From Paramoeba atlantica (Eukaryota; Protista; Discosea), in contig CDRNVI010000160.1 in NCBI GenBank assembly GCA_977017575.1, positions 1 to 64,000 of the forward strand: a stretch of 64,000 bases of DNA. Direction: 5' to 3'. Positions 1 through 64,000 of this stretch are shown here, one piece after another (within the stretch, counting starts at the first letter, position 1; the number at the start of each line of letters is the position of its first letter). The translations under genes and the position numbers were made by a program. A model generated the notes under the pieces. That model ran no database searches. It was given only the letters and a program-made list of their open reading frames with translations, and had not been told where the DNA came from.

Positions 1-11808: not shown

Positions 11809-14800
11809 TTATAGTTCATTACTCTGGCCAAAACAACTTTGTGGAGTAACAGATGTTGTGAACTTAATAGTAGAAGAATCTTTGGTTTTTTTATGAAACA
11901 ACAAACCAGCAAAAAACATTACCAACACTTCAGTTAAAAACAAAACAATAAACAAATAAATTGATGAAGTAAACTCAACTGCCAGAATAATAATATACAA
12001 CAAGCAACGAATTAAAAAGGAAAAGGTAATCAATCCTCCAATAAAATGAATAAATTTTTTCACCTTATTAACATATTGAGTCACAACAAGAAGTTGGTGA
12101 GTGTAATACAAAAATACCAAGACCAAAAAAAAAGTGACTGAAATGATAATGGATTGATAAACAATTGCCAAGGTCCTTGTGTTTTTCTCCAATTCTTCAT
12201 TTGAATCAGGCACACGACCAATACAAGGTGACTTTCCAGAAGTAGTTTCTAAAAAAAAACTAAAATGAAAGAGAGAAAAAAAAAAAAAAGACTTGATAAA
12301 AAAAAAGGAAAAAAAACCTAGAATCACTTCAGAATAAACTACAGTAACAATGATCCACAAACACCACACAAGAAAGACACCAATATAAATGAATATATTC
12401 ATTGAATCATGTACAAAGAAAGAAGATCTTGAAGACAACCTCTCCCAAAACCCAATTGAAACAATCACCAAGGTGAAGAGAAGAAAGGTGGGAATCTCAA
12501 AAACCACAAACTCAGACAAAGGTTCATTTTCAAAAATTCCATTTGGATACATAAACATGAAACAAATCCGAAACACACACAAGATGGCAAACAAAATACT
12601 CATTGGCATGGCAAGATGCAATTTTCTCATTTGAAGATAGCATCTATCTTTCAGTTGAGTTATGAAATAAGAAAGAAAAAGAAAAAGATCAATAATATAA
12701 CACACCCCAAGTGTATACATCAATGCTTTTGTTTGAGTAGAGACATATTGAACATCTGTATCCTTATAATTACTCAAACGGTGAACAGGGTACAAACGAA
12801 TAGCACCATCAGAAGATGCCACATCACTATACACAATGTCAGAGCACCAAAATTCAGCATTTCCAAAATGCACTTGAACAACATTCTCCAGTCCGAGGGG
12901 GTGAATTACTTCATATTTGTGATTTGAAGTTCCAAAATCATGAACAGAGTAGGGGGAACCCACACCAGCATCACTTTTTGATTCATCAGTATCTTCATGA
13001 AGCTCTCTCAAGAGTTTCAGGCACACTTCAAAGGTGTTGAGGTGGGTTGGGGTTGTGAAGGAGATGATGGAACCATCTCCAGCAAGCTCTCCTACTATGG
13101 CTCCTTGTTTATTTTGAACTGTTCCTCTTGACCTGTTTGTTTTTGTTAATTTTTTTATTTGACTTTTGGTTGTTTTTTTTTTACAAACTTGTGGTCTTCA
13201 AAACGGAATGACACTGCCACATCTAAATTCCTTGCATCAAACCATGCTTGATTGACAAGTGAAAGATTGAGAGTTGAACAACCAGAATCCATACTTGATT
13301 CCAAAAAAGTAACACGAGAAGAAGGACCCTGTTGTTCAAGGAATTGATATCAACCAAAAAAAAAATTCAAAAAGAAAGGGGAAAGAAAGAGAGAGAGGAA
13401 GAGTGGAAAGGGGAGAAGAACCTTTACAAAAGAAGGTTCATTGGCACACACAGCAGAAATACCCACCAAATTTTCTCGATTTTCATTTTGATTATAACAA
13501 CCTGCTTGTAATTGTCAACTCAAGAGGGAGAAGAGAGAGAGGAGAGAGGAGAGAGGAGAGAGAGGAGAGGAGAGGGGGGAGAGTGGAGAGTGGAGAGAGA
13601 GAGGAGAGAAAAAGGAGAGAGAGAGGAGAGAGGGGAGAGAGGGGGAGAGAGGGTAAGAGAGAAAAGAAAGAAAAGAAAGAAGGGGTAAAAAAGACAAAAG
13701 AAGAGAAATAAAATTTACCCTCATCAGTTGTTTCATTTGATGAAGAGAGACAATCACACACAAGGGAAGTAAGGGAGTAAGCAACAAAATTTGACTCACA
13801 AATCACCTCTGATCTCAACAAATACAAAAATTGCTCTTCAACAGCTTTGGCAACCCAGTCTTCAAGCAACAAGAATGACAATTGATCTTTCCATACAAAC
13901 TGTTCTGTGGGTTCTGCTGAAACCCAAGTCAAAGGCCTGGGAATACCACCTATCCATTTTCCTAGTGTCCAATCCCATGAAAACTGAGAAACACCACCTA
14001 ATCACACACATACAAATAAAAAGAGGTTCAAAGAGAATGAAGAGGAGAAATTGAAAAATTGAAAGATGAAAAAAAAAACCTCGGCATTCACACTCAGAGG
14101 TGTTTAACCAAAGGAGTTGGTTTTCAGGACCTGGAAGAAGACAACCAAATCGAGTTGTATCAGAGTTTTGACATTCTTGTTGGGTCGTAGCAGGTTCAAC
14201 CCACTCTCGCCACCAAAATGATCCATCTTCCTCAGAAAATGCAAGGCAATCATCCTCTCTCATAATAGAAAAGTCCCTATTTAATTGATTCACAAAAAAT
14301 CATTGTGTTGACAAGAATCAAAAAGAATTTTTTTTTAAAAAAAAAAACCTGCAGCCTATTCCAGGTCTATCCATCTGTTGAATACAAAGGGGAATATCAC
14401 TTGTCTCATCATGAGTTCCTGAAGTGAAACAAGCCCCAGTCTTTTCAAAAAAAAAAAGGGGGGGGGAAGAGAATAAGCAAGAGAGAGAGAGAGAGAGAAA
14501 AAAAAGAAAAGAAAAATCAAAAAAGAAAATAACCTGAATGACAACAGGATAATCAGTTGATCGTACAATTGTAGCCCACTCACGGTCAGAACATGATCCA
14601 GCCCCAAGACACTCCTCCTGTGAATACATAAAAATATTTAATTTCCTCTCTTTTCAATGGACACTTTTCCATTTCTACAGTCGAAACCAAAAAGGGAAAC
14701 AATAAGAAAGACACAAAGATTGAAAGGAAACCTCAGAAGTGCATTCATGCCAATCACTAACATAACACTGGAGGTACCTCTGCACTGACTCATCAGCTCC

Positions 14801-17800
14801 ACAATCCTCCACAGGAATCAAAGGACATTGAGCCCAGTTTGTTGGTATTGTGGTTGTCTCCCCAAACTAACAACAAATTTGTGGATGATTAAATTGAATC
14901 GAATATTTAAAAAAAAAAAAAAAAAAGGAAAAAGAAAAAAGAAGGGAATAGAAAGGGTGCGGTGAAGAAAGACAAGACAAACAAGAGAAAAGTTAACTTG
15001 AATACAATCTTCTTTTGAAATTATTGAAGGAACAACACAAATACTCTTGTCATACCAGAGTGTATCAATACCAAAACTCTTTTTAACATTTTGGCAACCA
15101 GGTTTAGAATTCATGCCTACAATGCATGCTCCCTTCAATCCTGAAAGAGATAAACAACCAGGTCCATTGCAATCAACTGTACAAGAGGTGTCTCTTGCTC
15201 TTCAGGAGAATGAAAGGATGAGAAAATAGTGATCTTTTGAGGAAAAGAAAAGGAGGAGAAAAAAAAAAGGATAAAAAGAAAACCTGCACTCCTCTTCAGT
15301 CAGGCCAAAGAATACCTGACCATCTTCCATCTCACATCCAATCCCTTGGTTGCATGAAACTTCATCAATATTGGGAACTATTGTACAAGGAACAGAAGAG
15401 TCTGCTTCAAGTGGACAATAAACACAATGATTCTCTGTAAAAAGGAAAGAGAGAGTTCAGAGAGAGCGGGAAAAAAAAGGAAAAAAAAAATTGAAAAAAA
15501 AATTTTAAAAAAAATAAAGTCAAATTGAAAACCAGTGCAAGAATCCAAATTCGACACACTACAAACTGGGTCTGGGGTGCAATCTTCCTCTAATGCTAAT
15601 ACAAGAGAGTACCCCGCATTACAAGAGGCATAACATGTTTCATAATTCTATAAAAATAAAAAGAAAAAAAGAAAATCATTCCATTTTAATTAAACAAAAG
15701 AAGGGGGAAAAAGAAAAGAAAAGAAAAGAATGAAAAAAGAAAGGATTGAAAAAAAACCTGGGGACATGATATCCCAAGACAAATTTCAGCAGGACATTTA
15801 ACATTCAGTTCATCCAAATCACCAGGAAGAGTAAGACCCAACACAGTAGCTTTACAATCATTTGTTTCACTATCCCAAACGTACCTTGACCTTTTCTCAA
15901 TGTGAAGAGGATTACCTGGTACAACACAATCCTGCACAGTTGCTGCTGTTTTGAGAGCCTCAAAGAATTCATCTGAATCTCGCTGGGCATTCCTAATTGA
16001 GGAGGAGGGAAGAACTTCACGTCTGAGATAATCTTCAAGAGAGGAGGTCATCTTTTCTATGTAACAGGAGAGATATTCTTCTTCAAGTTGATTGGTTGGA
16101 GGGAGAATGCACTTGTTGGTTGATCGATCACAATTTCCACTCAAAAAGGCACAATCAGTGTCTGCTGAACAATCTGTTCCTCTAAAGGTTTCTGAGGGAT
16201 AAATTTTTGAATCAAGAAAAATAATATTTCAGAAAGACCAAGAAAAAAATGAAAAAGAGAGAGAGAGAGAGAGAGAGAGAAAAGAAGAACAAACCAGTTA
16301 TTCCAACCTCATTGAGGCAATCCCTCACAACTCTCTGAAGTTGAGCATCAACAAGGACAGCAAGAGCACCCTCTGGGTCCTGTTTTGTAAACACCCATAT
16401 TTAGAAACTGGTTTTTTCAAACTCATGCAGCATCAAAAATACTGAAACACATTAAAAACAAAAAAAAGAAAAAGAAAAAAGAAAAGAAAAAAAACAAAAA
16501 AAACAAAAAAAAAGAAAACAAACATTAATTCCAGAGGAACAACCCTGGATGGGATCATTCAATTGATTCAAAGCTGTGGTGAAGTCATTATAGAAGGAAG
16601 CAGCACACTCTGGTACTCCACACTCTTCTTCAAGTTGTTCAGCAAGAGGTGCGTCAAATTCATTTTCAGTTACAACAATCGAAAATGGAAAGCAACAATT
16701 CACAGGCTGTCAGTTTTTTTGAGGGAGAGGGAGAGAGGGGGAGAGGAGAGGTGGAAAGATGGAGAGAGAAAAAAAAAAGAAAAAAAAGAGAAAAAAAAAG
16801 AAAAGAAAAGAAAAAAAAGAGAGACACTCAGTTGGGGATTACAACAAGGCTCATTGTTCCAAAGAATGGGGTCAGAATCTTGATCATATTGGCAGAAGGT
16901 TTGATCAACTCGATTAACCTTTGTGACCACACTTTCAAGTTGGTGTGTTGCTATTTTTTTTTGTGGTCAATCAAGTGAGGAAAAGAGGGAAAAGAAAGTG
17001 AAGAAATAATAAGAAGGAAGACAACAAACCAGCAACAAGACAAGAACTGCTGGCTGTTGCTGCATTGTAGACATCCAAAGCATACTGAAAACTTTTCATG
17101 AGATTGAAATTCAACAAAGAATAAAGATAGATGGGGATTGTGGGGAGAGAGGAGAGAGAGAGAGAGAGAAAGGATGCGAGAGAGGAGAGAGAGAGAGAAA
17201 GGATATGAGAGAAAAAGAAAGGACAAACATTAATAGAGGAAATGCTTTCTTCAGTAGCAGAGATTTGAGAAGAGATAAGCTCTTGAAGAATGGAATATTT
17301 CTCATTCTCACAAAGAGCAACAAGGTTGATTTCTTCAAAGGATGAAAGAGGAATGTGGGGCAAGAATTTGCTAACACTCTTTTTTACTGAAGAATCAAAC
17401 CCACCATTTTCCAGGAGGACAACTTCTCCAGCTTGATTTGTTACAGACATGATTGCAATGGAACCCTACACACAGTAAAAAAATTGGAAAGGAAATGAAG
17501 AGGGGGTTATTAGATCAAACAGTGGTGCTGTTTGCTTTACTTGCTTGTTGGCTGTCTGTTTTGACAACAAAAAAAAAAAAGACACAATAAAAAAAAAGGG
17601 AGGAGGGAGAGAAACCTGAGAAAAGAGGGTGTTTGCAGAATAAGGAATAGAACTTTGAACTCGAGTCAACACAACAACATAAAGAGTGGAAGCTTGAGGA
17701 GAAGCAAGAGTTGAATTTTGATAACTTCCAAACAAATTCAAAGGAATATTAAAAAGTGGAATTTCAGATGGAGGGGGAAAGAACACAAGGGGATCAGTGG

Positions 17801-19994
17801 AGGGAGCTGTCACCCACTCAAAACACCCAGACAAGAAATCAACACATGGAGCCTGTGTTTTTTTTATTTCAATGGTAGAAAAAAGAAAAAAAATGAGGTG
17901 CTTTTTTTCTCAAAGTGGCATTGGAGAGTACATCAAGATCAAATATATTTACAAAAAAGAGAAACAAACTTGAGCAGTCCCAAAAACAACTGCAGATGCT
18001 GATGTCAATGCTTCCTGGTAGGCCAGTGACGTGGCAATTTCTGATTGCAATGGCACTCTCCAAGGCTGTGTTATTGGGGGGATGAACAAAAAAATTGAGA
18101 GAAAGAGAAAAAAGAAAAAGGAAAAAAAAAGAAAAAAGGAAAAACCAAAGACACAGTCGAAAATATCATGTGAACCAAAGAAGGAATGAGGGGAACAACA
18201 GAGCAATGGACAATAGTTTGCTCATCAAAGCAAGCAGAGAAGGATAAACGATTTTCTCCTTTTGTTGTTCTCCCAATCAATGAATTTCTTCGTTCTAAAA
18301 ACAAAAGAACACAAATGTTAAAAAAAAAAAAATTGTTTGTTATAATTTCACACACACAATTTCCTTTAGAAGAAGAAGAAGAGAAAAGTAAAAAAGAAGA
18401 AAACAAGAAAAAAGGTGCATTCACCTGTCAATGCATCAGGGTCACGAGGAAGGCAAAACAAGTCCAGATCGCCCACTGAATCACCCAATGTTGCAGACAC
18501 AGAGATGGTATGACAACCAGAAGGGATTGGCAGCACCAAGTCAACAACTTGATTTCTTTGAAAGGAGAGAAAGAGAAGAGAGAAGAGAGAAGAGAGATAG
18601 AAGGAAGAGAGAAGGAAGAGAGAAGAGGTGTGAGAGAGAGCTCTCCATCATTCCTAAGTTCTCAAAACCACAAAAAAAAAAAAAGAAAACAAACATAACA
18701 CTCTCATCGAAGGTGTGAGAGACTGTAAAGCCATCCTCGAGACAGAACGAGAGTGGGGTGTTGGCTTCATTTTCTGGGACCACTGCACAGGGCACTCGAA
18801 TGGATGGTGGGAGTAATGGGTGTGTCTATCAAGAAAGAAAAAGGGGAAAATCAGAATCAGAAAATTATTTTTAACAAGGGAAAAGAAAAAAAAAATAGAA
18901 TAATTTAACAAAACACCTGAGTAGAGGCAATCACTTCCACAATGAATGAGGTAGCCAATGCAGCTTGCACTGCAATTGAATAGGTCCCAAGAAGGTAATT
19001 TGTGTGGGCAACAGGACAAATTGTGATGATGTTTTGTCCCAAACCATCAGAAATTGGGATACTCCCTTTTTTCCACTCTGATTGTTCAGTATCTTGAAAA
19101 AAAAAAAAAAAAAGAGAGAGCAAAGCTGAAGTCAGTGACCCAAACACACAAAAAAGAAAAGAAAAGAAAAAAGAAAACACACACAATAAAGAAAAAAAAT
19201 CAAAACCAGGAAAGGCATGCTGATTGGACACCCTCACAATCGGAACACCATAAAATGGTCGTATGATAACTTTAATTGCACGACAGTTATATTGTGGTCC
19301 CAGGAAAAACCGAAAGAATCCTGTTTCTCCTGTTCCCAGTGTTGTTGTTCTGTTTTTTTTGTTGTTGTTAGAAAAAAAATTCTGTTCGGCAAAAGTAAGA
19401 AGAGGAATGAAAACATAGAAGCTTGTCCAATTTGAAGAGAGGTGTAATTCATGGGAAAAGAACACCACTCCCCGACTTTGTCAAACACATCACCACCAAT
19501 CTCTGCAGGGCCACAGCAAGAAGGATTTCCACAATCTTCAGGCTGGAAAAAAAAAAAATTCTTCAAAAAAAAAACCACAGAAAAAAAAACGTGAAAGAAA
19601 AGGAAAAATGAAAAAATTTCAAAAAAAAAATACAAACTGTTTGTGAAGACCAATCACAAGGTTCACACTCCTTCGGCAAACATGATTTTTCAGCTCTTCC
19701 ACAAAGAAAAGGGTCTTAGGGTAAAGCATGAATAAGGAAGAGAGCCAAATCAGAACCAACATAAGCTGACCTCAAAAAAGCAGAAAGAGAAAAAGAGAGA
19801 CCTGCTGCTACAAACAATTCTTCATCAAATTCCATCTTCATCACCGAAAAATCAAACTCAGTATTTAAAACGGAAGTTGAGCTCGTCCAAAAATGACTCT
19901 CACGGAGTTGAGGTCTCGCGACCCCTCCTCTCCACCACCCACACAACAGAATCATCAACATCAACCACCACCAATTATTCCGAAGTCGTCCCAT
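11809..19994 (-). CDS. Large multi-exon membrane protein: signal peptide, long Cys-rich ectodomain, C-terminal THH1/TOM1/TOM3-like 7TM domain
   Basis: ATG at 19994 (MGRLRNNWWWLMLMILLCGWW..., signal peptide), many Cys-rich exons between pyrimidine-rich introns, and terminal exons with about seven hydrophobic helices (CVFRICF, VVFEIPTFLLF, SFLIRC) typical of TOM1-like 7TM proteins; TAA at 11809. Confidence 0.72.
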
Positions 19995-20311
19995 GATATC
20001 CACTCCTCCACAAAACACAAGAGAGGAAAAATCAGAAGAGAGAGAAGAGAGACACAAAGACTAAAAACAGAAAACAACAATTAGGAAAAAAACAAAAAGA
20101 TGACAATAAAACGAAGCGAGCGGGATCAAGCTCCGACCTCCACCAGAATTTACTATCAGGCAATCCATTCCAGACAATTTTTTTCCCCGAAAAACCATAA
20201 TGGCCAATAATTGTCCTCTCGTGTTTGTTGGTTTGGTTGTTTGTTGTTGTTCTCTTGCTTTATTATTCATCTTACACTTTATCGCTCTCTGTTTCTCCTT
20301 TTTTTTGTCTG

Positions 20312-23300
20312 ATGATGAGGATTTGGGGACTGCTGGGAGGGAGAAGTTTTATCTTCTTTTTGTTGTTGTTGTTCGTGGATCTTTCTGCACAACAACTTCT
20401 CCCTCAATTTTTGGTTCTTGGTTTGAATCCAACAACACGACCTAATGGTGATGTTGAATTTGTTGGTTTGTACACGCTTTGTTTTTTGAATATAGACAAA
20501 AAAAAGGGACAATAATCTTTCTCTTTTCTCTCTTTTCTCTCTCTTTCTCTCTCTTTCTCTCCTCTCTTGATTTTCTTTCTTTCTTTCTTTCTTTCCTCCA
20601 CAATACAAAACACAAAACACAAAACACAAAACACAAAAATAGGAAGAACACGACTTCTAGGGTTTCTTGCAGGTGTTGCAGACATCAACGCTGACCCCTC
20701 CTTCCCTTTCATCTTGGAAGACGAAAACTTTGACAACCAAAGAGACATTGAGGTCACGGTCGCAGGTGCACTCGCACGAGTGAACAGAACCATTGGGTTT
20801 TGTGGACCACAACGATCATCGGTCACCCTTCAACTGCACCCTCGAGTGGCTCTTCCTTTCAGGATACCAATTGTTTCTCCAGCATCGACATCTCTTACGT
20901 TGTCACCTGCTGATGATTACCCTTATTTTTTGAGAGCTTTTCCTTCCAGTGCTGTTGTTGCCGCTGCGATTGCATCGCTGATTGAGGTTCACTCAGAAGT
21001 TGGGGAAACTGTCTCGCTCTTGACCCGAACGTTCGTTTCTTTTTTTTCTTTTTTTTTTAGAGTCTCTTTAAACTTCTTCAAAATTTATTTTTTTCTCTCT
21101 GAGTTCTGTGTTTTCTTCTCTTCTCTTCTCTCCTCTCCTCTTCTCTTCTCTGTTTTCTTCTCTTCTCACCACAATAAGCAGCCCTGATGCCGCAGCAGAA
21201 GATTATCGAAGATCACTTCTGAAATTTGCAGAAGAAAGTTCAGTCTGGTCCATCACACAAGACATCCAATTTGACATCGCACTCAGCGATGCTGAGCTTA
21301 ATGGGATACTTGACCAACTCATTTCTGTTGGCAATCGAGTGTTCATCGTAATCTGTCTGGATGCAGGGGTTACTGCTCGCTATTTCAAATTTGGGTATCA
21401 GAAAGGGATTGCTGGGATCGCTGGTTATCAGTGGATTTTCGATTCAGTGGCAGCCGGAGACTCTTCTTTTGTTGTTGGAGGTTTGAGTTCCTTTTTTTAA
21501 GTCTCCCCCCCCCCCTACATCCTTTCTCTCTTTCTCTTCTCACCAGAACAACACAACACAACACAACACAACACAACACAGGTGTTCGCGATCCTGAAGC
21601 TGTTCTTGGATGGGAGGGAGGTGTTTCTGTGACTCCTTCTGATGGACAGGTTTTTTCAAGAAATGCTTTTTTCCTGGATTATTCTTTTTTGGTTGTTTTT
21701 TTGTTGTTGTTCTTCTTCTTTCTCCCCATGGTGAAATGTTTCTTTTTGTTTTTTGAGGAATGTGCTGCTAAAAGAAAGTGAGAATAGGGAGAGATCTATG
21801 ACCAGTTTCGGGCCAGTTACGAACGAGAGAGACAACTCCAGGTTTTTGAAGATATTTTTTTTTTTGCAATATCTCTTTTGGTGCCACCAATGATTTACTT
21901 CTTTTTGAAAAAACACAACTTCTCACCACAAAGTTTATAACAGGAAGAGATTGAGACTTTTTTGGAGGTTCCTGATCCGAAAGCAGCCTTTACTTATGAT
22001 ATTGTGTTTATGTACGCTCACGCAATCAGACAAATGTTGATGGAAGGGAAAGACCCTGCAGATGGCACTCTCATCGATTATCTTCGAGAAGTTATTTTTT
22101 TTTCTCTCTCTCTCTTTCTCTCTCTTTCTTAAGTTGTGTGCCATGTTATGTTCGACACAATGCAAGCCAATTTTTTGACTGATTTTTTTCAGGTTTCTTT
22201 TCCTGGTGCAACAGGAACCCTCGCATTTAATCCAGGATTTAATGATCGAGGTTTTTGAACAATTTTATGCGAAATCTTCCTTCCTTTTTTTTTTCTTTCT
22301 GCACACCCGCACTGACTTGCACATTGCACAGCTGGAATCGTCCCAATTGAAGTAATTCTGAGTGTTCAAGGTGAAAGATTTCTCAGAGGTTCTATTTCAG
22401 GACCTGAAGTTGAATCAAACTTTATTTGGAAAGGACAGTCAGTTTATCATATTGGCTCTTTGTTGTCTTTATCTAATACTGCAGGTTATTTCTTTCTTCT
22501 TCCTTCTTCTTCTCTCTTCCTTCTCTTTTATCAAGCATTTTCCTTCCTTCTCTTTTTTCCTTCTCCACACACACGCATACAGGAAGATCCAGGTGGTTGG
22601 CCCTCCAAGCTTGCATCAATGACCACAACAACGACAACTGGGCAGTGGTTGGGACATTCCGCTTATCCCTCGTAAATGAAGACACAAATAACGACCCAGA
22701 CACTGCAGTAGCAGGAGCACAATCTCTTCTCCAATCTCCCAAAGTTGGGTTTATAGGGACAGAAACCCCTGAAGTCACAAAAGCAGTTCACAACAGAGTT
22801 GCAGCACCAAACAAAATTCCACTTCTCTCAGGTGTCACGTCAGCAATGGAATTTCAATCCACAAAGAATTATCCCTACTTTCTCCGAACATATCCCTCCG
22901 CTTTCTTTGTGGCATCTGGGGTTGTCACTCTCCTCAACAACAATGCTGGAGATGGGTTGGTCGCTATGCTCTATCGTGAGGACAATCCCCTGTCTGTCGC
23001 TCTACACGACACCTTCATTTCACTCTCATCAGAGGCTGATTGGGTGGTTGATGCGCAGTATGGAGTGGCTATGGACCACACTAATTTTGAGGACATTCTT
23101 CTTGATATCCAGAAGAGAACAATCAAGATTGTTGTTGTGTTTTTGATGGAACCTGAGTCTGTTGCTCATTTGTTTTCACAAGCTTTTGAGGTGGAAATGG
23201 CTGGTGATGGTTCTGGATATCAATGGATTGTTGATGATGTCTCTGTGAATTTGGATTCTTATCGGGTGACTAATATTTATTTCTATTTTTTTTTCCTTTT

Positions 23301-25764
23301 TTTTTCTTTTTAAATTTATTCCTCTTAGATTAATGGTGCGATCAGCAGCTCAGCAGTACAAGGGTGGAGAAGTGGTGTTGGGTTTTTGGCAAGCAGGTAA
23401 AAATATTGATTGGAAGAGGGAGCCCAGAGAGAGATGGAGGATATATTTTTTTTGATTTGTTGTATTCCTTTTTTTACAAATAGTGTCGAAGGTCCTATTA
23501 CCAATCGCTTTCTGAGGAGTTATGATAGGGAGCTTGAAGCTCAGGTTTTGTTTCATTGAGAAAAGAGGGGGAGAAGGAGGGAAGAGAGGAGAGGAGAGGA
23601 GAGAGGGAGGAGTGAAGGGGAGAAAGGAAAGAGAAAGAGAAGGTGGAGTTAGAGGGAAGGAATAATAATTGAATCAATTTTCACAAAAACCTGTTTTTAG
23701 GAGGATCCCTCCCTTTTCCCAGAGATTCCAGACAACACAGCAGCCTTTCACTATGACATGTGTGGAATTTATGTGAACGCTCTTTCTGAAGTGATCAAAG
23801 AAGGAGGAGATGTTTTTGATGGTGACCTTTTGATGTCGAAACTGAGGCTTGTCATAGATACAGAAGGTGCATCTGGGAGGATCAGTTTTGATCAAAATGA
23901 TCGAGCAGGAACTTTTAGTTATCAACTCCTCCAAGGGAATGGTTTTGGTTCTTTTCAGCCAGTGGGTGTTTGGGATGGGGAGACATTGAGAGAGGAGGGT
24001 TTTTTGTGGGCTGCTGTAAATCAACAATTCTTCACACTTGGCTCCCTTCTTTCTGAAGGAACTGTGACAGGTTTTTCCTTCTTCTTTGTTTGGGAAGGGA
24101 GGATTCAAAAGAAAGAAAGAAAGAAAGAAAGAAAGAAGACAAATCAAGATCTCAATGAATCCCATTCTTCTCTGACCCACTTTCTCTCTCTCTCCCATCC
24201 CATTCCAGGTCGCTCAGCACTTCTCTCCATCAGAGCAGCGATCAATGACATCAACAAGGACAGCCCTGTAGCATTCTCCCTCCTGCAGAGAGATACACAC
24301 AACAAAACTGACTCAGAAATCATTCATTCAGCACTTGAACTGGTGGAAGAACAAGGAGTGATTGGACTTCTTGGAGTAGAGAGCTCCTCTCTGGCAATAG
24401 CGATTCACACTGAAGCTGGGGAAGTGCACAGTGTGCCACTTTTCTCTGCTGCAGCAGTGGCAGCTTCAATAAGAAGTTCCACCGATTTTCCGTTTTTTTT
24501 GAGGGATTATCCTTCCACCTCCCCTGAGTCAATGGCCATAGCTGCTCTGTTGGAGAAATACGTCTCCAAGGAGAATGTTTGTGTTTTGTATCGACCTGAT
24601 GAATTGGATTCAGTTAGTTTGAAGAAGTTGGTGGAGGCGAAGAGTGCAGGGTCCAAATGGGAGATTAAGAGTGAAATTTCTATGAGCTCACAGAATCAGG
24701 ACGATTTTACCAGTGTTTTCAATATGATTCAAGAGAATGATTGTAAAGTTGTTTTGTCTTTTCTTTTTGATGATGAAATGACTTGGAAGATTCTTGGCCA
24801 TGCATATTCTTCTAATTTGGCTGGGAGTGGTTCTCTTATTCAGTGGGTTGTTGATAATGCTGCTTTTTCATCTGCTTTGATTCAGGTGAGAAAGTGAAAG
24901 ATGAGAGAGAGAGAGAGATGAGATAATAAGAGGAGAAGAGAAGAAAAGGAGAGAAGAAAAGGATTTTTTTATTTATTATTAGAAGAGATGGAGATGATAA
25001 GAGAGAGAGAGGAGAGAGGAGAGATTTAAATACTAACTTGAAATTGAGGGGAGCAAAGCTGAAAGATCTGGATGGGAAGGTGCTTCAGGTTTCATTGCAA
25101 ACCGGTAAGTCTGAATCTCTCTTTTTCTCCCTCCTCTCCTCTCTCCTCTCTCTCCTCTCTCTCCTCTCTCTCCTCTCTCGCCTCTCTCTCCCTTTCTTTG
25201 ATTTGAAAAAAAAAATTACAGGGGAAAAGGGGAAGAAAACGACCAATTCCTTTTAAGTTATGCTCGTGAAAGATCTGACCAGGTTTTTTTAAAAAAATCG
25301 CTCTGTCCTCAAACAAATACATCTTTTACATTTTTAACCTCATGTTGTGTTGCTTCCGTTTTCAGAACCCAGATCTCTACCCAGAGGTCCCAGAGCCAAA
25401 AGCATCATACCACTATGATTTAGTGTATGTTTATCTCAGTGCTGTGAAGGCAGTCCTTGATGCTGGTGGAGATCCTCATGATGGTGTGGTTCTCATGTCT
25501 GCGATGAGGGAAGTCAATCTACTCAAAGGTGCGACTGGTGAACTCTCTTTTGACGAAAATGATCGAGCGCAGGATGTTTTTCTGGACTTTGTTGGCGGAA
25601 AACCAAATGGAGAATACCAATTGCAAGGGAACTACTCACAAACTACTGATTTCTCAGAAAATGGTGTCTTTAGATGGCCGGGTACGACCTCATCTTCAGC
25701 TTTTCGTGGACCACCCCTCCTCATTGTCGCCTCACTTTTTTTGACATATTTATTTTATTTTTAA
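20312..25764 (+). CDS. Protein of three tandem Venus-flytrap (ANF-receptor/PBP type I) domains with a C-terminal GPI-type hydrophobic tail
   Basis: Signal peptide MMRIWGLLGGRSFIFFLLLLFVDLSA. Three modules carry the ANF motifs YPYFLRAFPS, YPYFLRTYPS and FPFFLRDYPS, and GATGTLAF, GASGRISFD and GATGELSFD. The protein ends ...TTSSSAFRGPPLLIVASLFLTYLFYF* with no 7TM. Confidence 0.85.
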
Positions 25765-26017
25765 CTCTTTTTTTTTTTGCTCATAACTTTCTCTTCGAAA
25801 ATAGTTCTTTTTTTTTGAGACCACAAATAAGAAAAAAAAAAATCAGTTTGAAGAAAGTATTTCTTTCTCCATTCTTTCTCCATTCTCAATCCTCACAAAA
25901 ACACCTTGTTCAGACATTTTGAACAAAGCAAAGAAAAAACCAAAGGAGGTGGAAGAAATTTATCAAATTATGAAAGAAAATGATGGAAAAATCACCCAAA
26001 TAATTGAATAAAATTAT

Positions 26018-28801
26018 TTATTTTTTCGTTTTGTGAATTTGCACTGAAACCCTTTGAGTCGAGCCTGCAACCACAAAAAAAATTGTTTTGTGGCACAATT
26101 TTTTTTCTTGTTTTGGAGGAGAAGTTCCTGAAGACAACGACAGATCCTGAAGGCAACGTCTAATGAGTTGGGGGGGCGCATCGGTAGGCCTTGGTTTAAT
26201 TTTGAGTTTTCTGTGAGTGAGCCACACAATGCAGGTATATGTGGGAAAGGCACTTTTTTCAAATCTCAGAGTCTAAAAACCCAGACGACAGGGTTGTAAA
26301 TTTTCTTGAGTCAGGGAAAGGAGTTGACTGGTCAAGTCTCCCCTCAGAGCCAGACGAGTGACTCCAGCGTGTCTGTGTTGTTGTTGTCGTTCCCTTTTTC
26401 ACCACCAGCGAACCGCTCGCATCAACAGGAATAACATTCCGCTCAGGCATCAAAAGAATAACTACGAGTTTTGGAGAAAAGAGGAAGAGCAATACAGCTC
26501 CATTACTCAAGAAAATCCCCGTCATCAACACAATATAAAACGGATGAGGTCGATCACCCACAAGAAAGAGCAAAGGGAGAACAACACAACAAGTAATACA
26601 TACAGTGTACAAAGTGTATCCAATGTAAGATGATTCAGAAAAGAAGTCATTATAATTTCGATTGAGAAAAGCAACAAGCACCCCAACCAACAGTGAAACT
26701 GAACCCAGTGTCAAAAAGAGAGTCAAAAACACAGAAGAGTTTTCTCCATCACAAATGATGTTGACCTTATCATTGTCCGGATGATTGTCACTTCGAGTCC
26801 TCTCGAGTGGATAAGCGGTAGTCCACACAATCAAAGGAATAACGAAAACAAGAGAATAGAGAAAAACACAAAGAAACAGTGGCAAATCTCGAACAGGTTT
26901 GAAAAAGAGTTTCTTTCGCTTTTTCATCACATACAAGAATCGAAAAGCTTTCACGTAAAGATGACCAAAAACGAAAACAAAGTTCATCATCAAAAGCCAA
27001 GGTCGTGCTTCACACTGAGAATCTGTTGGTTTCCCTGACCAAACAAATACATTCGAAAATCCAATCAGAACACCCAGAGAAACTCCACACATAAACCTTG
27101 GTGATGAGTAACACATGATTGGGGTGGTCCTCTTGCGCATGACAATAACGAGGGAAACTACTGTCAATAGAATCCCAAATGAGTACAAAGTTAGCATGGC
27201 AATAGCTTCTGGGTCCCCCCAACTCACATAAACTTGTTCTGCTGAATCAGGAATTCTTTGTGTTCCCCCTCCAAAAATTGGTTTTCGATCAAAAAAGATT
27301 CCTGACACATCCACAACTCCAATTTTCTCATAGGTCACATTGCGGACATTGTAGATCTCATAAGGAAGGAGTCGATCCCCATGCTCATCCAAAATCACGT
27401 TCCCTGTCACCCCTAAGAAATTGGTCTCCGACTGAATTGAATTCAGCACAGCTGTCCCATTAAGCGCATTTCCCCCTCTTCGAATCACACGATCCAAAGC
27501 AAAAGCCATCGTATACACGGTATCACGTTCCGATTCTATAATCCAACCTCCTGGATATTCGAGCCCACGAACTTCCCAGGCTTCAATCCATTGGTCAGAG
27601 ACTTCACTGGGTTGGATACCTTGAGGGAAAAGTCCAAGAATTCCCACCGAACCTTTTCTATACGCTTCAACTAACTCAGTTTTGTTTTCCTCGATCCAAG
27701 GAAGGGGGATCTCATCAACAAGCATTCCATCTGAGAGAAGGAGATTGTAAGGAGGTCCGAAAAAATCCATTTCGATTGCTATTTCTATGATGAGCCTCAC
27801 ATCCACATTAAACATTGCAAGTAGGATAACCCGTGCACCACTCGCTTTGGTCTTTTCAACAGCTGATCGAATTTGTTCTAACTTGGGAGTGTCATCAGGA
27901 TGAGTCTGAGGAATTGTTACAGAGGAGAGAATAGCGATGTTGTATTGAATTGCCCGGTCAGAGAATTCTTTGACAATGTTAATCCCGTAAGGTTCCGCTG
28001 TGGCAATTGTGGCAACACGATCCCAACCAAAATAGTGGCAAAGATCAGCAAGGAGCAAGCCCTTTGGTTTTTTTTTTAAAAGATATTGGGAAAAAGTAAT
28101 CAGAACCAGCTGTGTTGATTCATTGGGCGAGAAAATTAGCAAAGGGCAAGAAAAAAAAAGACCTGAAAAGAATCAGAAGCGGCAATACGAGAGAAAAAGG
28201 GATACGTAGAGGAATCAGACAAATCAGGAGCAGAAGAAAGTGCCGAGATTTGTGGGGTGTGGAAAAGGGGGGATGCGATTGCAAGTGCACTGTGAAAAAA
28301 GAATATTGATTATTATTATTTTTGAGAATAGCATTTTTTTCTCGAATATTAATATTCTAAAAATTGGTGATATCCGAACCGACTCACAGAAGAGAAAGCT
28401 CCCCCAATAAGTCCAGCAATTTGGAACTCCTTCTCCATTTTGAGATACTCAGCCAATGCAGCCACAGGAGAACGAGAAGTGGGAGCATACACAGCTATTA
28501 ATTCAGTTTCTAAAGATTGAAAAAAGTGAGAAGAAATAACTTTTTAAAGTTATTGTGGCTGGCTGTGGTGTGTTTAAGGTTGATTGAAAGGGGGGGATTA
28601 AAAGAAAAGGGACGGGGAGAGAAGACCAGGTAGAAGAGATGGATCCTCATTAATCGTTTCGATTATTATGCTGAAAGGTAGCAGTAACCAGTCAGCAAAA
28701 TACATAATCCCAATGGTGACATTTTGTGGAGGATTATGGGGAATATCTTCTCCGTTCATGCCAGAGGGAAGAAAAAGAAGAAAAAAAAGAAAAAACCACA
28801 T
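26018..28801 (-). CDS. Class C (GABA-B/Grl-like) GPCR: VFT domain plus 7tm_3
   Basis: ATG at 28801 with a signal peptide. VFT motifs [20 protein letters not shown] and [14 protein letters not shown]; 7TM motifs GHLYVKAFR and [15 protein letters not shown] probable short terminal intron (GG|GTTTTT...TCACAG) extends the frame to TAA at 26018; otherwise the ORF stops at 26259. Confidence 0.9.
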
Positions 28802-29140
28802 AATACAATAACACCAAACGTAAAAATAGCAAAACAACACTTCGCTTCTTATGACAAAAAAACCGTGCGGGAAAATAATACAAAAAGAGTCGTAAATCTC
28901 TCAAATTTCTTCTTTTATGGGTTGCTAAATTCTTGTTTTTTTTTGCTGTGACTGCGTGATGTCACAATTTTTGTTGGGAGTGGGACCTTTTCATTCAGTT
29001 TGAAGCTCTTTCTTTTTTTCTTTTCTTCCACTTCACTTTTGTGCAAAAGAAACTTTTTCCGAAGAGGCCTCATTTGTGAGAGAGGAGAGACGCAACTTGG
29101 CTTGGTCCCCAAACTTTGTTTTTCATTAGTTTCTTGACCA

Positions 29141-29532
29141 ATGACTGGATTTTCGCCGATCGTTTTGTGGTTTCTTGTCCTTCCTTCGTTTTTGTCGACC
29201 CCTTCTGCTTCTCATCTCCCTGAAAACCTTTCTTGTTCTCGCTCTCCCTCCAAAATTTGAGAAAACTAGTTTTGTTACAAGGAAATGTTACAGTAATTGA
29301 GGAAGAAGAACAACAGGAATTTTTTGACCAAGATGTATCTCAGATGTTCGAATGCTGCCACTCAAAGTTGTCGAAGAACCTTTCTTATCTTATTATTTGT
29401 CAATTGATGTTCAGTGGATTTTCTTGTGTGTCTTCTTCTTCTTTTGAAGAACAACTTTGCTTGGAAGAACAGAGTATTGTCTTCAAGTTTCTGAGGTATG
29501 TTCTTTCCTTTCACAGTTAAATTGTTCTTCAA
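29141..29532 (+). pseudogene. 5' fragment paralogous to the Frizzled/Smoothened-like gene at 38.1 kb
   Basis: Aligns by eye to ~38130..38520 (shared TTACAAGGAAATGT..., CAATTGATGTTCAGTGGATTTTCTTGTGTGTCTTCTTC, CACAGTTAAATTGTTCTTC). It has an ATG and signal-like start but carries indels and ends abruptly. Confidence 0.8.
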
Positions 29533-29548
29533 AACTTTATCTTGGTGA

Positions 29549-30288
29549 TCAAATGGACGAGAAGAAATTGTGAAAATTTCTTCTGTGAAGAATCTTCACA
29601 ATTTCTTCAAGATTATTCTCAGCAGCTTTGTAGCTTTGTGAAGAGGGCACCATCCACGCTTCACAAAAAGAAAAGAGAAAAAAAATTTGAAGAGACGACA
29701 ATAATTGGTAATTTTGATTGGAGAAGAGGTAAGAACACACCACCGTGAAATAGAATTTGCCATTCGAGTTAAGCTTGGTGCTGTAGATTCTTTCGCTGGT
29801 CTCTGCAGGGAAAAAAAAAGAAGATAAACATAAAACAGAAGATAAAAAGGGAAGAAAGAGAGAAAGAAAAAATTAATAAATAATAACAAGAACAAACACG
29901 AATAATAAGAAAATAAAAACCTGCCAATTCTTCCAATACAAGTCAAACAAGCAGCCAGCTCAGAAGTTCTTGGAACCCAAAAGAATAAAACCGAATTTGT
30001 TGTTGCTCAGAAGGAAAAGTAGGAGAAAAAGAAGAACTCGAATTGCAATCAGCTAATTTGTTGAGGATCCATTGTCCTTTCACACAAAGACAACAATTTG
30101 GCCTTTCAAAACTCCCAGAAATAACACCTACTGACCATTCTTGAATCCAAACCAAAACAAAATTGCACAACCTGAGAAACAAGAGAAGAAAAAGAAGAAC
30201 TTTGATCTCCTTTCTCAACAGCATCAAACAGACTCTTGTTTTTTGATCTATTTTCTTGATGAATTTTCTTCTTCTTCTTTTCTTCCAT
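29549..30288 (-). pseudogene. Ankyrin-repeat pseudogene
   Basis: SLFDAVEKGD near the start. Removing an 8-bp tandem duplication (AGCTTTGT at 29624..29631 and 29632..29639) restores the canonical ankyrin repeat GWCPLHKAAENNLEEIVKIL. One intron at about 29807-29920. Confidence 0.45.
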
Positions 30289-30469
30289 CCTCAATTTTGT
30301 TTCCGAAACCGAAACCGAGAGCGTTGGTTGGAAACAAACCGAAAACAACCTAAAAAAAGGGACTGTTTTTTTGTTTGTTTTTTTTCTCTTTGGTCTCTCT
30401 CCCTCCCTCTCCCTCCCTCTCCCTCTCCCTCTCTCCCCCTCCCTCTCTCTTCAAACCCTCAATGATCTG

Positions 30470-31530
30470 ATGAAGAAACGAATTGATCCAACCGAGGAGG
30501 AAAACGAGGAGGTAGTGAATGAAGAATCCATTGATCAACCGAGGACTCTCGAAGTCGTGTACATCATTCTCTGGAATGTCCTTCCCAGTGTCTTGATTAT
30601 CCTTATCAACAAACTTCTTTTTCTCGAGTATTCTTTTCCTTCTGCAACAATTCTCAGTTTCCTCCATTTGTTATCACAAATTGTGGTGATGAGTACTCTT
30701 TTGTTTGCTGGGGTTTTCAAACGAAAGCCTGTTTCAATTTTCACGATTTTGAGCATCAATATCCCACTTTCTTTGTCTCAGGTTGGTTGAAAAGAAGAAA
30801 AGAGAAGAAGAGGGAGGAGAGAGAAAAGAGGATGAATTTCATCACATCACAACAACACTTTTTTAAAAACTAAAGACAGGTTTTTCAAGCGATGAGTGTC
30901 AAAATGAATTCGCTAAGCACTTTCATGGTCATCAAACAACTTACCATTCCCTTGACTGCCTTTGCAGAAGTTTTGGTTGGAAAAAAAATGTTCACTTGGA
31001 AACTTTGCCTTGTTGCTCTGCTTATGACAATCAGTTCAACTCTCATTTGTGGGATTGAAATCCAAAACTCAAACATGTTGGGGATCTTGGTTGCTCTTCT
31101 TTCTGTTGTTACCAATGTATCTGGTCAGATGCTAGTGAGTGATGCCCTCCAAAATTCTGATGCTCTTGAAAAAATTGAGCCCCTCCAGCTGAGATTTGAG
31201 GCAACTGTCAAGGGGGGATGGGTCATGTCATTTGGCTTTTTGGTGGAGTTTTATCTCTTCCCTGGGATCATTGACGAAACGTCAGCCTATGATTGGAGTC
31301 AATGTATCTTTTTTTTGGCTTTGTCATGTATTTTGGCCCCTATTGTTGCAATTTCATTCTACTTTGTTGTGGAAACAGTTTCACTTTTTGCATATCAAAT
31401 TCTCTCACCATTGAAACTTTCGTTGGTTATCTTTTGCTCAATGATGTTTTTCCATGAGGAAATCCCTTTCACAAAGTTTTTGGGACTCACCTTGGCTGTG
31501 TTAGCAACCTTTATCTACACCAAATATTAA
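30470..31530 (+). CDS. Nucleotide-sugar transporter (TPT/SLC35E-like, UXT-like)
   Basis: join(30470..30781,30880..31530). About ten hydrophobic helices; motifs ILINKLL, YSFPSATILSFLH, NSLSTFMVIKQLTIP and YQILSPLKLSLVI match the TPT/NST family. Confidence 0.87.
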
Positions 31531-31627
31531 ACAACAACCCTAAAAACTTTTTTGACAACTTGTGTCTACAAGAACAACAACACACCATCTCCCGTCTTCT
31601 TTTTGAAATTACAAACAATCCAATGAA

Positions 31628-31704
31628 GAGGGAAAAAAGAGGGAAAAAAGAGGGAAAAAAGAGGGAAAAAAGAGGGAAAAAAGAGGGAAAAAAGAGGGAA
31701 AAAA
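31628..31704. repeat. 11-bp tandem repeat (GAGGGAAAAAA)x7 between converging genes
   Basis: Units start at 31628, 31639, 31650, 31661, 31672, 31683 and 31694. Confidence 0.95.
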
Positions 31705-31710
31705 TTGTGT

Positions 31711-32697
31711 TCACAATCTAAAAAAATCAAATTCTGGATAATTTGTCCAATTTGTCCAACCTGCCCACTTTGGTAGTCTAAAAGTGATTTGTTTCCTAGA
31801 CGTGCTAGTGAAATATGGTTCACAATGATCTGGTGTTCCAATCTTCCATTTCAGTCGATTGTGATATGCCCAAACTTGATCCACCCAAACTATGGTCCTC
31901 TTGCTGGAAATTAAGTTGTTAAAAAAAGCTTTAATGAACTTCCCATCCGCAGATCTTCTCTTTGGAGGAGGAAAAACCTCCCCCCACAACGCGCCTGATT
32001 CTTTAATTGCTCTTGATCGACCAAAGAAAGACCCTGTATCAACCGTTCCAATTTTGGGCAGTGGGACTAAAATTCCTTTCTTCTCGAATACCATGTTCCA
32101 GAGTGCTCCATCCAGTAAAGGAAGAGCTCTCACCAGTTCAGAAGTCTTGTTGAAAAAGAGACACCAGAGAATTGTGTCCAGATCGAGATGGTAGACAAAC
32201 ATTTCATCAGGTAGGAAGTCATGAGCAACATTCTTGATCCAAGCTGGGTATCTGAAGGGATCTTCATTTAAATCAGGCCCTTTCCCAGTTCCTCTCATAA
32301 TCACAGGAATGAAGACAGAGTTAAATTGTTTTGTTTTCTCAAGGGAGAAAGAGCTGGTTGCTAAAGTCCCATTTTCAGCAATCTTATCAGTGAATGTTAC
32401 ATCCAAATAGTCTTCTACACCAGCTCGATTGAGAATGTCATAGATATCAGATAAGAGAGCCCCCTCTTTGGCAGATCGAGGAAGGGCATCAGGAAAGATG
32501 AAGTAGCAGATGCGAGTCCATGCTTGAGGGGTTGTTTTGAGCTGAGATTGGATCAGTTTGAGAGTCTGGAAAAGATAGTTGTTGTCAGGTTCCTTGTAGA
32601 AAGATGTCACAAGTGCTAATGTCTTGGTATCGACTTGTAGGACACTGGTTATCGAGAGAAGAACCACCAAAAAAAAGACCCTGATGAACCCTTTCAT
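31711..32697 (-). CDS. Putative GT-A fold (GT2-like) glycosyltransferase with N-terminal membrane anchor/signal, 328 aa, intronless
   Basis: ATG at 32697 (MKGFIRVFFLVVLLSITSVL). DxD motif YHLDLDT; downstream VDTGSFFGRSRAI...RSADGKFI resembles the C-terminal motif of prokaryotic GT2-like enzymes. Confidence 0.68.
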   Translation of the reverse strand: MKGFIRVFFLVVLLSITSVLQVDTKTLALVTSFYKEPDNNYLFQTLKLIQSQLKTTPQAWTRICYFIFPDALPRSAKEGALLSDIYDILNRAGVEDYLDVTFTDKIAENGTLATSSFSLEKTKQFNSVFIPVIMRGTGKGPDLNEDPFRYPAWIKNVAHDFLPDEMFVYHLDLDTILWCLFFNKTSELVRALPLLDGALWNMVFEKKGILVPLPKIGTVDTGSFFGRSRAIKESGALWGEVFPPPKRRSADGKFIKAFFNNLISSKRTIVWVDQVWAYHNRLKWKIGTPDHCEPYFTSTSRKQITFRLPKWAGWTNWTNYPEFDFFRL

Positions 32698-32885
32698 CCC
32701 GAGAAAGGAGAGAAGGAGAGAAAAACTGAAGCTGCTGTCTTTGCGAAAAATGGCCAAGACGCCAAAAAAGGAAAACCAAATTCTCCTTTTCCTTTTTCGC
32801 TCGAATCGGCACACATTTTCCGTTCTCACCAACAACCACAACAACCACAACAACCACAACAACCACACGCACAAACAACTTGTTT

Positions 32886-34922
32886 ATGTCTGGCGGTGGT
32901 GTGATCGTTATTGGTGCTGGTGGATTGGGCCGATGTGTCGAAGACTTTTTTGAAGTGGCTGCGTTTGTTGATGACGGTTGTAAAGAATCATCTGTCAACG
33001 GTGTTCCTGTATTGGGTGGTGTCAGTAAGTTGCTTGAACTTGCTTCATCCAACAAGGAGATTATTCAAGTTGTCTTCGCTCTTGGCACCCCTGAAACAGC
33101 AAGACAGATCCATGAGAAGCTTCACTCGAGTCCCGCTTTTGCAAACTTGGCTTTCCCATCGTTAATCCATCCTTCTGCTTCTGTGAGTCGCCATGCCAAG
33201 GTTGGAATTGGAGCGATTGTGTTCCCTCATTCAGTTATTGGCCCAAATGCAGTGATTGGAAATTTCTGTTTTCTCAACACTTCAGCAGTTCTTTCTCACG
33301 ACGCTCATCTGGGTGACTTTTGCCGGCTGCACGGAGGGAGTCGAGTTCTCGGATGGACCCAAGTTGGAGACTCAGTCAGTGTTGGATCTCAGGCTGTTGT
33401 ACGTGATCGCTTGACGATTGGGAACAATGTGGAGATTGGTTGTGGAACAACTTTGGTCAGCGATATGGGAAGTAACCTTGTGGTGGCAGGCAATCCAGGT
33501 CGAGTGTTGAGAAACTTGGCACCTGTTGCTGCTGCTGAGAACGGAAAGCGATCTCGCTCATCAGAAGAAGTTTCGATTCCTGTTGACAATTCCCGGCTCA
33601 CTCACCCATTACATGGCCATTTGTTGAAATGTCCTTTCCCAGAAACAGTGCTCGACTTGCTGCACGAGAAGATGAAGAGCTGCAAAAGTAATGGGAGGGG
33701 GTCTCATTATCAACAGACTGTTTATAACCCATTGTTGTATGAAGAAATTCCCGAGATCAAAGACTTTTTGCACAAAACATTCCCGCATGACCGACCCCTG
33801 GCAGACTTGATTTTTCAGCAAGGAGAAACAGACTCAGGGTTTTCTTGGCACTGTGATTATGACAGCAATTTCATATTGGAGGATCCAACTGTAATGTTCT
33901 CACTCTGGTTCACTCTCACTGATATTACGAGCGAGACTGGAGCGAGGTTGCAGTTCACGGCTGACCATAACAGCATCCTTTTGGCAAGAATGGAAACTTT
34001 TAGTCGTGTGTACCATGGGCATCCAGCGTGTGGAGTAGCGCATCCATGGGGGAGTGTGGTCCTCCCAATTCTTCATGAACGGGCAATTGCATTGGATATG
34101 AAGAGAGGAGATTGCCTTGTATTCAGCAATCACATTTGGCATAAACCAGAGAGGGTGAAGAAAGAGGGTTTTGCTCGTACATCCTATGTCATCCGAATGA
34201 TACCCAAGAATGCCAGGTTCCATCGTGGCCGTGCCGAGATTGCCTCCAAAAGGTTCAACCCTTTTAAAATAGACCAAAAATTCTTGAACACACCTGATAT
34301 TCAGTGGGTTGATGAACCTTATGAAAATTCGAAAGAAAAAAAAAGCTTCTCAGAGAAGAATTCAATGGCTGTATTTGAAGGGTTTTGGATGAAGCATTAT
34401 GGATTTCAGGAGGCTATGGCCACTCGTCTCGTTATGGATGCGACTGAGAATTCCTCAAGCGTGTGGAAGCTCCTGGAAAGTGGGGTTATATCTCCCCCAA
34501 CCATGCTCTCTTCAGAGTGGAGGAAGGACCTCACCATTGAACAAGCTGAGGAGTTAGTCTGCCTCTCTATTTCAGAGGAAAAACGAACGATTCTCAAATA
34601 CCATCACTTTTTGCAGATGGCAGCCGCTGTACACCGCTTTCCAAACCATTCTTTTGCTGGAACACCTTTTGAAGGAGAAGAAACGAGATTGAAGGCGGTA
34701 AAAGTAGTGGAATTTGTTCGAAGGAGACCGGAGTGGGCCTTTCAAATTCGTCTTACTCAACTAGATGGACCGAATGGATTCTTCTACCCACCTGGGTGGA
34801 CCCTTGACTCTTTAGATCATTACTTGAAAGCAGAGGGAACAATCAATGAGAGTGTCATGGTGAGGTGGCAGAAGCAGTGTAATTCCATTCTTTCTGCTCT
34901 GGAAAAGTCAAAAATTATTTAA
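32886..34922 (+). CDS. PglD/NeuD-family sugar acyltransferase fused to a PhyH-like 2OG-Fe(II) dioxygenase and an unknown C-terminal domain, 678 aa, intronless
   Basis: N-terminal VIVIGAGGLGR...FVDD...VPVLG, LIHPSASVS, hexapeptide repeats, LSHD (catalytic His position) and VAGNPGR. Middle domain WHCD...LWFTLTD...GDCLVFSNHIWH...RTSY gives the HxD...H triad and an RxS 2OG-binding motif. Confidence 0.9.
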   Translation: MSGGGVIVIGAGGLGRCVEDFFEVAAFVDDGCKESSVNGVPVLGGVSKLLELASSNKEIIQVVFALGTPETARQIHEKLHSSPAFANLAFPSLIHPSASVSRHAKVGIGAIVFPHSVIGPNAVIGNFCFLNTSAVLSHDAHLGDFCRLHGGSRVLGWTQVGDSVSVGSQAVVRDRLTIGNNVEIGCGTTLVSDMGSNLVVAGNPGRVLRNLAPVAAAENGKRSRSSEEVSIPVDNSRLTHPLHGHLLKCPFPETVLDLLHEKMKSCKSNGRGSHYQQTVYNPLLYEEIPEIKDFLHKTFPHDRPLADLIFQQGETDSGFSWHCDYDSNFILEDPTVMFSLWFTLTDITSETGARLQFTADHNSILLARMETFSRVYHGHPACGVAHPWGSVVLPILHERAIALDMKRGDCLVFSNHIWHKPERVKKEGFARTSYVIRMIPKNARFHRGRAEIASKRFNPFKIDQKFLNTPDIQWVDEPYENSKEKKSFSEKNSMAVFEGFWMKHYGFQEAMATRLVMDATENSSSVWKLLESGVISPPTMLSSEWRKDLTIEQAEELVCLSISEEKRTILKYHHFLQMAAAVHRFPNHSFAGTPFEGEETRLKAVKVVEFVRRRPEWAFQIRLTQLDGPNGFFYPPGWTLDSLDHYLKAEGTINESVMVRWQKQCNSILSALEKSKII

Positions 34923-35021
34923 TAAAATATTTTTCATTCATGAATGAAAAAGGTAATAATAATAATAATTTATATTTTTAGAAAAATATATAAAGAGTTT
35001 TCTTTGATTAAAGTAAATAGA

Positions 35022-36302
35022 TTAAGACGAGTTCTCTTTTTCCTCAAAAGAAAAAGAAACATCAAGAGGTTCGAAAGGAGGATTTTCTTTAAAATGTGCT
35101 TTCAATTCTTTCGAATGAAGAAAAGCAGTCTTCAAAATGGAAACGATTTGAAAAATCTCTTCTTCCTTGATGGATGGACCACCAGGGAGCTGAAAACAAA
35201 TTTCTGATAACTTTTCAGTGTTGGGGAGGGGGTGAGGATGGAGACGACCTTTGTATGGTTCCATATTTTGAACACCTGGGACAAAATATCGACGACATCG
35301 AACATTCTCAGCACGCAAGACAGCCACAATTTCATCTCGATTAAGTTGAAACTTATCGGAATTATCCAAGCAACAAACAACAGATTGGTAATTGTTGGTT
35401 GAATTAGGGTGAACGCCAGTTGCTCCAACCAACTGAACTCCTGGGATTGAGGATAAGTGCTGTTTGTACAAATGCCACACCATTGAGCACCTTTTCATCA
35501 AATCATTCAGAGAGTTCAGGTTGGCAAGAGCCAAACCTGCGTGGAGTTCAGATAATTTCGCATTTGATCCCAAACAAACAACTCGATCAGTCATCAAAAA
35601 CCCAAAATTTCGAAGAAATCGACATTTTTCTGCGAGTCGTTCATTGTTGGTGGTGATCATCCCTCCCTCTGCAGAAGAAAAAAACTTGGTGGCATGAAAA
35701 GAAAAGACTTCAGCCCTCCCAAACCCTCCAATCTTTTTCCCTTCATGTTGACAGTTGAAAGCGTGGGCAGCATCAAAGAGCAATGGAATTTCATGAGAAG
35801 AACAAAGCTTTTCCATCGCCACAACATCACATCCTCTTCCCCACAAATGAACTCCAATCACAGCAGCAGTGTTTGGGCCAATGCAACGAGAAAGAGAATC
35901 AACTGAAATCAAGTGACTATCCCGATCACAATCACAAAACACACATCGATACCCAGCCATTTCGACGGCATGTGCAGTTGCAACAAAAGTCCAAGCAGGG
36001 ACAATCACTTCAATCTTTTCTCCTCTCTCCCAAGGATCACCCAATTCCGCTCGTAAAACCAACTGCAGACCAAGAGTCGCATTTGCCACACAGATACAAT
36101 ATTTCACCCCCAAAAGCTCGCTCAAATCTTTCTCCAGCTTCTGAACAAAAGGGCCATTGTTCGTTAAGTTCCCGCTTTCAAGAGACGATCGAAAATACTC
36201 CAATGCTTTCTCGATATCGAGAGTGTTTGGTTTTCCAACGGCGAGTTCGTTTTTGAAGGTGGGTTTCTTGGTAGAAAGAACAGCCAGCGGTGGAACGGCC
36301 AT
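35022..36302 (-). CDS. DegT/DnrJ/EryC1/StrS PLP-dependent sugar aminotransferase, VioA-like, 426 aa, intronless
   Basis: ATG at 36302. Motifs LTNNGPFVQKLE, VANATLGL, VPAWTFVATAHA, GVHLWG, FDAAHAF, FSFHATK (PLP Lys), EGGMI, RNFGF, NAKLSELHA and RRYF. Confidence 0.95.
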   Translation of the reverse strand: MAVPPLAVLSTKKPTFKNELAVGKPNTLDIEKALEYFRSSLESGNLTNNGPFVQKLEKDLSELLGVKYCICVANATLGLQLVLRAELGDPWERGEKIEVIVPAWTFVATAHAVEMAGYRCVFCDCDRDSHLISVDSLSRCIGPNTAAVIGVHLWGRGCDVVAMEKLCSSHEIPLLFDAAHAFNCQHEGKKIGGFGRAEVFSFHATKFFSSAEGGMITTNNERLAEKCRFLRNFGFLMTDRVVCLGSNAKLSELHAGLALANLNSLNDLMKRCSMVWHLYKQHLSSIPGVQLVGATGVHPNSTNNYQSVVCCLDNSDKFQLNRDEIVAVLRAENVRCRRYFVPGVQNMEPYKGRLHPHPLPNTEKLSEICFQLPGGPSIKEEEIFQIVSILKTAFLHSKELKAHFKENPPFEPLDVSFSFEEKENSS

Positions 36303-36479
36303 GATTCTTGTGGAAAACTGTTTGCGGAAAACAAACAAAAAAAAGTGAAAAAAAGTGAAAAAACCCGCGTCCTTTTTTTTTCTGATCCCATTTTCATTTT
36401 CAAAGATTTTCTTTACTTTTTGTTTGGTTGTTGTTGAGAGTAAAGGGAAGGAAAAATCATTCAATCTAAATTAAAAGTT

Positions 36480-37905
36480 TTATTTTTCTTTTTTTGGTCT
36501 CCAATTCTTGCAATGAACTTTATGTTCTGGCCAATTTTTCTTTTGGCACTCTCTCGAACAATAAAAAGCTCGCCCACATTGAGAACATTTTAAAGGTGCC
36601 TCTTTTTCACACTCTTTTCCTGTACAAAATTCTACTAAAACCCCCCTGGCAACCTGTTTGTTCTGCCGGTGGAGAGATTGATTGTCAGAGACAGGATTTG
36701 CTTTCCGACCAAACCTTACATACCCCGCATAAGCTTCTAAACAATTCCCTAAATTCATTTTTATCAGCTCAGAAAAGGTGATGGTACATGGATAAGACAA
36801 AGCACAAAGATAGGCACCACACGCTTGGAGATATTTTTCCATTCGTTTGAGGCACAAAGCAAAACAATTGAAACAATGAGAAGCCATCCCTGGACCAGTC
36901 CAGCCTAACGAGGTCATCTCTGTGGCTCTAAAGTAGCTCTGAGCAGCCTTTGCGGTCATTCCACAAGATTCATATACTTCACCAAGATCGACATAATAAA
37001 ATGAGAGGTCATGGTACAAGCTCGGATAGGAGAAATATTGAGGCAAGAGAAGGAGAATCGATTCAAATGCTTCTCCATATCGCTTTTGTTCTCTCAGCTT
37101 GATTGCAGCTCCCTTAGCTCCAGCGATGAGAGGAAGGATAGATTTGATATCACGTTGACGGCAAGCAGCCAAGAAACACTCCAGTGTTAAAGTAAATGTC
37201 TCTCGCTTTGATAATGGAGGAATTTTAAAATCCGGTCTTGTTTCGGCAGAAGAAGTCATCCCAACCATTGTCCCCTGTTTCAGGTAGAGGTGGGTACGAT
37301 ACCCCTCATACATGTCACTTTCACCACGAATTTTGTTGATAAAAGAAGGATTTGTCATTGTCAGTATAAGATCATCACCCTGATACTTGGTATGGGAAAA
37401 ACTTTCTCCTGTACAGGGGTGATTTCATTTTAATTTTTTTTTTAAAAAAAGAGGAAGAATATGAATTAATTAATCGAAACGAAAAAAAAAAACCTTTTGA
37501 TATGAACAGTTGATGATCTCGAGAAAAATGGAAAATCTTTCGTTCCTCCTCTACCGCCTCGCAAGAGATCCCTCCATACTTACAGGATTCATTCCAGTTC
37601 TGTTCAGAAAACAACGCTTGATTCCATTTCCAATCGTCTCCCGCTTCAGGAATTTTCACTTCCTTGTAAGAGGGAATCTTTCGTTGACTTTGTCTCACTT
37701 CATCCCCAGAGAGAGGGAGGTCAACTCTCAAACCTTCCAACTCTTGATCCTCAAACTCCATCTTCTCCACTTTCCACTGGACAATCAGAGTAAGAACACC
37801 AACTAACGGGTGGTTTTCTTGGACGATAGAATAAGAGGAGGTCCCAGGAAAGCCATGAGGTGTTGAGGGAGGGAGGTTGAGGTTGATCACAACTGTCTTG
37901 GGCAT
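36480..37905 (-). CDS. Zinc-finger MYND protein with TPR-like helices and an unknown N-terminal region
   Basis: Intron 37493..37409 (AAG|GTTTTT...TACAG) joins ORF 37375..37905 in frame to ORF 36480..37358. C-terminal CTGKEC...CSQCGRAFYCSRECQKKNWPEHKVHC is a MYND finger. Confidence 0.8.
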
Positions 37906-38132
37906 CGAAGAGAATTAGGAGAGATTCGAGAAAGGAAAAAAAAAAGGAGAAACATCTTTTTGACATCAAAAAATAATTGACGTCCTGCGGACATTGATTA
38001 CCGATCGTTTTTTGTTTTGTGGTCGTTGCAGTAACTGCGGTGTTGTTGATTTGATTTGATCAGAGCGAAAAGTGAAAGTATTCGAATCTTTGTTTTCCAG
38101 CCACCCCTTTCCCCCTCCCCCTGAATTTATTA

Positions 38133-40140
38133 TTGGACCACCCACCGATAGTTTTTTGGCTTGTTGTCCTCCTCTTTCATTTTTGCTGTCAATCTTCTGC
38201 TTCTCATCTCCCTGAATCTTTCTCCTGTTATCGCTATACCCTCGAAAATGAGTGTACAAGTTTATTACAAGGAAATGTAACAGTGATCGAAGAAGAAGAA
38301 CAACAACAATTTTTTGATCAATATGTTTCTTGAACTGTCTCAGATATTCGACTGAAACCAAAAGATTGTCGAAGACCTTTCTTGTCTTATTACTGTCAAT
38401 TGATGTTCAGTGGATTTTCTTGTGTGTCTTCTTCAATTGAAGAACAACTTTGCTTGAAAGAAGAATATTGTCTTCAAGTTTCTGAGGCATGCCCTTTCCT
38501 TTCACAGTTAAATTGTTCTTCTTTTTCATTCCCATCATCTACATCCCCTTCCTTCTCCTCATCGACATATAATTGTTCAAATGAAGTCACACAACAAATC
38601 AATGAAAGCAAAGAGAAAGCAATCGCAGTCCAAACATGTTTAAATGAAACAAAAGAACATATTGAATGTTGTTTCGATCCTTTTACTTGTGACGAATTTG
38701 GTGAATGTGTTGTTGAATGTCCACAATATTTTTATGGTGAAGAGTTGGAAAAGACAGTTCGGCTTCTTTCTTTTGGTTTTGTTTTCCTTAGTATCCTTGT
38801 TTTCCTTATTGCCATTATACCTCTCTTTCTTTTATCTCCCTTAAGGTGTCTTTTTTTCTTTTGTGCCTTTTTTTTTTCATTTTTGACTTTTTTTCTTTTC
38901 TTTCTCTTCTTTCAAATCGAAAATCATTGAATCAAAAAATCAAATAGAATATATCCAAACTACGTTTTTTTTCTCTCTGCGACCGCTTTCTTTCTTTCTT
39001 TTTTACCATGCATCATTGGAGCACTTGTGGCTGGTCCATTTTTATTTTTATTTTATTTTATGGAGAAAGAGAGAGAAAGAGAGAGAGAGACAAAAAGTCT
39101 CAAGATTGATTTCTTTGGTTTTTTTATGATTGAGATTTTTTTGAAAATCTTTTGAAAAGGGGGAATGAATCAGTATCTTTGTCGTGGGGAAAAGGGTTAT
39201 TGGGCTGCGTTATTAAATTATGGACAATCAACAACAACCCTTTTTCAGTTTTCGATTTGGGCCTTTTTTTCTTATTCTTCATTTTTTTATTTTTTTCTGT
39301 TTGCTTTTAATTTATTTTGTCTTGCAATGAGGTTTATTTTTATTTTGCAAATTTTATTGATTTATTTTGGTTTCTATTCTATTTCTCTTTTCTTATCTTT
39401 TTCTCATCTCATCCCTCTTTCCTTTTTTTTTATTTAGACCACATGTCTCATTCTTTGAAAAGTTTGTCGAAAAACCAGTCGACCCATCAATTGAGAAAGG
39501 ATCCCATGGATTGGGCCTTTTTTTTTCAACTGGAATATTAATTGCGACTCTCGTTTTTGGGTTCACAAGTGACACAGCTCTTTTTGTTCCTATGCCAATT
39601 TCTGATTCTCCTTTTCCTTTGGATACTAATTTGAAGAATTTTTTTCGAATTCCACTTCTGATTTGTGGTTCATTGGCTTCAATTTTTATTTTCTTGGCCA
39701 TATTTCTTTTGATGAGAAGAGGAAGACATATTGTTTATTATCAATGGTAATTTGGTTTTATCAATATTCATGATTCTTTCTTATTAATTTTTCTCCTCAG
39801 GAGAACTATTAGTGTTTCAATTTTTTGGATCATCTTCTTTTGCTTTCTTGTAGTCGTTTTCTTGGAAGTCACACCAAATTTCGCATTTCTGACTGAATAC
39901 TTGAACTGTGTTTCCGCTCATCCTCGAAGTGTCCCTTCACCTTGCCAGAGAGAATATGACGACGGAGCATTCATCACTTTTTTTTATCTTTTCATTATTT
40001 TTATTTTTTTGCTTCTGATTGTGGTCTCTTTTTGGACCAATTCGCTGGTTATTGATTGGTAGAAAGAGCTGATTTTTAAGAGAAGATATTTGACTTCTCC
40101 TCTCGAGTCCGAAGAGTCGGATGGCCTCAAGTCGACTTGA
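38133..40140 (+). pseudogene. Frizzled/Smoothened-like GPCR pseudogene (or null allele)
   Basis: Signal-like N-terminus, Cys-rich domain (CRRPFLSYYCQLMF...CLQVSEAC), CVVECP before TM1, spliced LRIYPNYVF motif and multiple TM exons. Disrupted by an in-frame TGA (38331..38333) and a TAG (40060..40062); no ATG where the paralog has one. Confidence 0.75.
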
Positions 40141-40754
40141 GGCCATCCGACTCAGAGTTAAATGGTTTAATTCAGAGCTGAAAAAGAATCCTTCTTTTTT
40201 TAAAACTGATTTATTTTTCTGAAATTAATTGAAAAAATGAAAAAAGATCTCAAGTATCGTCCTTGGGAAAGTTGCCCATTTTGCCAAAACATTTCTCAAG
40301 TCATTCGAATTCTTTTCAACACCGCACAAAAAATGACAAAAAAAAAACGAAAAGTCTTCGATTTATCCCGACCCTCATACAATATTTTATTGGGAATATG
40401 GGTTGGTACTCCATACCCCCCTCTGTTGCTTCCAAACAGAGTTGAAAACAGTGTTGAAAAAATATTTGTGGGTTTTTTTCATATCCGAAAAAGAGGGTGA
40501 TAAATCGAAGGTCAAAATAACCGCTTTACCAAAAAAAGTCACTTTTTGAAAAAGCAGCGTTTTTGGTTCCAAAGAAACCCCTTCTTTTTCATGGGATCGT
40601 CCCTTTCTCTCGTCTTTCTCTTTTTTCAGTTTGGTTGTTGGGACTTTTTATCATAGGGATAAGGAAAAAAACAATTCTTACTCCCCTCTCTTTCTTTCTC
40701 CCTCTCTCCTTCAATTTTTTCTTGTTTCTTGTTTTTTGATCTCTTTCGGTCGGT

Positions 40755-43700
40755 ATGTGGGAGAAACATCTTATTCTCGCTTTTTTGTTCATCTTTCTCG
40801 TCTTGTTTTCTCCAACCAACGCGACCCAACCATGCGACTTTACTGCTTCAGTTCACTCAGGTTATTTTTCATTTTTTTTTAGTTGTTTTCTCGAATGAAA
40901 AGTAACCACTTTTTTTTTGGCTCAAGATTGTGAGTGGCCGAGTTGTAATATAATTGGAGAAGATCACACAGCAGAGTCTTTTTCCAATGTGTCATTCCCT
41001 TCAAATTGCACAACAATCAGAATTGAGGATTCAATATTCGCCTCTACGACTTTTCGCTTTTGTGAATTCACTCCAGAAGGATCATTTTTCATCACTAATT
41101 CAGTTTTCGATCACTCTGTTTGGTCGGAGGTCCTCATTCTTGGCGAATTTCCAACTTTAGCACCAGTACCAGAAAATTACATTGTTCTCTTCGAAAATTG
41201 TTCTTTTTACGACGTTGAATGGGAGGACGTGACCATTTCAGTTTCGGGAACTCGATATTTTCCGTCTTCTACGTTCGAAAGTCGAGGAGGAATTGGGATT
41301 ATAGAATGTAATTTTGATCAATCAAATTGGGTCAGTGTTAAACTCCAAACACTTCCTGAATTCGTTCTCACTTTAGTTGAAGATAACTTTGAGTTTACCA
41401 CTGGTATTTTTTTCGAAGAATCCACCTTTAATGATGCGGTATTTTATGACATTCTTTTTGATATGATGGGAGAGGTGTTCTTAGATGGAGAAGGCAACCC
41501 AGGAATGAGAATGGGCGGGATTATTTTCTATGATTGTGAGTTTGTCAATGCGAGATGGTCTGCGTCAATCTTTCGTTTTGATGGTTCATTAACTGCAATG
41601 AATGTTTCGAGTAATGGCTATCCCTTTTGGAAAAAACCTCTTTGGGGTCTTGCATTTATTCATATGAAGGCAGCTTTCTCTTATTGGGAATCTGTTGATA
41701 TCTTTCTGAACGGGCAATTCAATGCGAATGAAGCTTGTGCTGAATGTTTTCTCTCTGGATTCCATATTTTGGGAGAGGAGACAAATTTTTCTTCTGCCGT
41801 CTTTGATGATTTTAATATCGATTGCACCTCCATTTTCTCAGAGGGCGAAGAAATAACCACTTCCTCTCTCATGTCAGCTGTTACAATTGGTACATTATCT
41901 TATCCAGCGTACAATATAACTGAATTCGGTGTACTTAATTTCGCCGATTGTTACTTTCGAAACTTTCGAATTTTTTCAGATGTTACAATGGACTGTACAA
42001 AGGAAAATTATCGAGTTTACATGCGGAATGTAGATTTTTCTGGGAGCACTTTTTGTCGATGGGAAATTGGGGCAGAGGGAGGAATGTTTTCTGAGACTTC
42101 TAACTCTTATTTTGTGGCTCTTGTCTCCTGGGCTGATTTTCGAGAGACTGTGTGGAATGATGTTGTCTGGGAAGCTGAAGTAACATTCGATGCTAACAAC
42201 CCTAGTACTGGAGTTTTTTTCCAAGGAATATATTTACAAGAAAGTTCTTGGAATAATGTAAAAATGTACTTAGAAAACCAAGGCGGATCTTTTGGTACTA
42301 ACTCTCGCTCCTTTCACTTTCAATTTAATGTGCAGCTACAAGGCATGACAATGTGCAGTGTTGAGATGAGGGCAGCTGGGGTAGATCAGGATTTTTCGTG
42401 TTCAATGTCATCCTCTTGGGATCAGGCAGACATCTCTGGATTTCGTTTTGTTGCTCCTGATGGTGATTTTGAAGCATCATCGTACACAGGCTCTTCTTTT
42501 GTTCAATCCGACTTTTCATCTTCACTGTTTGGCTTGACTTTTATCGGCTCTGAGACTGTTTGTGATGTTTCTGTAAATGGAGGTCCTCTACAAGACCTCG
42601 GAAATTGCAGCAGTTCAACAGTTCTTGATCGATTTGCTGGTTGTCCTTATCTCCTTCAGAATTTTTCTCTTTCTGATTCTGAAGCTTGTCCTGACTTCCC
42701 CTCACCTTCACCAGCACCATTGCCAGTACCATCCCCAATACCAGCACCATCACCTGTACCAGCGCCCTCTCCAGTACCAGCGCCCTCTCCAGTACCAGCA
42801 CCATCTCCAACCCCAGCACCATCACCTGTACCAGCTCCATCTCCTGTACCAGCACCATCTCCAGTACCAGCACCATCTCCAGCCCCAGCACCCTCTCCTG
42901 TCCCAGCACCATCTCCAACCCCAGCACCATCACCAGTCCCAGCACCATCTCCAGTCCCAGCACCATCTCCAGTCCCAGCACCCTCTCCTGTCCCAGCACC
43001 ATCTCCAACCCCAGCACCATCACCTGTACCAGCACCATCTCCAGTACCAGCACCCTCTCCAATCCCAGCACCCTCTCCAATACCAGCACCCTCCCCAATA
43101 CCAGCACCATCTCCTGTACCAGCACCATCTCCAATACCAGCACCATCTCCAATACCAGCACCATCTCCAATACCAGCACCATCTCCAGTCCCAGCTCCAT
43201 CACCTGTACCTGCACCATCTCCAATACCTGCACCATCTCCAATACCAGCACCCTCTCCAGTACCAGCACCATCTCCAATCCCAGCACCATCACCTGTACC
43301 AGCACCATCTCCTGTACCTGCACCCTCTCCAATACCTGCACCATCTCCAATCCCAGCACCATCACCTGTACCAGCACCATCTCCTGTACCAGCACCCTCT
43401 CCAGTCCCAGCTCCATCTCCAGTCCCAGCACCATCTCCAGTACCAGCACCATCGCCTGTACCAGCACCATCTCCAGTACCAGCACCATCTCCAGTACCTG
43501 CACCATCTCCAGTCCCAGCACCATCACCTGTACCAGCACCATCTCCAATACCAGCTCCATCTCCAGTCCCAGCTCCATCGCCTGTACCAGCACCATCTCC
43601 AGTCCCAGCACCCTCTCCAGTCCCAGCACCATATCCAGTCCCAGCTCCATCTCCAGTCCCAGCTCCATCGCCTGTACCAGCACCATCTCCAATACCAGCA

Positions 43701-46700
43701 CCATCCCCAATACCAGCTCCATCCCCAATACCAGTTCCATCGCCTGTACCAGCACCATCTCCAATACCAGCACCATCCCCAATACCAGCTCCATTGCCTG
43801 TACCAGCACCCTCTCCAATACCAGCACCATCTCCAGTACCAGCTCCATTGCCTGTACCAGCTCCATCTCCAATCCCAGCACCATCCCCAGTACCAGCACC
43901 ATCCCCAGCACCATCTCCAATACCAGCACCATCTCCAGTACCAGCTCCATCTCCAATCCCAGCACCATCTCCAGTCCCAGCTCCATCTCCAGTACCAGCA
44001 CCATCCCCAATACCAGCTCCATCTCCAGTACCAGCACCCTCTCCAATACCAGCACCATCCCCAGTACCAGCTCCATCTCTAATACCAGCTCCATCTCCAG
44101 TCCCAGCTCCATCCCCTGTACCAGCTCCATCCCCTGTACCAGCTCCATCTCCTGTCCCAGCGCCATCTCCTGTACCAGTTCCATCACCTGTACCAGCACC
44201 ATCTCCTGTACCAGCACCCTCTCCAGCACCAGCACCATCTCCAATACCAGCACCATCCCCAGTACCAGTTTTACCCCCTCAAATAATTCCTCTTACAACA
44301 TCTTCCTCTTCTTTATTATACCTAGAAGCGCCAGTCTCTTCCCTCTCTCTCACATGGACATATTTTGATAGTTCTCTCTCTGAACCATGTCAAATTTGTC
44401 CATCACATGTGTGTCCATCAAATATCTGCCCAGGTTGTTCTTGTTCTGTTGATGGGGTTCTTGTCCCTTCAAATGCACTCCCTTCATTTTCTGAGATCAC
44501 CATTGGAGTTGGCCCCTACTTTTATCTCATTGATACATCAGTTTGGATTGAACCCACAATTGTGTTTGACAAGGGAAATGAGTTGTTGTGGTCCTCAGAC
44601 AAAGGAGATTTGATGATTGGAGTGGAAGTGTTGAATCCAAACACATGCCCAGAAGATGAACAGCTCATTGTTGCTGAATGGAGATGCCGATATCCTGATG
44701 CAGATGGAAGTGTGTGTCCTGGTACCTCTTCTGTCATTTCTGTGAACAGTAATAATCCTTCACTCGAGGTTGAGTATCCAGAAGACAGCCCTTCTGTGAT
44801 TGTCTGGACTTTGACAATGTCGTTTTGTTTGCCGAGTGAAGAAAGAAGGGAAGCAAGGGGCCAAGTAATTGGGGGTTGGGAATTGGCTGAGCCAGTTACG
44901 GTTCAAAAAACTGAATCGTCATTTCTCTTGTTCAGTTTTTCCTCACTTTCTTTTACAGTATGTGAGTCTTTGCTAACTGCTGACACTATCACACTCCAGC
45001 TCCAAATTGCTGCAGAATCTTGGAGTGAACTGTTATCAGATGATTCATCTGCTTTGATTTCTGTTCACTGGGCAGCTGAGAAGTGGGAGAATGACGATAC
45101 AGAAAGTAGAGTAAGTGTGCCAATGGATCAATCATGTGATGAGTCACCATGTGAATTGCAGTTTGGAGGAAACTTTGTGACACCAACAGGATTGGACAAC
45201 GGAACATTTACAGTTGTATTTCGTGGTGGATTTTTGGAGCCAGGAGAATCAGTCCAAGTCCAAACAACAGCGGTTCCAGTGTCACCTGATGATGGATCTG
45301 TGTTAAGTGGTTGGGAAGAGGCTACAATCCGATCTTGTGTGATTACACCTCTTGTCCCCCCATCTGGGGGGGATTGTTTGATAGAGTCCCCTGTTGAATC
45401 TTTAACAAATTACTCGATCGAATGTTTTGGATGGGAAGGAGAAAACGGCCCCTTTGCTTACATTTTTGAGATTCAAGGGCAAGATGGCTCATTTGTTGCG
45501 ATTTCAAACCCGATTGGACCCACAACATCGATTTTTTTCCCTTCAAGTCCTGAGGAATCTGAGGTTCAAATTCGTGTTCGGGTGTGTAATACTCGGGGAG
45601 CGTGCTCAGATGGGTATTTATTAGAGGTTGTTGTTCTTGCAAGAGAAGAGATCAGTGATTCTGAATGGGTTGACCTCATTGAACATGATCAAGAACTTCT
45701 TTCATCTGGGGATGTCATGGGAGCTGGAAATTATTTGTTATCTATTCTTGAGTCCTCTCCTCCCATAGAAATCCAAGCCGATTCAATTGAGATTATCACT
45801 GAAATTGTCGATACAATGTTAATTGCGAAACCACCAGCTGAAATGACAGGTGCGGAAGCAGACTTAGTTTTGAATTTACTGGCTTATTCTTCGAGCGATG
45901 GGAACAACCGAGACCAAAATTATGAGATTCTCCAGAATGTCACACAAGCAACCAGTTTCCCTCCTGGTGTTGCTTTAACTGTTTTGGATCAAGTAGCTAC
46001 CGGATCTGAATTCGACAGCGACAGTTCGGTTACATTTGATAATGTCAACGAAATTATCGTGAGGACTCAAGATCTATTGACAACGCAAACAGACTTTTGT
46101 GGGGAGGAATTTTTGTTTGCTGGGGAAACAGTGTCATATTTTGCTTTTACTCGTTCAGCGACCGAGTTGGGTGATAGTGATACATTGGTTCCGATCTATC
46201 CAGATGGGGATTCAGAAGATTCTTCTTCATCAGTATCATCTTTCTTTGTTTTACCTCCTTTTATCTCTGAATTAATTCTTGAGTGGGCGGACGAAAACTT
46301 TAACGAACAACAAACAACTGAGTCTTTATATTGTGTTCTGCTTCAGAGATCTCAAGTTGGGGAACAGTGCGATTTTCCGTCTCTTGACACTGAGAGTGAG
46401 AGTGATACGAGTGGGAGTATCACCGCGGGATCAGATGTCCAAGGATTGACACTATCGGTGCGATTGGATGGAGGAGAACCTGCAGAGATCGAGATTAACA
46501 ACCCTGATCTTGAAATCCAGATTTTTTATGATGTCGAAGAAGTAACACGAGCGTTCAAGAAGAAGCAGAAAAGAATCCAAGATTCAGGAGGTGGTGGTGG
46601 AAATCGTTTTGTTCTGGAAGATGATTTCGCTGAGTTGAGTGAAACATTGTGTGCGTTTATTAATGGACCAGATTGTACATATGATTTAAGCGGGTGTTAT

Positions 46701-46970
46701 TTGTCTGAAGAAGATTATGCAGAAGGGAGAATTGTTTGTATTTGTAATCATTTATCTAATTTTGGGCTCTTGTTTGAGTTTTCGACGTCTGGAGAAAATT
46801 GGACGACTTTGAGGATTGTGTCTCTTTCTTTATTGGGCGCAGTTTGGATCTTTATGATTCTATTCTTTTTCTTGGCTTCGCACCCTGAAATAGCTCGTAG
46901 ACTTGGAATTGAATCAAACGTTCAAAGAGATATCAGGATTTGGGGAGACCGAAGTTCTGTTGCTTTGTAG
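40755..46970 (+). CDS. ~2,050 aa single-pass surface protein: signal peptide, pentapeptide-like beta-helix region, (PAPSPV/I)n stalk, REJ-like region, GPS motif, one TM
   Basis: join(40755..40860,40927..46970). Exon 1 gives [23 protein letters not shown] and splices in phase (G|AT). REJ-like [10 protein letters not shown]...PFAYIF; GPS motif [15 protein letters not shown]; [25 protein letters not shown]; TAG at 46970. Confidence 0.88.
42705..44270 (+). repeat. Coding 18-bp tandem repeat, roughly 85 units, encoding PAPSP(V/I/T)
   Basis: CCAGCACCATCTCCAGTA-type units; variation is mostly synonymous or V/I. Confidence 0.97.
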
Positions 46971-47284
46971 AAGATTTGGGACTTCTTTTTTTTTGGAAGG
47001 GAATTATTTTATGTGATCTTTGATTTTCCGATTTTGTGTGAAATGTGATTGAAAATGGAAAATCAAATTTCTATTATTTTAAAAAATAAAACAACAATTT
47101 TTTATGGTGTCGTTTTTGGTGTCCCATTTCATTGGTGTCCCACCCTTTTTTTGTTTTTCTCTTTTTTGCTTTTTGTTGGATCGCTCTCGTTTTTTATTTT
47201 GGGACAAAACGCTCTCTCTCTTGTCTCAAACGGACGACGATATTCTTCTTTTCTCTCTTCATTCTTTGAATTCGAAAAAAAAAA

Positions 47285-47476
47285 ATGTTGCAGTTAAAAA
47301 TTCGAAATTTCCTTCTCGCTCTTCTCTTCTTTGCGTTTCTTTTCTTGAGCTATGTTTCCGGGAGCGACGAAGATACATGTGCCCTTCATTGTTCAATGAA
47401 TTGCCCAAAAAGCAAAAGTTGTTTCTCTGCCTGTGATATTCAATTGCCTTGTTTTCCTCGTTGTTGTCCTTTTTGA
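47285..47476 (+). CDS. Putative small secreted cysteine-rich peptide, 63 aa, 8 Cys
   Basis: A-rich ATG context; hydrophobic signal MLQLKIRNFLLALLFFAFLFLSYVSG, then SDEDTCALHCSMNCPKSKSCFSACDIQLPCFPRCCPF*. Confidence 0.55.
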   Translation: MLQLKIRNFLLALLFFAFLFLSYVSGSDEDTCALHCSMNCPKSKSCFSACDIQLPCFPRCCPF

Positions 47477-47844
47477 TTTTTTTTTTTTGAAAAAAAGATT
47501 GTTCTTTTTTGAAAAAAATGATCATTCTTTTTTGAGATTGATTGGTTTTTTGAGATTGGTTTTTTTTATTAATAAAATTATTATTTGTTGTGCAAATAAG
47601 ATTTGTTGATTTTCAATGAATTATATTTCAGTTGTAAGTTGTAAAAAAAAAAAAAGAGATTGATTGTTCATTCTTGAAGCTCAGAAAAACAAAGAACAAA
47701 AGACAGCGGAAAAAGAAAGAAAAAGGGAAAAAATGATTCACTTTCTATTTTCAAAAAATATATTTATTTGAACCCAAAAAAGATAATTTTTTTTTTTTGA
47801 GAGGAGAAATCAAGAAGAGAGGAAGAAGGAATATGACCATTACT

Positions 47845-48720
47845 CTACGCCACATATTTGTACACCTATTTTCATTTTAACATTTTCTTTCTTTCTTCTC
47901 TTTCTCTTCTTTTCTCTTCTTTCTCTTCTCTTCTCTTCTTTTCTCTTCTTTCTCTTCTATCTTCTCTCAGATTGTTCATACCTGGCTATTTTCTTCGTCC
48001 AATTCAATAAATTCTTTTTCTATTAAACTTTCAAGTCTCTTTTTGACCAAATCCATCTGAACACAAACATTTAGAATACTAGAAAGAAAGAAAGAAAAGA
48101 AAGAAAAGAAAGAAAAGAAAGAAAAGAAAGAAAAGAAAGAAAAGAAAGAAAAGAAAGAAAAGAAAAGAAAGAAAAGAAAGGATAAAAGAAAGAAACCTGG
48201 AGGGGAAATTTCAATTGACTGCAGAGTTCGGTAATTAAGAGATTGTGTTTTAAAGTTTTTCTTGTTTTCATGATCCTCACAACAGCCGCGTCAATCTATT
48301 CAATAAGAAAGAGAGAAAGAAAGAAAAGAATCAATTGAGAATCAAGAGGAAAAGAGAAAAGAAAAAGAAGGAAAAGAGAAGAAATAAAAAAACCTGGTAC
48401 TGTCGGTCAACAAAAACAGAGTCATTTGTTTTTTGTCGTTCCGCTTTCTATTTTTTTATGTTTTCAGAAAAATAAAAGTAAAAAGAGAAAAGAGAGAAGA
48501 AAGAGAAGAAAGAAGAGAGAAGAGAGAGAAGAAAGAGAAAAAAGAGAAGAAAGAGAAGAGAAAGAAAAAAAAGATAGAACCGTCTCCTTCGCTTGAATTT
48601 GATTAATCTTAATTCGAAACAATGGATTTTTAAAGTTGACATTTAAAGAAAATGAATCATCTGGTTTGACATCTCTACTCATTGGAGTTTTTGAAAGAGG
48701 TCGTATCTGGAAGAGAGAGA

Positions 48721-48756
<36 letters not shown>

Positions 48757-49508
48757 AAGAGAAGAGAGAGAAAAGAAGAGAAGAGAGAAAAAGAGTGAGA
48801 GAGAAGCGAAAAGAGAAAAAGAAAGAGAAAGAAAAAACCTTTGCAACCGAAAGGCTCTGAAGTGTACTTCGAAGTTCTTTATCATCTATTTTTCTTTTTA
48901 GAGAAACAAAGAAAGAAAAAAGGAGAGGAGAAAAGAGAGAAAAAGAGAGAGAAAGAGAGAGAAAAAAAAAGAAAAAAGAGAGAAAAAAAAGAGAGAGAAA
49001 CCTAAGCCAACTTTGTCTTTAATTTCATTATATTTAAGAGCAGTATTCTCATTAAACAACAAAAGAACAACAGCTTGGAAGAGAGAAACAGAGAGTTCTT
49101 TCTTTCCTGCCTATTTTTCAACTCCATCAGTTTGGTTTGGTTGTAAATTGTTTTTGGAGTTTGTCGGAATAATTTGGAATTTGGTAATCATATTTGAAGT
49201 TGGTAATCTTATTTGAAGTTGGGAATGAGAGTTAATTGGTTGTAAATTGTTTTTGGAGTTTGTTGGAATAATTTGGAATTTGGTAATCTTATTTGAAGTT
49301 GGTAATAAGAGTTTGAATTGGTTGTAAATTGTTTTTGGAGTTTGTCGGAATAATTTGGAATTTGGTAATCTTATTTGAAGTTGGGAATGAGAGTTTGGAA
49401 ATGGTGATGAGAATTGTGGTTGATTGGTAGTAGGAAAGGTTGATTGTTGGAGTTGGTTTGAAAAAGAAATAGTTTTGAATCATATATTAATAATCAGAAT
49501 AAGAATAA

Positions 49509-49548
<40 letters not shown>

Positions 49549-52500
49549 AAACCTTTGGGAAAATAACTTTTAAAATACAATGGCCAAGAGAGTGTTGCCA
49601 TGACAATCGCCGAGAAGAATGTTTGCTGAAGTAGAATTTTTTAAATGTTTCTAAATATCCTGTCATCTGTTGTTCTTGGATTAGTTTCGAAAAACTTGGC
49701 AATTTGTTTCAGGGAATCGAAATGAAAGAATTTTTCAAAGAAAAGTTAAAAATAAGAATGAGAAAAAACTGAATAATTCTGAAAAAAACTAAAATTCAAC
49801 AATTTTAAAAAAAATAAAAAAACAAAAACAAAAACAAAAACAATTACCAGAGAATTCAAATGCAATTCAAGAGCAGGATAAGGAGGCCAAAATCCCATTG
49901 TCAAAACAAAGACATTTAAATCAACTTGTTGTTCCATTTCTACTCCAGCTCTTGTCTATTTATTATGATTTTTTTATTTTTTTTAAAGGAAAGGGAAAGA
50001 AAAAAGAAATATAACTTTCAGAACAAAAAAAAAAAACATAACGGAAATAAAAGAAAGAAAAGAAAAGAAAAAAAGAAGAGAAAAGAAAAAAAGAAAGAAA
50101 GAAAAAAAAAAAAAAAAAAAAAACCTGTTTAAAAGAAAGCACCAAATCTTTCGACAAATCAACATCCTTAAACATCCCCTCCAACTTAGCAGTAAAAGCA
50201 GCGCCACACTCAGCTCTCAACCGAGAAATCATCAACTTTTCTCCATCAATAGAAGCACTCCTTCCTAATAATAACCTTTTGGCCAAATCTTTCTTATAAA
50301 ATGCTTCAAAAACGTCCTTTCCGTTTATGTAGCGGAAGATGATGAGGACGTCGTTTAGCATTTGTTCTAGTTCCTTGGGGAGAGAGAGAGAGAGAAAGAG
50401 AGGAATGGGGGTGGGGGTGGAAGATGATTAGTTTGGTGAATAGTTGTTATTGTCAAGGAAAAAAAGGCGAAAAAAGAACGGAAAATAAAAATGAACAAAA
50501 AAAAGAAAAGAAAACAAAAGAAAAAAAAGAAAAAGAAAAAAAGAAAAAAGAAAAAGAAAAAAAAAAAAAAACAAAAACAAACCAAAACAAAAAAAAAGAA
50601 AAAAAAAAAAAAAAAAAGAAAACTTGTTCAGAAATAGATTTAGAACCACCAGTACGAAGTTTAGAATCAACAAATTTAGCAACAAGTTCAGAAGGTCGAT
50701 TTTCTCGAATATTCATAAAATATTCAAATCCTTCTCTTAATCCATATCCGAAATCTTCATTTCCTGATTTATTTTTGTTAGAGAGAGAGAGGGAGAGGGG
50801 AGAAAGAAAGAAAAGGAAAGAGAAAGAAAAAAGGGGCTGAAAGGAGAGAGAGAAAAGAAAAAGAAAGAAAAGAAATAGAAAAGAAAAGAAAAGAAAAAGA
50901 GAAAAAGAAAAAGAGAAAAAAGAAAAGAGAAAAGAAAAAGAGAAAAAGAAAAAAAGAAAAAAAGAAAAAGAAAAAAAGAAAAAAAGAAAAAAAGAAAAAG
51001 AAAAAAGAAAAGAGAAAAAGAAAAAAAGAAAAAAAGAAAAAAAGAAAAAAAGAAAAAAAGAAAAAAAGAAAAAAAGAAAAAAAGAGAGACCAGCAAAAGA
51101 GACACGAATAATTTCATCGAGTTTTCTTTTAAATTCCAAAACTTCTTGGACCATTGTTGGGTCTTTTTCCTGTGAGAAAGGAAAGAAGAGAGAAAGAGAA
51201 GATTTTAAGAACGAAATAACGAAAAAGAAGAGGAGGGAAAAGAAAGAAAAGATGATAAAGAAAGGAAAAAAAAAAAAGAAGAAAAGAAAAAAGAAGAAAA
51301 GAAAAAAGAAAAAAGAAAAAAGAAAAAAGAAAAAAAGAAAAAAGAAACAAAGAAAAAAAGAAAAAAAAGAAAAAAAGAACCAAACAAAGAAAAAGAAACA
51401 AACAAATAAAAAAATAAAAAAAAAAAAAAAAAAAATAAAATAAAATAAATAAATAAAAAAAAACCTGATCAGAAACAATCTGAGAACCGCGTGACTTGAC
51501 GTACTCTTTAAAATAGTCCCTAATTTGAATTCTCCCTTCCGAATAAGGAAATAATCGGTATAATAGACCCAAATCTTCGAGTTGGTGACTTTTCATTAAT
51601 TTATCAAATCTTTTTTTGTTGTTGTGATTAGAAAAGGGTTTTTGGAAATGAAGAAAAAGAATAAAAGAATAAAAGAATAAAAGAATAAAAGAATAAAAGA
51701 ATAAAAGAATAAAAGAGACAAATCAAAAAAGAAATAAAACAATTATTAAATTAAAAATTAAATTCTAAAAAATTCTAAAAAAAAAAAAAATCTCACCAAT
51801 TATAAAAAAAATTATTTCAAATTAATGATAAAAGAATAATAAAAAAAAATAATAATAATAAATAACAATCATAAATAATAATAATAAAAAATAAATAAAC
51901 AAGAAACAAAAATAAAATACCCTCTCTTTAATATCGTCTCCAAATGCCGAAACAACAATTGCTTATTCACAACTTTTAACAAACTCTTTTTCGTTGCTCC
52001 ATCCAAATACTGAACAACTCTTTTCCCCTCTTCTCCTAATCTCCTCTCTGCGTCCCGAATGTATTCTGAAACCTGAAAGAGAAAAAAGAGTGAGAGAGAG
52101 AAAAAGAAAATGAATTTTTGCTTTTAATAATAATAAAAAAGAAAAGATTAAAAACAAAAATTTAAAAAAATTACAAAAAAATTACAAAAAAATTAAAAAA
52201 ACGAAAAAAAAATAAAAAGAAAAAAGAAAAAAGAAAAAGGAAAAAAAAACAAAAAAAAAAAAAAAAAAAAAAACCTCCATCCCATCAATCCTCTCCCTCC
52301 CCTCCCTCCGATAAAAATCTTTCGTCTCTCTCAAAAAAGGGTGTTCAAAATAACAACTGTACAAATCAAGAGAAACCATCATCCCAACAACACTCTGTAA
52401 AATAGACCAAGAGACCGCCTCTCCTTGTCTTTCTTTTTTGATCTGTTTTTTTTGTGGGGTGAATTTGAGAATAGAAAAGAGAAAGAAAATTGAATGGTTG

Positions 52501-53851
52501 AAAAATAATTCTGAAAAATTAAACAAAAAACAAAAATCACAAGTTGAAAAAAAAAATTTAAAAAAAATTTAAAAATTAAATAGAAAAATCCTTCTCAATA
52601 AAAAAAAAATTTTAAAAAAAAAAAGAAATAAACAAAACAATCACCATCTCCAAAACAGAATCAATCGCAGGACCAATCAACTGAAAAGCAAGAAGATGTT
52701 CCTGAAACAACTCCAACCCCAAATTCCAAATAGAACGAGAAGAAGTAGAATGAAGCACAAAAGTTCTATCTAAATAAAGAAAAATCCGACGAATCATTTT
52801 CATTTGTTCGCTGTGTGTTTCCCAGACTTTGTGGAGAGATTCTAGAAAAGGCGTTCCTCTCCTTTCTCTTTCTTCTGTTGTGGGAGGGGGAGAGAGGCGA
52901 AAAGGAGAAGAGGATCAATTTTTTTTGTTGGTAAAAAAGAATAAAGAAAGGAAATGGAGGAGGATTATTGAATAAAAGAAAAAGAAAATAAAAAGAACAA
53001 AAAGAAAAAAGAAAAAAGAAAAAAGAAAAAGAAAAACCAGTCAATTTTTTTAACATTTGACAAATATGAGAATTTAATTCTTCTTTCAAATCAGAAAACA
53101 ATTCTTTCGAATTTTGATTGGAACAAAGATTTTTAACATCATTGTATAATTCTTCTAAGTTTGATTTTGTTGATTGTTGATTGTGGATTGCCTGAATTGC
53201 TTCCTATTTATTATTATTATTGTCAAATATTATCATTATTTCTTATTAAAAAAGAATATTTTTTATCTTTAATAAAAATTATTAAAAAAAAAATTATATT
53301 CTATTATTTTTTTAGATTATATTATTTAATTTAATCAAAAAGAGAAAATGATTCTTTTTGTGTTAAAGATGTGATTCTGAAAATAAATTTCAGTGAAAGA
53401 AAAAAAAAAGTATGAAGTAATTTTGTATTAAAATTTTGTGTGTGAGGTTTTTCTTTTCGACTTTGTTTTATTTTTCGTTTAGAATTCAAGACATTGTTGG
53501 TAAATAATTAGACAACGAAGAAAGAAAGAGGGGAGATGAAAGGAAAGGGAAAAGAAAAGGGAAAGGAAAAAGAAAAAAAGAAAAAAAAAAGAGAAAAAGA
53601 GAAAAAGAAAGAAACAAACTCGGAGTTTGACCCAAGTATCAGCCTTAAAAGATTTTGGAACAGTCGATGGACCAACTTTAAAGTTGATTACCATTTTTTT
53701 GACTCCCCCATTTGTCCCTTCAAAAGAAAAAGAAGGTTAGAAAGGAAGTAGAAGAAGAGAAGAAGAGAAGAAGAGCTTTTTGAAAGAACTTTTTGAAAGA
53801 AAGAGGAGAAGAAAACGAACCGATTTGACGATTTTTCTTCGATGTAATCAT
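47845..53851 (-). CDS. CUL4: Cullin-4, multi-exon
   Basis: KKMVINFK...TWVKL at the N-terminus; [59 protein letters not shown]; [10 protein letters not shown]; neddylation domain [20 protein letters not shown]; ends [14 protein letters not shown]...YKYVA* (TAG at 47845). Confidence 0.92.
49139..49395. repeat. Intronic minisatellite, three units of ~82-99 bp, inside CUL4
   Basis: GGTTGTAAATTGTTTTTGGAGTTTGT(C/T)GGAATAATTTGGAATTTGGTAATC starts at 49139, 49238 and 49320. Confidence 0.92.
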
Positions 53852-54317
53852 TTTAAAAAGAAAAAGAGACAAAAGAGAGAGACAAAAAGAAACAAAAGAG
53901 AGACGAAAAGAGACACAAAAGAAAGAAAAACCAAAACAAAGAAAGAAAAATCACTTTCTTAATTCCCGACCCTCTCTCAAAATTAGCTTTAAAAAACCAT
54001 ACACCACATCGAGATTGGGATGGAGTTCAAAACTGTTTTTCGTTTTCTTTTTTTTTTATTTGTTTTTTTTTTTTGATTTTTTTCTTTTTTATTGAAATAA
54101 ATATTTCCAACTTTAAAAAAATTGCTCTTTCTCATTTGCAATTTAATTTTTCTTTCTATTTTCTTCTCTTTTCTTTCTCGCATTCCTCATTTCGATTCAT
54201 TGAAATCTCCTTTTTTCTTCTCCCTCTTTTTTCTCTTCATTTTCTCTTCATTTTCTCTTTTTCCCTTCTCTCTCTTCTCTTTCTTCTTTCTCTTCTCCCC
54301 CCCTCTCCCCCCCACTC

Positions 54318-55913
54318 TCATTTACACTCTTCTTCAAGTTCAGGAGGAACAACAATCCCTCCAACTCTCTCTTTCATACTCCCAAAAAACTTCTCCATCT
54401 TCTCTTGCAAAGGTTTCATTGGCTCAGGACAGAATTTTCGATGAAATTCCAACCCACTTTCCAAAAAGGGAAGAGTTTTTTGTAATTCGTCTAAAAATTG
54501 GGGGAGAAATTGGGCTTGTCCTTTTTCATTTTGGACGTATTCTGAGTTGAAAAATGCTTCTTGGTATTTTTTTACACCACCTGGGAAGGGAGAGGAGAGA
54601 GGAGAGAGAGAAAATGAGAAAAGAGAAAGAAAAAGAAAAAAGAAAAAAGAAAAAAAAATAAAATAAACAAAAAAAAAAGGAAAGAAAAAAAAAGAAATAA
54701 AAGAAAAGAAAAAAAAAAAAAAAAAGCAAATCATTTGCAAACCATTAACTTCAGCATCAATAACACCATTCAAAGAGCGAGTCAAACGATCAAGTTGCTG
54801 AGGGCCATACTCATTTGAATCAAACAAACGAAGAATTTCTTCCAATTGTTCATTCTTTTCTGCAATGTTTGATATCGCGTTTTCGACTGGTCCAATTTCT
54901 ATGTCTTGTTTTTTGATTACTTCGGATCTGTTTAGGATTCCTGGGAGTGGTTCTGTTGTTTTTTTTTGGAGGGGGGGGGTTGGGGTTGTGAGGAGAATGA
55001 AAAGGAAAAGAAAAAAGAAAAAGAAAATAAATAAACAAAAGAAAGACAAAAAAGAAAAAGAAAAAAGAAAAAAATAATCATAAAAAAAAATAAAAAAAAT
55101 AAAAAAAAAAAAAAAAAACAAAAACAAAACAAAACAAAACAAAAAAAAAACCAGCAGTAAAAAGAATGGTCTTCCGAATCCACAAATCCCGAAACTCATT
55201 CTCAAACTTCTTCTTCTCTTTCCGAAAAGTTTGTTTCAAAACAAATCTTTGAACATTATCATTTTTTCGAAAATTTTTCACATTTTCTTTCACATTTTTA
55301 AAATCCAAAAAACTCTTAGTTTCATCTTCCCAACCGCTATTTTCTGGTACAACTGTTGAAATTACTACATATTGTTTTTCTTCTTCTCTCATTGTTTCTT
55401 GGAAATCTCCACGAGATCTTAGGACCTTTGCGCCGGGGAACTGTGAAAGAGAGAGAGAAAGAAGAGAGGAGAGAGAAGGGGGAGAGAAGAGTGAGAAAAA
55501 GAAAGAGAAATAATAAAAAAAGATTGTCAAAAAAAAGTTAAGAGAGAAAAAACCTGGTTTTGCATTCTTGTTGAAAAAGCTGCAATTCTCTCAAGTTCAT
55601 GACCTGCATAAAAAAATAAGAAAGAGAAGAAAGAGAAAGAAAGAAAATGGAAGAGAAAGAAAAGAGAAAAGAGAGAAAGAGAGAAAGAGAAAGAAAAGAA
55701 AATGGAAGAGAGAGAAAAGAGAGAGAAAAGAGAGAAAGAAAAGAGAAAGAAAGAAAGAGAAACCTCGATAAACAAACTCACGATTTCTGAGACTTCGTTT
55801 AAATCCTTTTCCATAAAATCCCACATACGCGTACAGCGGAATAAACCTTTTATTAATTTAGTATTCTTATTTATTTTTTGTTTGTTTTTTGTTTCTTTCT
55901 TTTCTTTTTATTT

Positions 55914-55944
<31 letters not shown>

Positions 55945-58900
55945 TTATTTTTAACTATTTAATTATTTAATTACCTCTCAGTAGTTTTCAAATTATCTTC
56001 AATAACTTGTCTTTTAATCCTCGACATGTCACGAAAACTCCTCGCCTGCCCAATCATATCAATACCTCTCTTTTCTTTCTCCTCCCCTTTTTCTTTTTTC
56101 CTTTCTTCCTAATCCTATTTCTCTCTCTCTTTCCTCTTTCTTTCTCTTTCTTTCTCCCCTTTCTCTCTTCTTTTCTTTCAAAACCTGATCAATTTGAGCT
56201 GCGTCAAAACCATTAACCAGATCCAAAACCTCCAAAGCTTTCTCATATTCTTTTCCTTTTACAAAGTAATTCAAAGCGCGAAAACAAGAGACAAATTTTA
56301 GTTCTCCTTCTGATGAGTCCATTCCTTGAGAAAGAAAGAAGAGAGAGGGAAAAGAAAGAAGAAAGAAAGAAGAAAGAAAGAGGGAGAGGAGAGAAGAGAA
56401 GAGAAGAGAAGAGAAAAGATAAAATAATTAATGAAAATAAATCAAATTAAATTAATTGTTTTTTTAACTCAAATTATCAATCAAATTTATCCAGGGAATG
56501 AGAGTACAAAATATAAATAAAAGCAAAAGCACCCAATCTATCTGGAAAATGATCTTTGAGCTTTTGAAATAATAATATTATTTCTTCTCACAACCATTAA
56601 ATGAATAAATAAAAATGGTTCTTTGAATAAGCTCAGTATTCTCGTTTCATACTTAAAAATAAAATAAAAATAAAAAATAAAAAAATAAAAAATAAAAATA
56701 AAAAAATCAAACCAGACAAATGTTGCAAATTAACAGAATAAGGAAACCTCTCCTTAGACCACCTCAAATGAGTCACAAAAACCATAAAAGTATGAGCAGC
56801 CTGACTAAAACTCCCATACTCCACAAAACTCTGAAACATTTCAAGAAGATATGAATAATATAATCCATAACTCCCCGCATTTTTCATACATTTCATCAAT
56901 TTAATTGTCAATTCTGTCATTTGTTCTTCATCTCCTTGTAATGTTGCATATTCAAGATCAAGATAAACGCCCAAAGCATGTCGCACATCTCCAATCAAAT
57001 CAAAGACTTCTTGTTTCGCTTCAAATTGTAAAGTGGCCCATTTATCCACCTTTCCTTCTACACATTGCCCCAATCGAAACAAAAATGGATCAAAATGAGT
57101 GTCACGGTTTTCCAAAAGCCCTCGACTCTTCGTTAAACTCACAATCGTCTCGACTGTCCTCCTCCTCATCAAAGAAAGAGAAGAAAGATCAGAAAGAGTA
57201 CACCGAACAATACACAAGAAGTACATATCTGCCAACCAACACTGAAAATCCACCTCATCTGTTTGTGACGCAAAGTAGATAATCGCACGTGTCATGTCCC
57301 CAATAATAGGATGCTGTGACGCTCCTAAACGAAGCCAAACTCCTTCAGCAATCATACGAACCGATTTTCGAAGATCAATTGGAAAAATAGTCCCATACAT
57401 GGATTGTCGTGTCACAGATATCCACATTGTTTGTGTCAAAGTTGTAAAACAATCCAGAAAAACAAAACAAAGAGCAAGGAGCGCACGGAAATGGGGAAGA
57501 TTCTCTGAAACTTGTTGAGAATGAAAAGGAACTTTTGTTGATTTGGATAAGAAAGAAGGAGAGAGAAAGAAAGAAGATGAGATCGAAGAAGAAGAAGAAG
57601 AACTGGTGCCATTTTCTGGGGGGGTTATGACAGAGGGAGTGGTTGAAGTTCTTCTTCTTTTTGATTTTAGGGAAGAACCTTTTTCGTTTGTAGCGTGGAT
57701 TAGATGGTAAAAGAAGACCTAAGAAAAGGGAAGAAGAAAAAAAATGAAAAAAAAAATAAAATAAAATAAAATAAAATAAAATAAAAGAACCTCAATCATA
57801 CGATGAGTCACCCGACACTGAAAAATCAACAAAGAAAACCACTTCTCTCGAAAAGTATTTCTCATACCACACAACAAAATCCCCACCAAATACAAAAAAA
57901 TACTGTCAGGATGTCCCGGGTGTATGAGACACCAATTTCGAAGAGAGGCAGCAGAAAGAGAATCGAGAAAAAGTAATAAAACTGTGTATGCTTTGATGAG
58001 GTTTTCGTGAGATGAGATGGTTAGTTTTGGGGGGGGAGGAGAAGAAGAAGGAGGAGGAAAAGAAATTGAAGAAGAAGGTGAAATTGAAGGAGAAGAAGGA
58101 GCGCGAGGAGAAGGAGCACGAGGAGAAGGAGCACGAGGAGAAGAAGCACGAGGAGAAGAAGCACGAGGAGAAGAAGCACGAGGAGAAGGAACACGTGGAG
58201 AAAGAGGAGAAAGAGGAGAGGAATTTGCAGGAGAAAGAGGAGGAGAAGAGGAACCACCCTTTTTTGAAGAAGGAGAAATAGAGCGAGATAACATTTCCAA
58301 AGGAGAAATTGAACGAGATGGGGGGAAAGAAGCAGAAGGAGAGGGAGAAAAGCGAGAGGGAGAGGGAGTACGAGAGCGAGAGGGAGAGGGAGAAGTACGA
58401 GAAGAAAAGGAAGGGGTGGGAGAAAGAGAAGTGGGAGAAGAAAGATGAGAAGAAGGGCGAGAGGAAGGAGAAGGGCGACGGCGAGAAGGGGAAATACGAG
58501 ATAAAGGAGAAGGAGAAGAAGAGACTTGATTTGAGTCTTCATTCAAATCAAGTTTTTTTGGAGGAGATCTTTCAGAGGAAAGTGAGAAAGATTTTGGGGA
58601 GATGGGTGGAGAAGGAGAAGGATTTGAAAGGGGAGAGTTCTCTGGAGAATCTATTTCCTCAATCAAGAGGGTGATATTTGATGAAGATTCTTGGTTTACA
58701 AGACGATGTTCACCAGATGAAGTAGCATCAGATGAATTGACATCAAGATTTGAGGAAGAAGAGGAAGAAGAAGAAGAAACATCACAACGACCCTCTTCCA
58801 AACTCAAAAAAGAATTTCCTGGAAATGACCCCGCTTCCAATAGAGAGCGAAGATAAATCAGAAACGAAGGTACAAGCACCATCAACTTTTTCATAATTTT

Positions 58901-61900
58901 GTTTCTCTTTTTCTCTTTCGATTCCCTGAGCCAATCCAACACCATCCCAATGGAGTCGAAAACACTAAGCGCCAAATCTCTCACTCCTTCATCCCATCCA
59001 ACTGTACCACCCGAACCAGTCATTGTGGTTGTTGATGTTGTGGGGGTGAACTCTGTGATTGCGCTCAGTGGTTTTCTCAACCATTCGTATAATGACAACA
59101 AAAAAGAAACAACATAATCTCCAGGCCCATTCATGATCCCATGAGAAACAATAGCACAAACGAGATCTTTTACTTCATTTTTCTTCCACAATGCGGGGGA
59201 GAGAGACTTAACAAACTCCCCAACAAGCTTGAGAGCATCCAAATTAACAAGTTTAACTTTTCTTGCTGCAGACTGGATCATCCACAATGCAGGAGTCACA
59301 TCAACCATCGACTCAATCACGAGATTTTGTAAATCTCCAAGTAACTCCGAATCCATCTTAACAATTCGCAGCAATTGAACAAAGATTTGATACAATGAAT
59401 CAAAAGCAGATTCAAAGTGATGAAAGGGGGATTGAGCAGCAGAATGAGGAGTTGAAAGGTTGACAGGTAGAGTTTTAAATTGTTGTTGAAGTCCTTTCCG
59501 ACTTTTTCCCTTTCGTTTCCTTGGAGAAACAGAAGGAGTAGAAGAAGATGGAGGTTCAAACTCTGCCTCAGCTTTTTGAAGAGAAGAATGTAAAATGAGC
59601 AAAATCGTGTCTAAACCGTGAAGCACAGACTGTGATGCCATTTTAATAATTGGATCACTCCCCTCTAAACTCCATAAAATCATTGAAGCAAGATATGGAA
59701 ACTTATTTGCAGAAGTTGTACTTGAGAAGTGAGAAGACTGGAGATAGTTAATAAACGTCTGACGAACATCTAAAGAACACTTAATCGCTGCGGACATTTG
59801 CACAAAAACAGCAAACAAATGAAAATCAATCTTTTGTCCATAGTTTCCGTCCAAGATCTCAAACAATCGTGGCCCAATGATAAAAATACTTTGAGCTAAC
59901 TCGACAACATCAGCTTTTAACAGCTCTTGCAATTGAACCCCGATATTATCCCTCTCTTTTTGATTCAAAAAGGAATTTAAATGCTTATTCTGGCTGAGGT
60001 GATTCGAGACAGTTAAAGTTTTGACAGTTAACCGAAATTTCGCTGCCTTCTTATTTTCTCCTACTCGCTGAAGAATAACTTGATGACTTCCATTGGTGAT
60101 TCGAGAAGAATCTTGACACAAAGAAAGAGACCCTCGATACCGAATATTGGAAACTTCCTCCCACAAATTAAAGACCACTTTCATCTCAAAAATCCCAAAG
60201 TTGCCTTGAAAAGCCAACTTTAACACTTCATCAAAACAAAGAGAGAGAGAATTTCGAAGTGCTGGAGAAGTATGAACTGCTGGAGGTTGTTGCCTATCGA
60301 TTGTTACACATTTAATAGGATTCCCATTCGAATCTGTCACTTCGGCTGAGAGATGGAAAGCAGATCTTTGCTTCCTTTCATCTATTTTGGGGCGCTTGGT
60401 ATCGTCTGGTTCCAGGTTTTGGAGGGTGAGATAGATATCCGTTCTTTTGTAAAGAGAAAAGGAATGAGTCAAGAAAGAAAAATACATATGAATCATAAAT
60501 CATCATAAATGAAGTAAAAATTGTGAAAAATAAAAGGAATATCAAAAAAAAAAAAACCTTTTCCGTTCATTAAACCAATTCAACTCCAAGGGGACATTCT
60601 GAGCATGGATAGCATTCACAGGAATTTTCTTCACCGCTCCCCCACCACTCATATCACCAAGTCTTTTCTCCTCAAACAAATCGACATCCAAAGATAAAGA
60701 AAACTTAAAAGGCAGAGGAGCAACATTTGGAGAAGAATTAATAATCGATTCATGCAATTTAGGGAAAACATGACCTAAAACAGGTGTGGAAGGTTGATAA
60801 AAACACATTTGAATTGTACTCGAATCCAAAAAACTCCCTTTCCCTTTTTGTCCGACCTTTCTTTTCAACTCTGCCAATCCCGAAACACAAGGCGAAAACT
60901 CAACTTTCCAAACTCCAACACCAAGATAATTCTTCCACAAAAGAGATTCATCAGATTTACCAACTCCTCCTCCTCCTCCAACACCTCCTCCCACTGCATC
61001 ACTACTCGCTGCCAAACCTGACACAGAGAGAGAAGGGAGAGAGTGAAGAGGAGAAAATGCACGACAAACAAGATAAAGTGAGTCTGATTCGCAGTATCGG
61101 ATTGGGATACTTTTGAAGAGAATCGGTGCTCTTTTTTCCCCTTTTCCTGTGACTGATACCTTGAGGAAGTTTTGATGTTAATAATATTATTTAATATTTT
61201 TTTTGTTCAAATTTGGACACAATCATAACATTTCAATACACAATAAAACACAACAAAACAACACCCAATTGATAAACAAAATAAATCAAACTTGAATAGT
61301 CTCAGTCCTCGCAGAAGAACTCGCCTTATCCCACAAAAAGAAACACAATGTAATCGGCGATGTCACAGTACTTAAAGACCTCGTCGTGACACACAAATAG
61401 AAAAGAATCTCGTCTGGAATTCGCCGAAAACTATTTAAGCGAACTTTGGAGAAAATATTGAGAGATCTTCCTGAGAGTTTGTCACGTGCTACTTTCATTT
61501 CTCCTTCTTGAACTCCTCCTGTTATTTTTTCTCTGGAAAAAGAAAGTTAAAAAAAAAAGACATCTATTTTTTTCTCCTTGTTTTTATCTCTCTTCCACAT
61601 CCCTTTTCTCTCTTACTAAAAAAAGAAAAACCTCATTGGTTCCTTGGGTGGTCCGTTGACTTGAACCTGAATTTCAGAGAAGGAAGAAGATATAAGAGGA
61701 GCAGCAGAGGAGAAAGAAGATGAGACAGAGGAAGAGGAAGAGAAAGAGGAGGAAGTAGAGGTCGAGGAGGAAGAAGAAGAGGAGGAAGTAGAGGTCGAGG
61801 AGGAGGAGGAGGAAGAGGAAGAGGAAGAGGAGGAAGTAAAGGTCGAGGAGGAAGAGGTATTCTCTTCAAGAGTGGTCTGGGCAGTCGCAATTGCTAAAAT

Positions 61901-64000
61901 ATCTGCTTGTATCAAAGTAGAAGGACGAGAAGCAGGAGAAGATGGGACAGAGGAAGAAGGAGAAGAAGAAGCTGGAGAATGAGGAGGGGAAGAGGAAGGG
62001 GAGGAAGATGGGGAAGATGGAGAAAGGAGTGAAGAAGAGGGAAAAGTTGGAGAAGAAGATGCTGAAGAGGTAAATTCTTTCTCTTTTTTCAAAGAACTTT
62101 CACTCTGATTTTCGTCTTCTCCGAGCTCCAAATAATCAGAAAGTTGAGAAGTCGAACCAGACCGATATTGAAAGGGAGTTGGATCTTCTTTTGGATTTGG
62201 TCTTATTTGGGACGAAGGAGAAGAATGTTTTGGGGGTGTGAGGCCACGTTTAAAAACAGGTGTGTCAGATGATGATCCTATCTCTGATGTTGTGGTGTAG
62301 GATGATCGGGGGGATAGCATTCGGGGAGGCCTAACCGGAGGTGTGGTGATCGTCGTTTGAGAAGATGATGAGCCAGCAGAATGTGTAAAAGTGCGTTTCG
62401 ACCCCCGTAATGAGGGTGGTGTTGTTAATTCTTCTGCTGATGATGATGGTTGGGGAGACACAGATCGGTATGTTGGGGCTGCCCCCGTTGGGCCCAATGA
62501 GGGTGTTGATGATGATGATGACGATGATGATGACGATGATGATGTTGATGATGATGTTGCTAATGATGTTGGTTGTGTTGAGGTCGAGGAAGAAGAAGAA
62601 GAAGAAGAAGAAACTGCAAATGCTGCAGTGAAAGCTGGTGCTGGAGATGATTCATCATCAGAAGGGGCAGATCGTCTGCCAATTGTACCTAAACTACTCT
62701 GAGACTCTGATGTTCGAGTGAGGCCAAGTCGAGGCGTTGACGCTCCTCGTTGTGAGGACTGGAGTGAAGGTGCAAATGATCTTGACCAAGTCCCTCCTTT
62801 TGGAAAAGCTCTGTTTTGAAAATCAAACAGTGAATCAAACAGCCATTTTATAATATCATATAGTTCATCAAAGTTTCACTTCCAATCGACCAACCAAGCA
62901 AATAATAATAAAAAAATGAATCACAACAAAAACAAACAAAGAATAATAATAAATAAAATACCCATGAAAAGGACGTTCTAAGGATCCAACTTTCAAATGT
63001 GAAACCCCACTCCCCCCATTCCCAATTGTTCCTTGACTTGCTGCTAGAATTCCTGATGAGGTTGTTTCTGACGAAGAAGAAGACGAAGAAATTGAGGGGT
63101 GAGAAAAGAAGTTTGAAGAGCCTGAAATAATTTTTCTTCTCGCAGTAGATACTCCTTTTCCTACCAACATTTTTGAGTCAGGAAAATGTTTTACAAACTC
63201 AGAAATAGCCCAATCAACCCATTTTTCAACCAAAAGATCGGATTTTTCATGTCGCCCCCCAGACCAGTCACTAGAAAGTTCATCAATGATATTCATCTCT
63301 CTCTCTCTCTCTTCCTCTTCTTCTTGCAATGAAGCAACTCGGCGTAATCTTTGACAACATAAATTATAGAGATTAGGTTGTAAGAATTGTCTCCCTTCAG
63401 AACCATCACCTTTCCCACTTTCCTCAGACAACCGATCCAAAGCACAAAACCCTAAGAGACTCTGGCAAGGTTCAAGAGCAATTTGAGCCTCTCTCTTTGT
63501 CGCATCTTCCGCATCAATCGAGCTTGGTTGTGATGAAAACGCAATTAATTGTCGTCGATAAGGCAACAATGAACAAATTGACTCAACGTGTGCATGAGAG
63601 AAAGATCTTTGAGACTCGGAACCAAATGGATTTCGAGAACTTTTAAGTAAAATTCTTGATCCCCATTCTTCAATTACATTTGAAATTTCTGTAACAAGTG
63701 GGTCTTGATGGCAAACTGATGGAAGACAAGTCATCAACAATTCAAGAGGATGTTCGATTACTAGTAAAAAAAAAAATCAATGAGTCTGTTTGTCTTGTGT
63801 GTTCACTTTCGAACAATACTTCCTCTTTTTTTTGTTTTGTTTTGTTTTTCTTTCAATCAGCTGATTAAAAAAAAAAAAAGAAAAATGAAAAAAAGAAAAA
63901 TGAAAAAAAAAAAGAAAGAAACCATCAAAAGGAGTCAAAATAACAAATGTTGTCGGAAAAATTCCAACAATTGGTTTCGCCTTCCTCGTCTCCCCCAAAC
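54318..64000 (-). CDS. DOCK180-related (DOCK-A/B type) Rac GEF, 5'-partial
   Basis: SH3-like GIFPTTFV at the window edge; C2/DHR-1-like exon near 60.1-60.4 kb; DHR-2 motifs GPVENAI and LNGVIDAEVNGGVKKYQEAFF (nucleotide-sensor Val present); TGA at 54318. Confidence 0.88.

Follow-up and report, generated by a model that had tools for sequence, protein, structure and literature searches.

Gene content and organization of the locus

The window, a 64,000-nt stretch of a Paramoeba atlantica contig, contains at positions 30470-36302 four intact genes in the order + - + -, which encode a predicted nucleotide-sugar transporter (30470-31530, +), a candidate glycosyltransferase (32697-31711, -), an acyltransferase-dioxygenase fusion protein (32886-34922, +) and a DegT-family aminotransferase (36302-35022, -). 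The gaps between them are 180, 188 and 99 bp, as anticipated by the original prediction, which described alternating genes separated by about 100-190 bp. Its description of three of the four genes as intronless is likewise borne out, each of the three being one continuous ORF whose product aligns with its homologues over the full length. The downstream neighbours are packed equally tightly, with the next gaps being 178 bp and 17 bp. Short gaps are thus the norm in this region, and the tight spacing of the cluster is nothing special in itself.

Two of the intergenic regions have features of their own. The 188-bp region at 32698..32885 lies head-to-head between the glycosyltransferase and fusion genes, is common to both, and has pyrimidine-rich tracts ahead of both start codons, an arrangement from which the two genes could be co-regulated. 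An 11-nt microsatellite, (GAGGGAAAAAA)n, is located at 31626..31705, where the transporter and glycosyltransferase genes meet tail to tail; its length differs between two assemblies by an indel of 22 nt (two units) relative to contig L002. All four ORFs are also intact in the second assembly, and the two assemblies are 99.68% identical. The SNPs between them, four in the glycosyltransferase gene and none in the aminotransferase and transporter genes, are too few for selection to be assessed from polymorphism.

The flanking genes are eukaryotic and include a 7tm_3/ANF receptor, MYND, cullin and DOCK genes, while the GC and GC3 values of the cluster are like those of the neighbouring GPCR and MYND genes. 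A search of the cluster flanks against Rfam gave no match. The stretch 33400-36390, which was compared with sequencing runs, is found in runs from three DNA samples and is covered whole and in one piece by contigs from each of two DNA runs. An identical contig of 193 nt, from a run labelled 'RNA?' in an independent study, matches positions 34283-34475 inside the C-terminal part of the fusion gene, and this short piece is the one indication that the locus may be expressed.

A DesI-like aminotransferase

The aminotransferase gene (35022..36302, -) encodes a 426-aa protein that has no N-terminal extension and matches PF01041 with an E-value of 5e-92 (309.3 bits against a gathering threshold of 19.8) over model positions 5-359 of 360. 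In the DegT family, aminotransferases carry a PLP-binding Lys and the dehydratase members a His. The PLP lysine is intact here in the motif S-F-H-A-T-K206, and is invariant in a 22-sequence alignment. The original prediction had described this protein as VioA-like. Its assignment to the DegT-family aminotransferases stands, whereas the closest characterized protein in both NCBIfam and PDB is DesI, not VioA. The best NCBIfam match is the DesI model TIGR04427 PLP_DesI (4.8e-109), and the best PDB match is DesI of Streptomyces venezuelae (2po3, 1.5e-80, residues 69-464 of the 480-aa ORF), followed by ArnB at about 1e-38. By NCBI's rule the protein is not a DesI orthologue, since its score of 365 bits falls below the equivalog cut-off of 650. 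DesI is the dTDP-4-keto-6-deoxy-D-glucose 4-aminotransferase that feeds desosamine in the macrolide pathway, whereas the enzyme described here is paired with an N-acyltransferase. By these profile matches, it is predicted to be a DesI-like NDP-4-keto-6-deoxyhexose 4-aminotransferase.

An acyltransferase-dioxygenase fusion protein

The 678-aa fusion protein consists of: i) an N-acyltransferase domain, ii) a PhyH-type dioxygenase domain, and iii) a C-terminal domain. The N-acyltransferase domain (32886..33530, +; residues 1-215) combines a PglD_N Rossmann-like part with a left-handed beta-helix and exceeds the Pfam cut-offs for both PF17836 PglD_N (1.9e-8, 35.2 bits versus 23.4) and PF00132 Hexapep (3.4e-12, 45.9 bits versus 27). 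The NeuD/PglB/VioB model TIGR03570 is matched over positions 2-202 of 202 at 7.8e-44, with 149.7 bits, which narrowly misses the cut-off of 160.8. Full-length alignments were obtained with the acetyltransferase domain of PglB (4m98, 1.9e-25), VioB (7txp, 1.3e-20) and PerB (4ea7, 4e-17). The His of the 'SHD' motif ('LSHDAH'), H138, aligns with the HD of 'DHD' in 4m98 and is the putative catalytic base in the beta-helix. Enzymes of the PglD/VioB/PerB class N-acylate NDP-4-amino-4,6-dideoxyhexoses; unlike PglB/PglD, VioB and PerB, the fusion protein adds a PhyH dioxygenase and a further domain.

The PhyH-type Fe(II)/2-oxoglutarate dioxygenase domain (33588..34240, +) spans about residues 235-450, with approximate boundaries, and matches PF05721 with 27-28.5 bits against a cut-off of 22, over model positions 96-204 of 213 only. 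The matched stretch contains H322-x-D324 as well as H416 and H419, either of which is a candidate for the distal iron-binding His. In the protein-cluster atlas, 88 of the 100 clusters nearest to this part belong to the PhyH set (best score 0.96, 175 shared features). The C-terminal domain (34293..34922, +, stop codon included; about 210 aa) could be assigned to no family: it gave no Pfam match at E<=10, and its best atlas score of 0.81 is at chance level. The PhyH and C-terminal part had no sequence match in PDB and no relative among the viral contigs. A search of 5.8e9 proteins with the whole fusion returned, besides its own entry, three weak matches to the acyltransferase part alone, and no other full-length match. 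Neither a signal peptide nor a transmembrane segment is predicted for the fusion protein or the aminotransferase.

The predicted transporter and glycosyltransferase genes

The transporter gene is preceded by a long CT-rich tract and begins with exon 1 (30470..30781, +), an ORF of 104 codons with a start codon that encodes three hydrophobic segments and by itself has no Pfam match. A 98-nt intron is predicted at 30782..30879 (+; GT..AG, phase-0, GC 0.35), since it provides the only in-frame join between this ORF and that of exon 2 (30880..31530, +). Exon 2 alone matches PF03151 TPT over model positions 85-290 of 291 with an E-value of 1.3e-6 and 28.5 bits, just below the Pfam cut-off of 30; further profile matches are to EamA (2e-4) and TIGR00817 (3.5e-7), and the gene call supplied with the assembly likewise carries the label TPT (weak). 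The spliced product of 320 aa has 9-10 predicted transmembrane segments (nine at a hydropathy threshold of 1.4), in keeping with the approximately 10 helices in about 300-350 aa of the TPT/nucleotide-sugar-transporter family. The gene is predicted to encode a carrier of this (DMT) family.

The glycosyltransferase candidate (31711..32697, -) is a 328-aa type-II, signal-anchored orphan protein with one transmembrane segment at residues 4-22. It matched nothing in Pfam or among PDB sequences, and a word-indexed search of 5.8e9 proteins returned itself alone. Six weak homologues (E 7e-8 to 5e-4) were detected among 1.84e9 representatives, and the family is found on just six contigs, which are non-bacterial-looking or unclassified. 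Apart from a methyltransferase fused to the homologue P0127, neither the protein nor its homologues match Pfam, and the neighbourhoods of the homologues contain no sugar genes. The family shares the motifs YH-L-D-x-D-N, DTA/G-x-F and HNR-x-x-W. The DxD motif, D172-L-D174, lies within the first of these blocks, follows a predicted beta-strand, and is kept in all six aligned members that span the region.

The evidence for the fold is by proxy, through a homologue about 23-29% identical and a 7-sequence alignment: the model of P0127:1-300 (pLDDT 73.9, pTM 0.78) matches GT-A glycosyltransferases alone, with E-values of about 1e-9 to 1e-10 and TM of about 0.5. The AlphaFold model of the window protein itself, built from the single sequence, has a pLDDT of 33.5, and a protein-language-model lead points to GT2. 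The homologue model superposes on GT2 enzymes (SpsA, TarP, hyaluronan synthase, WrtF) and on GlcAT of GT43 with E about 2e-9 and probability 1.00, whereas the TM-scores reach about 0.46-0.54, there is no sequence-level Pfam membership, and the YHLDxDN / DTAxF / HNRxxW set is peculiar to this small family. Judging from this model, the anchored protein is probably a GT-A glycosyltransferase with a DxD motif, and would define a small unannotated GT-A family.

Recurrence of the aminotransferase-acyltransferase pair

The sole close relative of the aminotransferase (56% identical) is located on another eukaryote-like contig, L001, where it once more lies tail to tail with a gene encoding a PglD-type acyltransferase domain. 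The partner on L001 is a 2117-aa protein with KR, KS, acyl-transferase, ACP and PglD_N/Hexapep domains, i.e. a polyketide-synthase module. The sequence around the pair on L001, covering about 8.5 kb up to the contig end in one direction and about 19 kb in the other, contains no homologue of the transporter, glycosyltransferase or dioxygenase. Synteny in relatives, proposed as a check on the original prediction, therefore extends to the pair, while the four-gene arrangement is absent from this only related contig.

The same two functions are associated in bacteria, where a PglD-type acyltransferase is located within 6 kb of a DesI-like aminotransferase in 27 of 80 loci, often directly upstream; such pairs are present on three viral contigs too. 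The original prediction had named a DegT aminotransferase with a hexapeptide acyltransferase as the bacterial route to N-acylated amino sugars, and this recurrent two-gene module is in line with it. The aminotransferase-acyltransferase core of the cluster is well supported. In the window and on L001 alike, the acyltransferase is part of a fusion with domains that make or modify acyl chains, and the core therefore probably adds a tailored acyl group instead of a plain acetyl.

Proposed pathway and functional linkage

In the proposed pathway, an NDP-4-keto-6-deoxyhexose would be transaminated at C-4 in the cytosol. The original prediction had remarked on a missing dehydratase, and indeed no 4,6-dehydratase is present within the window; the keto-sugar would be supplied by an enzyme encoded elsewhere, e.g. 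GDP-mannose or UDP-glucose 4,6-dehydratase, which are common in eukaryotes. The amine would then be N-acylated by the fusion protein, whose dioxygenase domain may hydroxylate the acyl chain or otherwise tailor the product; PhyH enzymes 2-hydroxylate acyl-CoA. The finished NDP-sugar would be imported into the ER/Golgi by the transporter, and the sugar moved onto a glycan by the lumenal GT-A enzyme. The predicted topology, with two soluble enzymes, an N-terminally anchored glycosyltransferase and a transporter of 9-10 segments, fits cytosolic synthesis and lumenal transfer.

Our best explanation of the locus as a whole, to which we give about an even chance, is that a protist with a compact genome has, at this nuclear locus, joined a bacterial-derived two-enzyme core and two eukaryote-type secretory-pathway genes, the transporter and the glycosyltransferase, into one pathway. 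The self-contained module of the original prediction holds for the identity of each of the four genes, for their predicted topology and for the core, whereas the transporter and glycosyltransferase are tied to the two enzymes only by adjacency and topology, together with the 188-bp region that the glycosyltransferase gene shares with the fusion gene. A more specific and rather tentative version of this explanation is that a domesticated bacterial pair, having gained a fused dioxygenase and a new domain, was wired to an orphan Golgi GT-A enzyme and a dedicated transporter to display an N-(hydroxyacyl)-4-amino-4,6-dideoxyhexose on the cell surface, and that a related lineage did the same with a polyketide-synthase-fused acyltransferase.

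Alternatively, only the aminotransferase and the fusion protein may cooperate, making a soluble or lipid-linked N-acyl amino sugar that resembles a secondary metabolite, next to an unrelated transporter and glycosyltransferase. The contig L001 repeats the pair alone, the partner there being a polyketide-synthase module of the kind usual in natural-product chemistry, and DesI, too, acts in the synthesis of a macrolide sugar. The short gaps usual in this gene-dense region, as well as the concentration of four of the few inter-assembly SNPs in the glycosyltransferase gene, with none in the aminotransferase or transporter gene, are also in line with such a limited partnership. However, two more glycosylation-type genes would be unlikely to abut the pair by chance if such genes make up a few percent of the genome (an estimate, not a calculation), the glycosyltransferase and fusion genes are joined by their head-to-head region, and the use of a nucleotide-activated sugar ordinarily depends on a transferase, of which there is no other nearby. 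On balance we regard cooperation of the pair alone as plausible but less likely, and retain the four-gene pathway as the preferred reading.

Origin of the cluster

Horizontal acquisition, as proposed in the original prediction, is upheld for the aminotransferase, which is bacterial in ancestry and has homologues with 40-47% identity in many bacterial phyla. The donor phylum cannot be identified because the best bacterial matches (40-46%) are scattered among Chloroflexota, Acidobacteriota, Planctomycetota, Cyanobacteria, Verrucomicrobiota and others. When JGI metagenomes were scanned for further members of the eukaryotic aminotransferase clade, no sequence exceeded 48% identity. Transfer of the cluster as a block is contradicted by the predicted spliceosomal intron of the transporter gene and by the glycosyltransferase, whose orphan family is confined to six contigs that are non-bacterial-looking or unclassified.

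The cluster could also be what is left of a Megavirinae-like glycosylation cluster from a giant virus that had integrated into the genome, instead of a direct acquisition from bacteria. Giant viruses possess aminotransferase/N-acetyltransferase/glycosyltransferase clusters for viosamine and bacillosamine (PMC10117803, PMC9614988), several of the atlas clusters nearest to the glycosyltransferase and PhyH parts are mainly viral, and acyltransferase-aminotransferase pairs lie on viral contigs. Against this, viral homologues of the aminotransferase reach 42% identity at most and are no closer than the bacterial ones, so that the parallel drawn with Mimivirus in the original prediction is an analogy only. 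Single-protein scans of viral contigs gave no match for the aminotransferase or the PhyH part, no viral hallmark gene lies beside the cluster, the transporter gene has a predicted intron, and the cluster composition is that of the host neighbours. We therefore consider viral descent highly improbable and favour a bacterial source for the core. Bacterial contamination or an assembly chimera, a possibility named in the original prediction and suggested by a contig name in the style of a metagenome-type assembler, is effectively refuted by the presence, in both assemblies, of intron-bearing eukaryotic genes on either side of the cluster within a single contig, the single-piece contigs covering 33400-36390 from two DNA runs, the alternating gene orientation, the predicted transporter intron, the neighbour-like composition, and the identity of at most 47% to any bacterial protein.

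Comparison with known systems

4-amino-4,6-dideoxyhexoses are characteristic of bacterial O-antigens and giant-virus fibrils, and we know of no description of them in glycans made by cellular eukaryotes. If the proposed pathway is correct, a class of sugars that until now has been known only in bacteria and giant viruses would occur on a eukaryotic cell surface. A eukaryotic locus that joins a bacterial core to import and transfer would show how acquired cytosolic enzymes plug into glycosylation. The two unusual fusions, of an acyltransferase with PhyH and C-terminal domains and of a polyketide-synthase module with a carrier protein and acyltransferase, are each suggestive of tailored N-acyl groups and may offer a clue to how such groups are made on amino sugars.

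Bacterial-derived DegT genes have a patchy distribution in protist nuclear genomes, including Andalucia godoyi, apusomonads and an amoebozoan, as well as wecE of Karenia brevis (PMC7050145, PMC2064935). The enzymes of the Andalucia group are predicted to be mitochondrial and have no assigned function, and one of the Karenia types is fused to MviM, whereas the aminotransferase described here lacks an N-terminal extension. None of these genes was reported beside an acyltransferase, glycosyltransferase or transporter.

A close functional parallel in a non-bacterial genome is provided by the viosamine and bacillosamine clusters of Megavirinae (Mimivirus/Megavirus; PMC10117803, PMC9614988), which likewise combine an aminotransferase, an N-acyltransferase and a glycosyltransferase for a bacterial-type 4-amino-4,6-dideoxy sugar. 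The Paramoeba locus has no close sequence kinship to viral contigs (at most 42%) and, in contrast to the Megavirinae clusters, is cellular and eukaryotic, has no dehydratase within the cluster, and includes a transporter and a signal-anchored glycosyltransferase.

Organization and integrity of the gene cluster

Inspection of the raw sequence, its ORFs and their translations recovered the four genes predicted at 30470-36302. The transporter gene lies on the plus strand (30470-30781 and 30880-31530; 320 aa) and is predicted to be spliced, its 98-nt GT..AG phase-0 intron (30782-30879) being placed from the reading frames as the sole in-frame join of the two ORFs. It is followed by the genes for the anchored protein, a putative glycosyltransferase (32697-31711, minus strand; 328 aa), the acyltransferase-dioxygenase fusion (32886-34922, plus strand; 678 aa) and the aminotransferase (36302-35022, minus strand; 426 aa). 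The genes on either side of the first (180-bp) and last (99-bp) gaps meet tail to tail, and those on either side of the middle, 188-bp gap head to head. Close packing is not unique to the cluster: a MYND-finger gene starts 178 bp past the aminotransferase, and the next ORF, on the same strand as the MYND gene, lies 17 bp further on, this pair (36480-37905) marking the region as gene-dense.

Pyrimidine-rich tracts abut the start codons of all four genes on the upstream side (30375-30460, 32698-32730, 32780-32885 and 36303-36370). These would suit spliced-leader or trans-splice acceptors if the organism trans-splices; in its alternating orientation and cis-intron the cluster is unlike the classical kinetoplastid gene arrays. 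An 11-nt microsatellite, (GAGGGAAAAAA)n, occupies 31626-31705 between the transporter and glycosyltransferase genes; its length in the ENA contig of a second assembly departs by two units (22 nt) from that in the window.

The cluster is flanked by family-3 GPCR/ANF-receptor, MYND, cullin and DOCK genes, and its composition (GC 0.39-0.46, GC3 0.37-0.43) resembles that of the adjacent GPCR and MYND genes (0.42 and 0.36-0.38). The second assembly's contig matches the window with 99.68% identity over 22 kb and keeps all four cluster ORFs intact. The aminotransferase and transporter show no differences between the assemblies, the fusion protein has one (V229F), and the glycosyltransferase has two synonymous and two non-synonymous changes (D164N and Y278F); its gene (31711-32697) holds 4 of the ~10 SNPs outside a repeat region. 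Nearly all inter-assembly SNPs and single-base indels fall in that region (42700-44300), an internally repetitive part of a 2017-aa ORF with repeats 83-87% alike, and probably arise from mis-assembled repeats or from true hypervariability.

Of the words sampled from 30400-36400, 53-99% are present in runs from three DNA samples, and contigs from two of these runs each span 33400-36390 in one piece; the loose ends of one of the runs start with GATC, which makes it resemble Hi-C data. Both assemblies carry the acyltransferase-PhyH fusion as one uninterrupted ORF of 2 kb, so that at the DNA level it is real. An identical 193-nt contig within the fusion gene (34283-34475), from a run labelled 'RNA?' of another study (2015, same organism label), hints at transcription, DNA carry-over being a possible alternative source.

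Identity and ancestry of the aminotransferase

The aminotransferase gives a full-length PF01041 match (E 5e-92) and retains the PLP lysine K206 (SFHATK), which is invariant across a 22-sequence alignment; it has no N-terminal extension relative to its bacterial homologues. Its top NCBIfam model is DesI (TIGR04427, 4.8e-109; 365 bits, below the equivalog cut-off of 650), and its top solved-structure relative is also DesI (PDB 2po3, 1.5e-80), far ahead of ArnB, the perosamine synthases and PseC (~1e-35 to 1e-38). The original description of the enzyme as VioA-like was thus right as to function but not as to its nearest kin, and 'DesI-like 4-aminotransferase' appears to be the accurate label, because of the top rank of TIGR04427 and the wide lead of 2po3.

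Among 5.8 billion proteins searched, the top non-self match is P0002 (56% identity), encoded on a contig (L001) that looks eukaryotic, with a GC content of 0.40, fragmented gene calls and genes of the RING-finger and trypsin types. The remaining 118 matches listed from this search have 42-47% identity, and the few with a source name are bacterial; three of the 118 belong to polysaccharide loci of the usual bacterial kind, alongside Wzm/Wzt ABC transporters, GT2 and GT4 enzymes, sulfotransferases and methyltransferases. In a tree of the 120 listed sequences, the window aminotransferase and P0002 form one clade (SH-aLRT 99), both on long branches, placed among bacterial sequences. A scan of one genome per species gave 586 bacterial relatives; no donor can be named, since the best 80 of them (40-46% identity) are scattered across many phyla. 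Viral contigs reach at most 42% identity, and a scan of JGI metagenomes added no sequence to the eukaryotic clade.

The fusion protein and the transporter

Residues 1-215 of the fusion protein form an acyltransferase domain (PglD_N plus hexapeptide repeats) that spans the NeuD/PglB/VioB model from one end to the other (E 7.8e-44; 149.7 bits, narrowly below the cut-off of 160.8) and retains the active-site His-Asp, with H138 as the histidine. Along its entire length it can be aligned with the acetyltransferase domain of Neisseria PglB, VioB and PerB, all of which N-acetylate NDP-4-amino-4,6-dideoxy sugars. The second domain (about residues 235-450) scores above the Pfam cut-off for PhyH dioxygenases, contains H322-x-D324 and H416/H419, and has 88 of its 100 nearest atlas clusters in the PhyH set. 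The last ~210 residues gave no match in Pfam, atlas or PDB searches, and along the whole fusion an indexed search of proteins 0.55-1.75 times its length returned only its own entry.

Exon 2 of the transporter alone covers positions 85-290 of the 291 in the TPT model, at 28.5 bits, just below the Pfam cut-off of 30, and matches EamA and TIGR00817 weakly; the spliced product has nine segments over the hydropathy threshold. On these grounds it is predicted to be a DMT-superfamily carrier of the triose-phosphate/nucleotide-sugar-transporter family.

The anchored protein, a putative glycosyltransferase

The anchored protein has a single N-terminal hydrophobic segment (residues 4-22) that leads directly into a conserved domain. 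Its sequence has no Pfam match and no PDB sequence match, and an indexed search returned only its own entry. An exhaustive HMMER search of 1.84 billion representatives gave six weak homologues (E 7e-8 to 5e-4), which align from the first beta-strand through the C-terminus and have in common with it the blocks [YF]H[LIM]DxDN..C, DT[AG]xF, PD[AG] and [YF]HN[RA]..W. The fold was searched with a model of the database homologue P0127 (residues 1-300; 7-sequence alignment, pLDDT 73.9, pTM 0.78) in place of the window protein. Foldseek against PDB, Swiss-Prot models and AlphaFold clusters returned GT-A glycosyltransferases only, including WrtF, hyaluronan synthases, GT43 glucuronyltransferases, SpsA and TarP (E about 1e-10 to 1e-7, TM-scores about 0.46-0.54), and a language-model search agreed with this direction. 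In fold and motif, the prediction of a membrane-anchored DxD glycosyltransferase is thus borne out, through the homologue model, the conserved blocks and the N-terminal segment, and the protein is a putative GT-A member of an otherwise unannotated family.

The six homologues (P0126-P0131, on loci L003-L006) constitute a small, signal-anchored, GT-A-like family with the motifs YHLDxDN, DTAxF and HNRxxW; P0127 carries a fused Methyltransf_24 domain and adjoins four tandem 128-aa genes.

Proposed functional coupling of the four genes

The aminotransferase and acyltransferase are strongly supported as an enzyme pair working together. A PglD-type acyltransferase lies within 6 kb of the DesI-like aminotransferase in 27 of 80 bacterial loci (the best 80 of 586), often as the gene immediately upstream, and the arrangement also occurs on three viral contigs; the acyltransferase domain of the window has 25-32% full-length identity with these neighbours. 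The most telling case is L001, where the P0002 gene (8458-9711) adjoins and is convergent with a gene ending in a PglD_N/Hexapep domain, as in the window; the two acyltransferase domains have only 24% identity. This neighbour (10113-16466, minus strand) encodes 2117 aa in a single ORF with KR, KS, acyl-transferase, ACP and C-terminal PglD_N/Hexapep domains; its layout resembles that of a polyketide synthase with a single module, which could pass a beta-hydroxyacyl chain straight to an amino sugar. The acyltransferase is thus fused to acyl-chain chemistry twice, to a polyketide-synthase module on L001 and to an acyl-CoA-hydroxylase-type dioxygenase in the window, from which we infer a tailored N-acyl group in place of a plain acetyl.

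A role of the transporter and glycosyltransferase alongside this pair is tentatively suggested by adjacency, the common head-to-head region and a fitting topology of cytosolic enzymes, carrier and lumenal transferase. Homologues of the transporter, glycosyltransferase and PhyH domain are absent from the searched parts of L001 and of L209, its extension, which comprise ~8.5 kb to the contig end on one side and ~19 kb on the other, and the genes surrounding the glycosyltransferase homologues are uninformative. The self-contained surface-glycosylation module originally proposed is partly supported: the aminotransferase-acyltransferase core is solid, and the complete module is a reasonable hypothesis.

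Comparison with known systems

The literature searched yielded no description of a locus in a cellular eukaryote that unites aminotransferase, acyltransferase, glycosyltransferase and transporter, of an acyltransferase-PhyH fusion, or of a polyketide-synthase-acyltransferase fusion beside a DegT gene, and that searched on Euglenozoa no mention of DegT. DegT-family genes of bacterial origin are reported to be patchily distributed in protists, including Andalucia, apusomonads and an amoebozoan, where the products are predicted mitochondrial proteins (PMC7050145), and the dinoflagellate Karenia (PMC2064935). Among giant viruses, the Megavirinae possess viosamine and bacillosamine clusters (PMC10117803, PMC9614988). 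A tailored acyl group would be a new twist on the aminotransferase-acyltransferase core.

Follow-up and report, generated by a model that had tools for sequence, protein, structure and literature searches.

Sugars of the bacterial 4-amino-6-deoxy type are known from bacteria and from giant viruses. The viosamine pathway of Mimivirus comprises the dehydratase R141, the aminotransferase L136 and the acetyltransferase L142, and viosamine is also the product of the aminotransferase DesI. Enzymes of the PglD type, which acylate such sugars, usually take plain acetyl-CoA as donor. We know of no oxygenase step in the Mimivirus, VioA/VioB or DesI viosamine pathways. There is precedent for oxidising N-acyl groups carried by nucleotide sugars, in that CMAH and the mycobacterial NamH convert N-acetyl to N-glycolyl groups on activated sugars.

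Organization of the locus

The 64,000-nucleotide stretch of Paramoeba atlantica DNA that was analysed (the window) contains a gene in which a sugar N-acyltransferase, an Fe(II)/2-oxoglutarate (2OG) oxygenase and an all-helical orphan domain are joined; its parts and neighbours are listed in Table 1, and the three-part layout proposed in the original prediction is borne out. The open reading frame (32880..34922, forward strand) begins with a TTG that would give 680 residues, and the first ATG, at 32886, gives 678. At a GC content of about 46%, we estimate that some 680 codons would be free of stops by chance with a probability of the order of 1e-15. The segment from 32878 to 35000 differs at none or one of its positions from DNA contigs of three public runs, with no indels; the single change (G>T at 33570 in run X2) gives V229F, inside the linker. 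The window protein has 100% identity to P0001, a gene call from ENA, and the GC3 of the gene is that of the adjacent genes. The frame is thus continuous over its 678 codons, as first described, and the same in independent assemblies, and our best reading is of a single-exon eukaryotic gene whose product is a cytosolic multi-domain enzyme.

Table 1. Features of the fusion gene and its neighbours in the window.
Feature	Position	Strand	Basis or remarks
TPT/EamA-type transporter gene, nucleotide-sugar-transporter superfamily	30470..31530	+	PF03151
Type-II membrane protein, 328 aa, LDLD motif	31711..32697	-	Divergent from the fusion gene, head to head, 188 bp away
Fusion gene	32886..34922	+	678 codons, no interruption; span includes TAA
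NeuD/PglB/VioB-type sugar N-acyltransferase, residues 1-212	32886..33521	+	Pfam, TIGR03570, PDB
Low-complexity linker, residues 213-236 (APVAAAENGKRSRSSEEVSIPVDN...)	33522..33593	+	No domain match
Fe(II)/2OG oxygenase, residues 237-474	33594..34307	+	PF05721, family alignment A1, AF2, PDB matches
All-helical orphan domain, residues 475-678	34308..34919	+	No library match; AF2 helices
Stop codon TAA	34920..34922	+	Sequence; followed by an AT-rich 99-bp spacer to the convergent aminotransferase gene
DegT-family PLP sugar aminotransferase, DesI type, 426 aa from ATG	35022..36302	-	Convergent with the fusion gene

The transporter gene has two exons (30470-30781 and 30880-31530) separated by a 98-nt GT-AG intron, and its product matches the TPT profile (PF03151) over profile positions 85-290 at 1.3e-06, a score below the cut-off. 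The 328-aa membrane protein has an N-terminal hydrophobic stretch and no Pfam match; its language-model features resemble those of GT2 glycosyltransferases (score 0.95, 21/30 matches), and on these features we treat it solely as a lead, a candidate Golgi glycosyltransferase. A second eukaryote with a related fusion (see below) also has a transporter nearby, together with a putative rhamnosyltransferase-like (Rhamno_transf-like) gene in locus L002, and homology between this neighbour and the 328-aa protein is unsupported (E 0.18). No 4,6-dehydratase was found within the window. The flanks contain ordinary cellular genes (GPCR, MYND, REJ/GPS), which makes an endogenous giant-virus element unlikely.

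The N-terminal acyltransferase and the adjacent aminotransferase

The N-terminal part is a complete PglD_N/left-handed beta-helix module of about 210 residues, as had been noticed from the reading frame. Residues 6-79 match the full PglD_N profile (PF17836, 1.9e-08), hexapeptide repeats follow in order (Hexapep, PF00132, 3.4e-12), and the TIGR03570 (NeuD/PglB/VioB) profile is covered from position 2 to position 202 of 202 (E 7.8e-44), with a borderline score of 149.7 bits that lies below the curated NCBIfam cut-off of 160.8. The nucleotide-sugar-binding PglD_N subdomain bears the motif G10-A-G-G-L-G and the beta-helix lies after it. The best sequence matches in the PDB are PglB (4m98, 1.9e-25), VioB (7txp, 1.3e-20) and PerB (4ea7). 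H138 (S137-H138-D139, within 'LSHDAH') aligns with the 'DHD' of PglB 4m98 and the 'SHG' of VioB 7txp, in the column that holds the catalytic histidine (the position of PglD H125 and PerB H141). In an AF2 model of residues 225-678, the first 12 residues, which are part of the linker, have pLDDT values below 50.

The product of the convergent gene matches DegT_DnrJ_EryC1 (PF01041) at 5e-92 and the DesI profile TIGR04427 (PLP_DesI) at 4.8e-109; because its score of 365 is below the equivalog cut-off of 650, we describe it as an aminotransferase of DesI type and not as an equivalog. In the PDB, DesI (2po3) is matched at 1.1e-80 and ArnB is second at 8e-39. This aminotransferase is the presumed source, by homology, of an NDP-4-amino-4,6-dideoxyhexose, and together with the acyltransferase family match it supports an amino-sugar setting for the locus. 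The second eukaryote has an aminotransferase fused to the other parts; its closest relative is Mimivirus L136 (1.3e-37), and with 23% identity between them the two aminotransferases were rejected as orthologues.

The Fe(II)/2OG oxygenase domain

Residues 307-423 match PhyH (PF05721) at E 5.2e-06, with 27.3 bits against a Pfam cut-off of 22 bits, and the AF2 model of the domain is a double-stranded beta-helix with a pLDDT of about 90. The facial triad consists of H322 and D324 (the HxD of W321-H322-C323-D324) and the distal H419, and R431 is the predicted 2OG-binding arginine; all four lie in conserved columns of a 20-sequence alignment (A1) and of alignments with BtnX and CurA. The intact HxD...H motif of the original prediction is therefore confirmed, and from its RxS motif (R431-T432-S433) the arginine alone is conserved across the family. 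Searched against the PDB, the family profile matches BtnX (9.9e-18) and CurA Hal (4e-17) 13 orders of magnitude ahead of the next entry. Structure comparison with VIA-align also places CurA Hal at the top (Z 19.8, rmsd 2.8 A over 229 residues), with human PHYH (2a1x) at Z 14.6, and in the ESM Atlas the model matches a bacterial PhyH cluster (TM 0.82). Judged from sequence and model, the oxygenase is a member of the CurA-Hal/BtnX branch of the PhyH superfamily.

Five members of the family (P0012, P0014, P0015, P0020 and P0022) have HxG where the window protein has HxD. Since the HxG/A of a halide site is replaced by HxD, the domain is a relative of the halogenases and not itself a halogenase, and by its triad it should hydroxylate. 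Acyl chains are the substrates of CurA Hal and BtnX, its nearest characterised relatives, and the substitution G117D/E turns BtnX into an alpha-hydroxylase (PMC13489965).

The original prediction had offered the acyl donor, the N-acyl group or the sugar as the site of hydroxylation. The kinship with CurA Hal and BtnX and the neighbours of stand-alone relatives lend indirect support to the donor or the N-acyl group. In a rival reading the oxygenase would hydroxylate, epimerise or otherwise alter the sugar ring or the 6-methyl group of the NDP-sugar, to give a ring-modified N-acetyl amino sugar. Were acetyl-CoA the donor, as is usual for PglD-type enzymes, little acyl chain would be left to oxidise, and SnoN, SnoK and HygX, PhyH-fold enzymes acting on sugars or aglycones, are good structural matches (Z about 17), an observation that counts against an acyl-group scheme. 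The sugar-acting enzymes are, however, far weaker by profile (E 0.068 for SnoK) than BtnX and CurA Hal (about 1e-17), and the genes beside stand-alone relatives, which include TauD with a carrier protein, an acyl-CoA dehydrogenase, a penicillin-amidase-type (N-acyl amidase) enzyme and a NeuB/CMP-sugar (nonulosonic-acid) cluster, indicate acyl thioester or amide chemistry. We consider modification of the ring or the 6-methyl group unlikely.

The orphan C-terminal domain

The roughly 200 C-terminal residues, originally left without assignment, have remained so. Residues from about 475 to 678 have no Pfam match even at E 10 and no NCBIfam or PDB sequence match, a feature search of the ESM Atlas with residues 470-678 gave nothing usable, and a Pfam scan at E 10 with all three known C-terminal sequences returned no shared match. 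The relatives are P0006 and P0023/L002 (30-33% identity, 52 invariant columns), and a profile search with the C-terminal alignment (A3) recovered P0006 and P0023 alone. The conserved motifs are RPEW (614-617) and GFFYPPGW (631-638), and the first 50 residues or so may correspond to the C-terminal helical tail of the stand-alone oxygenase relatives. AF2 gives helices only; pLDDT is under 50 when the domain is modelled in context and 52 when it is modelled by itself. An exhaustive fold search with the latter weak model found nothing better than Z 4.9, a value that carries no meaning. Searches of JGI metagenome contigs and IMG/VR with A3 alone gave no confirmed locus, and nothing in them points to this domain being present in giant viruses. 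A carrier-protein-like (ACP-like) reading of 'LDSLD' (640-644) was dropped, as the serine is replaced by threonine in both relatives.

The domain accompanies the oxygenase in every one of the eukaryotic genes. Our guess is that it aids assembly or substrate handling; a catalytic function of its own could alter the whole scheme set out below. Public data hold three known relatives of the domain, no fold is predicted for it, and it is of interest in its own right.

Recurrence in another eukaryote

Very few proteins have the three-part architecture. When residues 225-678 were searched exhaustively against 1.84 billion representative proteins, 19 hits resulted, and relatives with the fused architecture number two or three; a word-index search with the whole protein returned the protein itself and unrelated fusions of PglD-type domains to epimerase or Bac_transf. 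In open-access text we found nothing relevant on viosamine or PglD with a dioxygenase, nor on DegT in eukaryotes. The claim that this arrangement is not known from characterised sugar pathways has therefore stood up, and the architecture is essentially undescribed.

In the second eukaryote (L002/L005), whose exons were compared one by one as separate sequences, the same three parts occur in identical order, are 31-45% identical to those of the window protein, and are joined to a DegT aminotransferase as well. In P0010 the aminotransferase, acyltransferase (41% identical to the window module) and oxygenase are continuous in one exon, and the passage from the oxygenase to the C-terminal domain lies within a single exon in L002 (12765-13526), P0006 and P0023, with two GT-AG introns elsewhere. 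Because this order of parts recurs and each junction falls within one exon, the fusion is not accidental. Two near-identical samples differ in exon 3 by 8 synonymous and 3 non-synonymous codons. In a further homologue, L008, the 1.7 kb upstream contain no acyltransferase, and the gene carries an in-frame stop.

Fusions of the Rosetta-stone kind normally link steps within one pathway, and the four-domain fusion of the second eukaryote makes the pathway assignment directly testable. These data bear on a further alternative, that the oxygenase and C-terminal part serve an unrelated substrate (for instance a lipid, protein or small acid) and are fused to the acyltransferase for co-expression or localisation only. 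The preservation of the part order at this level of divergence, with a sugar aminotransferase added to the polypeptide, argues against it. The arrangement in L008 would fit an unrelated substrate, but this may be a decaying copy, as its stop codon suggests; the orphan status of the C-terminal domain and the possible promiscuity of BtnX-type enzymes toward carboxylic acids (PMC13489965) speak for the alternative, which we regard as improbable. We give very little credence to a catalytically dead oxygenase or a relic gene in which the acyltransferase alone matters, since, although the family is tiny, the 678 codons are intact, every iron and 2OG ligand is retained, the domain model is confident, the module is conserved in different species and most of the substitutions that separate strains are synonymous.

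A proposed pathway

Our preferred reading, to which we give an even chance of being right, is that NDP-viosamine is N-acylated by a cytosolic enzyme that also hydroxylates the acyl group, as part of an NDP-4-amino-4,6-dideoxyhexose pathway. By homology the sugar is most likely viosamine, because two dissimilar aminotransferases are each nearest to a viosamine-forming enzyme, DesI in one case and L136 in the other. A nucleotide-sugar 4,6-dehydratase encoded elsewhere would yield the 4-keto-6-deoxy sugar, which the adjacent DesI-like aminotransferase would convert to NDP-viosamine. The PglB/VioB-type domain would then acylate the 4-amino group with acyl-CoA as donor. The oxygenase would hydroxylate the acyl group, before transfer (on the CoA donor) or after it (on the completed N-acyl sugar); N-acetyl might become N-glycolyl, for instance, or the product might be of hydroxybutyryl type. 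From gene context, the TPT-type transporter would take the product into the secretory pathway, where the candidate glycosyltransferase would use it. The product is probably a hydroxylated N-acyl-viosamine sugar, so far undescribed in eukaryotes.

The TIGR03570, TIGR04427 and TPT scores are all under their curated cut-offs, and the window yielded no 4,6-dehydratase; we count both against the preferred scheme.

We speculate further that the three domains form a self-contained machine, confined to a few protists, that supplies a new hydroxy-acylated 4-amino-4,6-dideoxyhexose (N-glycolyl or hydroxybutyryl, for instance) for eukaryotic surface glycans, that the C-terminal domain is a new fold with a catalytic or acyl-handling role of its own, and that within the CurA-Hal/BtnX branch the oxygenase would represent the first natural hydroxylase to act on a nucleotide-sugar- or CoA-bound acyl group; this wider proposal is tentative, and we lean against its holding in full.

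Comparison with known systems

The N-terminal part shares with PglB-ATD of Neisseria, VioB, PerB and PglD the PglD_N and left-handed beta-helix of about 210 residues with its catalytic histidine, and the partner of these enzymes, a DegT aminotransferase making a 4-amino-6-deoxy sugar, is paired with it here too. Those enzymes are bacterial and stand alone, whereas the window protein is eukaryotic and has some 465 extra residues. From the union of a sugar N-acyltransferase with an Fe/2OG oxygenase we predict a modified sugar that is new, and the fusion supplies a ready-made enzyme pair for chemo-enzymatic synthesis.

The oxygenase has in common with CurA Hal (3nnf) and BtnX (9pv1) the GF-x-WH, FxN...H and R...R motifs, and the substrates of both are acyl chains beside a carboxyl or thioester group. 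CurA Hal and BtnX are HxG enzymes that chlorinate, whereas the window domain is HxD, with hydroxylation predicted as in BtnX G117D. Furthermore, CurA Hal sits in a polyketide synthase (PKS) module and BtnX is free-standing, while the window domain is joined to a sugar acyltransferase. As a natural HxD member of the branch, it is the natural counterpart of the engineered switch of BtnX from halogenase to hydroxylase. CMAH and NamH, the enzymes with precedent for N-acyl oxidation, are of Rieske type and related to the window oxygenase neither in sequence nor in fold.

If the scheme is correct, a cellular eukaryote that has such a pathway, complete with transporter and candidate transferase genes, would widen eukaryotic glycobiology. 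Its predicted chemistry is that of Mimivirus R141/L136/L142, of VioA/VioB and of DesI, in that NDP-4-keto-6-deoxyglucose would be aminated and then N-acylated. Unlike those of the viral and bacterial pathways, these genes belong to the genome of a cellular eukaryote and have ordinary host genes (GPCR, MYND finger) around them, with a putative secretory-pathway transporter gene and a candidate transferase gene alongside.

Architecture and recurrence of the fusion gene

The fusion gene occupies an ORF at 32880..34922 (+), with its first ATG at 32886, that runs for 678 residues without a break, and from its sequence it is filed as a putative PglB/VioB-type acyltransferase followed by an HxD-bearing oxygenase from the CurA-Hal/BtnX branch and an orphan domain (see table). 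In a read-contig comparison covering 32878-35000, with 32825-32877 left out as repeat, the contigs from three further public DNA runs contain no indels and at most one substitution, the sole change among the runs being G>T at 33570 (V229F), within the linker. Because these three independent runs agree without an indel, the long frame is not an assembly artefact. A further run, which we guess to be RNA, provides a small identical contig in each of the first and third domains. With a GC3 of 0.43, against 0.36-0.43 in its neighbours, the gene is not foreign by composition. A CAACAACCA-like microsatellite is present at 32829-32868 in the divergent spacer, just 5′ of the ATG.

Searched by word index against 5.8 billion proteins, the full-length fusion protein recovered only itself, and an exhaustive phmmer search of 1.84 billion representatives with residues 225-678 recovered 19 proteins in all, two sets of which are related to the module as a whole and come from eukaryotes. 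In organism B, a second eukaryote, the single-exon piece P0010, on contig L002, begins with a DegT aminotransferase, followed by an acyltransferase of PglD type (41% identical to that of the fusion protein) and the start of the oxygenase; from there the gene crosses two canonical GT-AG introns to encode the remaining oxygenase and the C-terminal domain. P0023, on contig L005, is the same gene as that of L002 from a sister sample, and L002 additionally carries FtsJ, S1 and PLAC8 genes. With the exons compared singly, piece by piece, both domain junctions are found in continuous coding sequence in organism B, at 31-45% identity. Since the junctions are kept, and the preceding pathway enzyme is fused there too, we regard this as a Rosetta-stone link. 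A third source, a 1.5-kb JGI contig that stops short of any acyltransferase position, encodes the oxygenase and C-terminal domain (P0005 and P0006, which appear to share this one contig, the first gene call being the 182 aa of P0005).

The original prediction of an unusual three-part architecture in one uninterrupted ORF is thus borne out, both by the 678 codons seen in the same frame in three public DNA runs and by the few relatives among the representatives searched, with recurrence in organism B. No description of the architecture was found in the open-access literature, and we conclude that it is real, conserved, and apparently undescribed.

Features of the fusion protein, its gene neighborhood and its relatives
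Feature	Position	Strand	Remarks
Sugar N-acyltransferase, NeuD/PglB/VioB type, complete	residues 1-212		PglD_N and Hexapep matches
Fe(II)/2OG oxygenase	residues 237-474		PhyH match above Pfam threshold
Orphan domain	residues 475-678		without match in any library
TPT/EamA-type transporter	30470-31530	+	exons 30470-30781, 30880-31530; 98-nt GT-AG intron
Type-II membrane protein, 328 aa	31711-32697	minus	LDLD motif; without Pfam match
DegT aminotransferase, convergent neighbor	35022-36302	minus	closest solved enzyme DesI
Organism B gene	L002 8103-13527; L005 1-3028		four domains; two canonical GT-AG introns
P0009			HxD; flanked by TauD and PP-binding carrier protein
P0014			HxG; adjoins acyl-CoA dehydrogenase
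P0015			HxG; penicillin-amidase-type gene adjacent, kept in 3 contigs
P0017	L011 1-8816		HxD; GlmS, NeuB, CMP-sugar synthetase, Polysacc_synt_2 cluster

The three domains

The acyltransferase part matches TIGR03570 end to end (7.8e-44; 149.7 bits, just below the 160.8 cut-off), and its closest solved structures are Neisseria PglB (1.9e-25), VioB (1.3e-20) and PerB (4.3e-17). H138 occupies the catalytic His column of its PglB/VioB-type relatives. The fusion protein has no signal peptide and is therefore predicted to be a cytosolic enzyme. The AF2 model of the oxygenase part has a pLDDT of ~90, and in an alignment of 20 sequences, comprising all relatives found, H322-x-D324, H419 and R431 occupy the conserved metal and 2OG columns. 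The C-terminal domain has no match in Pfam (to E 10), NCBIfam, PDB sequences or Atlas features; AF2 predicts helices only, at low confidence, and a fold search with this weak model returned nothing, the top Z being 4.9. The two organism B samples differ in exon 3 by 8 synonymous versus 3 non-synonymous codons, a pattern compatible with selection on the C-terminal domain. The complete PglD_N/LbH module and the unassigned C-terminal residues of the original prediction are confirmed by these matches and their absence, respectively; of the motifs claimed for a PhyH-like domain, HxD...H falls in conserved columns, and RxS is present (R431-T-S) with only its Arg conserved.

Gene neighborhoods and the probable pathway sugar

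The genes of the window are eukaryotic, and include a class C GPCR (7tm_3 and ANF receptor domain), MYND-finger and REJ/GPS proteins, and the TPT-type transporter, whose intron indicates ordinary cis-splicing in this genome. This cis-intron and the many changes of coding strand along the window do not resemble the gene arrays of trypanosomatids. Within the 2017-aa REJ/GPS ORF (40917-46970), the segment 42001-44000 has a GC of 0.52 and a strong negative GC skew (-0.44), and it is overlapped by further long ORFs, both antisense and in a different frame, pointing to a low-complexity coding repeat.

The transporter and type-II membrane protein genes are just upstream of the fusion gene, the latter divergent from it across a 188-bp spacer. 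Language-model (ESM) features of the membrane protein are GT2 glycosyltransferase-like (score 0.95), and we note it as a candidate glycosyltransferase, as a lead only. Flanking the organism B gene are those for a Rhamno_transf-like protein (8.4e-10) and, in convergent orientation, for a Nuc_sug_transp/UAA transporter. The two loci use different transporter and transferase families, and the similarity of the membrane protein to the Rhamno_transf-like protein is not significant. Judged by sequence, a putative transporter and transferase set is gathered round the module twice, despite the unlike families.

Among solved enzymes, the neighboring aminotransferase is by far nearest to DesI (2po3, 1.1e-80), followed by ArnB (8e-39), and is only 23% identical to the fused aminotransferase of organism B, for which the best match of known structure is Mimivirus L136 (1.3e-37). 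The DesI product is dTDP-viosamine and that of L136 is UDP-viosamine, and the two non-orthologous enzymes point to 4-amino-4,6-dideoxy-D-glucose (viosamine) as the probable common pathway sugar; VioB and PglB as nearest acyltransferase relatives would agree with this. No 4,6-dehydratase was found within the window.

The oxygenase and its likely substrate

Compared with the PDB, the family profile matches BtnX (9.9e-18) and CurA Hal (4e-17), followed by PtlH (1.6e-4); PHYH itself reaches only 0.12. The top structural match is CurA Hal (Z 19.8, rmsd 2.8 Å, 229 residues), ~2.4 Z units ahead of SnoN and proline hydroxylases. The substrate that CurA Hal chlorinates is an acyl group carried on an ACP. 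BtnX installs chlorine at C2 of the valerate chain of biotin, accepts many other carboxylic acids as well, and becomes an alpha-hydroxylase upon G117D/E substitution (PMC13489965). Asp is naturally at this position in the fusion protein and in P0005 and P0007, the eukaryotic relatives covering that column, so all three should hydroxylate, and the fusion oxygenase is a predicted hydroxylase. Five stand-alone relatives (P0012, P0014, P0015, P0020 and P0022, at loci L004, L007, L009 and L010) have HxG in place of HxD, and look like candidate undescribed radical halogenases.

A homologue at L008 1705-2280, 46% identical over residues 256-415, has an in-frame stop at 2086-2088, the position of an Arg in the fusion protein, and may be a pseudogene or reflect a sequencing error; its 4.8-kb contig showed neither an acyltransferase nor a C-terminal domain. 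Locus L011 is a bacterial example of the oxygenase family within a sugar cluster: on this AT-rich contig P0017 immediately follows GlmS, with NeuB, CMP-sugar synthetase and a Polysacc_synt_2 dehydratase close by.

Acyl chemistry or sugars feature in most neighborhoods of the stand-alone relatives, and these contexts, together with the action of CurA Hal and BtnX on acyl chains, favor the acyl group as the probable oxidized substrate, which would be either on CoA or already sugar-bound. The interpretation in the original prediction is borne out in part, and its suggestion that the acyl donor or N-acyl group may be hydroxylated has indirect support. CurA Hal, BtnX and the fusion oxygenase share a common branch, but the halogenases chlorinate, whereas the fusion domain carries HxD.
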